This document shows, one piece after another, positions 1 through 50,807 of a stretch of 50,807 nucleotides of DNA. The position numbers and the translations under genes are program-made. Within the stretch, counting starts at the first letter, position 1; each line of letters begins with the position of its first letter. The notes under the pieces are model-generated. The model ran no database searches. It saw nothing but the letters and a program-made list of their open reading frames with translations, and was not told the DNA's origin. Source of the stretch: a virus (taxonomy: Duplodnaviria > Caudoviricetes); IMG/VR virus record IMGVR_UViG_3300028592_000019, positions 1-50,807 of that record. One strand, 5' to 3'.

Positions 1-401
1 GCAAAGCGCTGGGCGTGTCCCGCGGCGCCGTGGGCAATTGGGAACTGGACAAGGACATCGGCAAAGACAACCTCCTCGCCATCGCGAAAGAGTGGCGCGT
101 GAGCCTGGATTGGCTGATGAACGGGAAAGGCGACGCGCCGGATCGCGACGACATCCTCGGAACAGAAGTTTTCAAGGACAATGCGCCCAAGGCGTATTCA
201 ACCTTCGATCCCGACGAGGACTGGAAGCCAGAGACAGAGTTTGAGGGCGAGGCGTATACCCGCGAGATGTGGACGCCGCGCCAGCCTGGCGCATTGCCGG
301 AACTGGATCTCAAGGTCGGCGCCGGCGAAGGTTCTGTGGGCGATATCCTCGTGCTCGAGCACAAGGGCCATGCCTACTCTGGCCATCGTATCGTGGACGA
401 A
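1..401. repeat. Left copy of imperfect 401-bp terminal repeat (circular overlap within cI)
   Basis: Matches 50407-50807; first 127 nt identical, then 18 substitutions by manual comparison. Confidence 0.95.
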
Positions 402-731
402 TGGCTCTTCCCCGAGAGCTTCCTGCATTATGCCGGCACAAGCCCGAACCATTCGATCGTTGCCGAAGTGACCGGCGATTCCATGGTTTCGTCCTACCTG
501 CCCGGCGACCGCGTTGTGGTCGACCTGAGCCAAGAGATGAGCGTGGACGGGGTTTACATGTGGAGCGATGGGCATAGCCCGCCGCAGATAAAACGGCTTC
601 AGCGCATCCCCTTCAGCGATCCGCCGCGCGTCGAAATCAGCTCCGACAACAAGGCCTATAAGAGCTTCGAAGCACCTCTAGCCGAGGTCCGCATCTTCGG
701 CCGGATAACCTGGCACCTGGGCCGGAGATAG
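1..731 (+). CDS. cI: CI-like repressor (XRE HTH + S24 peptidase), 5'-truncated here; true start at 50340 across the junction
   Basis: HTH end LGVSRGAVGNWE; S24 motifs VTGDSM (Ser) and IKRL (Lys); AG cleavage-like VGAGEG. Confidence 0.92.
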   Translation, partial: KALGVSRGAVGNWELDKDIGKDNLLAIAKEWRVSLDWLMNGKGDAPDRDDILGTEVFKDNAPKAYSTFDPDEDWKPETEFEGEAYTREMWTPRQPGALPELDLKVGAGEGSVGDILVLEHKGHAYSGHRIVDEWLFPESFLHYAGTSPNHSIVAEVTGDSMVSSYLPGDRVVVDLSQEMSVDGVYMWSDGHSPPQIKRLQRIPFSDPPRVEISSDNKAYKSFEAPLAEVRIFGRITWHLGRR

Positions 732-735
732 TTTC

Positions 736-987
736 GTGAGCGAGAAGCCTACAAAGCTCATCGTTTACCTGGCCTTCGTCCGAGACGAAGAAGGCGAGCT
801 ACAGCCAGCATTTGAGGCCCGTGAAGCTCAATCCGAGAGCGCAGCCAAGCAGCAGGCAGCAATGCTCTGGGGCTCTGGAAAGTATGCTGGTGCCATCGCC
901 TGGTGGCGTTCGGCCGATCTCGTCAACGGAGAGTTCGGGGAACCCGTAATCCTGTTCCAACAGGGCGAAGTGCCCGAAATGGAATAG
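736..987 (+). CDS. Hypothetical protein, repressor operon
   Basis: 83-aa ORF starting 4 nt after the cI stop, same strand. Confidence 0.7.
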   Translation: MSEKPTKLIVYLAFVRDEEGELQPAFEAREAQSESAAKQQAAMLWGSGKYAGAIAWWRSADLVNGEFGEPVILFQQGEVPEME

Positions 988-1006
988 GCTTCGAGGAGAT
1001 CAATCG

Positions 1007-1363
1007 ATGAGAACATTTACCACTCGAAGCGTAACGACAGCGTTTCTGATCATAGCCGCATGTTCGCCTTCTCTGGGCATTGAGGCCGACCAGGTGCGCA
1101 ATTGCTTCAACCTGACGCCCGACCAGTTCTCCATCGATGCGTCGGTGGATCTGGAAATCTCTGTTGCCGCAGGACAGGTGACGTCTGTCGAGGTGACGAG
1201 GTACACCCCCGATACCGAAGAGGGCTATGGGATCGCTCGCGCCGCCTACAGGGCGGCGATGATGTGCGGCCCTTATGTCGGAGAAACCGGCACGTTCTCG
1301 ATCACCCTGCCCGGCAAAACCGCCTCGGAACCCGGCGGGATTCCACTTCCCGGCACACAATAA
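1007..1363 (+). CDS. Exported protein/lipoprotein with TolA C-terminal-like domain
   Basis: RBS GAGGAG; signal peptide with IAAC lipobox-like site; QVRNCFN...ARAAYRAAMMCGPY resembles alphaproteobacterial TolA domain III (CWN...AxRAVxRCAPY). Confidence 0.6.
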   Translation: MRTFTTRSVTTAFLIIAACSPSLGIEADQVRNCFNLTPDQFSIDASVDLEISVAAGQVTSVEVTRYTPDTEEGYGIARAAYRAAMMCGPYVGETGTFSITLPGKTASEPGGIPLPGTQ

Positions 1364-1365
1364 TC

Positions 1366-1608
1366 GCTTCGCCGGCCTATCTATCCACGGCCTCGATGGC
1401 TGTGTGAAGCCTCGCGCGTATTGCCCTATACAGACATCTCAACACGCTAAGAGTTCAGTGGTTATAGAACCTTGAACTCCGTGAAGCGCTGCGCCTAGCG
1501 GCGCGCTTCCTCGATGCCAGTAAGAGGGTGTTTCTATCACCCGTTCGTCGTAGCCGCTTCGCGTCTACTCCTCACTGATCACCCCATTATAGTTACCGCG
1601 TATACGCG
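1366..1608. ncRNA. Candidate structured non-coding RNA
   Basis: Consecutive hairpins 1366-1410, 1451-1479, 1483-1509, 1518-1577; no credible ORF; TATAAT on minus strand at 1586-1591. Confidence 0.35.
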
Positions 1609-1637
1609 TGCGTGAAAGGTTGCGTCAAGCGAAAATT

Positions 1638-1686
1638 GAAAGTGCCGCTTTCTTTTTGCTTGCAGTGTTCTGAAAGTTATGCTTTC
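1638..1686. promoter_or_regulatory. OL-like operators (two 15-bp palindromes) over the early promoter
   Basis: GAAAGTgccGCTTTC at 1638-1652 and GAAAGTtatGCTTTC at 1672-1686; same motif lies between cro and cI. Confidence 0.8.
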
Positions 1687-1753
1687 AATAGCTCCATCAA
1701 CCGAGGACGAAGAAGCGCAAGCCGATCTCCTCGATACCCCGATGGAGACGGCG

Positions 1754-2203
1754 ATGACATACAGCGCGGAACACACGGAAGCTGCCGAAGCCCATCCCGG
1801 CCTGGGCGCTGAATACTTCGCTGCCCGCGATGCCGCTGAGGCATTCCTTTCCCACTGGCAGGAAGAACATGCCGAGAAGCTGGCGACCGAAATCGTCAAA
1901 CCGCTGCTCGATACCATCCAAGAGCGCGTCAACGACGCCTTCCGAGATCACCTGCTCAGCGATGCCGAGCAGAACCTCCAAGGCACGATGCGCCGCATGG
2001 TTGAGGACACCGTGAACGCCCTTATCGGCGGGCATAAGTGGGCCAACCAGAAGTACATCGAAACGCCCTACAGCGACGGCCAGAAGGTCCGCGAAACCCT
2101 CGCCAAACTGCACAGCGACCCGATCAAGGACGGCCGCATTGCCGACCTCGAAAAGGAACTGGCGCGGGTCAAGTCTGACCTTGAGTGGCACCGCGCTCGA
2201 TAA
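1754..2203 (+). CDS. Hypothetical early protein
   Basis: ATG 1754 with GGAG RBS; first gene after OL. Confidence 0.7.
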   Translation: MTYSAEHTEAAEAHPGLGAEYFAARDAAEAFLSHWQEEHAEKLATEIVKPLLDTIQERVNDAFRDHLLSDAEQNLQGTMRRMVEDTVNALIGGHKWANQKYIETPYSDGQKVRETLAKLHSDPIKDGRIADLEKELARVKSDLEWHRAR

Positions 2204-2244
2204 CCCCCCCTCACCCAGTCATTGCCCAACCGGAGCAAGAGACC

Positions 2245-2652
2245 ATGACCACCAACTTCCTGATCCCTATCGAACGCCTTACCTCTGGCAACGAGATCAT
2301 GGTGCCCGACTTCGGCTCTGCCGAGGTCTATGGCGTCGAGTTCGATGGCGAGGGCTATCTGGTCACCTACTGCACCGATGACCGTGCGGGCTGGGATGCA
2401 CTGGACACGCACTACGTCCGCGTCGGTGAAAGCGTGGAATACGCCATAGCCAATTCGCAGCCCCGCTGGATGCGCTCTCGCGCCGCTGTGACGGCCGAGG
2501 AATGGGAAGCGCTGGCCGAGGTCGAGAACAACCGGCGTCTGGTCGAGGATGGCTGTGCCGCAGCCGTAGCCGATGCGCTGGGCGTGTCCAGCGACGAGCG
2601 CCGTGCCGAGTTCTTCGGTGCGTGTGATCGCGCTCTGATGGCCGCGGAGTAA
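2245..2652 (+). CDS. Hypothetical early protein
   Basis: ATG 2245 with GGAG upstream; in operon. Confidence 0.65.
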   Translation: MTTNFLIPIERLTSGNEIMVPDFGSAEVYGVEFDGEGYLVTYCTDDRAGWDALDTHYVRVGESVEYAIANSQPRWMRSRAAVTAEEWEALAEVENNRRLVEDGCAAAVADALGVSSDERRAEFFGACDRALMAAE

Positions 2653-2655
2653 GCC

Positions 2656-2928
2656 ATGAGCAATCCCCTCCGCATTCACGCCAAGGTCCATGGATTTCGA
2701 CAGACGCTCCCAGACGGCGCACGACGCCTCGCTGGTGGCTGGGACGAAGAGCGCTATGGCGGCACGACCGAATACCTGCGCGGCGATGTGGCCGACGAAA
2801 TGCTGGTAGCTCTCCGCTACGTCGAGACCCGCTGTGTTTCCGAAGCCGCCTATCCGCACGCCAGCATCGAAGACCGCAAGATGCGCGACATGGTCGTCGC
2901 TGCCATCTCCAAGGCGGAGGGCAACTGA
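2656..2928 (+). CDS. Hypothetical early protein
   Basis: GGAG RBS; TGATG coupling to next gene. Confidence 0.65.
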   Translation: MSNPLRIHAKVHGFRQTLPDGARRLAGGWDEERYGGTTEYLRGDVADEMLVALRYVETRCVSEAAYPHASIEDRKMRDMVVAAISKAEGN

Positions 2929-3311
2929 TGTTCGACCTCATCACCGTCCTGACCTACTCCCGCTCCCTGCGTCGTGCCTGTGATGCTCGCTCCGCAGACC
3001 ACGACAACGCCGAAGCTGAGGAGGAAGCGCGCGTGGCGCTCCTCCGCATCTCGAACGGCATGGGAGTGACCATCCATCCCGAGCGGCCCGGTCGCTGGAA
3101 TGGCACCGAGCAGTTGGCTCGTGACGTCGAGGCCGCTGCTGTTGCGCTTGCAGCTACCTCCGACGGCTCGTTCCAGCAGGTCGGCGCAATCGCCACGCTA
3201 GCCCTCCGCTTCGGTGCAATCGCTAATCGGCTGGGCTTTGACATCGATCCCGATAGCGACAGCGACGCCCGAGTGGCGGTCGAGGGTCGGACCATGGAGG
3301 CAGCAGAGTGA
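2928..3311 (+). CDS. Hypothetical early protein
   Basis: Translationally coupled at both ends. Confidence 0.65.
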   Translation: MFDLITVLTYSRSLRRACDARSADHDNAEAEEEARVALLRISNGMGVTIHPERPGRWNGTEQLARDVEAAAVALAATSDGSFQQVGAIATLALRFGAIANRLGFDIDPDSDSDARVAVEGRTMEAAE

Positions 3312-4285
3312 AAGCCATCACGATTGAACCAGGCGAAATCATCACCGAGCCCGGCGTCTACGACATGCCGATCGAGTGGTACCATCAGCAATGCTGCGAC
3401 GGCCCGTCAATCAGCTCGAGCGGCATACGCGCGCTGCTGCGGAGCCCGGCTGAATACTGGCGCACTTCGTCGCTCAACCCGAACCGCGTGGAGCAGGACG
3501 ACAAGGAAGCCTTCATCCTCGGTCGCGCGGCCCACCACCTGTTGCTGGGTGAGCGCGACTTTGCCAAGCACTTCGTGATCCGTCCTGAAGAAGCTCCGGA
3601 CGGCCGCGTTTGGAACGGCAACAACAAGAGCTGCATCGAGTGGCTGAAGGCGCAGGCCGACGCCGGCATCACCGTCCTGACGCCAGCCCAGATCGAGAAG
3701 ATCAAGGGCATGGCCGGCCTTCTGCCGTGGCAAAGGGGCATGACCAACTGCGGCCTTGCTAACACCCCGCTCGTCGCCCAAGGCGGCGTACTGTCGGGCG
3801 AGATCGAGCGGTCTCTGATCTTCAAGGTTGGCGATGTCTGGGTGAAGGCCCGTCCTGACGCCATTCCCGGCGACAGCAATGACTTCGCGGACCTCAAGAC
3901 AGTTTCGCCCCGCGGCGTGTCAGGCGTGACGGATCACAGCTTGGCCAACACGGTGCTCGATCACGGCTACCACGTGCAGGGCGCTGTAATTGGCATGGGT
4001 GCAAAGCGCGTCCTCGACCGAAACATGGAAGGCTTTCATCTGGTCTTCGTCGACACGACGAATGTCCACTCAGTCGCGATCAAGACGCTGGACGATGCCG
4101 ACATCGTGCTGGGCGAGCGCTCTACCTTCGCCGCCCTCTCCATCTTCGAACGCTGCCTCTCCACCGGTGTCTGGCCTGGCCCGACGGCTCGTCAGGCCGA
4201 CGCGCAGCGCCTCTCCCTGCCCTCCTACGGTCGCGAAGCAATCGACCGACACCTCGATACCCTTGAAGCGGAGCTTGCCCAGTGA
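3308..4285 (+). CDS. RecE/ExoVIII-like PD-(D/E)XK exonuclease (DUF3799-like)
   Basis: ISSSGI, GRAAH, KARPD, DLKT, YHVQGA motifs; directly upstream of RecT. Confidence 0.88.
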   Translation: MKAITIEPGEIITEPGVYDMPIEWYHQQCCDGPSISSSGIRALLRSPAEYWRTSSLNPNRVEQDDKEAFILGRAAHHLLLGERDFAKHFVIRPEEAPDGRVWNGNNKSCIEWLKAQADAGITVLTPAQIEKIKGMAGLLPWQRGMTNCGLANTPLVAQGGVLSGEIERSLIFKVGDVWVKARPDAIPGDSNDFADLKTVSPRGVSGVTDHSLANTVLDHGYHVQGAVIGMGAKRVLDRNMEGFHLVFVDTTNVHSVAIKTLDDADIVLGERSTFAALSIFERCLSTGVWPGPTARQADAQRLSLPSYGREAIDRHLDTLEAELAQ

Positions 4286-5298
4286 ACCAGTTGGCACCCA
4301 ACAATCAGCAGAGCACGTCGCTGGCTTCGGTCGGCATGGCGCGCGAAGGCAGCGGATCTCGAATCGCGCCGCAGAACCTTGGCGAGGTGGTGAAGTTTGC
4401 CGACCTCATGAGCCGGGCCGATATCGCTCTACCCAAGCACTTGCGCGGTAACCCCGGCGCCTGCATGGCCGTGGCGCTGCAGGCACTCGACTGGCAGATG
4501 AATCCTTTCGCCGTCGCATCGAAGTCCTATTCGGTCAGCGGCATGATCGCCTACGAGGCGCAGCTCATCGCTGCCGTGGTCAACACGCGGTCCGGCATCA
4601 AGGGGCGTCTGCGCTATGAATACGAGGGCGAAGGCGCCAATCTCTTCTGCCGCGTAATCGGTAATCTCGACGATACCGAATGCGTCTATGAGACGCCGAC
4701 AATCGGCAGCATCACGGTTAAGAACTCTCCTCTCTGGAAGTCCGACCCGAAGCAGCAGCTCGGCTATTTCGCCGCGCGCTCCTGGGCACGCCGTCACTGC
4801 CCGGAAGTCATCCTTGGCGTCTATGACCGCGATGAAGCGGAGCAGATCAAGGACGTGACGCCGCCGGCAGGAACGGGGCTTGCTGCGCGATTGCAGAACA
4901 ATGGTGGTGGCTTCAGCGCTCAATCCGTTGAAGGGGCGCTCGGGGAGGCTCAGGAGGCCCAAGACCAGCCATCGAACGCAGACGGTGAAGTGCTGGCGGA
5001 AGTCTCGCCTGCGGACACTGTAGAGGAGCCGCTGGACCCGTCATTCGTCGACTGGAACAGCGCAGACGAAACCGCTGCCGCTCTTAAGATGGGCGTGCTG
5101 CCCGAAGGCTTCTCCACAAATCTCTCAGGCGCACTCGTCATCCCCGACGAGCTGCACGGCAAGAAGGGCGGGCCGCGCGGGCACAGCATCATCGCCGCCA
5201 GCTATGACGAGATCGTCACGGCCTCTGGGGTGGTGGTGAAGAGCAAGGCGCCGAGGGATGACTTCCCCGGTGACCTTCCGACAGAGGGAGACGAATAA
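4282..5298 (+). CDS. recT: RecT-family ssDNA annealing protein
   Basis: ALDWQMNPFAVASKSY, AYEAQL, WKSDPKQQL, WARRHCPEVILGVY. Confidence 0.88.
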   Translation: MNQLAPNNQQSTSLASVGMAREGSGSRIAPQNLGEVVKFADLMSRADIALPKHLRGNPGACMAVALQALDWQMNPFAVASKSYSVSGMIAYEAQLIAAVVNTRSGIKGRLRYEYEGEGANLFCRVIGNLDDTECVYETPTIGSITVKNSPLWKSDPKQQLGYFAARSWARRHCPEVILGVYDRDEAEQIKDVTPPAGTGLAARLQNNGGGFSAQSVEGALGEAQEAQDQPSNADGEVLAEVSPADTVEEPLDPSFVDWNSADETAAALKMGVLPEGFSTNLSGALVIPDELHGKKGGPRGHSIIAASYDEIVTASGVVVKSKAPRDDFPGDLPTEGDE

Positions 5299-6023
5299 TG
5301 GCCCTGATTGCGCGCGTGCTGGACTTCGAAACCACTGGCTTCCCCGAAAACGAAGCCGCCGAAATCATCGAATATGGTTTCGTCGACGTAGACCTGGCTG
5401 GACGCTTCATCATCGATGGCAGCGCCCGGCAGGGCCTGCGCAAGCCAATGGGCGCGATTCCTCCCGAGACATCAGCGGTCCACCACTTCGTGGCCGCTGA
5501 CTTCGAAGACGCGCCGGGGCACGTCGAGATGACGAAGACCTTGGCAGGCGGTCTTGCTGAAGACGACATCTACGTGGCGCACAACGCCGCCTTCGAACAG
5601 CACTTCTATTCGAAGCGGCCGCAGCCTTGGATTTGCACGCTGAAGTGCGCTTATCGGGCATGGCCCGAAGCGCCGGGCCACAACAATCAAACCCTGCGGT
5701 ACTGGTTGGGCCTCGACCTGGACCCAGCGCAAGCAATGCCGCCGCACCGCGCCCTGCCCGACGCCTATGTCACGGCTCACATCTTTCAGCGTCTCCTTGA
5801 GCTTCGCCCTGTCGAGCGGCTGGTCGAGATCAGCAAGGAGCCCGGCTTCTTGCCGCGAATGAATTTCGGCAAGTACCGCGGCAAGAGCTTCAAGGAGGTC
5901 GCGCAGACCGATCGCGGCTACCTGTCGTGGATCGTCGACAAGTCCGACATGGATTCCGACGTGAAGTTCACCGCCAACTGGTGGTTGCGCCGCGGCCCCG
6001 ATGCGTCGGGAGACGCCCAATGA
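5298..6023 (+). CDS. DEDDh 3'-5' exonuclease (ExoX-like, C-terminal FGKY domain)
   Basis: [28 protein letters not shown]. Confidence 0.88.
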
Positions 6024-6496
6024 GCAGCGTGAACAAGGTCATTCTCGTCGGCAACCTCGGGCAAGACCCCGAAGTCCGGAACCTTCCCAGTGGCGGCAAG
6101 GTCGTGAATCTTTCTGTCGCGACCAGCGAACGTTGGAAGGATCGCAATACCGGCGAGCAGCGCGAAAAGACCGAATGGCATCGCGTCGTAATCTTCCAGG
6201 AAGGCGCTGCGAAGTTCGCCGAGCAGTATCTGCGCAAGGGCAGCAAGGTCTATCTCGAAGGCCCGTTGCAGACGCGCAAGTGGCAGGACCAGTCTGGCGC
6301 GGACAGATATTCGACCGAAATCGTCATCCAAGGTTTCGGGCACAGCATCCAGTCGCTCGACCCGCGCGGTGATGACGGCGAACGCCAACCATCTCGCGAC
6401 GCCGGCAGTGGCGGCGGGCAATCCCAAAACGCTGGCGGATATAGCGGCGCTGGCGGTCTCGACGACGACATTCCCTTCAGTCCGCAGGTGGACTGA
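6020..6496 (+). CDS. ssb: Single-stranded DNA-binding protein
   Basis: [22 protein letters not shown], acidic DDDIPF tail. Confidence 0.96.
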
Positions 6497-6499
6497 TCA

Positions 6500-6652
6500 A
6501 TGCTGATCGTCGCCACCACAAACCCGCAGCGCTGCTCACCGGCTGTCGAAATGGGCCTGGCCGTGACAATGGCGCAGGCGAAGGCTCTCCTCGCCCAGCG
6601 ACGCCCTATGGCGAAGGTGCTGCCGAAGATCGTTGTGCGGAGGAAGCGCTGA
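6500..6652 (+). CDS. Small hypothetical protein (50 aa; not in ORF track)
   Basis: MLIVATTNPQRC...; fills gap, stop overlaps next ATG. Confidence 0.5.
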   Translation: MLIVATTNPQRCSPAVEMGLAVTMAQAKALLAQRRPMAKVLPKIVVRRKR

Positions 6653-7095
6653 TGCCGATCCGCCCCGAGAACATGGCCAAGTATCCTGGCGGCTCGATCC
6701 GTTCTCCCGAATGGCTCGCAATCCGCGATCGCATCCGGGCACGCGCCGGGAACTGCTGCGAGGAATGCGGCGTGCAGAACCATGCTCTCGGCGGGCGCGG
6801 AGTGAACGGCGCCTGGCATAAGGCCCTGCCTGTTGGCCAAAAGCTCTTGGGACTGGAATGGCCGAAGCCCGGCGACACCTCAATGTGCGAAGGCGGCCTT
6901 GCCCGACGCATCGTCAAGATCGTCTGCACGGTCGCGCATGTGGACGGCAAGCTTGATGACCACAGCGACGAGAACCTCCGCTTCTGGTGCCAGCTCTGCC
7001 ACAACCGGCACGACGCGCGGAGTCGGCAGGTCAACGCAGCGATCACCCGCCACGAGAAGAACGGCCAACTCGACCTGATTGGGAGGGAAGGATGA
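6652..7095 (+). CDS. HNH-like zinc-binding endonuclease
   Basis: CEECG, TVAHVD, NLRFWCQLCHNRHD. Confidence 0.75.
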   Translation: MPIRPENMAKYPGGSIRSPEWLAIRDRIRARAGNCCEECGVQNHALGGRGVNGAWHKALPVGQKLLGLEWPKPGDTSMCEGGLARRIVKIVCTVAHVDGKLDDHSDENLRFWCQLCHNRHDARSRQVNAAITRHEKNGQLDLIGREG

Positions 7096-7529
7096 TCCGT
7101 TCTCAAAAGGTTATCGACAGCGCACGCGGCGCGCCATGCGCGCTTCGCCTGCCCGGCATCTGCAACAATGATCCGGCCACTACCGTGTGGGCGCATCTCA
7201 ACGGGTTCGGCAAGGGCATGGGCATGAAGACCCATGACATTCTGGGGTTCCCGGCTTGCTCATCATGTCATGCCGCATATGACACCGGGAAAGACCGATC
7301 GAAGTATGTCGGGGATGCGCTCAGGGCACTTTGCGAGACGCTGGTGGGGCTTGTTCTGTCCGGTCTGGTGTCCGTGCCCCAAGACAAGCAAAAGCCCGCC
7401 CATGAGGCTCCGGTAAAACCGAGGAAGCCAAAGGCAGAGCGGGCCAAGATCAATGGCAGCCGCGCATTCCCGCAAGGCCGCAAGATGCAATCCCGCCCGT
7501 TCAGGCAGAAGGAACCTCACAATGGCTAA
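7092..7529 (+). CDS. DUF1364/YbcO-like putative nuclease
   Basis: SARGAPCALRLPGICN, TTVWAH, GMGMKTHD, ACSSCH. Confidence 0.8.
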   Translation: MIRSQKVIDSARGAPCALRLPGICNNDPATTVWAHLNGFGKGMGMKTHDILGFPACSSCHAAYDTGKDRSKYVGDALRALCETLVGLVLSGLVSVPQDKQKPAHEAPVKPRKPKAERAKINGSRAFPQGRKMQSRPFRQKEPHNG

Positions 7530-7977
7530 GGCCAGCATACCCTATGCCAACGCCACCAGCGGCGTAGCGGCTCGAACCGAGATCACCAACATCCTGCGCC
7601 GGTTCGGCTGCAGCAATGTTGGCTTCATGGATGATTACGAGAAGCATGAAGTCCTGCTTGCGTTCTCGCATCGCGGCAACAGCGTCCAGTTGCGCGCATC
7701 GGCCAAAGGCTGGGCCGCGATGTTCCTAAAGGCGGAGCCGTGGAGCCCGCAGCGCCGCTCAACGCGCGCTGAATACGAGCAAGCCGCGCTCGACAAGGGC
7801 CTGATCGCCGTCAACTCGGTCCTGCGGGATTGGGTCAAGGGACAGATCACCGCCGTGGAAACCGGCGTGCTCTCGTTCGCTGGGGTTTTCCTGCCCTACA
7901 TGCTCGCGGCCGATGGCAGGCCGGTTCTCGAACACATCCAAGCGGCGAAGCTGCTGCCGGCGCCAATGGAGCCGTAG
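7522..7977 (+). CDS. Hypothetical protein
   Basis: AAGGA RBS; in operon. Confidence 0.7.
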   Translation: MAKASIPYANATSGVAARTEITNILRRFGCSNVGFMDDYEKHEVLLAFSHRGNSVQLRASAKGWAAMFLKAEPWSPQRRSTRAEYEQAALDKGLIAVNSVLRDWVKGQITAVETGVLSFAGVFLPYMLAADGRPVLEHIQAAKLLPAPMEP

Positions 7978-7978
7978 C

Positions 7979-8215
7979 ATGGACGAGAAAGAAATCATCG
8001 AAGGTATCGTCCAAGAGATCATGGGCCTCCTCGACGAGCTCGCTGAAGAAGAAGACGTCAACGCTGCCCACATGGTCATGGCCGCCCAGGCTGTTGCGGT
8101 GCGCTTGTGCTGGGCGGCTGCCAAAGATCGATCAGAGGTGCGTCAGATGCTTGGCGCGATGATCGACGATTTCGTGACGCAGACGGAACACGGCGGCCCG
8201 ATGGTGACGCAATGA
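7979..8215 (+). CDS. Hypothetical protein
   Basis: GGAG RBS; coupled to xis. Confidence 0.6.
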   Translation: MDEKEIIEGIVQEIMGLLDELAEEEDVNAAHMVMAAQAVAVRLCWAAAKDRSEVRQMLGAMIDDFVTQTEHGGPMVTQ

Positions 8216-8487
8216 GGCTGTCTGCTCCACCAAAGCGCATGTTGAGTAAGGACGAGGCCGCGAGCTATTGCGGCTTCACCTCTACAGCACGCTTCGAATC
8301 CGCCGCCCGACCGCATGTCCCGCCTGTGAATTACGGCAACTGCGTCCGCTATGACCGTGTCCGCCTCGACGAATGGCTAGACACAATGACCCAATCATCG
8401 GCATCTGATGATAGCGACATCATCGGAGCCGCCTTCCGTGCTGGTAAAGATCGTGGGCATAAAGCAATACACCGACCGGCACGGTAA
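8212..8487 (+). CDS. Excisionase-like HTH protein
   Basis: LSKDEAASYCG...RYDRVRLDEWLD; overlaps int start. Confidence 0.7.
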   Translation: MRLSAPPKRMLSKDEAASYCGFTSTARFESAARPHVPPVNYGNCVRYDRVRLDEWLDTMTQSSASDDSDIIGAAFRAGKDRGHKAIHRPAR

Positions 8488-9610
8488 GCTCAGGCGCTAC
8501 TACCGTCGCAAGGGCTGTCCGCAGGTGGCCATCGACCCTAGCCTGACCGGCGCCCAACTGGCTGCCGAAGTCGCCCGCCTCGATGCCCTTTACAAGCCCC
8601 ACGCCATGCGCGCCGGCACGCTCCGAGTGCTGCTCACTGAATACCAAGAGAAGTCAGCCCACTGGAAAGGCCTGCGCGACCGCACGCGGCAGGACTACCA
8701 GCGCGTATTCGACATCATGGGCGACACCCTCAACCATGCCCTGACGCGCTTCACGCCGCCCCTGATCGCCGGCCTGCGCGACGCCGCAGCCGAGGCGCAC
8801 GGCTTCAAGTTCGCCAACCAGATGCTCGTCAGCCTAGGCAAGGTCTTTGCCTTCGGCGTCGAATATGGCCACGTCCAGTCCAATCCCACGGCCGACATCT
8901 CGAATGTGGCCCGACCGGCAGACTTGCCAGATGCGAACCGACCGTGGACGCCTGAGGAAGCCATCAACCTCCTCGCCGCGCCCATCCATCTCGCGGCCCC
9001 GATCGCCATGGCTGCGTATCTGGGCCTACGCGAAGGCGACATCATCAAGATGTCCAAGGGGGCGATCACTGAGCGGCTTTTGAGCCTCACGACGAGCAAG
9101 ACCCGCCGGGCGCTCGAATTGCCCGTCTGTGATGATCTCTGGGCAATCCTGAAGCGCTACAACGCGTGGCGAGAGGCGCTATGGGACGAGCGGCGCCGAA
9201 AGGCGGACGCGAAGAACTCTCGCGAGGATATCCAAGACCTGGTGATGACGATGTTCGTCAACACGCGTGGCAAGGCATGGACCTCGGATGGCTTCAGGAC
9301 TTCATGGGGGAAATGGCGCGACGAAGTTGAGGAGGCCAAGAAGGTCGGCCCCGGCATCACGTTCCATGGCGCGCGGCATGGCGTGGCAACCGTTCTCGCT
9401 GAGTGCGGATATGAGCCGCAGCAGGTGAAGCATCTCTTGGGCCATGGCAGCGAGACCATGACCGAGCATTATCAGCGCCGGGCCAAGCGCCGCGGCATGC
9501 TCAAGGATATGACCGACGCCGTGCAAATGGCCTATCGAAACGCTGGCCAAAGCACTGTTGTCGGGTTAGACACCTTCCCGGTTCGTTCCGCCGAAAACGG
9601 GCAAGGTTAG
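8438..9610 (+). CDS. int: Tyrosine recombinase (integrase)
   Basis: GLREGD (R), FHGARH (HxxR), LGH, TEHY (Tyr); GTG 8438 with GGAG RBS; adjacent to attP. Confidence 0.93.
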   Translation: MLVKIVGIKQYTDRHGKLRRYYRRKGCPQVAIDPSLTGAQLAAEVARLDALYKPHAMRAGTLRVLLTEYQEKSAHWKGLRDRTRQDYQRVFDIMGDTLNHALTRFTPPLIAGLRDAAAEAHGFKFANQMLVSLGKVFAFGVEYGHVQSNPTADISNVARPADLPDANRPWTPEEAINLLAAPIHLAAPIAMAAYLGLREGDIIKMSKGAITERLLSLTTSKTRRALELPVCDDLWAILKRYNAWREALWDERRRKADAKNSREDIQDLVMTMFVNTRGKAWTSDGFRTSWGKWRDEVEEAKKVGPGITFHGARHGVATVLAECGYEPQQVKHLLGHGSETMTEHYQRRAKRRGMLKDMTDAVQMAYRNAGQSTVVGLDTFPVRSAENGQG

Positions 9611-9793
9611 ACGCTCCGGATTTCGGCAGACCCCAACAAAACCGGGATTTGCCCTACTCCTCCAAAACCGAGGGTCGTGGGTTCGAGTCCCCCAGCCCCT
9701 GCCAGGCAATAGTCGTTGATATCGTTGAGCTTCGCTCCGATTTCCCACCAGAACATTCGAGAACGGTTAGACGCCTCCAGCCGGGGGTTAGAC
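9564..9793 (+). repeat. Four GGTTAGAC direct repeats (putative integrase arm sites)
   Basis: At 9564, 9605, 9765 and 9786; two on each side of the att core. Confidence 0.7.
9660..9704 (+). other. attP core = 3' half of tRNA-Trp(CCA)
   Basis: CTCCAAA anticodon loop, GGTTCGAGTCC T-arm, ends GCCA; 5' half absent. Confidence 0.85.
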
Positions 9794-9823
9794 GTTTCCG
9801 TTCTTGGTTCGCTCTGCGGCGGG

Positions 9824-10093
9824 CTACCATATCCATCGCGTCGACCGATCCGGAATGTGCGGCGGGTTCTGTATTCTGACGGTCGCTTCTCGCGCTCCGC
9901 ATCTGGCACAGACGAATTGCCTCAAGAACCATTTGTGGCGTGAGGAAATCTCAAACTCCCAGCCGAAACGCTGGATCAGCGACGACACCGAGATTTCGGC
10001 GTTGTGATAGCAGGGCTGGCCGGTCTCGGGATCACGCGCCTCGCAGTAGACATTCAGCCTGAAGCCGTGCTCAAGCATGTTCCGGAGCTGCAT
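9824..10093 (-). CDS. Small Zn-ribbon protein
   Basis: GGAGG RBS; VYC...CYH and CARCG. Confidence 0.65.
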   Translation of the reverse strand: MQLRNMLEHGFRLNVYCEARDPETGQPCYHNAEISVSSLIQRFGWEFEISSRHKWFLRQFVCARCGAREATVRIQNPPHIPDRSTRWIW

Positions 10094-10157
10094 GGAAACC
10101 TCCGCAGAGGCTCCAACTGCTACAGCGAGAACGCATGGAGAACAAGGCGGCGACAAA

Positions 10158-11087
10158 TCACTTGTCGATCTCGATGGCCTGAACGGTCGCGTGCCGGAGC
10201 TTGTCGCTGCCTTTGAGGTGCCGAACCGTGGCCCGCATTCCCGGCCGTAACCATGTGGCGGTCTTGCGGCCAGTCCCAACGATCGGCGGCTGCGATACGC
10301 CGCTGAGCTCCACATAGCGCCAGAACACATCACGCAATGACTTTGGCAGCGATACAAAGGCTGCGCCGCGATAGCCCACGCCATCGGCCAACAGGGCGTA
10401 GGGAACGCCGTCTCGGTCCTTATCGACGCCTATGACGTCGAACGTCTCGGTGTGCCAAGCCTTGATCTTGAGCCACGATCTCGTCGCCCCGGAGACATAG
10501 AGGCTGCCCTTACGCTTCGAGACAATTCCCTCAAGACCCATCTGATCGACCAGCTTGAAGAAGTCAGCGCCGTCCCCATCGTACTCGTCGGACATGTGGA
10601 TCTGGCTATGAGTGCCTTCTAGAATCCAGCGAAGATGGGCGCGGCGTTCTTCCAGTGGCTTACGGCGCATGTCGACGCCATTGAGGTGCAACAGGTCGAA
10701 GGCGAAGAAGATCAGCCGCTCCGGCGTCTTGGTCATGGCACTGCGTAGAGCGCCGAAGTCGGTGACCCCATGCTCGTTCTGAACACACACCTCGCCATCA
10801 ATCAGCGCAGATCGGCAGTCTATGCGAGCGGCGCCCGCAACGATGCGCGAATATTTCTCGGTCCAGTCATGACCGTTGCGCGTGTAGGCACGGACCTCGC
10901 CGCCGCCAATGGCTAGCTGAGTGCGGTTGCCGTCGTACTTGATCTCATGCAGCCATTCGCCGCCGTCCGGCGGTTCATCGACAAGCGTCGGCTGCATGGT
11001 CGGGATGAACTTCGGTAGGATGAGGGTAGATTCAGAGTCTGTGCGGGATCGCCGCTTTGTGCTGGGGGCCGGCGTCAGCGCGGCCAT
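10158..11087 (-). CDS. ATP-dependent DNA ligase (LigD ligase-domain-like)
   Basis: EIKYDG (KxDG), IDGEV, AFDLL, EGIVSKR, WLKIK. Confidence 0.9.
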   Translation of the reverse strand: MAALTPAPSTKRRSRTDSESTLILPKFIPTMQPTLVDEPPDGGEWLHEIKYDGNRTQLAIGGGEVRAYTRNGHDWTEKYSRIVAGAARIDCRSALIDGEVCVQNEHGVTDFGALRSAMTKTPERLIFFAFDLLHLNGVDMRRKPLEERRAHLRWILEGTHSQIHMSDEYDGDGADFFKLVDQMGLEGIVSKRKGSLYVSGATRSWLKIKAWHTETFDVIGVDKDRDGVPYALLADGVGYRGAAFVSLPKSLRDVFWRYVELSGVSQPPIVGTGRKTATWLRPGMRATVRHLKGSDKLRHATVQAIEIDK

Positions 11088-11143
11088 GGCAAACTCTGGT
11101 ACATGGCCGACTCAATGAGCAGGACGCGAATCAGTTCCGGCGC

Positions 11144-11506
11144 TTAGCCGCGATCCTTCAACTGGCGCTGGACCTCTTCGGCGATTTCCTTCTCCCGCCG
11201 CTCTTCCTCGATCTGGCCGTCGATGGTGTTGGCCAGGCGGTTGATAGCCTTCGCCGTCGCCTCAGCATGAATGTTGGCCTTGATCTGCTGCTGTACGAGG
11301 AGCCCTACCCCTTCGACCAGCTCTTTGACCGGCCCCATGTCATGGAGCGCGCCAGCCGCGTAAAACTCCTGAACCTTAGGCGCTTCCGGGCCAGCCTTCT
11401 TACCGCGCAGATAGCTCAGGGCCGCGCCCCCGGCGCCGACCACGATAAAGACCACGAGCGCCAAAGGGCGCCACTCGACAGGTATTTGGTCAAGAAAGTC
11501 CAACAT
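11144..11506 (-). CDS. Lysis-cassette membrane protein (one TM + coiled coil)
   Basis: Start MLDFLDQ; N-terminal TM segment. Confidence 0.6.
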   Translation of the reverse strand: MLDFLDQIPVEWRPLALVVFIVVGAGGAALSYLRGKKAGPEAPKVQEFYAAGALHDMGPVKELVEGVGLLVQQQIKANIHAEATAKAINRLANTIDGQIEEERREKEIAEEVQRQLKDRG

Positions 11507-11954
11507 TGCGGGCCGCACCTTTGGAGGCTCTACCGATCGTGAATAGGACGTGCAGCGAGCACCAAAGGTCCAAGACGAGAGGCAACTGATATATTCCTGC
11601 GCCCGACGTGTTGGCGGCGCTGACGGAAAGGTAGACGACGAACCAGACGATGGCGCCGAGGCCAGCAGTCCCACCCCTCACCCATGGCGAAACCGCCGAG
11701 TACCAGGTGTCGGCAAAGGTGCCGTTGACGATCAGCGCCAGCAGTCTGAGGGTGCCGATGGCGACACATATCCAGCCCCACGCTTCCTCGGATGGCCCGA
11801 GGGACAGCATGAAGGCCCAAGCGTCTGTGTTCGACCATTGGACAGACGGTGCCGTGAGGCGCGAGCCCCACCACACGATGTTTACGGCCATGACCCATTC
11901 GAGAACGCGCTCGGGGAAATGCCGCTGAATGCCGGTGACGACGCGGATAAACAT
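11490..11954 (-). CDS. Lysis-cassette multi-TM protein (holin candidate)
   Basis: About 4 hydrophobic segments; coupled to neighbours. Confidence 0.6.
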   Translation of the reverse strand: MFIRVVTGIQRHFPERVLEWVMAVNIVWWGSRLTAPSVQWSNTDAWAFMLSLGPSEEAWGWICVAIGTLRLLALIVNGTFADTWYSAVSPWVRGGTAGLGAIVWFVVYLSVSAANTSGAGIYQLPLVLDLWCSLHVLFTIGRASKGAARNVGLS

Positions 11955-12355
11955 CAGCGCCTCCCAATTGCGCGCGCCGCGAAGGCGCCAGCATCGGCAA
12001 TGACGATGGCCGGGACCAACACCAGAGCCATGTCATGAATTCGGGCGGGCACGTCGATAACAACCAGGTCGAGACCGAACCATGGGTTGATGATCTGAAC
12101 GAGATAGATCGCAGCCCACCAGAGGCCGAAGGGGACGACGATGAGCCACCGGCCAACGGAAGTTGCCGACCACGCCCTGCCCGCTTCGATGACGGCAATG
12201 TCACGCGCCGCCTCGAGCTTGGCGATCACCTGCTCGGCAGCAAGCCGGTCGGCGTCATTCTGGGCGTTGAGCTTCGCTTGGTAGGCCGCCAGCAGCGGCC
12301 CGGTGAACTGTTTGATGACGCCGCCCCCGAGCCAGTCGAGGATGGCCCTAAGCAC
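11954..12355 (-). CDS. Holin-like membrane protein
   Basis: Two C-terminal TM segments, basic C-terminus; lysis locus. Confidence 0.6.
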   Translation of the reverse strand: MLRAILDWLGGGVIKQFTGPLLAAYQAKLNAQNDADRLAAEQVIAKLEAARDIAVIEAGRAWSATSVGRWLIVVPFGLWWAAIYLVQIINPWFGLDLVVIDVPARIHDMALVLVPAIVIADAGAFAARAIGRR

Positions 12356-12656
12356 GGATCACCGCCTTGGTCTCGCCATTCTCGATGACCTTGATCGTCG
12401 ATGGATCAGAGGTCTCGCTGATCGCCATCTTCACCTGGACCTCAGGATCCGATGCGACTGACGCCGGCCGCGGCCGCATCCAGACGTTGAGGATGATCAC
12501 CGCAAGGGTCACGTACGGCATGAAGCGGGCCGGGATGACGCTGCTCCAGTCGAAGCCAAGTAGCGCCACCAGCAACTCGGGCGTCAACAGGATGACGAAG
12601 ACCACGTTGACGAACCATGTGCGCCAGCGGACGAGGGTTTCCCAGAGTTTGCTCAA
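12348..12656 (-). CDS. Lysis-cassette two-TM protein
   Basis: Directly after endolysin; two TM segments. Confidence 0.6.
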   Translation of the reverse strand: MSKLWETLVRWRTWFVNVVFVILLTPELLVALLGFDWSSVIPARFMPYVTLAVIILNVWMRPRPASVASDPEVQVKMAISETSDPSTIKVIENGETKAVIRA

Positions 12657-13418
12657 TTAGGCCTCCTTGGCCACGGCAGAGAGCGCCTGAGCGCGCTGCG
12701 CATTGATGACGGTGCGGATGATGAAGATGCCGGCGACGATGACGACGCCAGCGATGACGAAACCGATGGGCAGACCGGAGAGACCGTTGACCTGATCGGC
12801 AGTTCCGGTGCCGACGGTGACCGCTGCGCCGCCGCCCTGACCGACAGCCTTACCCGCGGCATCCTTGGCGTCCTGTTCGAGCTGCGCCTTGGTGCTGACC
12901 CAAGACAGCGCTTTAGCCTCGACCCCCGCCACGCGGCGGCCCCAGCCGTTCTTATAGGTCTGCCAGATGGCCAAGGACTGGAGGAAGCCCAGCCGCTTGG
13001 CGCAGTGGCCCTTGATGACGGCGCGCGGGCTGGCGGCCTTCGCTGCCAAGATGGTTGCGGGACCGATGCGCCCATCGACGGTGACGCCGAGCACGCGTTG
13101 CAGATCCTTTGCCGATCGCGACACGCCAGAATTGACGCCATAGTCCCAGGTGGACAGGTCGACACCCGCAGGCAGTTCATCGCCACGGATCGGAACCCAG
13201 TACTTGCCGTGATAGATGTCGGCGATCTGGTTGTCGTTCAGGGCCTTGATATCGAGGTGCGGGAATGCTGCGGCTGAGATACCCTTTTTCGTCCCCTTGA
13301 GCACGCCGGCGCCGCGCTTGCCGCCTGTCCAATTGCCCGGGTCCCTTGGGTCGGCGGTATAGCCACCCTCGTGCACGAGCACGTCTTTCAGCGCTGGCTG
13401 AAAGTTGCCTTTGGCCAT
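12657..13418 (-). CDS. Endolysin, GH108 + peptidoglycan-binding domain + C-terminal TM
   Basis: HEGGY, TKKGIS, DYGVNSG, VDGRIGPAT, GWGRR. Confidence 0.9.
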   Translation of the reverse strand: MAKGNFQPALKDVLVHEGGYTADPRDPGNWTGGKRGAGVLKGTKKGISAAAFPHLDIKALNDNQIADIYHGKYWVPIRGDELPAGVDLSTWDYGVNSGVSRSAKDLQRVLGVTVDGRIGPATILAAKAASPRAVIKGHCAKRLGFLQSLAIWQTYKNGWGRRVAGVEAKALSWVSTKAQLEQDAKDAAGKAVGQGGGAAVTVGTGTADQVNGLSGLPIGFVIAGVVIVAGIFIIRTVINAQRAQALSAVAKEA

Positions 13419-13533
13419 ATCGGCCTCCTGTGATGATGGAAAAGAAAAGGCCCCGCAGAAGCGAGGCCGACTAACCTATGTTAAAGCGCGGATCAGACGC
13501 CCCCGGTAGCGACGGAAGCAAAAAGGAGTCTTC

Positions 13534-13782
13534 TTGGGCAAATTTCGCGTCATTGATTTACGCTCAGGCGTCATCGAGCCAGAGCACATTGTCGATGCTC
13601 GATCACCTGAAGAGGCGGCGTTGCGAGCATTAGGCGAAAAGGGTGTTCGGGGCGGACAGAACCGCACCCGACTATTTTGCCGGGTCTATTGGCAGGACAG
13701 CGCAGGCCAAACCAACATGGTCAGGCTCTACCGTCCGCTCTGGGTGGAAGTGGAACCGTCGTCCTCTGGATCGCAGTCGTGA
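13534..13782 (+). CDS. Hypothetical moron protein
   Basis: AAGGAG RBS before TTG; followed by hairpin and terminator. Confidence 0.65.
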   Translation: MGKFRVIDLRSGVIEPEHIVDARSPEEAALRALGEKGVRGGQNRTRLFCRVYWQDSAGQTNMVRLYRPLWVEVEPSSSGSQS

Positions 13783-13861
13783 TCGAACCATTCACTCGGG
13801 CGACCATTGGAGACTGGTCAGGACATCCGGCTCCTGTTGTATTGTCCTGACTCTCAGGGTG

Positions 13862-13898
13862 AGAAGGCCTCGGTGTTGCTCCGGGGCCTTCTTCTTTT
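13862..13898 (+). terminator. Rho-independent terminator
   Basis: AGAAGGCCTCGG / CCGGGGCCTTCT stem followed by TCTTTT. Confidence 0.7.
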
Positions 13899-14139
13899 CC
13901 GCCGGGCCCCGAGGCGAAATTTCCTGTGGCAAGATCGCTAAGTTACTGGACGACCAGCTATTCACATCGTTGAAGAAAAGCGCTCAGGGCTGTCCCATGC
14001 CGTAGTCAGCAGGCCCTGAACTCTGCCGGCAGAGGAAGGCTCTGTTTCGCCGAATGGAGCCTTCCTTGGCCGCCGCGTATCCCAATCGAGGAACGATGGG
14101 CGGCTTTTTCGCCCAAGCTGATTGTGATATTAACGCCCG

Positions 14140-14319
14140 ATGATCAGCAAACTCATTCACCTCTGGAACGAGACGTTTGCCCCTCGCGAATGGACCACTT
14201 ACCGCGATCGGGAGGCGATGCAGTTTCGCATGCGGCGTTGGAAAAACGGCGCTTGGGAAAGCCGCGCCGCCACCGAAGAAGAGGCGATCGAAATGGCCAT
14301 CTGGCAGGCACACGCTTAG
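14140..14319 (+). CDS. Small 59-aa protein (not in ORF track); putative paralog of 16347-16532
   Basis: MISKLIHLW...FRMRRWKNGAWESRAATEEEAIEMAIW. Confidence 0.6.
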   Translation: MISKLIHLWNETFAPREWTTYRDREAMQFRMRRWKNGAWESRAATEEEAIEMAIWQAHA

Positions 14320-14394
14320 TTACGCCCGCAGTATCAAAGCATTGCCACCAGCAGTCGCATATGGCTTGTTGTCGCCGCATTCTTCCGGGGCATC

Positions 14395-15993
14395 ATGACC
14401 GATTCACACTCAAGCAAACGCTCGGCAGTACGTCGGGTTCTGCTATTCGTTCCTGGCGCTCTGCTGGGATGGAGGGCCGCGAGCCTTCTGTACCAGAGCT
14501 CAATCGACGGTCGGTTGGCGCTTCCTGGTATCTACGACGACGCCGTGTACCTAACGGCTGGCCTGACATACGCCAAAGCCTGGGACAACGGCGGGTTGTT
14601 CGGAACGCTGGCATCTATTGCACAAAACCCGCCGCACGGCCCGTTCACAACGTTTCTGGCCATGGTGGCTTATCTGCTGCTCAACTACGCGATTTGGGCG
14701 CCGTACGCGTTCAGCGCGCTTTCTTTTATAGGCCTGTGGTACCTGCTTGCGGATAGATGGCCCGTCGCGGTCCAGATAGCTCTATCGGCAGCTGTAGGGG
14801 CAACCTACTGGTTTGAGTTGACGGTGGCGGCATATCACCCCGACCTTCTCATGGGCATGGCGTTAGCAGGCGCAGCCTATTTGATCTGCACCTCTCAAAT
14901 TGAGCGATGGACGTGGCGCGACATCACATTGATCGTCGCGCTGGTCTGCCTGGCCATGTTCACCAAGCCTGTTGGCTTTGCCATGATCGTCGTACTGACG
15001 GGAACGTCTGTTCTGGCAGCTAGCGCACTAGCGTTGCGGCGGAGGGCAGCGCCCACGGCGATCGCGTGGCAGTGGGCACGGCTTGGATCTTTGACGCTGA
15101 TAGTGCTTCTCCCGTTTCTCATCTGGCGCGGGCAAGCCCTGTTCGACTATTTCATGATGGCGGTGATCAATCACGAACATCCGGTTGGTTACTCACCCGG
15201 TTTCCAGCCGCTGGCATTTGCGGAACTGACTAGCACAGCGTTGGGCCTCACCGCGGCGCTCTGCCTCGGCCTGCTGTTGTTGTCGGCACTTGCTGTTGTG
15301 ATCCAACGTAGATTCAACGAACTCGGCGTTCTGGCGGCTCTTACTGTGACGCTCATTATCGCGTACGTGGTGCCTACAGCTTCACCCGTGAAGCAGTTCT
15401 ACTTTGGGGGTGTAATCTATGCCCTGATCGTTCTTATTGGAGGGTATTCAGGATCCATTCTGTACCGCTCAGCGGCGCACAGAAGCTGGATTTTTGCGGC
15501 CCTCCCAGCGGCAGTTATAGCTGTGCTGGGGATATATTCCTCCAAGATAAACGTGGTCCGGTATCCCGAAGAGGAAATTCTCCGTGCGCGGTCATGGCTC
15601 GAAGCGGGAATTGCCGCGATTGAAGCGCGCGCACCTCTTTCAACCATCTACATGTCTGAAGTTACGCCGGTCCCATCCGAGGCCATTATGTTCGAACTAA
15701 TCCGACGCGATATTCCGGTGCCGCAAATCCTGGTCGGCGTGTGGGAGACGTCAGTCGACGGGCATCTGCAGAAGATCGAGCAAGCTCAACTGGCATTCAT
15801 GCAGGACAACGCTTCTAGAGCTGCGCATGATACCGAATTCCCCGGCGACCAATTCCTTGACCAAGTCATCGAGCGACTCAGAAACAGCGCAGACGCATCA
15901 CTGCTGAGTGCTACTCCGTCATATCGCGGCACATACTCGATATTTGAGTTGCACGGTGCTAGTCAGAATACCGAAACAGGAGCAACACAGTGA
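14395..15993 (+). CDS. Polytopic membrane protein, probable GT-C glycosyltransferase (surface conversion)
   Basis: Roughly 11-13 TM segments; YDDAVY acidic motif after TM1; PD and TKP motifs; soluble C-terminal domain; looks more AT-rich than core genes. Confidence 0.65.
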   Translation: MTDSHSSKRSAVRRVLLFVPGALLGWRAASLLYQSSIDGRLALPGIYDDAVYLTAGLTYAKAWDNGGLFGTLASIAQNPPHGPFTTFLAMVAYLLLNYAIWAPYAFSALSFIGLWYLLADRWPVAVQIALSAAVGATYWFELTVAAYHPDLLMGMALAGAAYLICTSQIERWTWRDITLIVALVCLAMFTKPVGFAMIVVLTGTSVLAASALALRRRAAPTAIAWQWARLGSLTLIVLLPFLIWRGQALFDYFMMAVINHEHPVGYSPGFQPLAFAELTSTALGLTAALCLGLLLLSALAVVIQRRFNELGVLAALTVTLIIAYVVPTASPVKQFYFGGVIYALIVLIGGYSGSILYRSAAHRSWIFAALPAAVIAVLGIYSSKINVVRYPEEEILRARSWLEAGIAAIEARAPLSTIYMSEVTPVPSEAIMFELIRRDIPVPQILVGVWETSVDGHLQKIEQAQLAFMQDNASRAAHDTEFPGDQFLDQVIERLRNSADASLLSATPSYRGTYSIFELHGASQNTETGATQ

Positions 15994-16316
15994 GCCCCGA
16001 TAGCTTCGAAGCAACCGTCCGTTTCATCCGTGATGACGACGGCTCTTATCGAATTGATCCCGCCAGTGTCGACAGAGTGGTTCCCTGTAAAGATAAGGGG
16101 TGGGAACTACCTTTGTTTGTGGAGCGACACATCCGGACGATCCTCCTTGTCCTAGTCCTAATCGCTATCGGCTTTCCAACGTTTCTATGGGCCGTTTTCG
16201 ACATGGTGCCGGCCCCAGCTTCCTGCAACGGGATGCTCAATACCTCTTGCGATGACGGGGTGAGGTGGTTTCACAACTTCTCCGAATGGAAAGACAAACC
16301 GTTCCGGTGGTCCTAA
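15990..16316 (+). CDS. Hypothetical single-TM protein
   Basis: GTGA coupling to the GT-C gene; one TM. Confidence 0.6.
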   Translation: MSPDSFEATVRFIRDDDGSYRIDPASVDRVVPCKDKGWELPLFVERHIRTILLVLVLIAIGFPTFLWAVFDMVPAPASCNGMLNTSCDDGVRWFHNFSEWKDKPFRWS

Positions 16317-16346
16317 CCGTCGGAACGACGATCCAGAAGGCACAGC

Positions 16347-16532
16347 ATGCGCATATTTCGTAAGATCGAGGCATTCGTTGCAGGCCGTCTGAATTTGGAT
16401 CAGTGGCATGTGTCTACTGAAGGCGACCGCTTCGTTGAGAAGCGATACAACAGAGACACGTTGAGCTGGGAAACACGGCCTTTATCACCAGAGGCTGAGG
16501 AACAAGCCTACGCCATGTGGAGCATCCGCTAG
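16347..16532 (+). CDS. Small 61-aa protein; putative paralog of 14140-14319
   Basis: RFVEKRY...SWETRPLSPEAEEQAYAMW. Confidence 0.6.
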   Translation: MRIFRKIEAFVAGRLNLDQWHVSTEGDRFVEKRYNRDTLSWETRPLSPEAEEQAYAMWSIR

Positions 16533-17506
16533 TCGATAAGGCCCTGCGCTGACGCAAAGCCAGCAACTGTTCCGGGCAGGAATGTCGATGGGTCCCCGCC
16601 GCCATTTTGTGTGTCTATGTGCGCGAAACTGGTGATGTTGTAGCGGGGCCCTGTGACGGAGCCTTTGTTCACGAATGTTGCGCCGCCCACCAACACTAGC
16701 GCACCCTGCGTTGCAGCGATGTACGCATAAACGAATGATGGCGAGTTCAGGAAAGTGACGGGAATACTCTCCTGCACATAGGTGGCCTTGGTGTAGACAA
16801 AGGCATGACGCTCTGCGTTGCCGGAAATGGTAATGCCGTCCGTCGAGCAATAAACGAACGCGTCATGCCCCACGTAAATCTGCATAAGGCCGCATGACCC
16901 GAAATTCACGCGATCAAGCAGCACGGTAGTGCCGCCGCCGAGAATGCGCATTCCAATACTGGTGGACTGAACTTTGAAGCCGGCCAGGGTCATCTTAACG
17001 AGAGAACCGAACCCATTGGCCGCGCCAATATCGATCGGTATGCCGCTTGCGGGCGTAAAGACCACGTTGGCAGGGTTTGCCAAGTTACCCTCAATGACAA
17101 CAGAGGCGCAGCCCTGGGCACCAACCGGCATTCGATTAGTCGCAAAACCTTCATAGGCGCCATCGCCGATCTTGAACTTCACGGTGTAGCCCGCGAGGTC
17201 GACATGGTCGCAAACGAAATTGTAGGCAGCCTGCAGCGTCCGGAAGGCGCCGGCAGAATTGTTGGTCAACCCGTCGTTGGCGTCATTGCCGTCGAGGCGG
17301 ATATAATAGGTGCGCGCGCCAGTGAGCCGCTCGCGCTGACCTTCCAGTGCCTGATCCGCCACGCTTCGCGCAGATGCGGTATCCTCGACCATCTCGTCGA
17401 GAAGCTGAATGATCTCGGCCTTTTCCGGCTGATGATTGCCGCTTTCCGGAACGCCGTCGGTTTCATAGCGGCGATATACAATGCTAGGCGGTACCGTGAT
17501 GGGCAT
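16529..17506 (-). CDS. Tail fibre/spike, beta-helix-like receptor-binding protein
   Basis: RERLTGARTYYIRLDGNDANDG...AFRTLQAA motif; last gene of tail operon. Confidence 0.7.
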   Translation of the reverse strand: MPITVPPSIVYRRYETDGVPESGNHQPEKAEIIQLLDEMVEDTASARSVADQALEGQRERLTGARTYYIRLDGNDANDGLTNNSAGAFRTLQAAYNFVCDHVDLAGYTVKFKIGDGAYEGFATNRMPVGAQGCASVVIEGNLANPANVVFTPASGIPIDIGAANGFGSLVKMTLAGFKVQSTSIGMRILGGGTTVLLDRVNFGSCGLMQIYVGHDAFVYCSTDGITISGNAERHAFVYTKATYVQESIPVTFLNSPSFVYAYIAATQGALVLVGGATFVNKGSVTGPRYNITSFAHIDTQNGGGDPSTFLPGTVAGFASAQGLID

Positions 17507-17544
17507 CGCTGAACTCCAATAATGAAGGGAGGCTAGGCGGCGCG

Positions 17545-18066
17545 CTAGATCACGTGGCCGCAGAAGAAGGTTGATCCGGTCCCGCCGCTGATTGTCGCTG
17601 AGCCGCCGCCTGTTTCGAGATGGAAGACGTAGACCTCGTAGTAATCCGTCCCGTTCGCATCATCGATGAAGGTTAGAGGGAGATGCACTTCGCGGTTCGA
17701 CGGGCGATCACAGCGGCTGCGGGCAAGCTCGGTGCCATTCTTGTAGATCGCGGTAATGATCGTCGGGCAGTCGTTGGCATTGGCCACGAAATGCGCCGCT
17801 GCGGAGAGCAGCACTTTGCCGGCTGGCGGCGTCCACTTGTCGGAACCGAAGAGGTTCCCGACGTCGAAAGCCTCAGTCGACCAGGTCAGCTTGGTGAAGG
17901 CGTTGTAGGCCACGCCCGTCTGGTTGGTGCCGTTCTTGTGGACGCGAAAAGTCGGCCGCGCGTATAGCTCGTCGAAGTTCGCATTTATCTTCTGGAACGC
18001 TGTGCGCGCTGGGTCGCCCGTGCCGTCGTTGGCGGTAGTGCCGACTGCAACTGTCTGCTTTGCCAT
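17545..18066 (-). CDS. Tail appendage: NDGTGD (T4 gp9/gp10-like) N-terminus + C1q-like head
   Basis: VGTTANDGTGDPARTAFQKINANFDELY; WSTEAFDVG, DYYEVYV, TFFCGH. Confidence 0.65.
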   Translation of the reverse strand: MAKQTVAVGTTANDGTGDPARTAFQKINANFDELYARPTFRVHKNGTNQTGVAYNAFTKLTWSTEAFDVGNLFGSDKWTPPAGKVLLSAAAHFVANANDCPTIITAIYKNGTELARSRCDRPSNREVHLPLTFIDDANGTDYYEVYVFHLETGGGSATISGGTGSTFFCGHVI

Positions 18067-20183
18067 TACATTTCGTCCGCGGTGTAGCCGGTCGTGTCGG
18101 CTTTGATGAGGGAGTTATCGCCGCGGAATTCGGTCGGGGTGACCGCCGGGCCGGTAGCAACGGGAGAAGCCGCGACACCAGAGGAGTTGATTGCGACGAT
18201 GAAGCCGTACCGCAACCCTACGCCGAGCCCGCTGATGGTCCGACTATCCGGAGCGTTCGGAGCGCCGTATTCCGTGGCCGCCAACGTGGCGCCGACAAAG
18301 GTGTTGCTGGTGTTCCAATATAGGCGAGATCCCGCGTAGTTCGGGCTGTTCGGTGCGGTCCAGAAGTAGTTGATAACGCCGTCGCCACCCGTCGCACTGA
18401 CGGCCACCACTGGGCCCGGAGCGACAGGATCGGCCACGACTACCAAAGTTTGGTAGTCAGTCCATTCCGAGGGCGTGCCGGCTGACCAGGTCCTGGCGCG
18501 GAAGTCAAAGGACACGCCATCAGTCAAATAAAGGCTACGAACCTCCAACTCCCCGGAGGCGCCGAGGCGTTGCTGAGCCGCCCCCCCTGCTGTTGGCTTC
18601 CATTCCAGCTCGTACTGGAAGTTCTCATTCTGAAAGTCGAAAGTACCGATGGCGAATGCGGCCGTTGCGCCACCAGAGATAACTTCGGTGTCGATCATGA
18701 CTTCGAAGTTGAGGGGCACAGGGACTTCCTGGCGCTCTACTGGGTTGACGTTGTACCCTGGGACGCCCTCTTCCAATGATGCGCTGAAAGCGTAGAGGGT
18801 CGGCGGAACGACGATGCCTTCGAATTGCACAGTGAGGTTCCGAAGAGATCGGACTGGACGCCCCGTGACCTCAATAATGTCCATGCTCAGTCGTGGGGGA
18901 TAATGGACCCTGATGAACCGGCGATAGGGAATAGGCTTGTCCGGATCATAGTGCGCCGTGATGGTTACTCGTGGTGCATTGGCCCGGATGTAGGCGAGCT
19001 TTTGCATGCGGGCGATATGGTTGTGAGACTGGACACACTGGTTATCGACGGTCTTGGTGCGCTCGTCGTCGGTCGGATAAGGAATGCCATAGATCGCGGC
19101 ATCCGTTGTGTTGAAGCCCTTCTCCGGATCGCTGTACCGACCGCGCACAGCCAGAGTGCTGGTGTTCAGGCGCTTGTTTGGATCATAGCTTACAGCAACG
19201 ATATCGTTGGCCGTGAGCAGAATGTCCGGCTCGACAAGAGATCCAGCGTGAACGCCGACCTTGCCGTCTGGCCGCTCGTAGAGCACCATATCGGCCGCCT
19301 GATCCATGATCCGTCCGACTTCCACTGGGTCATTGTTGGCGCGGAACCAGAAGCCACCGTGATAGCGGTTCTCCACCACGCCCAGCCGGTTAGTAACGCC
19401 TTGGTCGCAGACGTTGGCCGCGTTGATCCAGTCCGGCATGTAAACGTCGTTCAGGGTAAGCTTGCCGCCGACAGGGTGCGTCAGGTGCCAAAGCCGAAAG
19501 AGCGCGATATTGCGCGTGTAGCCATAGGTGCCAGTCCGAGGATCATAGATGCGGTTATGTCCCTCGATCACGGCCGAATGCGATGGCATGCCGTGCGGAT
19601 AGACCGTCTGTAGTTCTTCAGTCGGGACCGAGCCGACATACATAAACACACTGGCCAGACCGTCGCCCCTGTGATCGTTGGACCAGATGTCGGGGAAGGC
19701 GTCGACCACCGTGGCATATGCCGAGGACAGATCAGCGCCGAGGCGCTCTTGAAGGGAAACCCGGTTCGTCAGCCTCTCGGGCGAGGTGATCACGCCGTCC
19801 ACGATCGTGACCGGCTCGTCGTGAAGGTAATGCACGAGGAATGCATGGATCGAATGCGCCGCCGTCACCATGATATGGTAGGCGATGCCGTTCCGCTCCT
19901 CGAGAAAAACGTAGTCTCCGGCCTTCTTCGTCTTGCCCAGGACATAGACGAGCGGAGGCACGGTCTGCTTGAGATTGTATTTTCCGTCTTCAGGCTTCGG
20001 GGCGCCCGGTTTCGGCGGCGCAAAGGCCTGAGAGACGAGATAAGCCGCGCCGGCGAGCAACAGATACGACGCACCAAGCGCAATAGCGCCCACCGACGCG
20101 CCGAAGGCGAGCGTCGGCAGCCCAACGGCGAGCAGCGCATTGGAAATCCACGGCACAAGGACCGTGGCCAGAGCTTGAGGCAT
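18066..20183 (-). CDS. Central tail/host-specificity protein with FnIII domains
   Basis: 705 aa; APGPV and FWTAPN FnIII-like segments; position in tail module. Confidence 0.8.
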   Translation of the reverse strand: MPQALATVLVPWISNALLAVGLPTLAFGASVGAIALGASYLLLAGAAYLVSQAFAPPKPGAPKPEDGKYNLKQTVPPLVYVLGKTKKAGDYVFLEERNGIAYHIMVTAAHSIHAFLVHYLHDEPVTIVDGVITSPERLTNRVSLQERLGADLSSAYATVVDAFPDIWSNDHRGDGLASVFMYVGSVPTEELQTVYPHGMPSHSAVIEGHNRIYDPRTGTYGYTRNIALFRLWHLTHPVGGKLTLNDVYMPDWINAANVCDQGVTNRLGVVENRYHGGFWFRANNDPVEVGRIMDQAADMVLYERPDGKVGVHAGSLVEPDILLTANDIVAVSYDPNKRLNTSTLAVRGRYSDPEKGFNTTDAAIYGIPYPTDDERTKTVDNQCVQSHNHIARMQKLAYIRANAPRVTITAHYDPDKPIPYRRFIRVHYPPRLSMDIIEVTGRPVRSLRNLTVQFEGIVVPPTLYAFSASLEEGVPGYNVNPVERQEVPVPLNFEVMIDTEVISGGATAAFAIGTFDFQNENFQYELEWKPTAGGAAQQRLGASGELEVRSLYLTDGVSFDFRARTWSAGTPSEWTDYQTLVVVADPVAPGPVVAVSATGGDGVINYFWTAPNSPNYAGSRLYWNTSNTFVGATLAATEYGAPNAPDSRTISGLGVGLRYGFIVAINSSGVAASPVATGPAVTPTEFRGDNSLIKADTTGYTADEM

Positions 20184-20201
20184 TGCGATGTTCCGAGAGG
20201 T

Positions 20202-20726
20202 CTAAACGCGCCACATGGCGAGGGGACGGGCCGCGAATGGCACCCAACGGGCGGCGTTGCCGTCGCCCCATTTCACGAGCCAGCGAAAGCCCTGCCAGAT
20301 AGCAGACCATTGCCGACGTTCATCGTGTTTAGCACCGACAACTGCGATGCAGCCGAATTCCGGCTCAAGGACAGGCGAAAGCCCTATGGCCGACGCACAG
20401 GCACCAATATGAGCGATAAGCCCGCCACGGCGCTCCAGCAGCGCCCTGGATGATGCTTCGCTGTCATAGGCCCCGCGCCACTCAGCGCCGGGGTCTGGAT
20501 ATCCGTTCAGGGCCACCCAGGAGGCCACATCGAGCGAGCAATCAGACTGCCCCCAAACATGTGGCGTGCAGGTGAGGGTAAAGTTCTCCAGCCGAGCCAT
20601 GCGCTCAACAAGACCAGCCTCGGCATGGTGACGGCGAATGGCTTTGACCGCCCATGAGGACATAGCGGGGCGATATTCCGCGGCCTCGATTAGCGCGCGA
20701 GTGTCGTGCCGGGTCCAGTTGCTCAC
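20202..20726 (-). CDS. Tail-associated NlpC/P60-like protein (DUF6950-like)
   Basis: WGQSDC, WRGAY; start uncertain. Confidence 0.7.
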   Translation of the reverse strand: MSNWTRHDTRALIEAAEYRPAMSSWAVKAIRRHHAEAGLVERMARLENFTLTCTPHVWGQSDCSLDVASWVALNGYPDPGAEWRGAYDSEASSRALLERRGGLIAHIGACASAIGLSPVLEPEFGCIAVVGAKHDERRQWSAIWQGFRWLVKWGDGNAARWVPFAARPLAMWRV

Positions 20727-20878
20727 CGCCGACGCTCGATCCTGTCGGCCAGCGCCACCATGATCAGGCAAAGGCTGATCTGGACCAGAAGCTGCCAAAT
20801 TGGATCTGTCGGTTGTCGCAAAAACAAGGGGGCCAAGACGGCCACGAAGACCACCCAGCAGAAGGTGTCGCTATCCAT
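20723..20878 (-). CDS. Small two-TM protein (51 aa; not in ORF track)
   Basis: GAGG RBS; MDSDTFCWVVFVAVL...; coupled to next gene. Confidence 0.5.
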   Translation of the reverse strand: MDSDTFCWVVFVAVLAPLFLRQPTDPIWQLLVQISLCLIMVALADRIERRR

Positions 20879-20885
20879 GATTTCC

Positions 20886-21455
20886 TCAGCTAAATCGCGG
20901 CCAGACGATCACGGCGTCGATGAGTCGATAGACACGTTCGGCTATCCGATCGAGCGCAGCCGTGGGATTGAGCACCTTGGCTCGGGCCTTTTGATCGACG
21001 TCGGACAGCACTGCCCCGCTGGTTAGGGTGCGCAGCGAGAAGCGGTTGACCACTTCCAGAACAATAGTGGAAACCACCTGATCGCCCTGCACCGCATCGT
21101 CGCTCGGCATATTGTCGATAGTGCCGGTGAATCCGACTTCAGCCGCACCGATAGGCTGATCCCATTCGTCACACGGCTGCAGGAGCAATTGGACTGTCGC
21201 GCCGATGACTTCGCCGGCATCCAGTTCCTCATAAGCAAGGTCCGTAATGCTGGTGTCGACGCCGGAAAGCGACAGCATCAGCGTTGCTGCCTCACCATTC
21301 ATCGCGCTTTCGATCTGGTCGAGGCCGTCATTCAGGCGAGCGCCGACCCAGACCTCGCCATCGGCATCGAGGACCGGCCCCGCCCCATCCCAAAACCGCA
21401 TGGTCTTCGATGGGAAATCGATCCGGACGAGGATGCGCAGTGACTTGATCGCCAT
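20886..21455 (-). CDS. Minor tail protein
   Basis: RFWDGAG...WVG motif; position after distal tail gene. Confidence 0.7.
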   Translation of the reverse strand: MAIKSLRILVRIDFPSKTMRFWDGAGPVLDADGEVWVGARLNDGLDQIESAMNGEAATLMLSLSGVDTSITDLAYEELDAGEVIGATVQLLLQPCDEWDQPIGAAEVGFTGTIDNMPSDDAVQGDQVVSTIVLEVVNRFSLRTLTSGAVLSDVDQKARAKVLNPTAALDRIAERVYRLIDAVIVWPRFS

Positions 21456-22168
21456 CACACACCTCCTGTGGCCAGATTATTCCAATAGTCGACAGCTTCG
21501 ACAAACTCGACCGACGCCGCATCAATTTCGACGTTCGAGAGTGCGAGATCCATTCCGCGATCATCAACCAGACGGCACAGGCACGTCGGGCGATCCGCCT
21601 CAAGCTGGGCATCAACAGGGATGGCTTTTCGGATGGCCGGGAACACCGGCACCTGGAAGGTGTCGTCGTCGACCTGCTGAATGATGGGGCCGGTCTCATA
21701 CAGCGCGTGCTGGTAGCTGAAACGAATGCCGACAGGAGAACTAGCGCTCACCAGTTGGATTGTTATGACCGTAGCCGCGAGCGGGGCAAATGTCGCCATG
21801 CGGACATCGATGGCCCCTTGGCTGTAGCTCGTGCCATCGTCAAAGGTCGTCTCATCGTCGTGCGGTGAATAGACCAAGGGCTCACGATGTCCGGAGGGAT
21901 ACGGCGCGCTGTCGAAAGACCAGGCAGGAACGGTCACAAGTCCCGCCCTGCCCCCCAATTGGGTTCGAATGGCATTCCACGTGCGGCGCATCGCGGGCTT
22001 GTATACGGTCACATCTGACAGCGTAATCCGCCAGAATCCACGGTCGGTGCGAGCCGTCGGTTCGATGCCGCCCAGAGAGCGCCCGCCCGACCGCGTGAAG
22101 GGCACCATCGACGCAGTTGCCTTGGCCGGGCGGAGCAGCTTCGTCGGCCAATGGATGTAGTCTGCCAT
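21455..22168 (-). CDS. Distal tail protein (putative)
   Basis: Directly follows tape measure; coupled. Confidence 0.65.
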   Translation of the reverse strand: MADYIHWPTKLLRPAKATASMVPFTRSGGRSLGGIEPTARTDRGFWRITLSDVTVYKPAMRRTWNAIRTQLGGRAGLVTVPAWSFDSAPYPSGHREPLVYSPHDDETTFDDGTSYSQGAIDVRMATFAPLAATVITIQLVSASSPVGIRFSYQHALYETGPIIQQVDDDTFQVPVFPAIRKAIPVDAQLEADRPTCLCRLVDDRGMDLALSNVEIDAASVEFVEAVDYWNNLATGGV

Positions 22169-24081
22169 CACATGGTCCTATAGTCAGAGCCCGCACGCTG
22201 TTCTTGATACTTAGCAACGGCAGCCGGCGCTGTTTTGTTGGCTTGTGCTACTGCCACCTGAGTACCTGCCGCTGCGGCCGTCTGCGCCTCTTGGCGCGAG
22301 ACCGACTTCACGTATGCCTGCAGCTTGCCCTCATCATCGATCGAGACGCCGACGTTGACATGCATGGAGCCGCCGCCATTGCTGTTCGCTGCAACGCCGA
22401 GCTTCCCATCTGCACCGCGCCGCAGTGGCATGATGGCCTCCGGCCCCGCCTCTCCCATGAGCCCTGCCCCATTGGCCATCGGGAACAGCGTGGGACTGTT
22501 GACGATGCCGCCGCGGGCGAAAGGCTGGACATGACCGCCGCTGAACACGCCGCCGTCTGCAAAGCCAAAGAGCGAGCCTATCATTCCGAAGATACCGCCG
22601 AGCCCGCCCCCGCCACTTCCGCCCATGGAAAAGAGGGCGTCAACCAGGTTGGTCTCGATCTTGTCGATGATCTTGTCCAAGACGCTCATCCCGGCCTGGC
22701 CGAATGCCTCCCAAAAAGAAGCTCCGTCGCTTAATCCCTGCCGGAGATCGGACAGGAACCCCTTGGTGAGGTCCTTGCCAAACTCGAAAGATTCTTTGGC
22801 CTTACGTGCAGCCTCTTCTGCAACGGCCATGGCCTGAGCGAGGGCACCGAGTTCTTCGGTCTGCTGCGGAGTAAGCTTGATATTGTCGTTGGCTGCCTGG
22901 TTGAGCAATTCCTGCTCGTGACGCAGCCGGCCCATCTCGACGGCGGTCATGCCGATCATCTCGATCTCAAGCTCGGATTGATCGATGCGCTGTTGCGCGC
23001 TGCGAACAATGTCTTGATACGCCTCTGCCTGCTTCTGTGCGGCACTGGCTGCCCTCTTCAGCGCATCTTCGTCCGGTGCCGACGCGTTCTTCTGCGCCTG
23101 GCTGGAGACCGCACCAAAGAACTCACCCATGAAGTCACGCTCTTGGAGCGCGCCAACTGTACGGGCATAGGCGCCCCAGCTTTTGTTGTAGTCCTCCATG
23201 GCTGCAGTGCCGCCAAATTCGATCTTGCCAAAGCTCACCGGACCCAGCGCACTGATGACCTCTTGGCCTGCCATCTGGTTGATACCGCCGATCAGCGAAT
23301 TGATGTTTCCGATGACCGAGTTGATGCCGTTGGCAATGGCATCTGCGAAACCTTGCGCAGCGGCCTGCCCCGCGATGATGAAAGCGGCCGGCACTGTGCT
23401 GATGCTGGTCTTGATGTACTCGATCGATCCGACGATGTTTCGGATCATCGCGTTGCCTGCGTCCTTGGTGGCGCCCACGACCCAATCCCAAGCATCAGAG
23501 AACCAACCGCCGATCATGTCAGTGGCAGGCTTGATGAACTGGTAAATTCCGCCCGCGATCACCTGGAAGGTAGCCAGGGCTACGTCCCCGAAGCCAACAG
23601 TCACCTTGGACGTCTCATTGATTTCGTGGGTCATGCCGGCGAAGGCCAAAGACACGGCACCGACGACGGCAGCAACTGGCCAAAACGTCGTCACTAGGCT
23701 CTTGCCGATACCAACCAGGCTATCGATGGCTGGTTTTAGCCCGAACTGCAGCATCTGCGGCACCTGCTGCACTGCGACGATCAGCGGCGACATTCCGGAC
23801 GCTAGCGAGACGCCGATATCGTTGAGCTGATAGATCATATTGGTGCGCACCTGCGTACCCATGCGCATGGCAGCGTTGTTGGCCTGAATAGCGGCAGTAT
23901 GCGCGGCCGTGGCTGCAGTGGCGGCCTTCTGACCGACCGCCTCAACCTGCGAAGCGCCTGCAAGCTGCCGGGCAGCAGCAGAGGCCTGTCCCGCGGCGCC
24001 GGTAAGCTGGTGCAACGAGACCGTGCCCTTTTCGACCTGAGACGAATCCACTGCGAGGCCAAGACGTGCGACGTCGACCAT
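22168..24081 (-). CDS. Tail tape measure protein
   Basis: QLNDIGVSLASG; FADGG/FARGG; GEAGPEAIMPL; Ala-rich helical. Confidence 0.92.
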   Translation of the reverse strand: MVDVARLGLAVDSSQVEKGTVSLHQLTGAAGQASAAARQLAGASQVEAVGQKAATAATAAHTAAIQANNAAMRMGTQVRTNMIYQLNDIGVSLASGMSPLIVAVQQVPQMLQFGLKPAIDSLVGIGKSLVTTFWPVAAVVGAVSLAFAGMTHEINETSKVTVGFGDVALATFQVIAGGIYQFIKPATDMIGGWFSDAWDWVVGATKDAGNAMIRNIVGSIEYIKTSISTVPAAFIIAGQAAAQGFADAIANGINSVIGNINSLIGGINQMAGQEVISALGPVSFGKIEFGGTAAMEDYNKSWGAYARTVGALQERDFMGEFFGAVSSQAQKNASAPDEDALKRAASAAQKQAEAYQDIVRSAQQRIDQSELEIEMIGMTAVEMGRLRHEQELLNQAANDNIKLTPQQTEELGALAQAMAVAEEAARKAKESFEFGKDLTKGFLSDLRQGLSDGASFWEAFGQAGMSVLDKIIDKIETNLVDALFSMGGSGGGGLGGIFGMIGSLFGFADGGVFSGGHVQPFARGGIVNSPTLFPMANGAGLMGEAGPEAIMPLRRGADGKLGVAANSNGGGSMHVNVGVSIDDEGKLQAYVKSVSRQEAQTAAAAGTQVAVAQANKTAPAAVAKYQEQRAGSDYRTM

Positions 24082-24093
24082 GTCGTGACCTCA

Positions 24094-24459
24094 CTAGAAG
24101 ATTGCGTCGAAGAGCTCCGGCGTCATTGGCCGCTCGGAGTGGGTGTGCGGAGATTGGTTGGCGGCTTGTTCGCGGCCTGCCAATTCACGGCAGGAGGAAA
24201 GGTATGCGACGTCCATGGCGCGCAGTACTCGCCATTCCATCGCCCGTGGCTCAGAGTTGGTCAAGGAAGCCCATTCGGCCATTTCCCGCCACGACAGCGC
24301 CTGCGGGCCGGAAAAGCCTTCCTGGCGCCCCTGAGAGAGCTCGACGAACCAGTACCAGAGGTATTCCTGGCCCCAAGGGAGTTCAGGCTGGAAGCTTGGG
24401 GCAAGGATCGCCGCTCGCACCAGCCCGGTGAACTCTTCCGTCAGGTCCTGGTAAAATTT
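24094..24459 (-). CDS. Tail assembly chaperone GT extension (-1 frame)
   Basis: YLWYWFVELS, ALSWREM; reached by frameshift. Confidence 0.8.
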   Translation of the reverse strand, partial: KFYQDLTEEFTGLVRAAILAPSFQPELPWGQEYLWYWFVELSQGRQEGFSGPQALSWREMAEWASLTNSEPRAMEWRVLRAMDVAYLSSCRELAGREQAANQSPHTHSERPMTPELFDAIF

Positions 24460-24824
24460 GCGATGTTGCGCGCAGCCCCCACCACTTGGGCATAGAGCCA
24501 AGTTTCCTTGGTGAGGATTGCCTTCACGGTCGCCACGTCGCTGTCCGGCTTCTTTCCGTCGTAGGTGTTGTCGCCCCAGTCCCACGAGGCGACGTAGGAC
24601 ACTGCCTGCTCGACTTCATTCTGCTCGACGCGCTCGGCATCGATCAGCTTGCGGCGCTGCTGGCGCTCAAGCATCCCATCAGTCTGCCGGCGGACAACAG
24701 CCATGGAGGCGTCCGACCCGGCCGAACGAACCATGATCTTGATACCCATCGACTTGCCAGTGGCAGGGTGCTCGACATCGAGCTCGAAAAGCTGCTCGGT
24801 CGATACGAGACCTGAAATTTCCAT
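24441..24824 (-). CDS. Tail assembly chaperone G
   Basis: Between tail tube and tape measure; ends in slippery site. Confidence 0.8.
   Translation of the reverse strand: MEISGLVSTEQLFELDVEHPATGKSMGIKIMVRSAGSDASMAVVRRQTDGMLERQQRRKLIDAERVEQNEVEQAVSYVASWDWGDNTYDGKKPDSDVATVKAILTKETWLYAQVVGAARNIANFTRT
24453..24459 (-). other. -1 ribosomal frameshift slippery site A AAT TTT
   Basis: XXXYYYZ heptamer in frame near end of G; -1 frame continues as FYQDLTEEF. Confidence 0.8.
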
Positions 24825-24828
24825 GCCG

Positions 24829-25011
24829 TCAGTCCTTCGCCTTCGGCGCCGGCTTGGCCGGTTCACCCGTCACTTCGAAGCCGAGGCCTTCAAAGGCTTT
24901 CGCCTCATCCTTGGTCAGCGGCACGTCAATGGACGCGCCAGGCATCAGCGGAATGTCGACGCCATCGCGTGACAGCTTGCGGGCATCCTGCCCCACGTTT
25001 TTGATCTGCAT
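24829..25011 (-). CDS. Hypothetical protein
   Basis: AAGGAG RBS; 60 aa. Confidence 0.65.
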   Translation of the reverse strand: MQIKNVGQDARKLSRDGVDIPLMPGASIDVPLTKDEAKAFEGLGFEVTGEPAKPAPKAKD

Positions 25012-25020
25012 GATGGCTCC

Positions 25021-25749
25021 TTATCCGAGCGGCGCAACGCGCACGGTGTTGGTGTTGACTTCCACCGTCGCCTGAAGCTGACGGACGTTGTTGGGCCCGC
25101 CGAACGCCTCGGTGGCGCCAGTGACAAGTCCAACGAAGTAGCGCTTGGACGGCACAGGCTGGGTCGTGGCGGTTTGAACGCCGGAGCCGACGGAAGATGT
25201 GTTGACGACCGTGCCGCCCGGAGTGGCGGAGACCGTAAACGTGTTCACGTCGAGCACTGTCTTGACGTAATAGGTCGTACCAGCGGTGAGGCCAGTGGGC
25301 AGCGCGCCAGTGGTCGAGAACACAACCGGCGTGTTGGCAACAAGGCCATGGCCTGTCCAAGTGACGACGCCTGGCGAGGCATTCGAAATCGTCACGGTCG
25401 CCGACTTAGGCACCGGAGGATCATTCAGGTCGACGCGGAACGGGTAGTTGTAGACGGTCTTTTCGGCCGCCAGCAACGCGATTTGGCCGGGATCGTTGAT
25501 TGCGACGGCGAAGTTGTCCTGGCGCGAAGGCGCGTTGCGAGTGCCCTTCTGCTTCATGTCACGGCCGCGATCAATCAGCGGCGTGGTGATCAGCGCGGCA
25601 GCATCGCCCAGCGCGCCGGCTTCCATGTAGTTCTTGACCTCAGTCCAGACGACCGAGGCGAAGTCGGCTTCCGTGACATCAACGTCCGGCAGTTCCATGG
25701 CAGGGCCGATAAAGAACTTGCTCCCGGCAACGGGATAGAGCGTGGCCAT
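25021..25749 (-). CDS. Major tail tube protein with inserted beta domain
   Basis: GALGD, KQKGTRNA, DPGQIAL, YNYPFRV; insert ISNASPGVVT...LPTGLTAGTTYYV. Confidence 0.82.
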   Translation of the reverse strand: MATLYPVAGSKFFIGPAMELPDVDVTEADFASVVWTEVKNYMEAGALGDAAALITTPLIDRGRDMKQKGTRNAPSRQDNFAVAINDPGQIALLAAEKTVYNYPFRVDLNDPPVPKSATVTISNASPGVVTWTGHGLVANTPVVFSTTGALPTGLTAGTTYYVKTVLDVNTFTVSATPGGTVVNTSSVGSGVQTATTQPVPSKRYFVGLVTGATEAFGGPNNVRQLQATVEVNTNTVRVAPLG

Positions 25750-25804
25750 GCGGCCCTCCTATGTCGTGATGGCCTTGCCGAAGGGCCAGAAACGGCAGGA
25801 GCGC

Positions 25805-26230
25805 TTAAGCCCAGCACTCAAAGGGGATCATGACGGGCACGAGGACGCCAGGCGGCGTGGACTCGACCAGCATGGATGCCGGCTCGGCATCGGCGGTGAT
25901 GCGAATGGATAGACCGAGCGCGTGATAAAGTCTCAGGTCCGCAGGGAAGTGAGCAGCAACCGCACCGGCGATGTCGTCAATCCGCGTGCCCTGGTTGAGC
26001 CCGTCCCGCACGTTGACCTGTAGGAAGCCGAGGCGCTGATGCGGACCATCGGTGTCGATCAGCACTCGGTTGACCGCATTGGGCACATACCGGGCTTCGA
26101 GGTATCGATTACCGGCCGGCGCCGTGAAGTTGAGGTTAGGCCACGAGACCGGATGGGCTGGAGCCAGTACCAGCGTGGCCAGACGGGCGAACAGGGCTTC
26201 CTTAATCGCCCCTTCCACGGTTGTGGCCAT
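25805..26230 (-). CDS. Tail terminator-like protein
   Basis: VSWPN, GFLQVNV, AHFP; upstream of tail tube. Confidence 0.75.
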   Translation of the reverse strand: MATTVEGAIKEALFARLATLVLAPAHPVSWPNLNFTAPAGNRYLEARYVPNAVNRVLIDTDGPHQRLGFLQVNVRDGLNQGTRIDDIAGAVAAHFPADLRLYHALGLSIRITADAEPASMLVESTPPGVLVPVMIPFECWA

Positions 26231-26249
26231 GCTGATACCTTCCCGGCCC

Positions 26250-26465
26250 ATGGCCGACGATAAACCGCTCAACGACAATCAGGTCCACGACCGCCTTCAC
26301 GCGGCCATGGAAGCCCTTGGCAATGCCGATGGCGAAACCGTTCATGGCGACACGGCGCTGAAGTCTGCGCGCCGTTCGCTGATGTTGCTGCAATTGGCAG
26401 TGGTGACCGCTCAGGCCAAAGGCGATGCGGTAAACGACAATCTCAAAGGCCCAGTCGAGCCCTAA
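26250..26465 (+). CDS. Small antisense moron protein
   Basis: MADDKPLND...; fills gap between two minus-strand genes. Confidence 0.6.
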   Translation: MADDKPLNDNQVHDRLHAAMEALGNADGETVHGDTALKSARRSLMLLQLAVVTAQAKGDAVNDNLKGPVEP

Positions 26466-26859
26466 CCTCGGCCGCCTTCGTGGCGACAATGCTTTCCCAG
26501 CGCTGCGCTACCATCGAGACCCAAGGCCTGCCGGGACGACCATTCGCACCATAATGGACATAGGCGGCATAGTTGGCCGTGTAGCCGAGATAGAGCACGT
26601 CGCCCGCCTCGGTGCCGGCAATCACCAGCACGATCTCTGCCAATCCGTCAGTACCGGGACCACCCGGGTTCTCCCGTGTCAGCGCCGGCATTGCTGTGGT
26701 CGATGCCATGAGGCTGTTGCGCAGAAAGCCGGTGTCGAACGGCACCAGCGAATTAAGCTCGGAAACAAGCTCTTGCGCCGCTTCCCGGAAGAGCACATCA
26801 AACGCGCCCTCGACCTTTCGTGCCCAGCCCTCAATGGTGGCGCTGAAGCTGTCAGTCAT
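26443..26859 (-). CDS. HK97 gp10-like tail completion protein
   Basis: PFDTGFLRNS, YTANYAAYVHYG. Confidence 0.8.
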   Translation of the reverse strand: MTDSFSATIEGWARKVEGAFDVLFREAAQELVSELNSLVPFDTGFLRNSLMASTTAMPALTRENPGGPGTDGLAEIVLVIAGTEAGDVLYLGYTANYAAYVHYGANGRPGRPWVSMVAQRWESIVATKAAEVRARLGL

Positions 26860-27127
26860 CGCTGAAAGCGGCCTCGATCATTGCCGAATAAATGGCGCCG
26901 ATGCCAACCAATGTCGGCGTCTCCTCGGTTTGTCCATAGTGCTGATTATGGACATCCCAAGCAAATGAAACCATCCTCTCGGAGGGCTCCCGCATCGCCA
27001 TGATGGCGGCGCGAGCCTGCGCTATGTATGCGTCCGAACTTCTCTCCCAGCGATATTCATCGACTTCACCGTTGGGATATTCTTGCTCAAAGATTGCGCG
27101 AGCAACGCGTTCAATCATTTCGTTCAT
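26852..27127 (-). CDS. Hypothetical protein
   Basis: IERVARAI...ARAAIMAMREPS...AMIEAA phage motif. Confidence 0.65.
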   Translation of the reverse strand: MNEMIERVARAIFEQEYPNGEVDEYRWERSSDAYIAQARAAIMAMREPSERMVSFAWDVHNQHYGQTEETPTLVGIGAIYSAMIEAAFSDD

Positions 27128-27136
27128 GCAAACACC

Positions 27137-28174
27137 CTACGCCGCGCGCCGCGCCAGCAACTGGCCGGTATAGTCGACCTTATACTCGACAGTGCAGCGA
27201 CAACCACTCGTCTCGCTGATCGGCGCCGACGGATCGCCGGGAAAGCGCAAAGTTGCGCCTGATTGGCTCTGGAATGAGCCGTAGAAGCCCACCTCGGCAT
27301 TGTTCAGAGCCCGATGGGTATGCCGCACCCGGTTGTCGCCTGCAGAGCGCCAGCGCTTCGTGATGAACATCGGATCCACCTTGCCGGAAAGGACCGCCTG
27401 TTTCATCGCATCGTCTCGCGACTTGCTCAGCGCAGTCATGGTTTCGGTGCGGCTCAGCATCTCGCCGCGGAGAGCCAGAAGCCGGTCGGCATAGCGCCCG
27501 ACCATCCGGTCAACCGTAGCCCGATCGAGCCCCCTGCCCTCAGCAATGGCCTTGCGAACGGCGGCATCAAATCTGCGGTCTCGGCGCTCCCTCGTCAGAT
27601 AGTTCCGAAGGGCTGCAGGATCGCCGGAAGTAAGCTCCTGACGGGCGGAAGCGACAAACCGCTCCTGCGGTGCAGTCAGGCCAATAACGCCGCCTGTACG
27701 GCTCCCTGTGGCGCGGTTGACCCTGCCCACGATATCCAGAGCCGTGGCGCGGGGATTGTTACCTTGGGCAAGCCCTTCAGTCAGCGCCGTGCGGATGGCT
27801 TCGCGCTGGTCGTCCACGATGCGCGTCACAAGCTGGGCGCTGTGGTCCCGAAGCCATGCCTCGGCCTCCGGATTGCGAACCCCGAAGCGGAAGGCAATGC
27901 GGCTGCCATTCGGATCGCGCAGAACCATCGAGCCCGCCATGTCGATGCCGCCAGCATTGTAGGCATCGCCGATGGCTAGTTCGAGCCGACCGAAGGCTTC
28001 GGCCTCGATCTGAAGCACGTCGATCGCACCAGCAATGTCGCCTCGCTCCAAGCGCTCCACCAGCCGCTTCAGCACGACCTGGTCTTTGATCTCGTTGATG
28101 GCGGCGAGGAAGGCGTCGCGGATCAGAGGCTCGTATTTGTCGAGAAGCTGTTCCAGCGCAGAACGGTTTGACAT
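27137..28174 (-). CDS. Minor head protein (MuF/SPP1 gp7-like)
   Basis: SRTE, KRWRSAGDNRVRHTH, FPGD, GCRC. Confidence 0.88.
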   Translation of the reverse strand: MSNRSALEQLLDKYEPLIRDAFLAAINEIKDQVVLKRLVERLERGDIAGAIDVLQIEAEAFGRLELAIGDAYNAGGIDMAGSMVLRDPNGSRIAFRFGVRNPEAEAWLRDHSAQLVTRIVDDQREAIRTALTEGLAQGNNPRATALDIVGRVNRATGSRTGGVIGLTAPQERFVASARQELTSGDPAALRNYLTRERRDRRFDAAVRKAIAEGRGLDRATVDRMVGRYADRLLALRGEMLSRTETMTALSKSRDDAMKQAVLSGKVDPMFITKRWRSAGDNRVRHTHRALNNAEVGFYGSFQSQSGATLRFPGDPSAPISETSGCRCTVEYKVDYTGQLLARRAA

Positions 28175-28218
28175 TGACCCTCGAATCCTTCCCACATTGA
28201 GAGATGGGGGACATTTAG

Positions 28219-29007
28219 ATGCAGATTTTTTTAAGCCACACCGCCGCCGACAAGCCTGTAGTTGAGCCAATTGCTATTCGGTTGGCCGAGATATTTGGGC
28301 AGAGCAGCGTCTTCTACGACGCTTGGTCAATCCAGCCTGGGGACGGCATCATTGACAAGATGAATGAAGGGCTCGCATCGCCAGATTTCTTGTTTTTCTT
28401 CGTGTCGTCAGCCAGCCTCGCAAGCAAGATGGTCAACATAGAATGGCAGAACGCGCTTTACTCGTCCTCTAAGGGGAAGGTGAAGATTGTGCCGGTTAGG
28501 GTAGACGGGGCGTCGATGCCAGCCGTTCTGATGCAGAACGTCTGGATCGATTTATACGGGCAAGGCCTTGAAGTGGCGCTGCAGCAAATTGTGAGTGTCA
28601 TTCAGGGGATGAACACATTCACCCCGCAACACCTTGGGTTCTCGAACCTAACTTGGTCCCAGTCAGAGATCGATGCCAACACAGTTCTTATTGAGGTTAG
28701 GGCATCCCACCTTATGGAACCAAACCCAATGGTGATGATCCTCACGCCCAGTGGGCAATCTGACCTGAATTTTGTTCTGGCAGATCAAAGCCCGCACCGT
28801 GGCGGATTCAATCCAAGCGTCGGAAACTTAACTGACGGCACCCCGCTGAACGGTATTGCTGTTTGTCCGCTGGGCGGCGCGATCACGCCCAAACTCCCCC
28901 TACGAATACACGTCCTAAAGGTATCAGAACGACCGGTTGTGATAAGTGGCGTCTTCCACCAAGAGGGCACCAACGCATGGAAGCCCTTACCGCAGGTCAC
29001 TAAATAG
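28219..29007 (+). CDS. TIR-domain protein (antisense moron, putative defence)
   Basis: IFLSH, VFYDAWSIQPGD, SKMVNIEW (catalytic-type Glu), IVPVRVD. Confidence 0.88.
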   Translation: MQIFLSHTAADKPVVEPIAIRLAEIFGQSSVFYDAWSIQPGDGIIDKMNEGLASPDFLFFFVSSASLASKMVNIEWQNALYSSSKGKVKIVPVRVDGASMPAVLMQNVWIDLYGQGLEVALQQIVSVIQGMNTFTPQHLGFSNLTWSQSEIDANTVLIEVRASHLMEPNPMVMILTPSGQSDLNFVLADQSPHRGGFNPSVGNLTDGTPLNGIAVCPLGGAITPKLPLRIHVLKVSERPVVISGVFHQEGTNAWKPLPQVTK

Positions 29008-29419
29008 CCAAATCCAAATCGTAGAGCACCGCCACGCCAGCCGGAACCAACGGACGCACGGCCATGATCTGCTCCCATGCCAATGCGGCATCGGTCTCGG
29101 CATCGACATAGTCGAGCGCCTGGCCCAGGACGATCTTGTCGTCGTCGCTGGGCACCACACCGGCAGCGGCTGAAATGGTGATGGTCCGCTTGGTCATCCC
29201 GATCAGCGTGCCGTTGATGTCCCTCAGTTCCTTGTCGGACTGAAGGACGATGACCTTGTGATAGGTCGGCGTGCCGTTGGGCGGTTCCCATGGCTGTGGC
29301 GGCGGGCCGCTGGGATCCTTGCGGATCGTGGCGGACTGCTTGCCGGGCTCGTTGACATCCGCGATGGAAGCAAGCGCGCCCTCGACCTCGGCGGCGATGC
29401 TGGACCAGTCTTCTGCCAT
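29000..29419 (-). CDS. Head-tail joining/closure protein
   Basis: Position; VRPLVPAGVAVLY. Confidence 0.65.
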   Translation of the reverse strand: MAEDWSSIAAEVEGALASIADVNEPGKQSATIRKDPSGPPPQPWEPPNGTPTYHKVIVLQSDKELRDINGTLIGMTKRTITISAAAGVVPSDDDKIVLGQALDYVDAETDAALAWEQIMAVRPLVPAGVAVLYDLDLAI

Positions 29420-29420
29420 C

Positions 29421-29900
29421 TCACACCACCAGAATGGCGGGGAAGCCGCCTACGGGCATCAAAAACGGCACCAATAGGCCTTCGACGGCAGAGAGCACCG
29501 GGATCATCGCCCCGGGAGCGCTGGCGTCGCCAATAACATCCCATTCGATCTTGTCGACCTTCGTCAGCACCTTCGTCGTGCCAGGCGTGTAGGTCACCGA
29601 TAGCGAGCCCGGCGCCTTTGCATCGGCCAGAGCTGCCACATAGCTCGCCTTGACCACGGCATCAGGGATCACATCATCGCCAATCGGCTGCCCATATGCG
29701 CAAGCCCCGGTCCGAGGCCACGCCCGCTCCTGAGAAAAGCCACCGGTGGGGATGCCGGAGAACCGAGCGCCATAGGTGCCGTCGATGTAGTTCGAGCCGC
29801 GCTCACGAAGTACCGCGATAGACGGCGGATTGTCGGGGAGAGCAAACCCATTTGCGGAGAGCCATCTATTGAAGCCGTCATCGGTGCCGTAGCCAGCCAT
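29421..29900 (-). CDS. Head-tail connector (DnaT-like family)
   Basis: SNYID, QERAWPR, IPDAVVKA. Confidence 0.75.
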   Translation of the reverse strand: MAGYGTDDGFNRWLSANGFALPDNPPSIAVLRERGSNYIDGTYGARFSGIPTGGFSQERAWPRTGACAYGQPIGDDVIPDAVVKASYVAALADAKAPGSLSVTYTPGTTKVLTKVDKIEWDVIGDASAPGAMIPVLSAVEGLLVPFLMPVGGFPAILVV

Positions 29901-29917
29901 TGCCGTCTCCTACCCGA

Positions 29918-30361
29918 TCAGGCCGCCAGCTTGGCGTCGATCAGTTCCTTGAGCTTTTCGTCGGTGATGTCGGCCGGGAACTCGATGCCCAGTTCGGAAG
30001 CCTGCTTCTTGAGATCGTCAGACACAGACTTTTCGGCCAGCTTGGCGCGGATGGTGTCAGCATCCCACTTCGGAGAGGGGCCCTTGCCGAACGCAGCCTT
30101 ATATTCGGTGCGCAGGCCGGATAGCTCGGACGGTGCATTTGCCGTCGGCTTGGCTGGTGCAAGCGCCTTGGGCTTAGCTGCTGGCTTGGCAGACGGCGTA
30201 TCGTCCCATTCGGCATGAAGGAATGAGAGCGACTTGACGCGATCAACGTAATCGTCGGCCACGTCGAGAGTGTTTGTCGCCTTGGGCTCGATAAAGACCA
30301 GGCCGGTCACGGTATGCACACCCTGTAGGGCGCGGGAGTTATTGGTGATGCTCGCCTTCAT
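29918..30361 (-). CDS. Hypothetical head-associated protein
   Basis: After capsid gene; low-complexity linker and short helical repeats. Confidence 0.65.
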   Translation of the reverse strand: MKASITNNSRALQGVHTVTGLVFIEPKATNTLDVADDYVDRVKSLSFLHAEWDDTPSAKPAAKPKALAPAKPTANAPSELSGLRTEYKAAFGKGPSPKWDADTIRAKLAEKSVSDDLKKQASELGIEFPADITDEKLKELIDAKLAA

Positions 30362-30387
30362 GGGGAGGCTCCTTTCAGGTCCAGATA

Positions 30388-30413
30388 CAAAAGGGGGCCG
30401 CGGGCGACCCCCT
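30388..30413 (-). terminator. Terminator after major capsid gene
   Basis: AGGGGGTCG / CGGCCCCCT stem + TTT on minus strand. Confidence 0.6.
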
Positions 30414-30430
30414 CATAATCAGGACGGTGA

Positions 30431-31393
30431 TCAGGCCGGCGGGGCGGTAACTTCATCCGCATAGGCGGCAGACTTCGGCAGGCGCCATTCGGTGCCACCG
30501 GTACGGGCGATGATGCCGGTTTCGAAGCCCATGATGGACTTCTGGCGCGGCTGGAGCACGGTGCGGGGCATCGGGAGGTGGAAGCGAACGACCTCCTCGT
30601 CGCGGCGATACGCAACCATGCGACCGCCACCGTCCTGCGAAGCCGTTGCCAGTTCGCGAGCGCCGTAGATGTTGAGCGGCTGGCCAGTTTCGAGGGTGTA
30701 GACGTTGTTCTTGCGGATATAGTCGAGCACCGTGATCGTGCCGTCACCGCTACCCAGGCGCTTGGTGCCGGCGGCACGGATCGCAGCAGGGGGCAGAGCG
30801 AGCGAGTCAGCCCACTCCACTTCCGAGGTCTGCGTCCGCACACGGCTCAGAACCTCGTCAACGTCGGTAAGGATCTGGTCGGCCGTCTTGGCTGGCCAGA
30901 ATGTGCCGGGCGTTGCAACATCAGCGCGAGGGACTTCCGAACTGTTGGCAAAGCCAGTCCAGTTCTTTTCGGTCGAGCCGACGAAGGCGATGGAGTTCAG
31001 AAGGCGCTCCACCTTGTCGGTGGCGCTCATCGCGTCGGTGTTGCTGAGATTGAGGCCATAGAGCGCGGCCTGATTGATCTCTTCGATGGTCCATTCCCAC
31101 CCGGAGCCGATCATCGCAAAGTCGTGCGATGCCTGGTCCTTGGTGGTCTTGTTGAAGGGCATATCAGTGCCCGACCCGGAGATGAACTTGGCTTCACCGG
31201 CACTATCGACCGAGAAGAAGGTCGTGCCGATAGCCCATGCGTTGCCTTCGGTGATGACGGGGATAACCGCCGCATAATTGAAGGTTGGATACCGGCGCTG
31301 ATAGACGCGGGTTTCGATGTTGCGCCCCTGCGCGATCACGAAGGGGTAAGCAGCCTGAGCGTCAGCAAAGGGCTGGCGGATCATCTGGTTCAT
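30431..31393 (-). CDS. Major capsid protein (DUF2184-like)
   Basis: 320 aa; RMVAY, PMP, RTGG; follows scaffold and cement genes. Confidence 0.9.
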   Translation of the reverse strand: MNQMIRQPFADAQAAYPFVIAQGRNIETRVYQRRYPTFNYAAVIPVITEGNAWAIGTTFFSVDSAGEAKFISGSGTDMPFNKTTKDQASHDFAMIGSGWEWTIEEINQAALYGLNLSNTDAMSATDKVERLLNSIAFVGSTEKNWTGFANSSEVPRADVATPGTFWPAKTADQILTDVDEVLSRVRTQTSEVEWADSLALPPAAIRAAGTKRLGSGDGTITVLDYIRKNNVYTLETGQPLNIYGARELATASQDGGGRMVAYRRDEEVVRFHLPMPRTVLQPRQKSIMGFETGIIARTGGTEWRLPKSAAYADEVTAPPA

Positions 31394-31413
31394 GATTGCT
31401 GGTCCTTTCGCGA

Positions 31414-32166
31414 TCAGCGGAGCTTCAGGGAGACTTCAACGATGTCGCCATCAGCCCCCGAGGTGTCGAATGTGGCACCAGGGATGCGGATATGCGTCAC
31501 CGTCGAGGTGTAGCGGCCCGTCGCCGGGTTCCAGTACACATCGCCGCCATCGACCACTGCAGCGCCCGCCGTGACGTACATCTGACCCATGGTCATGAAT
31601 GCCCCGGTGAAATACTGCGGATAGATGTCGGGCTGGGCGCCAGATGCCGCAGGCGGCACGGACGGGTTGAGCACGGCCAGGCCCAGGAACTTGGCGTTGG
31701 CGGTGTAGGTGACCGTAATGGTCATCTGGTCGCCAATGGCAGGATCGGTGCCAGCGTCGGTGATGGTGAAGGGGCCAATGCCGCCGATGGTGGCAGGGGT
31801 TCCCGTGGTCACCTCGCCAAGCGGAATGCCGTCTGGATCCGTCATCAGGAACACGGCAGTTGCGCCGGCCGTAATAGCGGACAGCAGATAGACGCCCTGC
31901 TTGGCACCAGCAGCGACAGCAGGGGCCGCCGTAATGGTCTGGGCGCCGGTATTGCCAGCGGCGGCAGCGCCGACAGAAGTGGCAGCGAAGGCAGCGCCAG
32001 CAACAACGCCGTGATCGCCAGAACCGCGGAAAGCGGGCTGGCCGAACGCAATGCCGGCTGCCGATTCGACGGTGCGGGAAACCTTGTTGCACTTCTCCTC
32101 ATTGGCGATCTGGCCGGGAAGGCCCTTCGCAGGAGCATTGCCGTAAGTGGTCTGATAGGGTGCCAT
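31414..32166 (-). CDS. Capsid cement/decoration protein
   Basis: GIAFG, FLGLAV, GQMYV; internal inserted domain. Confidence 0.75.
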   Translation of the reverse strand: MAPYQTTYGNAPAKGLPGQIANEEKCNKVSRTVESAAGIAFGQPAFRGSGDHGVVAGAAFAATSVGAAAAGNTGAQTITAAPAVAAGAKQGVYLLSAITAGATAVFLMTDPDGIPLGEVTTGTPATIGGIGPFTITDAGTDPAIGDQMTITVTYTANAKFLGLAVLNPSVPPAASGAQPDIYPQYFTGAFMTMGQMYVTAGAAVVDGGDVYWNPATGRYTSTVTHIRIPGATFDTSGADGDIVEVSLKLR

Positions 32167-32179
32167 GGTGGCGCGCTCC

Positions 32180-33331
32180 TCAGTTCGCCTTGGCCTGATG
32201 CGCCGACGTCATGTCGGCAAGCATCGCGGCGCGGGCATCGTTGACGGGCTTGAGATCGTCGGCAGTGGGCGTCAGCCCATCAGCAACGACTTCGCGGAAG
32301 GGGTCCTTGTCGCCAGCCTTCTTGACGGCATCCTCGACCAGGATTTCGAAGCGGGCGTCGATATAGGCTTCGGGCTTGTCCTTGGCGGCATCGCCAACAA
32401 CAGCCACGACCACGGCCTTCTTGATGTCGGCATCGGACAGACCATCGGTCTTGACGTCCTTGGCCAGCACCTTGGCCTTGCCGATCAGGTCGGCGCGGGA
32501 GGCGACGAGCTTGTCGATGGCAGCGGCGTCAAGCACCTTGCTCTTGAGGGCGTCGATTTCGGCGTCCTTCTTGGCAATGTCGGCATCCTTGGCTGCCAGC
32601 GCAGTTGCATGATCTGCCAGAACCTTGACGGATGCATCATTGGCATCGGCAAGGCGCTTCTGGAGGGTGGCGATGACGGTGGCGCCCTGGTCGGTCACTT
32701 CGACCGGGATGCCATCGACAGTTACCGTCTTCAGGGTCATTGGAGGGTCCTTTTCAGGGGTTGCGTCAGTGATCGGGGCAGCGCCCCAGGAATACGCACC
32801 GTCACCGATGCGAAGCTGGTCCCCGCCGCGTGCCTTCTCGACAATCGCGACGTGGTTCATTTTGAAGTCGGACATGATGGCGTCGTACGCCTCGCCCGTT
32901 GGGCTGATGCCGTCGCCCAGCGTCACATTGGCGTCGTAGCCCATGGACAACTCGACTGCGGCGCCGGACTCGACCGTCTGGATGCCCTTGGCATCGCGGA
33001 GCATCATGGGGACGCGGACGAACTCACCGTCGCGCATCACCTCATCGCCCACCTCGCCTACGGCAAGGTCTTTCCAGGTATCGGCTGTGACCTTGACCGA
33101 TGGGTGGCCAATGGTGATGGGCACGCCAGCATAGGAGCCGATGGCGTCCTTCTTGAAGACCTCACTCTCGGGCCTGTAGACGCGCACCACGGCCTTGTCG
33201 GTGATGCCAAGCTCTACCCCAAGGTAGGCTTGCACATTGCCGCCACGAGCCACCTTTGCCGATGCTACGGCATAGCCATCCGCTGTCCGACGCAGCGCGC
33301 CGTCCATCGTCATCCGATCGGTGAATTGCAT
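32180..33331 (-). CDS. DUF2213-like prohead protease/scaffold
   Basis: VYRPESEVF, PITIGHP, ELSMGY, NHVAIVEKARGG; coiled-coil C-terminus. Confidence 0.88.
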   Translation of the reverse strand: MQFTDRMTMDGALRRTADGYAVASAKVARGGNVQAYLGVELGITDKAVVRVYRPESEVFKKDAIGSYAGVPITIGHPSVKVTADTWKDLAVGEVGDEVMRDGEFVRVPMMLRDAKGIQTVESGAAVELSMGYDANVTLGDGISPTGEAYDAIMSDFKMNHVAIVEKARGGDQLRIGDGAYSWGAAPITDATPEKDPPMTLKTVTVDGIPVEVTDQGATVIATLQKRLADANDASVKVLADHATALAAKDADIAKKDAEIDALKSKVLDAAAIDKLVASRADLIGKAKVLAKDVKTDGLSDADIKKAVVVAVVGDAAKDKPEAYIDARFEILVEDAVKKAGDKDPFREVVADGLTPTADDLKPVNDARAAMLADMTSAHQAKAN

Positions 33332-33334
33332 GGG

Positions 33335-35209
33335 TTATTCCTCGGTGAGCCCTTCGGCCCAATCCTCTTTGACCTCGGCAAACAGTTCCGGCCCCAGCAC
33401 GATCTCGCCCTGGTACGGTTCCACCTTGCTTAGATCCCCCTTGAAGCCATAGCTGATGGTGATGTGCGGCTGGTACTCGGGATGATCCCAAGACCCACCT
33501 GCCTCGGTCACCGCCTCATTGCGCCAGCGCAGTTCATTGGCAGTGAACAGCAGGACTGTGGCCTCCCCGAACTGTTCCATGAGACGTGGTCCACCGGGAC
33601 CGACCTTCAGTTCCGGTGCCCACGACTCCCCGACGCGCATCCAATCAACCGGCGTCTTGCTGTAGGCGATGGTGACGTGCAGTTCATCGGCCGGCAGCGT
33701 GGTTTCGAAGCCCTGCGACTTGGCCCAGGCGATGATAGCGCCGGCGTTCTTGACCTTGCGCTGAATATACAGCGAGCGTGGAGCGGCATCGTTCGCGGCC
33801 AGGCGCTGGCGCTGCTGTTCCGCAGGATCGTTGCCATTGGCAGCAACACCAAGGGCAGCGGCTTCGGCACCCTCGTCTTCCTCCTGTTCGGAGAGCTTGC
33901 CGTATTCCTCGATTGCGGCTTCTAGGCCGCTCAAGGAGCCGTCTTCTATGAGTTCGTTGACCAGAGCGTCGGACAGGGCCTCAATGGGCATCAGCGGCTC
34001 ACTGGTGCCGCCATTGCCAGCAATGACGCGGGCAGCATCAGCCTTCATCTTGAAGGTTTCAGCCTTCTCCTTTTCGGAGAGGGTGTAGAGCGGCGCCCAG
34101 CGGCTATAGATCGAAGGGTCTCGGTCACCAAGCGCGGAACGAACAATCACCTCGTCCAGGCGGTTCATGGCCGGCGTCAGTTCTGTGCGCTGCCGGGCAG
34201 CGATGTTGTCGTAATAGTTCTTGAGCGCGGTGTCGCCATTGCTGCCAAGCCCGCTGGGGGCCTGCATGAGCAGACGAGACACCGGGATATCTGCGGCACC
34301 CGAGGCGATCTCAAGGTACTTCTGCATCAGCTCGGGAAGCTGCGCGAAATTGATCTGTTTCTGCTCCCACTTCTCGCCCAGCGCCGTATCGCCGTTCGCG
34401 CCATTACCCTCGAGCAGCACCATGTTGAACATGGACTTGATCGTGTTGGCGTAGGTGAAGCGATCCGTAACCGACTTGGTGCCGGCAGCCGTGGATAGGG
34501 CCTTAGACAGACCTGGAATGTAGATGACGTCGGCCTTGGCCTCGGGGATCAATGCGGCGACATGAGCCTGTGCGGAACCGGCATTGATAATGGCGTCCCC
34601 AACCACCTGAAGGATGGAATCGCCCCAGTTATCCGCAGCGATCGAGAACCGATCATCCATGACAGGAGCGCCGATGAACCGCACCATGCGGCTGGGATGA
34701 ACCCGCACCTGCGCGCCAGTCCCGCCATTGACCTCGTAATATTCGGGCTGGCCGTAGTAGACGCTGCGCACATCGGTTATCAGCGGGCCTGTAGTGACCT
34801 TGCTGCGGTCCAGCACGTGGAGATAGAGCAAGTCGCCATGCTTGACGTTCTCGACCAGCAATTCCTTGTCTGGGGCACCGTCACGCATGCCCATGTAGAT
34901 AGCCGCGCCGCCGAAGAGCCGAGCCTTCTGCAGGGCCATAGTGACCTTGGGCTGAAGGCTGATCTCCGGCAGTTTCTCGACAGCCTCGATTGCCTCGATC
35001 TGCTCGTTCGTGGCCTGCCATTCCCGCCATTCGCGAGTCATATCGTTCGGGATGATGTCCACGACCTTGCGGGCCAGCCAGTCAGACCGGTGCATGGCGT
35101 TAAGCTGGTCATCGCCAATGGGCACAAAGACGTAGCCGAGGCTGGTATTCTTATCCTTGGACGTGCCGAGACCTGTGACCAGGCTCTTGAGCGTGTCTGC
35201 CAGCCACAT
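33335..35209 (-). CDS. Portal protein (DUF1073-like) fused to C-terminal 2H phosphoesterase (Acb1-like)
   Basis: WLARKVVD, ARLFGG, VHPSR, AADIP; C-terminal LHVTI and PHITI HxT motifs. Confidence 0.88.
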   Translation of the reverse strand: MWLADTLKSLVTGLGTSKDKNTSLGYVFVPIGDDQLNAMHRSDWLARKVVDIIPNDMTREWREWQATNEQIEAIEAVEKLPEISLQPKVTMALQKARLFGGAAIYMGMRDGAPDKELLVENVKHGDLLYLHVLDRSKVTTGPLITDVRSVYYGQPEYYEVNGGTGAQVRVHPSRMVRFIGAPVMDDRFSIAADNWGDSILQVVGDAIINAGSAQAHVAALIPEAKADVIYIPGLSKALSTAAGTKSVTDRFTYANTIKSMFNMVLLEGNGANGDTALGEKWEQKQINFAQLPELMQKYLEIASGAADIPVSRLLMQAPSGLGSNGDTALKNYYDNIAARQRTELTPAMNRLDEVIVRSALGDRDPSIYSRWAPLYTLSEKEKAETFKMKADAARVIAGNGGTSEPLMPIEALSDALVNELIEDGSLSGLEAAIEEYGKLSEQEEDEGAEAAALGVAANGNDPAEQQRQRLAANDAAPRSLYIQRKVKNAGAIIAWAKSQGFETTLPADELHVTIAYSKTPVDWMRVGESWAPELKVGPGGPRLMEQFGEATVLLFTANELRWRNEAVTEAGGSWDHPEYQPHITISYGFKGDLSKVEPYQGEIVLGPELFAEVKEDWAEGLTEE

Positions 35210-36741
35210 CAGCCTGTTACTCCCAGCATGCCATAAACGAAGTGCGATTGGGCCAACTCATCGAAGGCCCGAGTTGCCGCGTCTGCCTGATCCTTGAACT
35301 TCCCATTCGGGAACGTGCAAAGCTCATCTAGAAACGGCTCAATCCATGCATCCCTTACCGGGTCGCCCGTCATTAGAATGTCGACGTTGCCGGCTTCTGC
35401 CTGAGCCGATAGCGGACCGGCACGGGTCACCTTGTCGCCACTTTCCGGGCTCGATTTGGCTGTGTAGCCGGCCAACTGCTTGACCAAGTATCCAGCCTGT
35501 GACTTGCCTGCCTGGCCGGGGTCCTGCGGCAGCGAGATCCGGCACTCCCTGCCATCAGTCGCAGCGGTGCTGAGGATCAGCCTTTCGACCCCACCAGACG
35601 AAAGATGATCTCGTACCGAATGGGCGATGATGAACCGGCCATCAGGATACCGGCCGATTTTCACCCCTGCGGTGTATGCAGCGCTGTCATCGACCGTTGC
35701 TGCCAAATCCCAACCCCGGGCGAACTCTGTGGCGGCCGGGAAGGCAGCTTTGAAGGCGAACCACGCCCGCTTAAACATACCGCCCTCACGGGGCGCGGGA
35801 CGCTGCTGGAACTGCCCCGCCGTAGCGTAGGAGCCCATAACCTTCTTGTCGCGTTCCACCACTTCACGGGGGAAGCGGGCCGGGAATAGCAATTCGCCAT
35901 CTACCCTGCGCGGATCTTCGAAACCGATGGAAGTGTAGCACTTCCGTTCCGGCTCGAACTCCATCGGCAGCATCAGATGCTCGTAGCCGAAGTCCTTGGC
36001 CAGGATCATTCCTGCCACGTCGTTCTCGTGCAGACGCTGCATCACCACGATAATCGCGGAGCGATCCGGGTTATTCAGTCGGGTCGGCACCGCCTCGCGA
36101 AACGTCTCATTGACTGCATCCCGCTTGACGTCAGACCCCGCATCATCAACCGATAGCGGATCATCGATCAGCACACGGTCACCGCGGGAGCCTGTCAGGC
36201 CCGTGAACGCCATCGCCTCGCGAAAACCGGTGGCGTCGTTTTCGAACTTGAGCTTGGCGTTCTGGTCCGACATGAGCCGAACCGTGCTGCCCCAGCGCTC
36301 CTGATACCATTCCGAGGCGATCAGGCGCCGCATCTTGAGGTTGTCGCGAATTGCCAGCGGATGGCTGTGCGACGTACCCAAATAGCGCATATGCGGGAGG
36401 CCTCGCGGCCCCCACTCCCACGCCGGCCACATCACCCCCACCGAGAGCGACTTCATCGTGCCAGGAGGGACATTGATCAGCAGGCGAGTGATTTGCCCGC
36501 TGGTGACTGCCTCCAAGTGCTCAGAGACGGCATCGATGTGCCATCCGTGCTTATACGGCTGTCCGGGTTCCAGAACGTGCCAAGCGGCCTGTGTGAACGA
36601 TGCGAGCGAGACGCCTGCGGTCTCGATATCGCGATCAAGGTTCTCCTGCGCCTGCCTCTTCTGCCGTTGCGCTGCCAGGGCTTCCAATAAGCCCGAGCTT
36701 CGCGAGAACGGGATAGGCTGCTTCGAGAGATGCAAGTTCAT
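35209..36741 (-). CDS. terL: Terminase large subunit
   Basis: PPGTMKS Walker A, LIDDP Walker B, MQRLH, GWDLA, DQADA. Confidence 0.95.
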   Translation of the reverse strand: MNLHLSKQPIPFSRSSGLLEALAAQRQKRQAQENLDRDIETAGVSLASFTQAAWHVLEPGQPYKHGWHIDAVSEHLEAVTSGQITRLLINVPPGTMKSLSVGVMWPAWEWGPRGLPHMRYLGTSHSHPLAIRDNLKMRRLIASEWYQERWGSTVRLMSDQNAKLKFENDATGFREAMAFTGLTGSRGDRVLIDDPLSVDDAGSDVKRDAVNETFREAVPTRLNNPDRSAIIVVMQRLHENDVAGMILAKDFGYEHLMLPMEFEPERKCYTSIGFEDPRRVDGELLFPARFPREVVERDKKVMGSYATAGQFQQRPAPREGGMFKRAWFAFKAAFPAATEFARGWDLAATVDDSAAYTAGVKIGRYPDGRFIIAHSVRDHLSSGGVERLILSTAATDGRECRISLPQDPGQAGKSQAGYLVKQLAGYTAKSSPESGDKVTRAGPLSAQAEAGNVDILMTGDPVRDAWIEPFLDELCTFPNGKFKDQADAATRAFDELAQSHFVYGMLGVTG

Positions 36742-37132
36742 CCTCGGTCAATCCATCCAGCATTTTGGGGGTGATGGTCACCACCTGAATAGTGCCACTA
36801 ATCTTGCGGTTCTCTGTGCCCAGCCCAAACAGCTTGGCCTTGCCCATGGTGGCCGATACGGCTGCGCTGGTCTGCTTCTCACCAATTGCGAGGGTGCGGG
36901 CTTCCTCGAGCTCGGCTGCGAGGCTTTCAACGGTCACCTCGACCTTCTTGGCCACCCTGCCCTGCAGTTCTTCTACCCGAGCAGCGACCATAACATTTGA
37001 TAACAAGCGCGATGCGCTCGGCTGGTTCGGCTTATACCCGGCATGTGCATACGCCTCGGTCGCGCTCTTGCCCTTTGCTAGCGCTTGGGCGAATGCTTCG
37101 TGACGAGGGTTTGGGAGGACGGGCATTGGCAT
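36635..37132 (-). CDS. terS: Terminase small subunit
   Basis: RHEAFAQ, ATEAYAHAGY, ASRLL. Confidence 0.85.
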   Translation of the reverse strand: MPMPVLPNPRHEAFAQALAKGKSATEAYAHAGYKPNQPSASRLLSNVMVAARVEELQGRVAKKVEVTVESLAAELEEARTLAIGEKQTSAAVSATMGKAKLFGLGTENRKISGTIQVVTITPKMLDGLTEDELASLEAAYPVLAKLGLIGSPGSATAEEAGAGEP

Positions 37133-37149
37133 CCGAACCAGAATACGAA

Positions 37150-37668
37150 TTGGAATACTTGGGCCCTATTGGGGGCGACAAACGCTTCGGACTAAAAGGC
37201 CCTCGGGATCTGCTCGACAAACTCGAATGGGAGCTCAACTCCCTTGACCGTGGCTCAGATGCCGCTTTCGCATATGGCTGCTTTAACGCGGCGGTCACCG
37301 CGTGGCACCTTACTGACTGGTGCTGGACCTCATTTAGCGAGGATCAGCGATCAGCCTTGTGCGGACCCGGGAGTAAACTTAAGGATTTTCAGGCGCACGT
37401 GCGAGCCGAGTGCCGCGAATTGGCGATATGCGATCAGCTCGCGAATGGCTCTAAGCACTTCGAGCGCACCATGCACAACGACCCCGGGGTCAAGGCCACA
37501 GTTTCGAGAGGGGTGAATGTCTACGAAAACCTTGAAACCGGTGATTTCGCGTTTGAAGAAACCGACGTCTTATTCGTTCACGACGGCGCCGAAGGCTACG
37601 CGCCTGAAGGCCTATATAGACGCGTCATAGAATATTGGACTGGCTTTTTGGTCGCTCACGGTCTGTAG
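37150..37668 (+). CDS. Antisense moron, HEPN-like helical protein (putative)
   Basis: FNAAVTAWHLTDW and CDQLANGSKH motifs; start uncertain (TTG 37150). Confidence 0.55.
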   Translation: MEYLGPIGGDKRFGLKGPRDLLDKLEWELNSLDRGSDAAFAYGCFNAAVTAWHLTDWCWTSFSEDQRSALCGPGSKLKDFQAHVRAECRELAICDQLANGSKHFERTMHNDPGVKATVSRGVNVYENLETGDFAFEETDVLFVHDGAEGYAPEGLYRRVIEYWTGFLVAHGL

Positions 37669-38046
37669 CGGCTACAGACAGCATTTCCACGCCATCTCTG
37701 ATGCCCCGCCTATCGCCAGATTTGTTGCCCGCTTGAAGGTCGCGCCGTTGCGCACCGGTAACCAATTTGGTCCCGATTGCATTTTCCGTATTGACGCGAA
37801 CCGCGAACTGATATTGTTTGCGCATCAGGCAATTGTAGCCGACCGCAAAGGAAATCGACCCCATGGCTTCTTCGCCATCCGCCTCCGGGCAAATCCCCCT
37901 CACACATCACCCACCATGTCGCCTCGTTGAGCGCGCCGCTTTCGGCTGCTGCATTTTCAACCGAGGACTATGACATGATGATCGAACGCGCTACAGGCCC
38001 ACCACGACCGCTGTGTTGAGCAGCGGAACCATGATGGGAAAAGACG

Positions 38047-38301
38047 ATGACCGATCCAGGCAAGAAGCCGGAATACCGACGAATGACCGCAGCGGAGATT
38101 TCTGCGGCGTTCAACCGGCTCGGCCTGTCACCCAATGAATTCTGCCGACTGACCGGCTCCGCTTACAAGCGTGTCGTCGGTTCATGGCTGGAAGGCGATG
38201 ATATCCCGCAATGGGTTCCCGTCCTGCTGGCGTCGTGGCTTGCATCCCCCCAAGCCTTTGAAGCCGCGAAGGTGGAAGCCGACAGCCGCCTGATTGGATG
38301 A
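38047..38301 (+). CDS. Small XRE-like HTH protein
   Basis: LGLSPNEFCRLTG...WLEG..IPQWV. Confidence 0.6.
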   Translation: MTDPGKKPEYRRMTAAEISAAFNRLGLSPNEFCRLTGSAYKRVVGSWLEGDDIPQWVPVLLASWLASPQAFEAAKVEADSRLIG

Positions 38302-38347
38302 AAGAGCCTTATGCGTCCTCCATAACCCGATTGCCTAGAAATGACAT

Positions 38348-38375
38348 GGCCCGCTTCGCGCGGGCCTTTCTTTTT
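38348..38375 (+). terminator. Rho-independent terminator
   Basis: GGCCCGC / GCGGGCC + TTTCTTTTT. Confidence 0.75.
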
Positions 38376-38399
38376 ACGCAGTTCGGGATGTTGACGAAG

Positions 38400-38428
38400 G
38401 TATAGCCTACTCACTTAGCGAGTGTCGA
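38400..38428 (-). promoter_or_regulatory. Putative late promoter
   Basis: TCGACA-N17-CTATAC on minus strand directly downstream of the late regulator. Confidence 0.4.
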
Positions 38429-38436
38429 ACCGCACA

Positions 38437-38973
38437 TTACAGACCGTGTGCCCTTTGCGTTGCAATCCCATAGAGTTGCGCCAGGTCGTTCAAGCTGTCC
38501 CTGAGATTGTCGGCCATGGTCAGCTTCGCCCGCTGATCCGTGCTTATATCACCAAATGACAATCCCTGCCCGCACACCTTGCAGACCAAGGCATAGTTGC
38601 GCGCACCGAGGAGCATTCGGCACGCCCTGAGATCGCTTGCGGCCACCACGACGCGCTCGCTGATAGGGTCTCGTGCACCGCCTCCATCGACATGGGTGCG
38701 GCTGTAGTCCATTGCCCCTGCCCCCGCCCCTCCACAGGCTTCCCACGTCGCCCTGAAGCGGTCTGCGGCTTTCTTCTGAGCCTCGTCCAGCTTACCCCTG
38801 GCGAATAGCGTCTCGATTGCCGATTCCCGCAGGTTCTTCGTGACCTTGATCTTTCTGGGATTGCTCGAGCTGACGGGGTGATCGGTGGTGAAATACGGAT
38901 TGTCCGCTTCGACCGTCACCTCGTCGGTCTTGGGCGTGATCTTGAACTGTGATTTGAATGGGGTGCGTTTCAT
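38437..38973 (-). CDS. Putative late transcription regulator (Q-position, DUF6456-like)
   Basis: LFARGKLDEAQKKAADRF; C-terminal HTH-like; last early gene. Confidence 0.65.
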   Translation of the reverse strand: MKRTPFKSQFKITPKTDEVTVEADNPYFTTDHPVSSSNPRKIKVTKNLRESAIETLFARGKLDEAQKKAADRFRATWEACGGAGAGAMDYSRTHVDGGGARDPISERVVVAASDLRACRMLLGARNYALVCKVCGQGLSFGDISTDQRAKLTMADNLRDSLNDLAQLYGIATQRAHGL

Positions 38974-39344
38974 CCGAGAATAGCCTTAAAAATGTCGTCG
39001 CGCGCTGTGGTTTCGAGAATGGCTTGGCACAGGTCTTGGATATCCATGCCCCGCCTTTCCGCCTCGGCATCGATCATGGTCCGGTGGATGCCGCTGAGCG
39101 GCACCGGGACCGCGGCATAGGTGTGTTCTGTGGTGGTTACCGAGTATTCCCAATGCGACCACATGGCGGTGATCATGTTGGGCTGGACACCATCGGCCAG
39201 GCGATCGCATATCCGCTGCGCCGTGAGCCCGCGGCCGGTGTGCACGCCGATCCAGAAGGCCCGCTTGTTGCTCCATCGCTCGGCAAATAGCGGCGCCCCG
39301 AGCCGGGGTAGTTCTTCTCCGAAGAGGTTGGTGTCGTGGGCCAT
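38970..39344 (-). CDS. Hypothetical DNA-binding protein
   Basis: Coupled at both ends; HTH/RHH-like segments. Confidence 0.6.
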   Translation of the reverse strand: MAHDTNLFGEELPRLGAPLFAERWSNKRAFWIGVHTGRGLTAQRICDRLADGVQPNMITAMWSHWEYSVTTTEHTYAAVPVPLSGIHRTMIDAEAERRGMDIQDLCQAILETTARDDIFKAILG

Positions 39345-41737
39345 CAGAACGGAGGCTCCGATGATGATGCCAGCTCGCGCTTCACGTCCTCTGGAATGCC
39401 CGCTCCGGGCTGCTCCTGTGGTCGCTCCTGCTCCTGATGACGTGGTGGTCGTGGTCGATCGCTCTTGCCGGTCCACCAAACGATGCGTTTGTCGTTGTCC
39501 CGACCCATGTAGCCGGCATTGATCAGCGCCATGGTGGTGCGGCTCAGGAAGTCGGCCAATTCCTTCTGCCGAGCCTCCTGTTCGTCCTCTGGTGCCTTGA
39601 AGCTCATGCGCTTGCGGACCTGCGCTACAAGGGCGCTCTGGGCCACGCATTTACTCACTGAGCCCGCTTCGACACCTTGGGGAATGTCCTGCCCATGATC
39701 GGCCTGCGCAGCCACCAGCGCGTCGAATACGAGCTTATTGCCGCCCTGCAGCCTGGTGACGTCCTCCTGCTGCTCGTGCTGGCTATGCTTCGCCGGCCGC
39801 GCGCAGATCATGGTGGTGAATGGCTCGCCGTCCTCGTCCAGTTCGTTCAACGTCACCGGCTCCAACACGAAGGCCCACGACTTGTTGCCGACGCCGTTCT
39901 TGTTCTTGGCGAGACGGGCCCGACGAATGGGCTGGCCATTCCCATCAAGGGCTGGCTTGGGATCTTCGCGCTTGTTCGGCGCCGGGATCATCTGCTGGCG
40001 GAGCTCGATCACGTTCGGCACGTTGGCCACCAGAGCCGTGGAACCGCGCACCTTGGTGCCGCCTGCATTCATGTGGTGGACTACAGCCACGGTCGCGCCT
40101 GTGCGCTCCCTGATGCGGTTGATGCGGCCCAGCACCTTGCTCGCCTCGCCGCTGCTATTCTCGTCCATGCCCTCTGTGGCCATGGAGAGCGTGTCGATGA
40201 TGATGAACTCAAGGCTGCCATAGTAAGCCTTCCACTCAAGGCACTCGGCTATGAACCGGTCGACCACGGCGTCGTCCATGAGCGTGAAGCCCGTCCCGCC
40301 ATTCGCGAACGGGTCCATCACGACATATGGGATATCGGCGTCTGGGCTGATGCCCTGCGCCTTCAGACAGCCCTTGAAGCGCAGTTCGGTGCCCTTGCCG
40401 TCTTCGACAGCCATGTGGATCACAGCGCCCTGCCTGACCTTATGGCCGGCATAGTCGAGGCCCCGGGCGATCTTCATGCCCATGTCCATCACGAGGAACG
40501 TCTTGCCCGCCATGCTCTCGCCGGCAAGAATCATGATGCCGTTGCGCTCGATCAGGTGCTTCACCAGCCAGTCATAGACCACTGGCTTCTTCGCAATGGC
40601 CCCGCTGGTCTGGGCTCCGAATGTGGAGCGGGGAGGCTTCTGTCGATAGGTCGGCAACTCGTCAAGGATGGCCTGCAACTGCTCGCCGTTGCCGCCGAAC
40701 TTCTCCACCCAGTCCGTGATGTCGCCCTTGTGGTCGAAGCCCGGAACATGATCGGCGAAGTTCAGCACACGGATGCGGCGCGCGATCCCCTTCATGGATT
40801 GGGCAAGTTTGTCCGCGCGGTCGCCGGCAGCATCATTGTCGAGGCAGATCACAACATCAGCGTCACGGAAGCAGGCGGCATGGGCATCGGTCCAGTGCTT
40901 CGACCCGCTTGAATTGGTGGTGCCGCAAAAGCCCAGCCTGTCTGCGGTTTGGGCATCTTTCTCGCCCTCGGCCAAGATGATAGTCCGGCCATCGGCAATG
41001 GCGATCTCCACCTGTGGGTGGTTGAATATGGTGTGCTCAACGCCTTGGGGGAATCGGCGTGTCTCGCCATTGGGCCAGCCCTGAAACTTGTCATGGTCAT
41101 AGGCCGACCAGTCCTTGCCCGGGCCGGGACGCATGAAGTCGCCTGCCGACAGACCCCATACCCATGACCCATCACCAAGGCCGGATGGTCGCCGCTGCAA
41201 GAACGTCTTCCATGTGCCGGCGCCGTCCTTCGTCAAGGCGAACGATCGGTCTGGCATCCTGATCTGGAACCGGCAAACCTGATAGAGCAGGTTCCCGTCG
41301 CGATCTGGATAGTCGTAGGTCGCGACCATCTCGCGCTTGCCTTCGGCAGCGAGAGGCTGTGGCGGCGTTTTGCTTTGCCGTGGCTGTTCCGGTGGTCGGG
41401 CTGGCCTCCCGTCGCTGGCGCTGTTCTCTGGCAGCGCAATGCCGCCGGTGCCAGCAACTTCGCCAACAGCCGTTGGGAAGTCGACGCCCTTCAGGGCCAT
41501 GAGGAATTGGAAGTGGTCGCCAGAAGCGCCACACCCGAAGCAATGGTAGCGACCCTCTTGCCCATCGGCATGGAAGCTGGGGCTGTTCTCATTGTGGAAC
41601 GGGCAGCATGCCCAAAGATCATTGCGACCCGGGTTGGACTTGCCGTTATCCCAAACGACATGCTGGCCAACCACATCGGTGATCGGCACGGCTGCGCGTA
41701 TCTCGTCTAGGAGGGTATCGGGGAAGCGGTCGATCAT
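39344..41737 (-). CDS. Primase-helicase (CHC2 Zn finger + TOPRIM + AAA/RepA-like)
   Basis: CPFH..CFGC; EGEKD, DND; GESMAGKT, IIIDT, VHH. Confidence 0.92.
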   Translation of the reverse strand: MIDRFPDTLLDEIRAAVPITDVVGQHVVWDNGKSNPGRNDLWACCPFHNENSPSFHADGQEGRYHCFGCGASGDHFQFLMALKGVDFPTAVGEVAGTGGIALPENSASDGRPARPPEQPRQSKTPPQPLAAEGKREMVATYDYPDRDGNLLYQVCRFQIRMPDRSFALTKDGAGTWKTFLQRRPSGLGDGSWVWGLSAGDFMRPGPGKDWSAYDHDKFQGWPNGETRRFPQGVEHTIFNHPQVEIAIADGRTIILAEGEKDAQTADRLGFCGTTNSSGSKHWTDAHAACFRDADVVICLDNDAAGDRADKLAQSMKGIARRIRVLNFADHVPGFDHKGDITDWVEKFGGNGEQLQAILDELPTYRQKPPRSTFGAQTSGAIAKKPVVYDWLVKHLIERNGIMILAGESMAGKTFLVMDMGMKIARGLDYAGHKVRQGAVIHMAVEDGKGTELRFKGCLKAQGISPDADIPYVVMDPFANGGTGFTLMDDAVVDRFIAECLEWKAYYGSLEFIIIDTLSMATEGMDENSSGEASKVLGRINRIRERTGATVAVVHHMNAGGTKVRGSTALVANVPNVIELRQQMIPAPNKREDPKPALDGNGQPIRRARLAKNKNGVGNKSWAFVLEPVTLNELDEDGEPFTTMICARPAKHSQHEQQEDVTRLQGGNKLVFDALVAAQADHGQDIPQGVEAGSVSKCVAQSALVAQVRKRMSFKAPEDEQEARQKELADFLSRTTMALINAGYMGRDNDKRIVWWTGKSDRPRPPRHQEQERPQEQPGAGIPEDVKRELASSSEPPF

Positions 41738-42093
41738 GCGATTTCCCGAACTTTTAGAGCGTCATAGGCGTCAGACCATCGGGCCAATCCGCTGGTGCAC
41801 TGCCAGCCGTTAGCCTTGAGCAGGCGGATCAGGCGCCGATATTCGTGGTACGGCAGCACGTAGCCATTCCAGCACCAGTTCCCGACCCAGTAGGCCATCG
41901 ACCGATAGCGGAAGGTCTGGCGATGAATGCGGATAGTGTGATCGTCGCCTTGGGCGAACTTGATCTCACCGACATGAGTGCGCTCGATGTCCATCTGCCA
42001 AGAGCCGATATCGATGCTGATGCTCTCGACCTTGCCCGCGAAGTCGCCGTGGCCATCGTTGCAGGCAAAACAAACTTGGACGAACCTGGTCAT
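41734..42093 (-). CDS. Hypothetical protein
   Basis: ATGA coupling; WVGNWCW. Confidence 0.6.
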   Translation of the reverse strand: MTRFVQVCFACNDGHGDFAGKVESISIDIGSWQMDIERTHVGEIKFAQGDDHTIRIHRQTFRYRSMAYWVGNWCWNGYVLPYHEYRRLIRLLKANGWQCTSGLARWSDAYDALKVREIA

Positions 42094-42401
42094 GCCGCTT
42101 CCGCCTGCTCTGCCGGCGCCGGGCGCTCGATCTCTTCCTTCACCCACAGCATGAAGGCTGCGAACTCATTCGGCTTGGCTTTCTGCAATTGAAGAAGGGC
42201 CTCGAAATCATCGGGGGCGGCGCCGAAATCGTTCAGGATGCGCCATGCATCCCGCAGGCCATCCATGTGCAGGTTGTGGGCCCGGCGCATGTCGCCGCTG
42301 GTGTCCATGCTCTCGTAGCGCTGGAAGTCGCGTTCGGTGCGCTTCGACACCGTTTCGATCTCGTCCAAGGCCGCGATGATGCGCTTGCGAAGGGGCTTCA
42401 T
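42090..42401 (-). CDS. Hypothetical protein
   Basis: ATGA coupling. Confidence 0.6.
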   Translation of the reverse strand: MKPLRKRIIAALDEIETVSKRTERDFQRYESMDTSGDMRRAHNLHMDGLRDAWRILNDFGAAPDDFEALLQLQKAKPNEFAAFMLWVKEEIERPAPAEQAEAA

Positions 42402-42790
42402 GGCTGAAGCTCGATGCCAACATGGGCGGCGATCTGGGCTCTCGATTCCCGAGGCAGCTCGTACCCTTTGCCCCATAAGGTGTTGATATCGGCACCGATC
42501 CCGCGAAGGGCCACGCGGAGCTTGCACACCTGGACTTGGATTATTTTGATCTCGGGCTGATCGAGGCGATCACCGTAGATCGCATGGAACATCTGATCAT
42601 GGGTTTTGCCTTTGCAGTCCCACAAGACCCAGAGAACGCGAGCCGTTGAAGGCATGACCTGAAATGCCTTACGAACCGCATCGATAAACGCCGGCTCCGG
42701 GTCATAGCGAAGCTGACGGCGCAGTTCAAAGTTCTCAGCGCTCAGGCGCTCGTTCTCTTTACGCAGGGCGACGAATGCTGCCTCGTTCAT
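42398..42790 (-). CDS. OmpR/CtrA-like winged-helix protein without receiver domain
   Basis: IYG...PEIKIIQVQVCKLR...INTLWGKGY. Confidence 0.8.
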   Translation of the reverse strand: MNEAAFVALRKENERLSAENFELRRQLRYDPEPAFIDAVRKAFQVMPSTARVLWVLWDCKGKTHDQMFHAIYGDRLDQPEIKIIQVQVCKLRVALRGIGADINTLWGKGYELPRESRAQIAAHVGIELQP

Positions 42791-43413
42791 GGCGCTTTCC
42801 TTCCGACCAAATGGGTGACATCGACGCCGTGATCGAAGTCGAGAACTGGCTGCGACCGGAGCGGCAAATAAGCCTTCTCGGCGGGCCCGCGGCGTTTCCG
42901 CCAGTCCCAGACGAACCATGAATGGTTCTCGGTGGGGCCATTTTCCTTTTGCGGAACATTGGTCCACCGGATGCGCCGGGTAAGGCGGTACTCGACGGCA
43001 AAGGCCGGATGCTGATCGAAGAGGTGACGGCGGCCATCGGCGCTGTCGAAGCCGACCTTCAAGAGCATTGCCACCTTGCCGCCGTGGAACTCTGTGAGGC
43101 GAAGGGCATGCTCAATGAACCGCACAGCAAGGCGTGACTGAACGCCGTAGGGCGGGTTCGAAACGATGTCGTAGCCATTGGCGTCCTCGCACTCGAAGAA
43201 GTCGAGACGCTGGACGAAATCACTGTCGGGCTCGATGTCAGATGCCCACACCGTCATGGTCGATGGCAGTGACGACACAATCGCGCCGTCGCCGCCGGCG
43301 GGGTCCCAAACCTTGTCGAAGCTCTCCGCCGCGATCAGGGCTTCGATCACCCATGCCGGGGTGAAATACTTCTCGTTCTGGATACGGTCGTAGGTGGAAG
43401 CGCCGACGGTCAT
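42787..43413 (-). CDS. Orphan amino (probably N6-adenine) DNA methyltransferase
   Basis: YFTP, WDPAGGDG, VSNPPY. Confidence 0.82.
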   Translation of the reverse strand: MTVGASTYDRIQNEKYFTPAWVIEALIAAESFDKVWDPAGGDGAIVSSLPSTMTVWASDIEPDSDFVQRLDFFECEDANGYDIVSNPPYGVQSRLAVRFIEHALRLTEFHGGKVAMLLKVGFDSADGRRHLFDQHPAFAVEYRLTRRIRWTNVPQKENGPTENHSWFVWDWRKRRGPAEKAYLPLRSQPVLDFDHGVDVTHLVGRKAP

Positions 43414-44450
43414 GGCCGAATTGCCTCCTCAACCATGTCCGCCGCCGCCGGAAATGCCTTACGGGCGGCAAGCAACTGCTTTTCCGTGCCGATCCATGCA
43501 TACTGACGCTCGCCCGTCAGGCGGGTCCCTGACATGTGGAGAAACTGTCCTCGACCAAGATGCTCGCGCAGATAGAACCGGCCTGATGGTGCCTTGCGTG
43601 GCCTATGCAGCACGTCTGAAACATCGTTCTCGACCAGAGGGCGCAGCCGCTCGCTTGGCTTGCTCAGTGGCGGCAGTTCTGGGGCTGGCTGGGTCTGTGG
43701 CTCGTCGGATGGCGCTCCGGCCTCTGGTGGCTCCTCTGCCGCTTCCTTGGCCCATTTCGATGCCGTGCCGAGCGAGCAGCCAGCTTCCGCCGCGATCTGC
43801 CGAAGGGTCCAGTCCGGATGGGCTGCGACGACAGCGAGAACCTTGTCGCGCATGTTCTCTGGCGGGGTACGTGGCGCTCGTGGCAGCTTCAGGCTGAGAT
43901 GGCTCGCCATGACCTGAATGTGCTGCACGCCGAAGCCGAGGTGTTCGGCTATCTGGTGCGAGGTCCAGTCTGGGTGCTCTATATGGCAGGCGCGGACCTG
44001 TTCGCGCTTGGTCATGCGAGGGGATGGGGCGGCGGGATGGATCGCACTTTCGTCCTGCATCCCGCCGGAGGCATCGGCAGACGCCTCCTGTTCCGAGGTC
44101 TTTGCTTCCACTGGCCGACGCATTTCCTCATCGTCGGGGAGCGGCTTAGGAGCCTCGGGAATGAGCGTGACGGGATTTCCCGCCACGGAATTTTCGACGG
44201 GCGCAGAAGCCAGGGAGGAGGAGACCTCCGCGCCCGTCGTGTCGCCCGCCGCTTGGGAAGCGGGCGTATCGGCAGCCGGCGCATGAGGCTTGGAGGGAGC
44301 CTCCGGCTGCGATGGGGTGATGCATGGGCGCAGGGCCGCGATGATCGCGCACTGGCTCGTGCGGTATGTCTTGGCCTGCTCGGCGATGAACACGCCGAAG
44401 TCGAGCGTCACTGTGGTGGCGTCGTGGGCTGCGAGAATTGGGCTGATCAT
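43410..44450 (-). CDS. Protein with two tandem HPDWT HTH repeats
   Basis: HPDWTSHQIAEHLG and HPDWTLRQIAAEAG. Confidence 0.65.
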   Translation of the reverse strand: MISPILAAHDATTVTLDFGVFIAEQAKTYRTSQCAIIAALRPCITPSQPEAPSKPHAPAADTPASQAAGDTTGAEVSSSLASAPVENSVAGNPVTLIPEAPKPLPDDEEMRRPVEAKTSEQEASADASGGMQDESAIHPAAPSPRMTKREQVRACHIEHPDWTSHQIAEHLGFGVQHIQVMASHLSLKLPRAPRTPPENMRDKVLAVVAAHPDWTLRQIAAEAGCSLGTASKWAKEAAEEPPEAGAPSDEPQTQPAPELPPLSKPSERLRPLVENDVSDVLHRPRKAPSGRFYLREHLGRGQFLHMSGTRLTGERQYAWIGTEKQLLAARKAFPAAADMVEEAIRP

Positions 44451-45664
44451 GCCGCGGCCCTCTCGGTATCCAGATAGGCTGCGATCACTTCCGCCGCGGC
44501 TTCCGGTACGATTGCATTGCCGCCAACGCGCCAGAGATCCACTCGGCCGGGAAGCCCATCAACCAGAAGGCGAATACTGGGTTCGGCGCGCCGCGCTTTG
44601 CCGTCGTGGCAGAGGAGCCATTCGGCGTCTGACCAGTAGGTTCCGTTGCGGCGATCGGACCGGACAGTCGCTCGTCCATCTGACCCGGCAGCAACAAGAA
44701 CTTGCGACCGCCGCTCATTTGGTAGCCCCGACCCTGCGCATCCACCACTGACGTCGTCGCCCACATCGCTTGTGGCGGCTGAGCCATCTGGCGCGGCAAC
44801 TGGTCGACCCTGTTCCGGTCTCCCGACTCCGTCGCCATGCCAGCGCTGTCCTTCCAGTCTCGTGCCGAAGGCGTCACCCAGGGTGACGCCTGGGCTGGTG
44901 CAGTTTGCACAGATGGTTGACATGCCCCCGGGGAAGAATGGGCCAACGCGTCCGCTTCCGCCGCAGGCTGGGCACTCGCCATTACGAACCCCAGATTGGG
45001 GCTGTTCCTGTTGGCCTCGCTGGGCGCTGGCCCTCTCTCGCCCTCGCTCGCCTTCACCGCAGGCCATGTGGATTGATGCATTTGCGCCGGCAGGGGTTGG
45101 CCACCCGCCCCGAAACTCTGGTTGGGCGAGCCCTTTTCCCCGTCGCTGGCTCGCGGCGTGCTCCACTGCGATCCAGTAGAGTCGGTTCCGTTGGTGTGGC
45201 GCGTCGACACTGCAAGCCGGGAAATCAACCGCCCGGCTGGCGTATCCTTCGCTCTCCAGATCAAAGCGGACTCCGTCGAACCAACCGTACCCAGCCGCTC
45301 CCGCAACCTGCTCTCCCATGACGACAGCGGGCCGTCGGGCACGGATGAGGCGATGAAAGTCCGGCCACAAATGCCTTGGATCATCGGTTCCGAGCCCTTT
45401 GCCGGCCGCCGAGAACGGCTGGCACGGACAGGAGCCGGTCCAGAGTGGTCGGTCGTCAGGCCATCCAGCAAGTCGAGCTGCGACGGACCAGAGGCCCCCG
45501 CCGGCGAAGAAATGGCATTGGGTGTAGCCGTCGAGGTCATCGGGCATCACTTCCTTGATGGAGCGGGTGTCGACATCGCCCGGCGCCAGAACACCGTCAT
45601 CGATGAGCGCGCGGAGGATATGCGCAGCGGCATGGTCGAATTCGTTGTAGTAGGCGCGGGCCAT
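44447..45664 (-). CDS. C5 cytosine methyltransferase, alpha polypeptide
   Basis: FFAGGG (I), PCQPFS (IV), EQV (VI), RNRLY (VIII), GNAIVP (X); no motif IX. Confidence 0.9.
   Translation of the reverse strand: MARAYYNEFDHAAAHILRALIDDGVLAPGDVDTRSIKEVMPDDLDGYTQCHFFAGGGLWSVAARLAGWPDDRPLWTGSCPCQPFSAAGKGLGTDDPRHLWPDFHRLIRARRPAVVMGEQVAGAAGYGWFDGVRFDLESEGYASRAVDFPACSVDAPHQRNRLYWIAVEHAASQRRGKGLAQPEFRGGWPTPAGANASIHMACGEGERGRERASAQRGQQEQPQSGVRNGECPACGGSGRVGPFFPGGMSTICANCTSPGVTLGDAFGTRLEGQRWHGDGVGRPEQGRPVAAPDGSAATSDVGDDVSGGCAGSGLPNERRSQVLVAAGSDGRATVRSDRRNGTYWSDAEWLLCHDGKARRAEPSIRLLVDGLPGRVDLWRVGGNAIVPEAAAEVIAAYLDTERAAA
44485..45540 (-). CDS. C5 methyltransferase beta polypeptide, nested alternative frame
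   Basis: 351-aa same-strand ORF; NPVFAFWLMGFPAEW is motif IX-like; four W-x-T-P-like repeats. Confidence 0.72.
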   Translation of the reverse strand: MTSTATPNAISSPAGASGPSQLDLLDGLTTDHSGPAPVRASRSRRPAKGSEPMIQGICGRTFIASSVPDGPLSSWESRLRERLGTVGSTESALIWRAKDTPAGRLISRLAVSTRHTNGTDSTGSQWSTPRASDGEKGSPNQSFGAGGQPLPAQMHQSTWPAVKASEGERGPAPSEANRNSPNLGFVMASAQPAAEADALAHSSPGACQPSVQTAPAQASPWVTPSARDWKDSAGMATESGDRNRVDQLPRQMAQPPQAMWATTSVVDAQGRGYQMSGGRKFLLLPGQMDERLSGPIAATEPTGQTPNGSSATTAKRGAPNPVFAFWLMGFPAEWISGALAAMQSYRKPRRK

Positions 45665-45666
45665 GG

Positions 45667-46182
45667 CTAGGCGCTCCTGCGCTTGGTTTGATGGAATGCG
45701 AGTTCGGGGAGTTGCTGGGCCGCCATGTGCGTCCACACCGCGAGGGCCATGCAGCGCTCGGTCACAAGGTCGTCCATGCTCACCCACAGGCGCCGTCGGC
45801 TTTCCTGTTTCACGGCCCGGACGGCTTCGGCGGCGTTGAGGCTGGCTTGCCCGGTATAGGTGCCGATCGCCTCGCCAAAACTCACGCGCTTGGCAACGCC
45901 AGGGAGGATGCCCTTGACCACGGTCCGGGCGACCACCTGCAAATCGCGCAACCGTTCAGCATCGCTGGCGATCAAGGCAACTGCTGAGATGGCTATGATC
46001 TCCGGCTTGTGGGCATCGATGGCCTGATAGATTTTGGTCTGCGCGTTGCGCCAGACCTCATCCTCGATATTCGACGGACTGCCGAACGTCAGGACGCCCG
46101 ACAGCGGCTTTTCAGCACCAGGCCTACCGAAGGCCCATCCAGCGCCCAAAGGGGCAAGGCTGAGTGCAAGAACGGGTTTCAT
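45667..46182 (-). CDS. RuvC-like protein, apparently catalytically degenerate
   Basis: VLALSLA..GAGWA, IAISA, CMALAVW where D/E/D would be expected. Confidence 0.55.
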   Translation of the reverse strand: MKPVLALSLAPLGAGWAFGRPGAEKPLSGVLTFGSPSNIEDEVWRNAQTKIYQAIDAHKPEIIAISAVALIASDAERLRDLQVVARTVVKGILPGVAKRVSFGEAIGTYTGQASLNAAEAVRAVKQESRRRLWVSMDDLVTERCMALAVWTHMAAQQLPELAFHQTKRRSA

Positions 46183-46673
46183 CGCGCCCTCGTCTCGTGG
46201 TGGTAGAGGGCGACCAGAACAGCTTCGGCGCGGCCATCATCCTTGACCCGCTTGAACAGGTCCGCATGGGCCGGGAAGCGGCGCGTGGCTAGTTGGCGGG
46301 AGCCGCCCTTATCGGCTGTGAGCCCGAAGTGCTTCTTCCACTTCTGGGGCGTCACTGTCTCGATGCCGAAGCCAAGGGCGCCGCAAGCGCCGTGCAAGGC
46401 CCCTGCCCCAAAGCCAAACTGAAACGCCTGCATGGCGCCATCTCTGGGCATTGGACCGACCTGTTCGATGACAGCGGTCGCACCGACGTCGATGAACTCG
46501 CGAAGGAGATTCCCCAGGTCGTGCACGTTGACGTGGTTCTTCGTCTTGTCCTTGCCGCCGATGCGCTTCACCACGGCGAACACCGGCATATCGGTGACGC
46601 TGATGATTTCGCCCACATCGGACAGGATTGCGATTGCCCCGCTCATGCCGGGGTCCATGCCGATGGTTGTCAT
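46179..46673 (-). CDS. RuvC-like Holliday junction resolvase
   Basis: IGMDPG, VIEQV, PQKWKK, DGRAEA. Confidence 0.82.
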   Translation of the reverse strand: MTTIGMDPGMSGAIAILSDVGEIISVTDMPVFAVVKRIGGKDKTKNHVNVHDLGNLLREFIDVGATAVIEQVGPMPRDGAMQAFQFGFGAGALHGACGALGFGIETVTPQKWKKHFGLTADKGGSRQLATRRFPAHADLFKRVKDDGRAEAVLVALYHHETRAR

Positions 46674-47068
46674 GCGGCGATCCTCCGCGCGGCGATCCAG
46701 TCCAGACAGGCGCGTTGGCGCTGTGCCGGTGGAAGCGCGCTGCCGACTTCCCGCATGAAGGTCGCAAGCCATGGCTCGTCACCATTCGGGCGCGGCGGCA
46801 GATCAACGGCGTACCGGGTCTTGCCCTTGGCATCGACATAGGCGCGAGGCCCGGCATAGGGCATCCATGCGAATGGCGGGACTTCGGCGGTGAACATGTC
46901 GAAGCGCTTTTGATCATCCAGCCAGCGGGTCACGGTGACGACGCCGCGCCCTGCGGCAATGATGGGGACCGGCTCGAATATCTTGCGCGTGCCCTTGCCG
47001 TTTGAGAGGGCTACGATGCGGTAGCGGCCTCTCGGGGCGCGGGTCATGTCGAGGTTCCAGCCGCTCAT
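46670..47068 (-). CDS. Hypothetical protein
   Basis: WNLDMTRAPRG; ATGA coupling. Confidence 0.6.
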   Translation of the reverse strand: MSGWNLDMTRAPRGRYRIVALSNGKGTRKIFEPVPIIAAGRGVVTVTRWLDDQKRFDMFTAEVPPFAWMPYAGPRAYVDAKGKTRYAVDLPPRPNGDEPWLATFMREVGSALPPAQRQRACLDWIAARRIAA

Positions 47069-47271
47069 CGCCGCGCCCTCTTGGTGATGCCGGCGGCGCG
47101 GGTGCGCTTCCAACGACGACGGGTGCGGGTTCCGGTCGAGTGCGATCGACCAGCCTTGCTGCCGGTGGGCGACAGGATGGATGAAGGAAGGTCGACGAAG
47201 TCAGGAGCGGCAGCAAGGCCGACACCGAACGACGAGGCGAGCATGGCGCCGATGATTGAGCCCATCCGCAT
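47065..47271 (-). CDS. Small basic hypothetical protein
   Basis: Coupled at both ends. Confidence 0.5.
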   Translation of the reverse strand: MRMGSIIGAMLASSFGVGLAAAPDFVDLPSSILSPTGSKAGRSHSTGTRTRRRWKRTRAAGITKRARR

Positions 47272-47735
47272 CAGTTCACCGTGTTCCCGGCAAGCTCGTT
47301 CAGCGCTTCGGCGCCCGCTGCCTGCTCTTCGTCGGTGACCTTCTGGATCGCTGCGCGCGCCGCGATTGCTGCAGCTTCGCCGGGCGTCGATACCGACTGC
47401 CCTTCGACCGGCTTGAACATGCTCATTTGGCCGCTGGCTTCGACGTACATCTCGACCAGATCGTCACCGACCGATTCCGCGTTCTTTTGAAGAAGGCGCT
47501 CGAGCTCGCGCTGGCGCAGAGCGGCGCGTACAATCTTCTGCGGGATACCGAGCTCCTTCTCCCGCGACTTGATTAGGGTCTGCTCGCGCTTCTTGATGTT
47601 TCCGGCTTTACCCCGCGCCGAAGCGAGGATTTCTTGGGCCTCGCCTCGCATCTCCTCGACTTCACCAACGAGATTTTCGAGGTCTTCCGGCTCATAGCTG
47701 TTGCGCCGCTGTTCTACTGGCTTTGCCTTGCTCAT
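47271..47735 (-). CDS. Hypothetical, weakly GapR/DUF2312-like DNA-binding protein
   Basis: LENLVGEVEE...KELGIPQKIVRAALRQR. Confidence 0.5.
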   Translation of the reverse strand: MSKAKPVEQRRNSYEPEDLENLVGEVEEMRGEAQEILASARGKAGNIKKREQTLIKSREKELGIPQKIVRAALRQRELERLLQKNAESVGDDLVEMYVEASGQMSMFKPVEGQSVSTPGEAAAIAARAAIQKVTDEEQAAGAEALNELAGNTVN

Positions 47736-47881
47736 GGCTTCACCCCGAGAAGAACAAGGGCGACGACGAACAGGGCGAAGAGGGTCACTGCCAGCCATGA
47801 GGCCACACGGCGGTCTGCGGCTTCACGGATGCCGAAGTCGTCGGGCAATGAGATGGGGATGCGCTTGCGTTCCGGATGCAC
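47732..47881 (-). CDS. Small single-TM protein
   Basis: AAAGGAG RBS before GTG 47881. Confidence 0.55.
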   Translation of the reverse strand: MHPERKRIPISLPDDFGIREAADRRVASWLAVTLFALFVVALVLLGVKP

Positions 47882-47883
47882 GG

Positions 47884-48423
47884 TTATGCTCCTTTGGGTG
47901 GGGATGGCTGGGGAGAGATGGCTGGCGCGGCTTCCTGATCGCCCCAAAGGAGGCGCGTCAGGTCGGCGTTGATGTGTGAGAATTCCCAATAGCCATCGAA
48001 CTCGACGCGGCCATATTCGCCAGTCTGCGGAGCGTTCCAGCGAAACGAAGCCCAGACACAGTGACCGACGGCAAACCCTGCCGCTTCGGCAGCGGTGATG
48101 ATTTGCTCGGCCATCGCAGGAATGCCGTCATCAGCATTGAAGGCTTCGTGCGGCATCGAGTTGGGGTATGCCTCGATGACGTGGGAGCCGTGTTCATTGC
48201 GTCCATCAAGGAACAGAGCGCATCCATCCTTGAGCGCAGCGAAATGGCCTGCCGTCCGCTCGCGCTCGGCATTGATGGCCTTAGCAATCTCTGCCTTCAG
48301 AGCATCACGCGCCTCGGTGCCGTTCGGGTCCAAGCCCTCGAACTCTCCGCCCTGAATGCGGGCCTCGAATGCGAAGACGGCAATCTCAGCAGCCTTCTGG
48401 ATATCGGTGGGGATGGCGGTCAT
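47884..48423 (-). CDS. Hypothetical protein
   Basis: In operon; IPTDIQKAA, IAKAINAERER. Confidence 0.65.
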   Translation of the reverse strand: MTAIPTDIQKAAEIAVFAFEARIQGGEFEGLDPNGTEARDALKAEIAKAINAERERTAGHFAALKDGCALFLDGRNEHGSHVIEAYPNSMPHEAFNADDGIPAMAEQIITAAEAAGFAVGHCVWASFRWNAPQTGEYGRVEFDGYWEFSHINADLTRLLWGDQEAAPAISPQPSPPKGA

Positions 48424-48611
48424 GCGCGCTTCTCCCAGCCCAACAGGCCAGCAGATGATGGCGCTGGGTCGAGCCGCCGCATGTCATCAAGTGCTTGCTC
48501 TGCGATGCCGAAGGGCGATGCTCCGCCGGCGTGCCCGTTGACAATCTTGCCGAGCGCTTCGCGGGCAATCTTCACCTGTTTCTGGAGGTCGATGATCCGC
48601 TGCTTGCTCAT
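48420..48611 (-). CDS. Hypothetical protein
   Basis: ATGA coupling. Confidence 0.6.
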   Translation of the reverse strand: MSKQRIIDLQKQVKIAREALGKIVNGHAGGASPFGIAEQALDDMRRLDPAPSSAGLLGWEKRA

Positions 48612-48919
48612 GCCGCGATGCTCACGGCTTCGGCGCTACATGGGTTCCAGCCCCCTGCCCGGCGCGCTGCATTGTCATTGGCCACGCCGTATTGGCGATC
48701 CTTGGCCCGTGCCCAGTCCATGTGGCGGCTGTCGACGGTGCGAGCATCGTCATCGGTCGCATACCAAAGGTCGCGAACCGTCCCGGCACCGATGTCCTTG
48801 CCCGATTGGGCAGAGATCATGGAGGCGAGATAGCCGATCTTTCCATCACGCTTGAGGTGAGGGACGTTGGCGGCTGCGATGCGGTGAAGCATGTCGCGAA
48901 GTTCTGCGCGGGGCGTCAT
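48608..48919 (-). CDS. Hypothetical (possible CII-position regulator)
   Basis: ATGA coupling; TVRDLWY HTH-like. Confidence 0.5.
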   Translation of the reverse strand: MTPRAELRDMLHRIAAANVPHLKRDGKIGYLASMISAQSGKDIGAGTVRDLWYATDDDARTVDSRHMDWARAKDRQYGVANDNAARRAGGWNPCSAEAVSIAA

Positions 48920-49356
48920 GACACGACCCAATCACGGATTGCGTCAGCCAGTTTCGAGCGGAGCCTGCGCCCCTCCCGTTCACGGTTGCGCTCAAAATTG
49001 CGGGCACGCTGGGCGCTGATCTTGTGTTGCAGCGACATGGAGCGATTGACGGCAAGATCAGGATCAAGCGCCGAAACCGATGTCCCAGCCTTTTCCCGAG
49101 CCAGATCACTTGCGCTCTTGGCTAGAAACTCCGCCAAGTCCTTCTGCACGGGGTGCTCGGAAGTGTTGGGATCGATCTTGGGCCGCGACGAAAACAGAGT
49201 GGGGACAAAGTCAAAGGTAAGCGGCGCCACCTCTCTCGGGATCGCAGCGGCAGGACCAAGCCCCATTACCGATATGTCAGTTGCGACGGCCTTTGCCATC
49301 GACGGCCCAGCGGCAACAGCGCCGCCCATAAGCCCAAAGAAACTCCGGCGCTTCAT
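48916..49356 (-). CDS. Protein with twin-arginine-like leader
   Basis: MKRRSFFGLMGGAVAAGPSMAKA. Confidence 0.6.
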   Translation of the reverse strand: MKRRSFFGLMGGAVAAGPSMAKAVATDISVMGLGPAAAIPREVAPLTFDFVPTLFSSRPKIDPNTSEHPVQKDLAEFLAKSASDLAREKAGTSVSALDPDLAVNRSMSLQHKISAQRARNFERNREREGRRLRSKLADAIRDWVVS

Positions 49357-49961
49357 GCTGCACCTGCCAGAATGGCATTGGCGTCGGGCTTGTAGAAATC
49401 ACCGTGGCGCTGCGCTGCCACCTGCTGATAGGCTGCGCTTGCCTCCTCAGCGGTATCGAAAGCCCCAAGGTGATGGTGCTCGCCACAGATCGTTATCTGC
49501 GCAATCCACCGCGACCACCGTGCATTCCAGCTCACACCTTTGAACCCACTCTTGTTCGTGGATGGCGCTCTGGAATTGTGAGCGTTCTGCGCCTTCGTCG
49601 CCGGTCGCAGATTGGCGGGCCGATTGTCCGTCACGACCCCATTGATATGGTCCAGGGTCTGGGGGAGATGGGCCATCTCAATGCCATGATGCATCGCGAA
49701 CACCACGCGGTGCGCGGCATACCGGACATCGTTCACGCAAACCTTGAGGTAGCCGCCAGGGCCTATCGCCCCTGCCCTGCGCCCTGCATAGCGCGTCAGC
49801 CAAGTGCTGCACCCGCGAAGGGTGGCGAAGTGCTCACGCGGACGATGGAGCCAAGTTAGAACGCCAGTGTCGCTGTCGAGCGAAAGGCACTCGTGTAGAT
49901 AAGCCAGTGTCGGAAGCGTGCTGGCTGAATGTTCAGACGGAATAACTGACAATTCGGACAT
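49353..49961 (-). CDS. HNH-AP2 homing-type endonuclease
   Basis: AHRVVF, DHING..DNRPANLR, SGFKGVSW, LGAFDTAEEA. Confidence 0.9.
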   Translation of the reverse strand: MSELSVIPSEHSASTLPTLAYLHECLSLDSDTGVLTWLHRPREHFATLRGCSTWLTRYAGRRAGAIGPGGYLKVCVNDVRYAAHRVVFAMHHGIEMAHLPQTLDHINGVVTDNRPANLRPATKAQNAHNSRAPSTNKSGFKGVSWNARWSRWIAQITICGEHHHLGAFDTAEEASAAYQQVAAQRHGDFYKPDANAILAGAA

Positions 49962-50030
49962 TCCTTATGGCAAACAGAGGCCGTGGCGCGGTGATGCGCA
50001 TGGAGGCTGTGGTGTTGAATTCGGTGTTGG

Positions 50031-50255
50031 TTAGCTGGCCACGGCCATGAGGGGCGGAGGCGCTGTCGCCTCGCCGTAGATGTCGGGCCGCAGGTCATGG
50101 CGCGAGACGCCAGTGACGGCCTCGACCGCCAGCACTCGCCCCACCGGGCACACTTCCCACTGAGAAATCGCCTGAGACGTGATGTTCCCAAGCGCCTTGG
50201 CTAGCTTGGTAGCGCCGCCGGCCTTCTCGATTGCTGTCTTCAGTGCGTTTTCCAT
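50031..50255 (-). CDS. cro: Cro/YdaS-like repressor
   Basis: AGGATKLAKAL..ITSQAISQW..LRPDIYG; divergent from cI. Confidence 0.9.
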   Translation of the reverse strand: MENALKTAIEKAGGATKLAKALGNITSQAISQWEVCPVGRVLAVEAVTGVSRHDLRPDIYGEATAPPPLMAVAS

Positions 50256-50264
50256 GACTGCATT

Positions 50265-50324
50265 GAAAGCACAGCTTTCCGTTTGATGCAAGCGAAACTT
50301 TCGATGATTGAAAGCTTAGATTTC
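50265..50324. promoter_or_regulatory. OR-like operator triplet
   Basis: GAAAGCacaGCTTTC 50265-50279; GCAAGCgaaACTTTC 50288-50302; GAAAGCttaGATTTC 50310-50324. Confidence 0.82.
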
Positions 50325-50339
50325 GGCAATCTCTGCGCC

Positions 50340-50807
50340 ATGGATACCATTGCTGCCAGAATCAAGTTTGTCCGGAAGAGCGCCGGCCTCTCCCAAGAAG
50401 CCTTTGGCAAAGCGCTGGGCGTGTCCCGCGGCGCCGTGGGCAATTGGGAACTGGACAAGGACATCGGCAAAGACAACCTCCTCGCCATCGCGAAAGAGTG
50501 GCGCGTGAGCCTGGATTGGCTGATGAACGGGAAGGGCGAAGCGCCGGATCGCGACGACATCCTCGGAACTGAAGTCTTCAAGGACAATGCGCCGAAGGCG
50601 TATTCCACCTTCGACCCTGACGAGGAATGGAAGCCTGAGACAGAGTTTGAGGGCGAAGCTTATACCCGCGAGATGTGGACGCCGCGCCAGCCCGGCGCAC
50701 TGCCCGAACTGGATCTCAAGGTCGGTGCCGGCGAAGGTTCTGTGGGCGATATCCTGGTGCTCGAGCACAAGGGCCATGCCTACTCTGGCCATCTTATCGT
50801 GGACGAA
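50340..50807 (+). CDS. cI: CI-like repressor 5' part (second allele; runs off the end)
   Basis: MDTIAARIKFVRKSAGLSQEAFGKALGVSRGAVGNWE; open to the end of the window. Confidence 0.92.
   Translation, partial: MDTIAARIKFVRKSAGLSQEAFGKALGVSRGAVGNWELDKDIGKDNLLAIAKEWRVSLDWLMNGKGEAPDRDDILGTEVFKDNAPKAYSTFDPDEEWKPETEFEGEAYTREMWTPRQPGALPELDLKVGAGEGSVGDILVLEHKGHAYSGHLIVDE
50407..50807. repeat. Right copy of imperfect 401-bp terminal repeat
   Basis: Matches 1-401. Confidence 0.95.

Follow-up and report, generated by a model that had tools for sequence, protein, structure and literature searches.

A predicted exported TolA domain III-like protein from a temperate siphophage's repressor operon: a possible decoy at cell entry

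The window, by which we mean the whole stretch of DNA analysed here, is a viral record of 50,807 nt. Its positions 1-401 repeat positions 50407-50807 at 95.5% identity without a gap, and because the ends of the record overlap in this way, the genome is circular. The immunity region of the phage lies across the junction. A cro-like gene of 72 aa (50040-50255, minus strand), divergent from cI, matches the Pfam families YdaS_toxin (55.5 bits) and P22_Cro (34.6 bits), both above their cut-offs. Between it and cI lies an OR-like operator pair (50264-50324), in which the palindrome TGAAAG-N4-GCTTTC stands at 50264-50279 and 50309-50324. The cI-like repressor gene occupies the plus strand; its 5' part (50340-50807) encodes a complete helix-turn-helix (HTH) domain (HTH_3 positions 1-55 of 55, E 1.2e-10) and continues into position 1, and its 3' part (3-731) encodes the end of the HTH and an S24 self-cleaving peptidase (Peptidase_S24, E 4.3e-11; Phage_CI_repr), with a match to the transcriptional repressor phrog_4 (E 2.8e-32). 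On the same strand, after gaps of 4 and 19 nt, follow orf83 (736-987) and the gene that is the subject of this study (1007-1363, plus strand, 118 aa). orf83 is conserved in L014, a metagenomic relative, and in sequencing-run contigs; it has no signal peptide, no match in Pfam, NCBIfam or PHROGs, and Atlas leads that are all below 0.9.

Downstream of the three-gene unit, an imperfect inverted repeat with 12-nt arms (1483-1509) lies 3' of the TolA-like gene, with no run of T after it. An OL-like operator pair (1637-1686) consists of two further copies of this palindrome, one at 1637-1652 just ahead of orf174 and one at 1671-1686 across its start (ATG at 1679). The order is therefore a leftward cro, then cI-orf83-TolA-like gene, then a rightward early operon, with operator-like palindromes on both flanks of the central unit. 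These four sites are the only ones in the 50.8 kb, all within 50264-50324 and 1637-1686; counted on both strands there are six matches, 0.30 being expected by chance, and none of 100 shuffles reached six. The OL-like stretch is nearly identical in the window and L014, and the genes beside it differ by about 7%. Scans of positions 1-2400 found no sigma-70 promoter-like site, no terminator-like site on the plus strand and no Rfam match. The early operon (1679-9610, plus strand) comprises small genes of no known function, an exonuclease VIII-like gene (3308-4285, plus strand; phrog_412, E 1e-50), an integrase gene (8408-9610, plus strand; phrog_1, E 1.3e-35) and further ORFs. The tape-measure protein of the phage itself is encoded at 22168-24081. 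A 46-nt attP core (9660-9705, plus strand) is 97.8% identical to the annotated tRNA-Trp attachment site of Paracoccus phage vB_PsuS_Psul1, and a tRNA scan of the window found no whole tRNA. The carrier is temperate, a siphophage whose host is a soil bacterium of the Hyphomicrobiales type. The window is GC-rich, with many long spurious ORFs.

The ATG of the TolA-like gene is preceded by GAGGAG at 993-998, at a spacing of 8 nt. The N-terminus of its product reads as a signal peptide, with two arginines in the n-region followed by a hydrophobic stretch and the lipobox I-A-A-C; together these make up residues 1-19, and Cys19 is encoded at 1061-1063. Lipoprotein signal peptides end in the consensus [LVI][ASTVI][GAS]C, which is satisfied here by L-I-I-A-A-C, residue 19 being the last, so that the product is probably a lipoprotein in this phage. 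The lipobox is retained in L014 and is otherwise absent from the family (one of 54 small family proteins), other members having ordinary signal peptides instead. The domain proper spans approximately residues 26-102, and a conserved tail terminates in I-P-L-P-G-T-Q. Two domain cysteines, C33 (1103-1105) and C87 (1265-1267), are the sole invariant columns in the alignment of 50 family sequences. The place of the gene as third in the cI operon, the signal peptide with its IAAC lipobox and the paired cysteines had all been noted in the preliminary description, and all hold. L014 encodes a protein that is 93% identical; of its codon differences from the window gene, 17 are synonymous and 7 non-synonymous. 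These codon differences, together with 60 profile matches, a confidently modelled fold and the computed likeness to TolA-III described below, set the reading frame apart from a chance ORF, and it is a real gene under purifying selection.

By itself, the window protein reached no family in Pfam, NCBIfam or PHROGs, and the TolA (TIGR02794 and PF06519), TonB_C and TonB_2 models in Pfam and NCBIfam gave it no match at E <= 1; a TIGR02794 scan of the whole record likewise found nothing. When 1.84 billion representatives were searched with a profile built from the window protein and its three closest relatives, 60 proteins matched at E <= 1e-3. In addition, the same four-sequence profile matches the C-termini of TolA proteins of 380-396 aa (E 1.3e-7 to 1.4e-4). 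All six of the long matches that were scanned also match NCBIfam tolA_full, two of them above its cut-off. When the family of 50 sequences was aligned with five alphaproteobacterial TolA proteins by hhalign, the probability was 98.9% and the E-value 1.7e-17, over 70 columns at 34% identity. The pair of cysteines and a C-x-P-Y motif are common to the family and the alphaproteobacterial TolA proteins. The TolA profile alignment stops right past this motif, short of the last strand of TolA.

The predicted fold agrees with this homology. A first structure model, made from only four sequences, had a pLDDT of 55.3 and was unusable, and the AlphaFold model obtained with the 50-row alignment has a pLDDT of 85.1. 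In VIA-align, its best matches are TolA-III structures, namely 1lr0 (Z 9.8, 99 residues aligned, rmsd 3.3), 6s3w (Z 9.3) and 4g7x_B (Z 9.3); the best 24 rows are all C-terminal domains of TolA, TonB, FusB or HasB, and the row after them has a Z of 4.3. The first 24 rows listed by Foldseek are of the same domain kinds, with weak E-values (best 2.8e-3). The N-terminal membrane helix of TolA, through which it couples to TolQR, and the long helical domain II are both missing from the 118-aa protein, whose domain starts at about residue 26. Since it has neither membrane anchor nor stalk, the protein cannot couple to the TolQR motor. We conclude that it is almost certainly an exported, stand-alone TolA-III paralogue. 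The likeness to domain III of alphaproteobacterial TolA and the lack of anchor and stalk, both first suggested from the letters of the sequence, are thus borne out by the profile search, the tolA_full scan, hhalign and the structural comparison with TolA-III and TonB_C.

Despite these similarities, the window protein is not simply a shortened TolA. Some 50 related clusters make up the family; their proteins are small and exported, with extra conserved C-terminal tails. In a tree built on 105 columns, whose inner forks are weak, a branch with support of 95/87 sets 52 tailed small proteins, among them that of the window, apart from 13 rows, and all six full-length TolA domains fall among those 13. 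On this tree the family is a clade separate from true TolA domains. Because the profile alignment stops just past C-x-P-Y, the C-terminal element of TolA is replaced in the family by a linker and a family-specific tail. In TolA itself, this element is displaced when TolB binds (PMC7391070). Compared with TolA, the window protein also has its own signal peptide and lipobox, and its gene lies in a phage immunity region, with no tolQ-tolR-tolA-tolB-pal locus around it. The 'free TolA-III' mimic proposed in the preliminary description is upheld as far as an exported, stand-alone TolA-III homologue in a temperate-phage repressor operon is concerned, and is complicated by the separate clade and the replaced C-terminal element.

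Relatives of the gene recur in other phages at a different position. In all 13 other distinct viral loci, the relative lies on the strand opposite the tail genes, with the tail chaperone gene on one side and the tape-measure gene on the other, and is divergent from the start of the latter; all five neighbours scanned on that side are tape-measure proteins, with the chaperones on the opposite side. Every context that could be seen, the window and these 13 loci, is phage (14 of 14). The order cI-orf83-gene is kept in other relatives among the run contigs. In one run contig of 159 nt (a single contig, depth 3.3), the stop of orf83 is joined directly to window position 1409 and the TolA-like gene is missing; the other run contigs and L014 retain it. 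A search for RNA runs with window positions 1-3000 listed none; two of the runs are labelled metatranscriptomic, were flagged as probably DNA and were used as contigs only. The gene thus seems to behave as a cassette that is present or absent among similar phages, its absence being seen in one short contig. Pattern scans found no relatives of the closest subfamily in viral_contigs or genome_contigs, and none of two other subfamilies in viral_contigs; such scans are insensitive and depend on exact peptide words. A scan of genome_contigs for the DPF-tail subfamily gave one match of 31 residues in a MAG, unconfirmed by the family profile; among 301 genomes from the class of this MAG there was no match, and the positive control was silent too. 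Searches by tblastn against GenBank phages and PLSDB plasmids gave no match either.

Both positions have precedents. The product of HK97 gene 15, gp15, is the first described moron and confers superinfection exclusion; its gene stands in the tail operon, flanked by the chaperone gene and the tape-measure gene, and gp15 made by the prophage stops genome injection (PMC3594210). Relatives of the window gene use the same slot, both products are small envelope proteins, and each is a diverged copy of a host protein (YebO in the case of gp15). The two are nevertheless unrelated in sequence and fold, gp15 being an inner-membrane protein and the window protein a periplasmic protein or lipoprotein with a TolA-type domain. 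Moreover, the window gene is in the repressor operon rather than the tail operon, and exclusion has been shown for gp15 whereas here we infer it. In lambda, rexA-rexB are co-transcribed with cI, and they hold the same position as the window gene: downstream of cI, inside the immunity region and before the leftward early promoter and operators. The proteins are unrelated, and Rex acts by abortive infection from the inner membrane or cytoplasm, not from the periplasm. Also comparable are Llp of T5, Cor of phi80 and N15, and Ltp of TP-J34, small exported proteins or lipoproteins with which a resident phage intervenes at the receptor or during injection (PMC9586334, PMC3952083, PMC3594210). Llp and Cor inactivate the outer-membrane receptor FhuA, Ltp comes from a Gram-positive phage, and none has a TolA/TonB-type domain.

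From these observations, the TolA-like gene is likely an accessory gene expressed by the prophage. The basis on which we infer expression in the lysogen is solely gene position, that is, the immunity region in the window and the HK97 gene 15 site in the relatives. That the product acts at entry is an evenly balanced proposition, and that it does so by mimicking TolA-III is somewhat more doubtful. The reading we prefer, at just short of an even chance, is that the protein is a lysogen-made, motor-uncoupled competitor or decoy of TolA-III acting at entry. The prophage would make the TolA-III-like protein during lysogeny, and in the periplasm it would present a strand-pairing (beta-augmentation) surface of the TolA/TonB type without energy coupling. 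Incoming phages or bacteriocins must pass some ligand to the energised TolA (or TonB) under this reading, and such a decoy could capture that ligand or compete for it. Entry would then be blocked, and the outcome would be superinfection exclusion or bacteriocin tolerance. The family-specific tail, standing in place of the displaceable C-terminal element of TolA, may lie over the binding groove as a cap, which would reduce harm to the host Tol-Pal system. TolAIII is bound through strand pairing by TolB, by phage g3p and by colicins (PMC7391070; PMC4339652). The TolA alignment ends before the last strand, so this ligand site may not be conserved in the family.

A more specific form of the decoy reading names its target as the tape-measure or tail-tip protein of incoming Hyphomicrobiales siphophages, for which TolA would be a periplasmic co-receptor in genome injection, in the manner of filamentous phages. 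The resident phage would exclude its relatives by secreting an uncoupled TolA tip, and the conserved C-terminal tail of the protein would spare host Tol-Pal. The place beside the tape-measure gene would then be a functional linkage; in T5, llp adjoins the receptor-binding gene. We consider this version improbable. Against the decoy reading in either form, we know of no TolA requirement in any tailed phage or bacteriocin of these hosts. Literature searches turned up no TolA or TonB domain that a phage encodes as a separate protein; a 'TolA protein' is annotated as an auxiliary gene in one phage paper, which does not analyse it (PMC10520572).

Should the decoy reading be correct, it would represent a new principle of exclusion, the mimicry of the TolA/TonB docking domain minus its motor. 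None of the known lysogen protectors at the entry step, i.e., Cor, Llp, gp15, SieA and Ltp, copies the outer end of a host protein that transmits force. A further implication would be that tailed phages or bacteriocins enter soil and plant-associated Alphaproteobacteria by way of Tol or Ton, a kind of route that is virtually uncharted in these bacteria. The protein could also offer a natural tool to uncouple Tol-Pal or Ton in bacteria in which they are essential.

Three other readings bear on the same evidence, and we hold each of them to be unlikely. The protein could mimic the C-terminal domain of TonB instead, in which case pairing of the free domain with TonB boxes would uncouple outer-membrane transporters from TonB and exclude phages or bacteriocins that need an energised receptor. 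The fold is almost as near to TonB domains, which rank after TolA-III in VIA-align with Z from 8.9 to 7.0, and against solved chains the family profile in fact favours TonB (12 of 17 rows; best 7zc8_B, E 0.0037). With the models for the C-terminal domain of TonB (PF03544 and PF13103), a scan of 50 family members found TonB_C weakly in five (best E 6.4e-4) and TonB_2 in one, TolA also being found in one, and UniRef auto-names for one family cluster read TonB. However, the hhalign homology to alphaproteobacterial TolA is far stronger than any of these matches, the cysteine pair and C-x-P-Y are held in common with those TolA proteins, and the three best structural matches are TolA-III. A TonB block would presumably also deprive the lysogen of iron.

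An equally improbable reading keeps the TolA-III ancestry and makes the protein a modulator of Tol-Pal in the host itself. Bound to TolB or to a different Tol partner, it would make the outer membrane looser or vesicles more numerous, and the benefit would come through release, vesicle decoys or envelope remodelling, with no direct capture of phage parts. This reading draws on the TolA-III homology and fold just as the decoy does, and it has a counterpart in E. coli, in which TolAIII fused to a signal sequence causes leakage and has been used to release periplasmic protein from cells (PMC6195910), a precedent for the decoy reading as well. The N-terminus of TolB is the natural ligand of TolA-III, but Tol-Pal is also essential in Caulobacter (PMC7391070). 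A true TolB competitor could therefore be costly to an alphaproteobacterial lysogen, which counts against the decoy reading too, and constitutive interference from a repressor operon should carry a price. In addition, the ligand-gated C-terminal element of TolA has been swapped for another tail in a family that has long diverged. A complex prediction with the mature protein (residues 20-118, 50-row alignment) and TOLB_RHIME from Swiss-Prot, a stand-in for the host TolB, gave a score of 0.01 (mark 0.32), which speaks neither for nor against binding.

It is also possible, with a similarly low probability, that the gene is a lysogenic-conversion fitness factor unrelated to entry, e.g., in stress tolerance or host association, that does whatever chromosomal UCP034077-type proteins do. 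Part of the family belongs to the uncharacterised Pfam family PF27683 (UCP034077; Pfam 38.1), which has no known function: it is carried by 22 of the 30 nearest Atlas clusters, and PF27683.1 is found on three relatives with the same kind of tail (P0194-P0196). The window protein and the relatives nearest to it have no entry in the precomputed Pfam field. A literature search found no paper naming PF27683 or UCP034077. The present analysis would give this family its first functional lead. Many morons help their host otherwise than by exclusion (PMC3594210). Against this stand the exclusively phage contexts, including that of a PF27683-type relative (L016) at the chaperone/tape-measure site, and the fact that both positions are classic for exclusion genes, although a gene there may have another role. 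Even if the protein is only an envelope fitness factor, it would be recurrent phage cargo at two sites that are classic for morons.

A dead remnant of a captured host tolA or a mis-called ORF, which the GC-rich window with its spurious ORFs and the lack of a family match for the window protein might suggest, is very unlikely in view of the excess of synonymous differences, the confidently predicted fold, the signal peptide and two invariant cysteines in about 50 related clusters, and a gene length and position that recur in many phages. A virion or lysis role was also considered and rejected, as the signal peptide, the position in the immunity region and the opposite-strand placement of the relatives speak against it.

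The TolA-like gene (1007-1363, + strand; 118 residues) encodes an exported, motor-less paralogue of TolA domain III (TolA-III) that is under selection and is carried on temperate phages. Read from its sequence, the protein begins with a signal peptide ending in a lipobox, I-A-A-C, with Cys19, followed by a domain of about 80 residues that contains the cysteines C33 and C87 together with the motifs noted in the preliminary description. It reached no family in Pfam, NCBIfam or PHROG and matched no solved chain by sequence, and a word-indexed search returned only three relatives, at 50-53% identity. A profile of these four sequences recovered 60 proteins at E <= 1e-3 among 1.84 billion representatives, which with the three word-search relatives made a set of 63 proteins, 54 of at most 160 aa and nine longer. 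Four of the long proteins (380-396 aa), matched by the profile at the C-terminus only, combine a membrane helix at the N-terminus with a long middle rich in Pro, Ala and Lys. All six long proteins scanned match NCBIfam tolA_full, whose cut-off of 59.45 bits is exceeded by two (67.5 and 66.8), with a third at 59.4. In a profile-profile comparison, the family (50 small proteins) aligned with five TolA sequences over 70 columns with a probability of 98.9% (E 1.7e-17).

The fold agrees with the profiles. The AlphaFold2 model of the window protein, with a pLDDT of 85.1 from a 50-row alignment and 55.3 from 4 rows, gave no Foldseek match at E <= 0.001 (best E 2.8e-3), and the first 24 rows listed are all C-terminal domains of TonB, TolA, FusB or HasB. 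The top three rows of VIA-align are TolA-III (1lr0, Z 9.8; 6s3w, 9.3; 4g7x_B, 9.3); TonB domains rank after them, and the first unrelated row stands at rank 25 (Z 4.3). Therefore, the likeness to alphaproteobacterial TolA-III noted in the preliminary description is true homology, and the identification as a TolA-III paralogue is solid. The membrane anchor and the long helical stalk are absent, as had been claimed. Although domain III is homologous, the window protein does not qualify as a TolA by architecture, locus, family thresholds or position in the tree. A mimic of a TonB domain is an unlikely alternative reading of this fold; the family profile, compared with solved sequences, returned 12 TonB and two TolA rows among 17, just two of the 17 at E < 0.01, and in the structural comparison TolA-III comes first.

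The small proteins have in common a signal peptide, two invariant cysteines and a C-x-P-Y motif. Full-length TolA has no counterpart to what follows the last strand in these proteins, a variable linker and then a conserved tail; among the 54, the tail is of the P-x-P-G-x-Q type, that of the window protein, in 15, D-P-F in 13, of the I-T-L-P type in nine and of other types in 17. In the tree (65 rows, 105 columns; many inner forks not resolved), 52 tailed small proteins and a group of 13 rows including all six TolA domains fall on either side of a branch with support 95/87. Tail type tracks the tree (D-P-F clade support 99/98), and the window protein falls in a starred subclade of eight rows. 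The profile alignment between the family and TolA stops just past C-x-P-Y. According to PMC7391070, the C-terminal element of TolA is displaced by the TolB N-terminus when TolB pairs with the sheet; this is the very element replaced in the family. The tail is not floppy in the model (mean pLDDT 72 and 80 in the last two blocks), a hint that it may dock on the domain.

Existing annotation of the family is sparse and mixed. PF27683 (UCP034077, uncharacterised) is present in 22 of the 30 nearest ESM Atlas clusters and in 31-59% of the members of clusters of TolA-family proteins; its precomputed assignment is present in three D/N-P-F-tailed relatives and empty for the window protein. UCP034077 is not mentioned by name in the literature searched. 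One cluster stems from Ochrobactrum/Brucella-named isolates and has automatic 'TonB' names. The name 'predicted deacylase', given by one source to P0002, a close relative of the window protein, is probably a mis-annotation, since the family profile matches the D-tyrosyl-tRNA deacylase chain 1j7g_A only at chance level (E 0.33).

The window corresponds to an entire virus record, estimated to be 92% complete, and it carries genes for an integrase, tail fibre, tape measure, head morphogenesis protein, portal, large terminase, primase-helicase, methyltransferase and exonuclease VIII-like protein. It is GC-rich, and chance ORFs are numerous in it. Just past the integrase gene lies a 46-nt attachment core of the tRNA-Trp type (9660-9705), which matches the site annotated in Paracoccus phage vB_PsuS_Psul1 at 97.8% identity; the window contains no whole tRNA gene. 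The ends of the record repeat each other (1-401 and 50407-50807; 95.5% identity, 18 mismatches, no gaps). Thus, the genome is circular (or permuted), the assembly having joined two close variants, and cI, cut at position 1, starts at 50340 with a complete HTH. A Cro/YdaS-like gene of 72 aa (50255 to 50040) diverges from it. A 16-bp palindrome, TGAAAG-N4-GCTTTC, occurs at four sites in the 50.8 kb, against 0.30 matches expected by chance, and forms two operator-like pairs, one between the cro-like gene and cI (50264-50279 and 50309-50324) and one beyond the TolA-like gene, where the next operon begins (1637-1652 and 1671-1686). The pairs bracket the immunity region, and the window has no other sites.

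In phage lambda, cro and cI diverge from OR, rexAB follows cI, and OL/PL leads to the recombination genes, int and att. The window mirrors this layout with two passenger genes behind cI, orf83 (736-987) and the TolA-like gene, whose position is that of rexAB. The description of the TolA-like gene as the third gene of the cI operon is borne out by the gene order in the window. A relative of about 90% identity, on a 2400-nt run contig over window 1-1713, shows the same synteny. A relative in run X2 (window 351-1048) shares cI and orf83, and its third gene, which has an ordinary, non-lipobox cleavage site, diverges right after the signal peptide start; the passenger gene either evolves more quickly than the genes beside it or has been exchanged. 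A 159-nt contig from run X11 has the orf83 stop fused to window 1409 (988-1408 missing), so this one short contig, at depth 3.3, points to a variant phage without the TolA-like gene, which would behave as a cassette. We noted that orf83 is kept in relatives, including this variant; it lacks a signal peptide and belongs to no Pfam, NCBIfam or PHROGs family.

Homologues lie near cI in the run-contig relatives and, on the viral contigs in IMG/VR, at a tape-measure site instead. A scan with two D-P-F-type subsets yielded 14 loci on 13 contigs, several of them near-copies, representing roughly seven lineages. The small gene and the tail genes are on opposite strands in every one of the 13, and the start of the small gene faces that of a 700-890 aa ORF (cut by the contig end in three loci). 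The five facing ORFs scanned are all tape-measure proteins, with three best-matching PHROG families, and the small gene is flanked on its other side by tail assembly chaperones. Both positions of the family are typical of prophage-expressed genes. The slot between tail chaperone and tape measure is that of HK97 gene 15, the first moron (PMC3594210). The likeness to rexAB and HK97 gp15 is positional and that to Cor, Llp and Ltp is one of cell location, whereas the proteins are unrelated. In two tail-module loci, L005 (6474-7013) and L009 (6419-6958), a second + strand gene comes after the TolA-like gene; its 179-aa product has a signal peptide of the lipoprotein type, and it may be another moron sharing this slot. 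The window tape measure (22168-24081, - strand) and four of the five scanned from the tail-module loci (L003, L006, L007 and L008) match phrog_8892, chiefly towards the C-terminus. In this comparison, uncontrolled for the frequency of the type, phages with the small gene may have one tape-measure type in common. No relative was found among GenBank phages or PLSDB plasmids, or by insensitive pattern scans among representative genomes.

As reported in PMC7391070 and PMC4339652, TolB, phage g3p and colicins A and N bind TolAIII by strand pairing, and E. coli TolAIII fused to a signal sequence gives leaky cells (PMC6195910, citing Levengood-Freyermuth 1993 and Wan & Baneyx 1998). The window protein, presumably made in the lysogen, would compete in the periplasm, uncoupled from the motor, at a TolA/TonB-type strand-pairing interface, and exclusion of phages or bacteriocins at entry is the most economical reading. 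The new tail may prevent the domain from titrating host TolB; as tol-pal is essential in Caulobacter (PMC7391070), such sparing would matter. Modulation of the host's own Tol-Pal system, for which the leaky cells speak and against which the replaced tail speaks, seems improbable. The family has long diverged from TolA, which speaks against entry exclusion. A fitness factor unrelated to entry is unlikely. The TolA-like gene is a putative prophage envelope moron, probably for exclusion. The main texts of the literature searched gave no account of a TolA or TonB domain encoded alone by a phage. In the main text of a 2025 paper on TolA/TonB evolution (PMC12204202), 'phage' appears just in passing, among the motor functions listed and in one reference, 'signal peptide' in the reference list only, and 'standalone' or 'stand-alone' not at all.

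That the gene is dead is very improbable. L014, a metagenomic contig 93% identical to window 859-1748, differs from it in the TolA-like gene at 17 synonymous and seven non-synonymous codons and retains the lipobox, so the ORF is a real gene under purifying selection rather than a chance ORF. A GAGGAG motif lies 8 nt upstream of its ATG. The exported ORF with lipobox and paired cysteines first described is upheld.

Past the gene, the non-coding stretch 1480-1670 is almost identical to L014 625-815, as is the stretch of the second operator pair (1637-1686) to its counterpart in L014, while the adjoining genes differ by about 7%; besides the operators further on, the non-coding stretch contains an inverted repeat (1483-1509) and a palindrome, CGCGTATACGCG, near 1597-1608. 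Scans of window 1-2400 revealed no sigma-70-like promoter, no + strand terminator and no Rfam family. Two genes downstream of the cro-like gene is an HNH endonuclease gene (49353-49961, - strand; phrog_99, E 2.3e-56). Among named relatives, those nearest to the terminase come from Hyphomicrobiales: Pelagibacterium is first, at 84%, and Ahrensia, Hyphomicrobium, Alsobacter and others follow. Sequencing runs in which the locus occurs carry the labels soil, rhizosphere, plant, fertilizer or aquatic metagenome; roughly half of the sampled words or more are present only in the two best runs, X1 and X2, each from soil.

Follow-up and report, generated by a model that had tools for sequence, protein, structure and literature searches.

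Two nested reading frames of a phage genome probably encode the two chains of one C5 cytosine methyltransferase

In a 50,807-nucleotide stretch of phage DNA (IMG/VR record IMGVR_UViG_3300028592_000019; hereafter the window), we find that one segment of the minus strand is open in two nested frames and that both frames are under purifying selection. We consider it probable that the two polypeptides read from this single stretch of DNA together make up one phage-encoded (orphan) C5 cytosine methyltransferase. Frame A (44447..45664, minus strand) encodes 405 residues followed by a stop codon and specifies an alpha-like C5 cytosine methyltransferase chain. Frame B (44485..45540, minus strand) encodes 351 residues and a stop codon, is shifted by +1 relative to A and lies entirely within it, and would specify a beta-like chain. 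The pair is best read as a two-chain methyltransferase of the M.EcoHK31I kind in which chain B, rather than A, carries the variable modules.

The longest open reading frame containing frame A spans 44447..45787 and encodes 446 residues from a GTG codon. The conserved start, which relatives share, is the ATG at 45664, from which the protein begins MARAYYNEFD. The upstream gene (45667..46182, minus strand; 171 residues), for which a family search returned no match, has its stop codon 3 nt ahead of this ATG, and the ATG of the downstream gene (43410..44450, minus strand; 346 residues) overlaps the stop codon of A (ATGA). Matches of the downstream product to PHROG families were weak and DNA-binding, with nothing else found. 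The list of open reading frames bears out the preliminary description, in which about 1 kb had been seen to be open in two nested same-strand frames: A and B are both open over 1,056 nt, and B covers 87% of A. The window has a GC content of 65%, and many chance open reading frames of more than 100 residues overlap the A/B region on both strands.

The dual openness of A and B is not a GC artefact. We applied synonymous-codon shuffles to the window and to 29 non-redundant loci. For the window, the probability of B being open given the A protein was 0.021, and that of A being open given the B protein was 0.001. Both frames were open in 29 of the 29 loci; at every one of these, the probability of A being open given the B protein was at most 0.015, and the converse probability, that of B given the A protein, ranged from 0.000 to 0.59, with 0.000 at a GC content of 0.51 and 0.59 at the most GC-rich locus, L024. 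Nesting in the +1 frame was seen at 41 of 41 loci as well as in the window, over GC contents of 0.51-0.70. We additionally drew a sample in which loci were chosen by their A motifs alone, without regard to B; in all 71 complete loci the +1 frame stayed open over 250 codons or more, which the +2 frame did in none of the 71 (maximum 157), although the sampled loci are related by descent and counts of loci are therefore not counts of independent events. The preliminary description had staked its proposal on conservation of the beta frame, and the +1 frame was kept open in every complete locus picked by A. A plot of GC content by codon position for the window alone was not decisive.

Substitution-phase analysis of 28 pairs, redone on 70 of the A-picked loci, showed that purifying selection is interleaved along the gene, acting on A at motifs I-VIII and at the C-terminus, and on B in the middle of the gene and at the C-terminal WLMGFP. 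Within A residues 41-120, 341-360 and 381-400, change is fastest at the third position of the A codons. Over residues 181-220 and 261-300, the third position of B is the fastest and the second the slowest (A1 being B3, and A3 being B2), a linker result that is restricted to stretches with enough aligned sites. We also counted synonymous differences in A, at identical A residues across 96 loci. Compared to a baseline rate of 0.46-0.55, the rate was 0.36 over the part of A that overlaps the docking module of B (B residues 57-111), and it fell to 0.161 (127/788), against a baseline of about 0.5, over the C-terminal motif of B. Both the substitution phase and the suppressed synonymous differences in A support the earlier view of two nested coding frames.

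The ATG of frame B (45538..45540, minus strand) precedes motif I of A by 23 nt, with a purine-rich AAGGAAG ahead of it at 45550-45556. A +1 ATG near motif I was present in 67 of 85 loci compared to 24.2 +/- 3.9 expected from synonymous shuffles, and the +1 frame was open over the N-terminal motifs of A in 75 of 85 loci compared to 45.6 +/- 4.1 expected. The +1 ATG was missing from the narrow region tested in 18 of the 85 loci, and in N15 the listed +1 open reading frame begins later, at a TTG. The Shine-Dalgarno signal before the B ATG is moderate, with a mean duplex energy of -5.1 versus -2.7 for in-gene controls; a signal of the same strength occurred in a median fraction of 0.12 of the in-gene control windows.

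Chain A carries the hallmarks of a C5 cytosine methyltransferase. PF00145 matched it with 53.9 bits against a cut-off of 22 (the Pfam gathering threshold), the match being restricted to residues 117-212 of the 446-residue form and to profile positions 66-165; in addition, the chain matched phrog_363 over its full length (2.3e-68), and close relatives are labelled 'DNA cytosine methyltransferase' at NCBI. The catalytic core (A residues 1-177; 45134..45664, minus strand), predicted with pLDDT mostly above 90, contains FAGGG (motif I), SCPCQPFS with the PCQ of motif IV (45419-45427), GEQV (motif VI) and HQRNR (motif VIII). These four motifs align with residues 74-198 of M.HhaI (E 1e-15), hhalign of the core against canonical methyltransferases gave a probability of 98.5%, and among 88 sequences C81 is invariant and P80 and Q82 are conserved. 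A Foldseek search with the chain A model placed M.HhaI, M.HaeIII, DNMT2 and DNMT1 on top with a probability of 1.00, the best match of the core being M.HhaI (2uyc_A, E 2.3e-7).

Beyond motif VIII, residues 178-344 of A (44633..45133, minus strand) are predicted by AlphaFold2 to form a disordered linker, with pLDDT 33-50 and without secondary structure, and the model contains no folded target-recognition domain between motifs VIII and X. This linker of 167 residues is best read as the A-frame reading of the repeat modules of B. The variable region had been suspected of being low-information, off-frame sequence, a suspicion that fits residues 178-344 well, given their pLDDT below 50 and B-type substitution pattern. 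The chain then folds again (A residues 345-405; 44450..44632, minus strand; pLDDT 70-96), with predicted strands at 349-351 and 357-359 and helices at 372-382 and 387-404, and this part enters the predicted interface with B. It includes the motif X-like GNAIVP (44504-44521), which a confident helix follows and in which, among the 88 sequences, G382 is invariant and N383, A384 and I385 are nearly invariant. Alignment of residues 340-405, containing GNAIVP, with canonical enzymes was not significant (hhalign probability 0.25%). Of the motifs originally assigned to the 405-residue frame, I, IV, VI and VIII are thus borne out by the profile match and the M.HhaI alignment, and X is recognized by eye.

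A permuted motif order, with motifs II and III ahead of motif I, had also been suggested and is plausible. Motifs II and III are absent between I and IV, where hhalign against canonical enzymes leaves a gap of 34 columns in chain A, and the N-terminus forms a confidently predicted beta-alpha-beta unit in which Y6 and N7 are invariant and E8 and D10 nearly so. Against this, pairing of the segment before motif I (YNExD, GDVD) with motif II reached a probability of only 0.3%, and the first 48 residues of chain A alone gave no meaningful hhalign alignment with canonical enzymes.

Chain B matched phrog_1008 (1.2e-17), phrog_31772 (3.2e-12) and phrog_27243 (8.4e-14), and 1,661 proteins were related to it with E <= 1e-3 when 8,000 candidates were scored. 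Folded alone, it has a mean pLDDT of 57 and is mostly without predicted structure. One exception is an N-terminal module (B residues 57-111; 45208..45372, minus strand) modelled as a hairpin, a helix and two strands with pLDDT 65-85, in which L79 and G87 are invariant and S88, T89, E90 and W95 nearly invariant; its overlap with motifs VI-VIII of A is true dual coding. Four modules of W-x-T-P type, recognized in the sequence and candidates for DNA recognition, occupy B residues 123-291 (44668..45174, minus strand); across 92 loci their number varies from 0 to 6 and their types are patchily shared. In some relatives of B, an endonuclease VII/HNH domain (phrog_3322, 4.7e-30) has been inserted into the B frame, and in locus L004 frame A is open across the insertion and reaches 533 residues.

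The C-terminal motif of B, NPVFAFWLMGFPAEW (B residues 320-334; 44539..44583, minus strand), is followed by 17 further residues and lies in the predicted interface. P321, W326 and L327 are invariant and N320, M328, G329 and P331 nearly invariant, and the pattern LNPxxxxWLMGxPxxW looks like canonical sequences, for example ARLMGLNDDY in L129. The resemblance to motif IX pointed out previously thus stands at the level of pattern; homology to motif IX is statistically unsupported, because B profiles, aligned by hhalign to four canonical methyltransferases of rhizobia, reached a probability of 0.1%, and a search of the PDB with a 39-sequence profile of the B C-terminus found no match at E <= 10. 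Searches with the whole chain were likewise negative: Pfam and NCBIfam assigned no family, Pfam applied to all 84 members of the B alignment at E <= 10 gave two chance matches and nothing else, the PDB sequence search was empty at E <= 10, a VIA-align comparison with 48,161 chains found nothing meaningful for the B model (best Z 3.0), and the ESM Atlas search, confined to named clusters, gave no usable match. Among longer, fused forms of B we found three proteins, none with a precomputed methyltransferase domain and one with the nuclease-related PF12705 and PF10926; the B-frame open run of L009 extends to 737 residues. Both this run and the PF12705/PF10926 protein suggest read-through into a downstream gene. 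No in-frame single-chain relative was thus found, which is weak evidence.

The two chains are predicted to bind each other. Modelling alpha and beta together had been proposed as a check; run with AlphaFold2, the A+B complex scored ipSAE 0.94, 0.94 and 0.93 compared to 0.37 for the best control. In the calibration of the score, 58 of 80 solved complexes and 2 of 110 mismatched pairs attained this mark, counts that are approximate with custom alignments. The prediction contains about 290 confident contacts, at least 96% of them common to the runs, and the pLDDT of B is 74-75 in the complex versus a mean of 57 alone. The predicted interface comprises A residues 11-25, 121-169 and 339-403 and B residues 57-159 and 315-348, which coincide with the segments found to be constrained in the selection analysis. 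Part of the score could stem from single-chain methyltransferases with packed halves that the model had learned.

We infer that both chains are translated, that both are needed for methylation and that B sets the target specificity. Chain A, started at the ATG at 45664, would provide the core for SAM binding and catalysis, with motifs I, IV, VI and VIII, and the C-terminal GNAIVP helix, and the disordered tether of about 167 residues between them would have to lack stop codons if ribosomes are to get to the tail of A. Chain B would start on its own at the +1 ATG that shortly precedes motif I; the initial 55 or so residues of B would be an unconstrained by-product of the A motifs, followed in order by the docking module, the variable W-x-T-P modules and the C-terminal LNPxxxxWLMGxPxxW helix. 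Docked on A, B would supply a small DNA-recognition domain at the position that a single-chain enzyme fills between motifs VIII and X. We propose more tentatively, and hold to be possible rather than likely, that the W-x-T-P modules are interchangeable DNA-recognition cassettes that retune or multiply the targets of one catalytic chain; each gain, loss or swap of modules would change the length by a multiple of three bases and leave both frames intact. If this were true, the pair would form a modular anti-restriction methyltransferase, perhaps with several specificities, and its specificity subunit would be overprinted on the gene of the catalytic chain.

Chain B might instead be translated and bind A but be non-catalytic, as a regulator or with a separate phage function, with A methylating alone. 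The missing similarity of B to any methyltransferase domain at significant levels, its mostly disordered prediction when folded alone and the endonuclease VII/HNH domain in some of its relatives would all fit such a role. We nevertheless judge it unlikely: A has no folded target-recognition domain, which makes DNA recognition by A alone hard to explain, the conserved ends of B sit on the A core in the predicted complex, and B accompanies A in every complete locus examined. We consider it more improbable still that the locus makes a single chain by programmed frameshifting from A by +1 into B and by -1 back to A. Frameshifting would restore the order of motifs I-VIII, variable region, IX and X, with WLMGFP (44539-44583) followed about 10 codons on by the GNAIVP of A, which is roughly the IX-X spacing of single-chain enzymes; in the canonical methyltransferase sequences that we examined, motif IX likewise precedes X. 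However, A is open through the whole linker beyond chance at all 29 shuffle-tested loci, which frameshifting would make needless, and the open run of B reaches upstream as far as a conserved ATG close to motif I. The docking module of B and motifs VI-VIII of A share nucleotides and both products are in the predicted interface; therefore one chain cannot contain both. In addition, selection runs A, B, A, B, A along the gene, so that four shifts would be needed. With A open to its end and B open upstream to its ATG, the locus lacks the frame layout of a programmed-frameshift gene, in which the original frame would end shortly past the shift and the shifted one be open only beyond it.

We give least credence, and next to none, to frame B being a non-functional shadow reading frame held open by GC-rich A coding. 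The 65% GC of the window, its chance open reading frames on both strands and the permissive composition of L024 speak for it, but the +1 frame persists at GC contents of 0.51-0.56 (L040, L094, L119 and K1ind2) and in a Paenibacillus phage, and +2 is never open over 250 codons. The middle of the gene evolves as B coding sequence, synonymous sites of A are suppressed over the B motif, and a globular nuclease domain has been inserted in the B frame. A shadow frame is contradicted by these conservation patterns, unless they are alignment artefacts.

The two-chain reading can be set beside several known systems. Multispecific C5 methyltransferases of Bacillus phages are single chains with tandem target-recognition domains and are thought to serve anti-restriction; they resemble the present pair in having a variable number of short modules between motifs VIII and IX, but here the modules are on a separate, out-of-frame chain. 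M.EcoHK31I of E. coli, cited earlier as the precedent, is confirmed as such by PMC2836561 and PMC3404938: it is a two-chain C5 methyltransferase with the target YGGCCR, whose beta chain is read in a different frame wholly inside the alpha gene and bears motif IX, whose alpha chain carries motifs I-VIII and X plus the target-recognition domain (TRD), and whose activity needs association of both chains. As in that enzyme, B is nested in A, and A has motifs I, IV, VI and VIII and an X-like motif; the first 55 or so unconstrained residues of B also recall the N-terminal 40 or so residues of M.EcoHK31I beta, described as dispensable in the same papers. Unlike M.EcoHK31I as described there, with its TRD on alpha and only motif IX on beta, the corresponding stretch of A is disordered and B has the modules. 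The proposal of an EcoHK31I-like heterodimer is thus supported in its nesting and predicted binding and needs amending in that B, not A, holds the variable region and A lacks a folded TRD. M.EcoHK31I may belong to the same family as the window pair. In M.AquI, according to PMC3404938, the split falls within the variable region and follows the linear order, the larger chain carrying motifs I-VIII and the smaller one part of the variable region with motifs IX and X. The present pair shares with M.AquI its two polypeptides and a variable region (part of it in M.AquI) on the second chain, but its motif X-like segment stays with the catalytic core and one of its genes lies inside the other in a different frame.

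Should B determine specificity, nature would have produced in this pair a split methyltransferase whose recognition subunit can be detached, as engineers have sought to build (PMC2836561). Codon-altered expression of A, for example by codon optimisation, would destroy B and could give an inactive enzyme, and assigning methylomes to genes of the A/B family may require both chains. A hidden gene may be what gives rise to the disordered 'variable region' reported for such enzymes. Few long genes of bacteria and phages are truly dual-coding, and such cases are disputed; the locus described here extends over about 1 kb with interleaved selection in both frames. To our knowledge, this overlap, found across several bacterial phyla, would rank among the longest and most widespread same-strand pairs in bacterial viruses.

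Finally, the nested layout recurs in hundreds of phages of distant bacterial groups belonging to several phyla. It is also present in K1ind2, K1H, epsilon15, N15 and the Klebsiella phage RCIP0114, and in Burkholderia vB_E264, Rhodobacter RcKeef, Paenibacillus DevRi and Mycobacterium Royals2015, so that the host groups include E. coli, Salmonella, Klebsiella, Burkholderia, Rhodobacter, Paenibacillus and Mycobacterium. Its presence in model phages that can be grown on laboratory strains (N15, epsilon15, the K1 phages and mycobacteriophages) makes the nested pair directly testable. A search of the full-text literature, covering main texts, found the nested pair, its conservation and its function nowhere described, and the words 'methyltransferase', 'methylase' and 'prophage' are all absent from the main text of PMC8788219, on out-of-frame remodelled gene families of E. 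coli. Of the two frames, standard pipelines annotate A alone and call it 'DNA cytosine methyltransferase'. Both nested frames are annotated in a few records, namely K1ind2 (gp32/gp33), K1H (ORF29/ORF28, 'Mte8-like protein') and DevRi (DevRi_56/57). Three nested open reading frames scanned against phrog_1008 matched it strongly (DevRi 6e-72, K1ind2 1.1e-64, Royals2015 3.7e-54), and by its database labels this nested-frame family is called 'DNA methyltransferase'.

In the window, a virus record 50,807 bases long, the methyltransferase gene lies on the minus strand within a phage replication and packaging module that, in listed order, comprises an HNH endonuclease, a RuvC-like resolvase, a 171-aa ORF, the methyltransferase, a 346-aa protein, a 208-aa ORF, a primase/helicase and the large terminase. 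Frame A, which encodes the outer C5 cytosine methyltransferase chain, is open at 44447-45787 (minus strand) and yields 405 aa from a conserved start ATG at 45664, 3 nt past the stop of the upstream gene. Frame B (44485-45540, minus strand; 351 aa) lies wholly within A in the phase one base downstream (+1), and the coordinates and character of both ORFs had been correctly recognized in the preliminary description. A matches PF00145 with 53.9 bits, confined to the central motifs, and phrog_363 along its whole length (2.3e-68). Among 8,000 scored candidates, 7,989 matched A at E <= 1e-3, the named ones being labelled 'DNA cytosine methyltransferase'. No Pfam or NCBIfam model matched B, which is recognized by phrog_1008, phrog_27243 and phrog_31772 and has 1,661 matches among 8,000 scored candidates, nearly all without a name. 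The window's copy is unremarkable within its large family; what is of interest is the phenomenon across the family as a whole.

Across 41 loci of relatives and the window (GC 0.51 to 0.70), some of them short or cut off by contig ends, the B-like frame was always nested in the A-like frame and in +1 phase to it, the exceptions being one locus with a broken A frame (L031) and one in which the B frame runs on (L009). Since most of these loci had been retrieved with B as the query, a second sample was drawn on A motifs alone (SCPCQPF, QCHFFAG); it comprised 80 loci, of which 78 had a recognizable PCQ and 71 a complete A ORF (250 aa or longer). In each of these 71 the +1 frame ran open for 250 codons or more, which the +2 frame did in none (longest run 157), and in 65 the +1 frame carried a WLMGxP-type motif. 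In synonymous-codon shuffles, which hold the protein and codon usage of one frame constant, the probability of A being open with B fixed was at most 0.015 in 29 of 29 non-redundant loci (0.001 in the window), and that of B being open with A fixed ranged from 0.000 to 0.59 (0.021 in the window, 0.000 in locus L040 with a GC of 0.51). The nesting is conserved, and composition is not the cause.

As to the exceptions, L031 (2251-2724), from a metagenome-assembled genome, has an interrupted frame A (157 aa) and an intact frame B (359 aa); either the copy is decaying or the sequence contains an error. On a few contigs the stop that normally ends B is missing and the frame continues over some 700 aa (L009, 2495-4708; proteins P0123 and P0124), which could be a true fusion or an artefact of assembly or of an indel. 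In P0124 the extension has matches to two families related to nucleases, PF12705 and PF10926, as would result from read-through into a downstream gene.

We compared the window with 28 relatives for the codon phase of substitutions, restricted to sites that the A-guided and the B-guided alignments place alike. The third position of A (A3, equivalent to B2) changed fastest at A residues 41-120 (A3 0.27-0.50, A1 0.16-0.22), 341-360 (A1=B3 0.21, A2=B1 0.22, A3=B2 0.34) and 381-400 (0.22, 0.20 and 0.35, respectively), as expected of A coding. The third position of B was fastest at A residues 181-200 (A1=B3 0.50, A2=B1 0.19, A3=B2 0.16) and 261-280 (0.36, 0.15 and 0.08), as expected of B coding, and residues 361-380 (0.29, 0.21 and 0.20) were of B type or dual. 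The same pattern was obtained on 70 loci picked by A, with few alignable sites in the repeat region. We also determined synonymous differences in A over 96 loci, counting only codons for which the two sequences compared share the A residue. The rate was 0.46-0.55 at residues 1-100, 0.36 at residues 101-120 and 141-165, beneath the conserved N-terminal module of B, and 0.161 (127/788) at residues 361-376, beneath the NPxxxxWLMGFPxxW motif of B. Reciprocally, the synonymous rate of B was 0.45-0.55 where only B is constrained and 0.13-0.24 beneath the motifs of A. Such suppression in A beneath the conserved parts of B is classically what a second layer of coding constraint produces, and the substitution patterns show each frame to be under selection, in segments that alternate along the gene.

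B also seems to be initiated independently. In 23 of the 24 loci where a pattern located motif I, the +1 frame has an ATG 23 or 35 nt before that motif. A has D, N or H at this position, and despite the variation its codon keeps the AT ending, which preserves the ATG. An ATG near motif I followed by an open frame occurred in 67 of 85 non-redundant loci, compared to 24.2 +/- 3.9 expected from synonymous shuffles, a count matched in 0 of 200,000 simulations. Likewise, the +1 frame was free of stops over the N-terminal motifs of A in 75 of 85 loci (45.6 +/- 4.1 expected). Upstream of the ATG is a purine-rich stretch with a predicted ribosome-binding strength that is moderate only.

In some relatives of B (P0021 and others; loci L004, 2335-3936, and L028, 1570-3375), an endonuclease VII/HNH domain (~190 residues; phrog_3322 at 4.7e-30, phrog_1035 at 3.5e-24) is inserted in frame with B, between motifs VI and VIII of A, and frame A remains open through the insertion (533 aa in L004, 601 aa in L028). 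The in-phase insertion of a globular domain is an argument for B being translated. The insert looks like a homing-type nuclease that settled within the overlapped pair.

An AlphaFold2 model of A (88-row alignment) placed residues 1-177 mostly above pLDDT 90 and residues 345-405 at 70-96, with residues 178-344 below 50 and devoid of secondary structure; the best Foldseek matches were M.HhaI (E 2.3e-7) and M.HaeIII (E 3.3e-7). Modelled alone (84-row alignment), B had a mean pLDDT of 57 and was confident only at residues 53-111 and in the C-terminal helices 321-344. The predicted A+B complex scored ipSAE 0.94, 0.94 and 0.93 compared to 0.37 for the best control, with about 290 confident contacts, at least 96% of them common to the runs, and a partner pLDDT of 74-75. 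In calibration, 58 of 80 solved complexes and 2 of 110 mismatched pairs scored this high, counts that hold only approximately for user-supplied alignments, and likeness to solved structures can inflate the score, the obvious precedent being the halves of single-chain methyltransferases. The predicted interface joins A residues 11-25, 121-169 and 339-403 to B residues 57-159 and 315-348, segments that coincide with those marked by the selection analysis. The score supports binding of A to B without demonstrating it.

The reading with the fewest assumptions is that two separate polypeptides, A and B, would be made from the overlapping frames. That B is a mere shadow ORF is contradicted by the conserved nesting, the selection on two frames, the B start and the in-phase nuclease insertion. 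A single frameshifted chain is less economical: it would require four shifts to track the selection pattern, could not hold both motifs VI-VIII of A and the N-terminal docking module of B, which share nucleotides, and would leave unexplained why A is open through its linker and B back to the conserved ATG. Given two polypeptides, B could be an accessory that binds A and is dispensable for catalysis; we prefer B as an obligatory part of the catalyst because A, as modelled, lacks any folded recognition domain.

The precedent invoked for such an arrangement, M.EcoHK31I, holds: its beta chain lies wholly within alpha in another frame, and association of both gives activity (PMC2836561, PMC3404938). 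Unlike M.EcoHK31I, as judged from published descriptions, the nested chain here almost equals its host in length, bears variable modules (W-x-T-P-type repeat units, 0-6 per protein), and has a host chain predicted to lack a folded recognition domain. The C-terminus of B had been likened to motif IX, and its pattern does resemble that of canonical enzymes, but homology has no statistical support. A permuted motif order had also been proposed for A and is plausible. A has a 34-column gap at the place of canonical motifs II and III, and its N-terminus forms a confident beta-alpha-beta unit in which Y6 and N7 are invariant and E8 and D10 nearly so; the alignment pairing these residues with motif II was not significant (probability 0.3%). 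Paenibacillus and Mycobacterium phage versions of A begin directly at motif I, and in Mycobacterium phage Royals2015 a motif II-like segment, identified by eye, follows motif I in what looks like the canonical order, indicating that the nested partner is not tied to permutation.

The nested ORF already has PHROG family status, and the few phage records that annotate it do so with names borrowed from elsewhere; in full-text searches covering the main text of largely open-access papers, we found no paper describing the nested pair, its conservation or its function. Both ORFs are annotated in K1ind2, K1H and Paenibacillus phage DevRi, and the pair also occurs in Klebsiella RCIP0114, Burkholderia vB_E264 and Rhodobacter RcKeef. 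The records of the well-studied phages epsilon15 (L124), N15 (L125, gene 58) and Royals2015 (L126) annotate only the outer methyltransferase gene, and each contains a nested +1 ORF (919-1965, 1487-2134 and 1451-2014, respectively). Nested ORFs matched phrog_1008 at 6e-72 (DevRi), 1.1e-64 (K1ind2) and 3.7e-54 (Royals2015). That of K1H (L123, 1283-1975) is labelled 'putative Mte8-like protein', a name whose origin was not found in the full-text literature; of the 8 papers in which the string occurs, one is about phages, and it simply reproduces the label.

Finally, the 208-aa ORF (42787-43413, minus strand) matches the 'DNA methyltransferase' family phrog_799 at 9.8e-43, covering only positions 201-377 of the 458-position profile, and just upstream of it lies the 346-aa ORF (43410-44450, minus strand), which has weak DNA-binding matches; by sequence, the two together may represent a second methyltransferase that has been split or truncated. 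The plus strand opposite the methyltransferase region (43394-45670) carries many antisense ORFs of 100-220 aa, as expected by chance at 65% GC.
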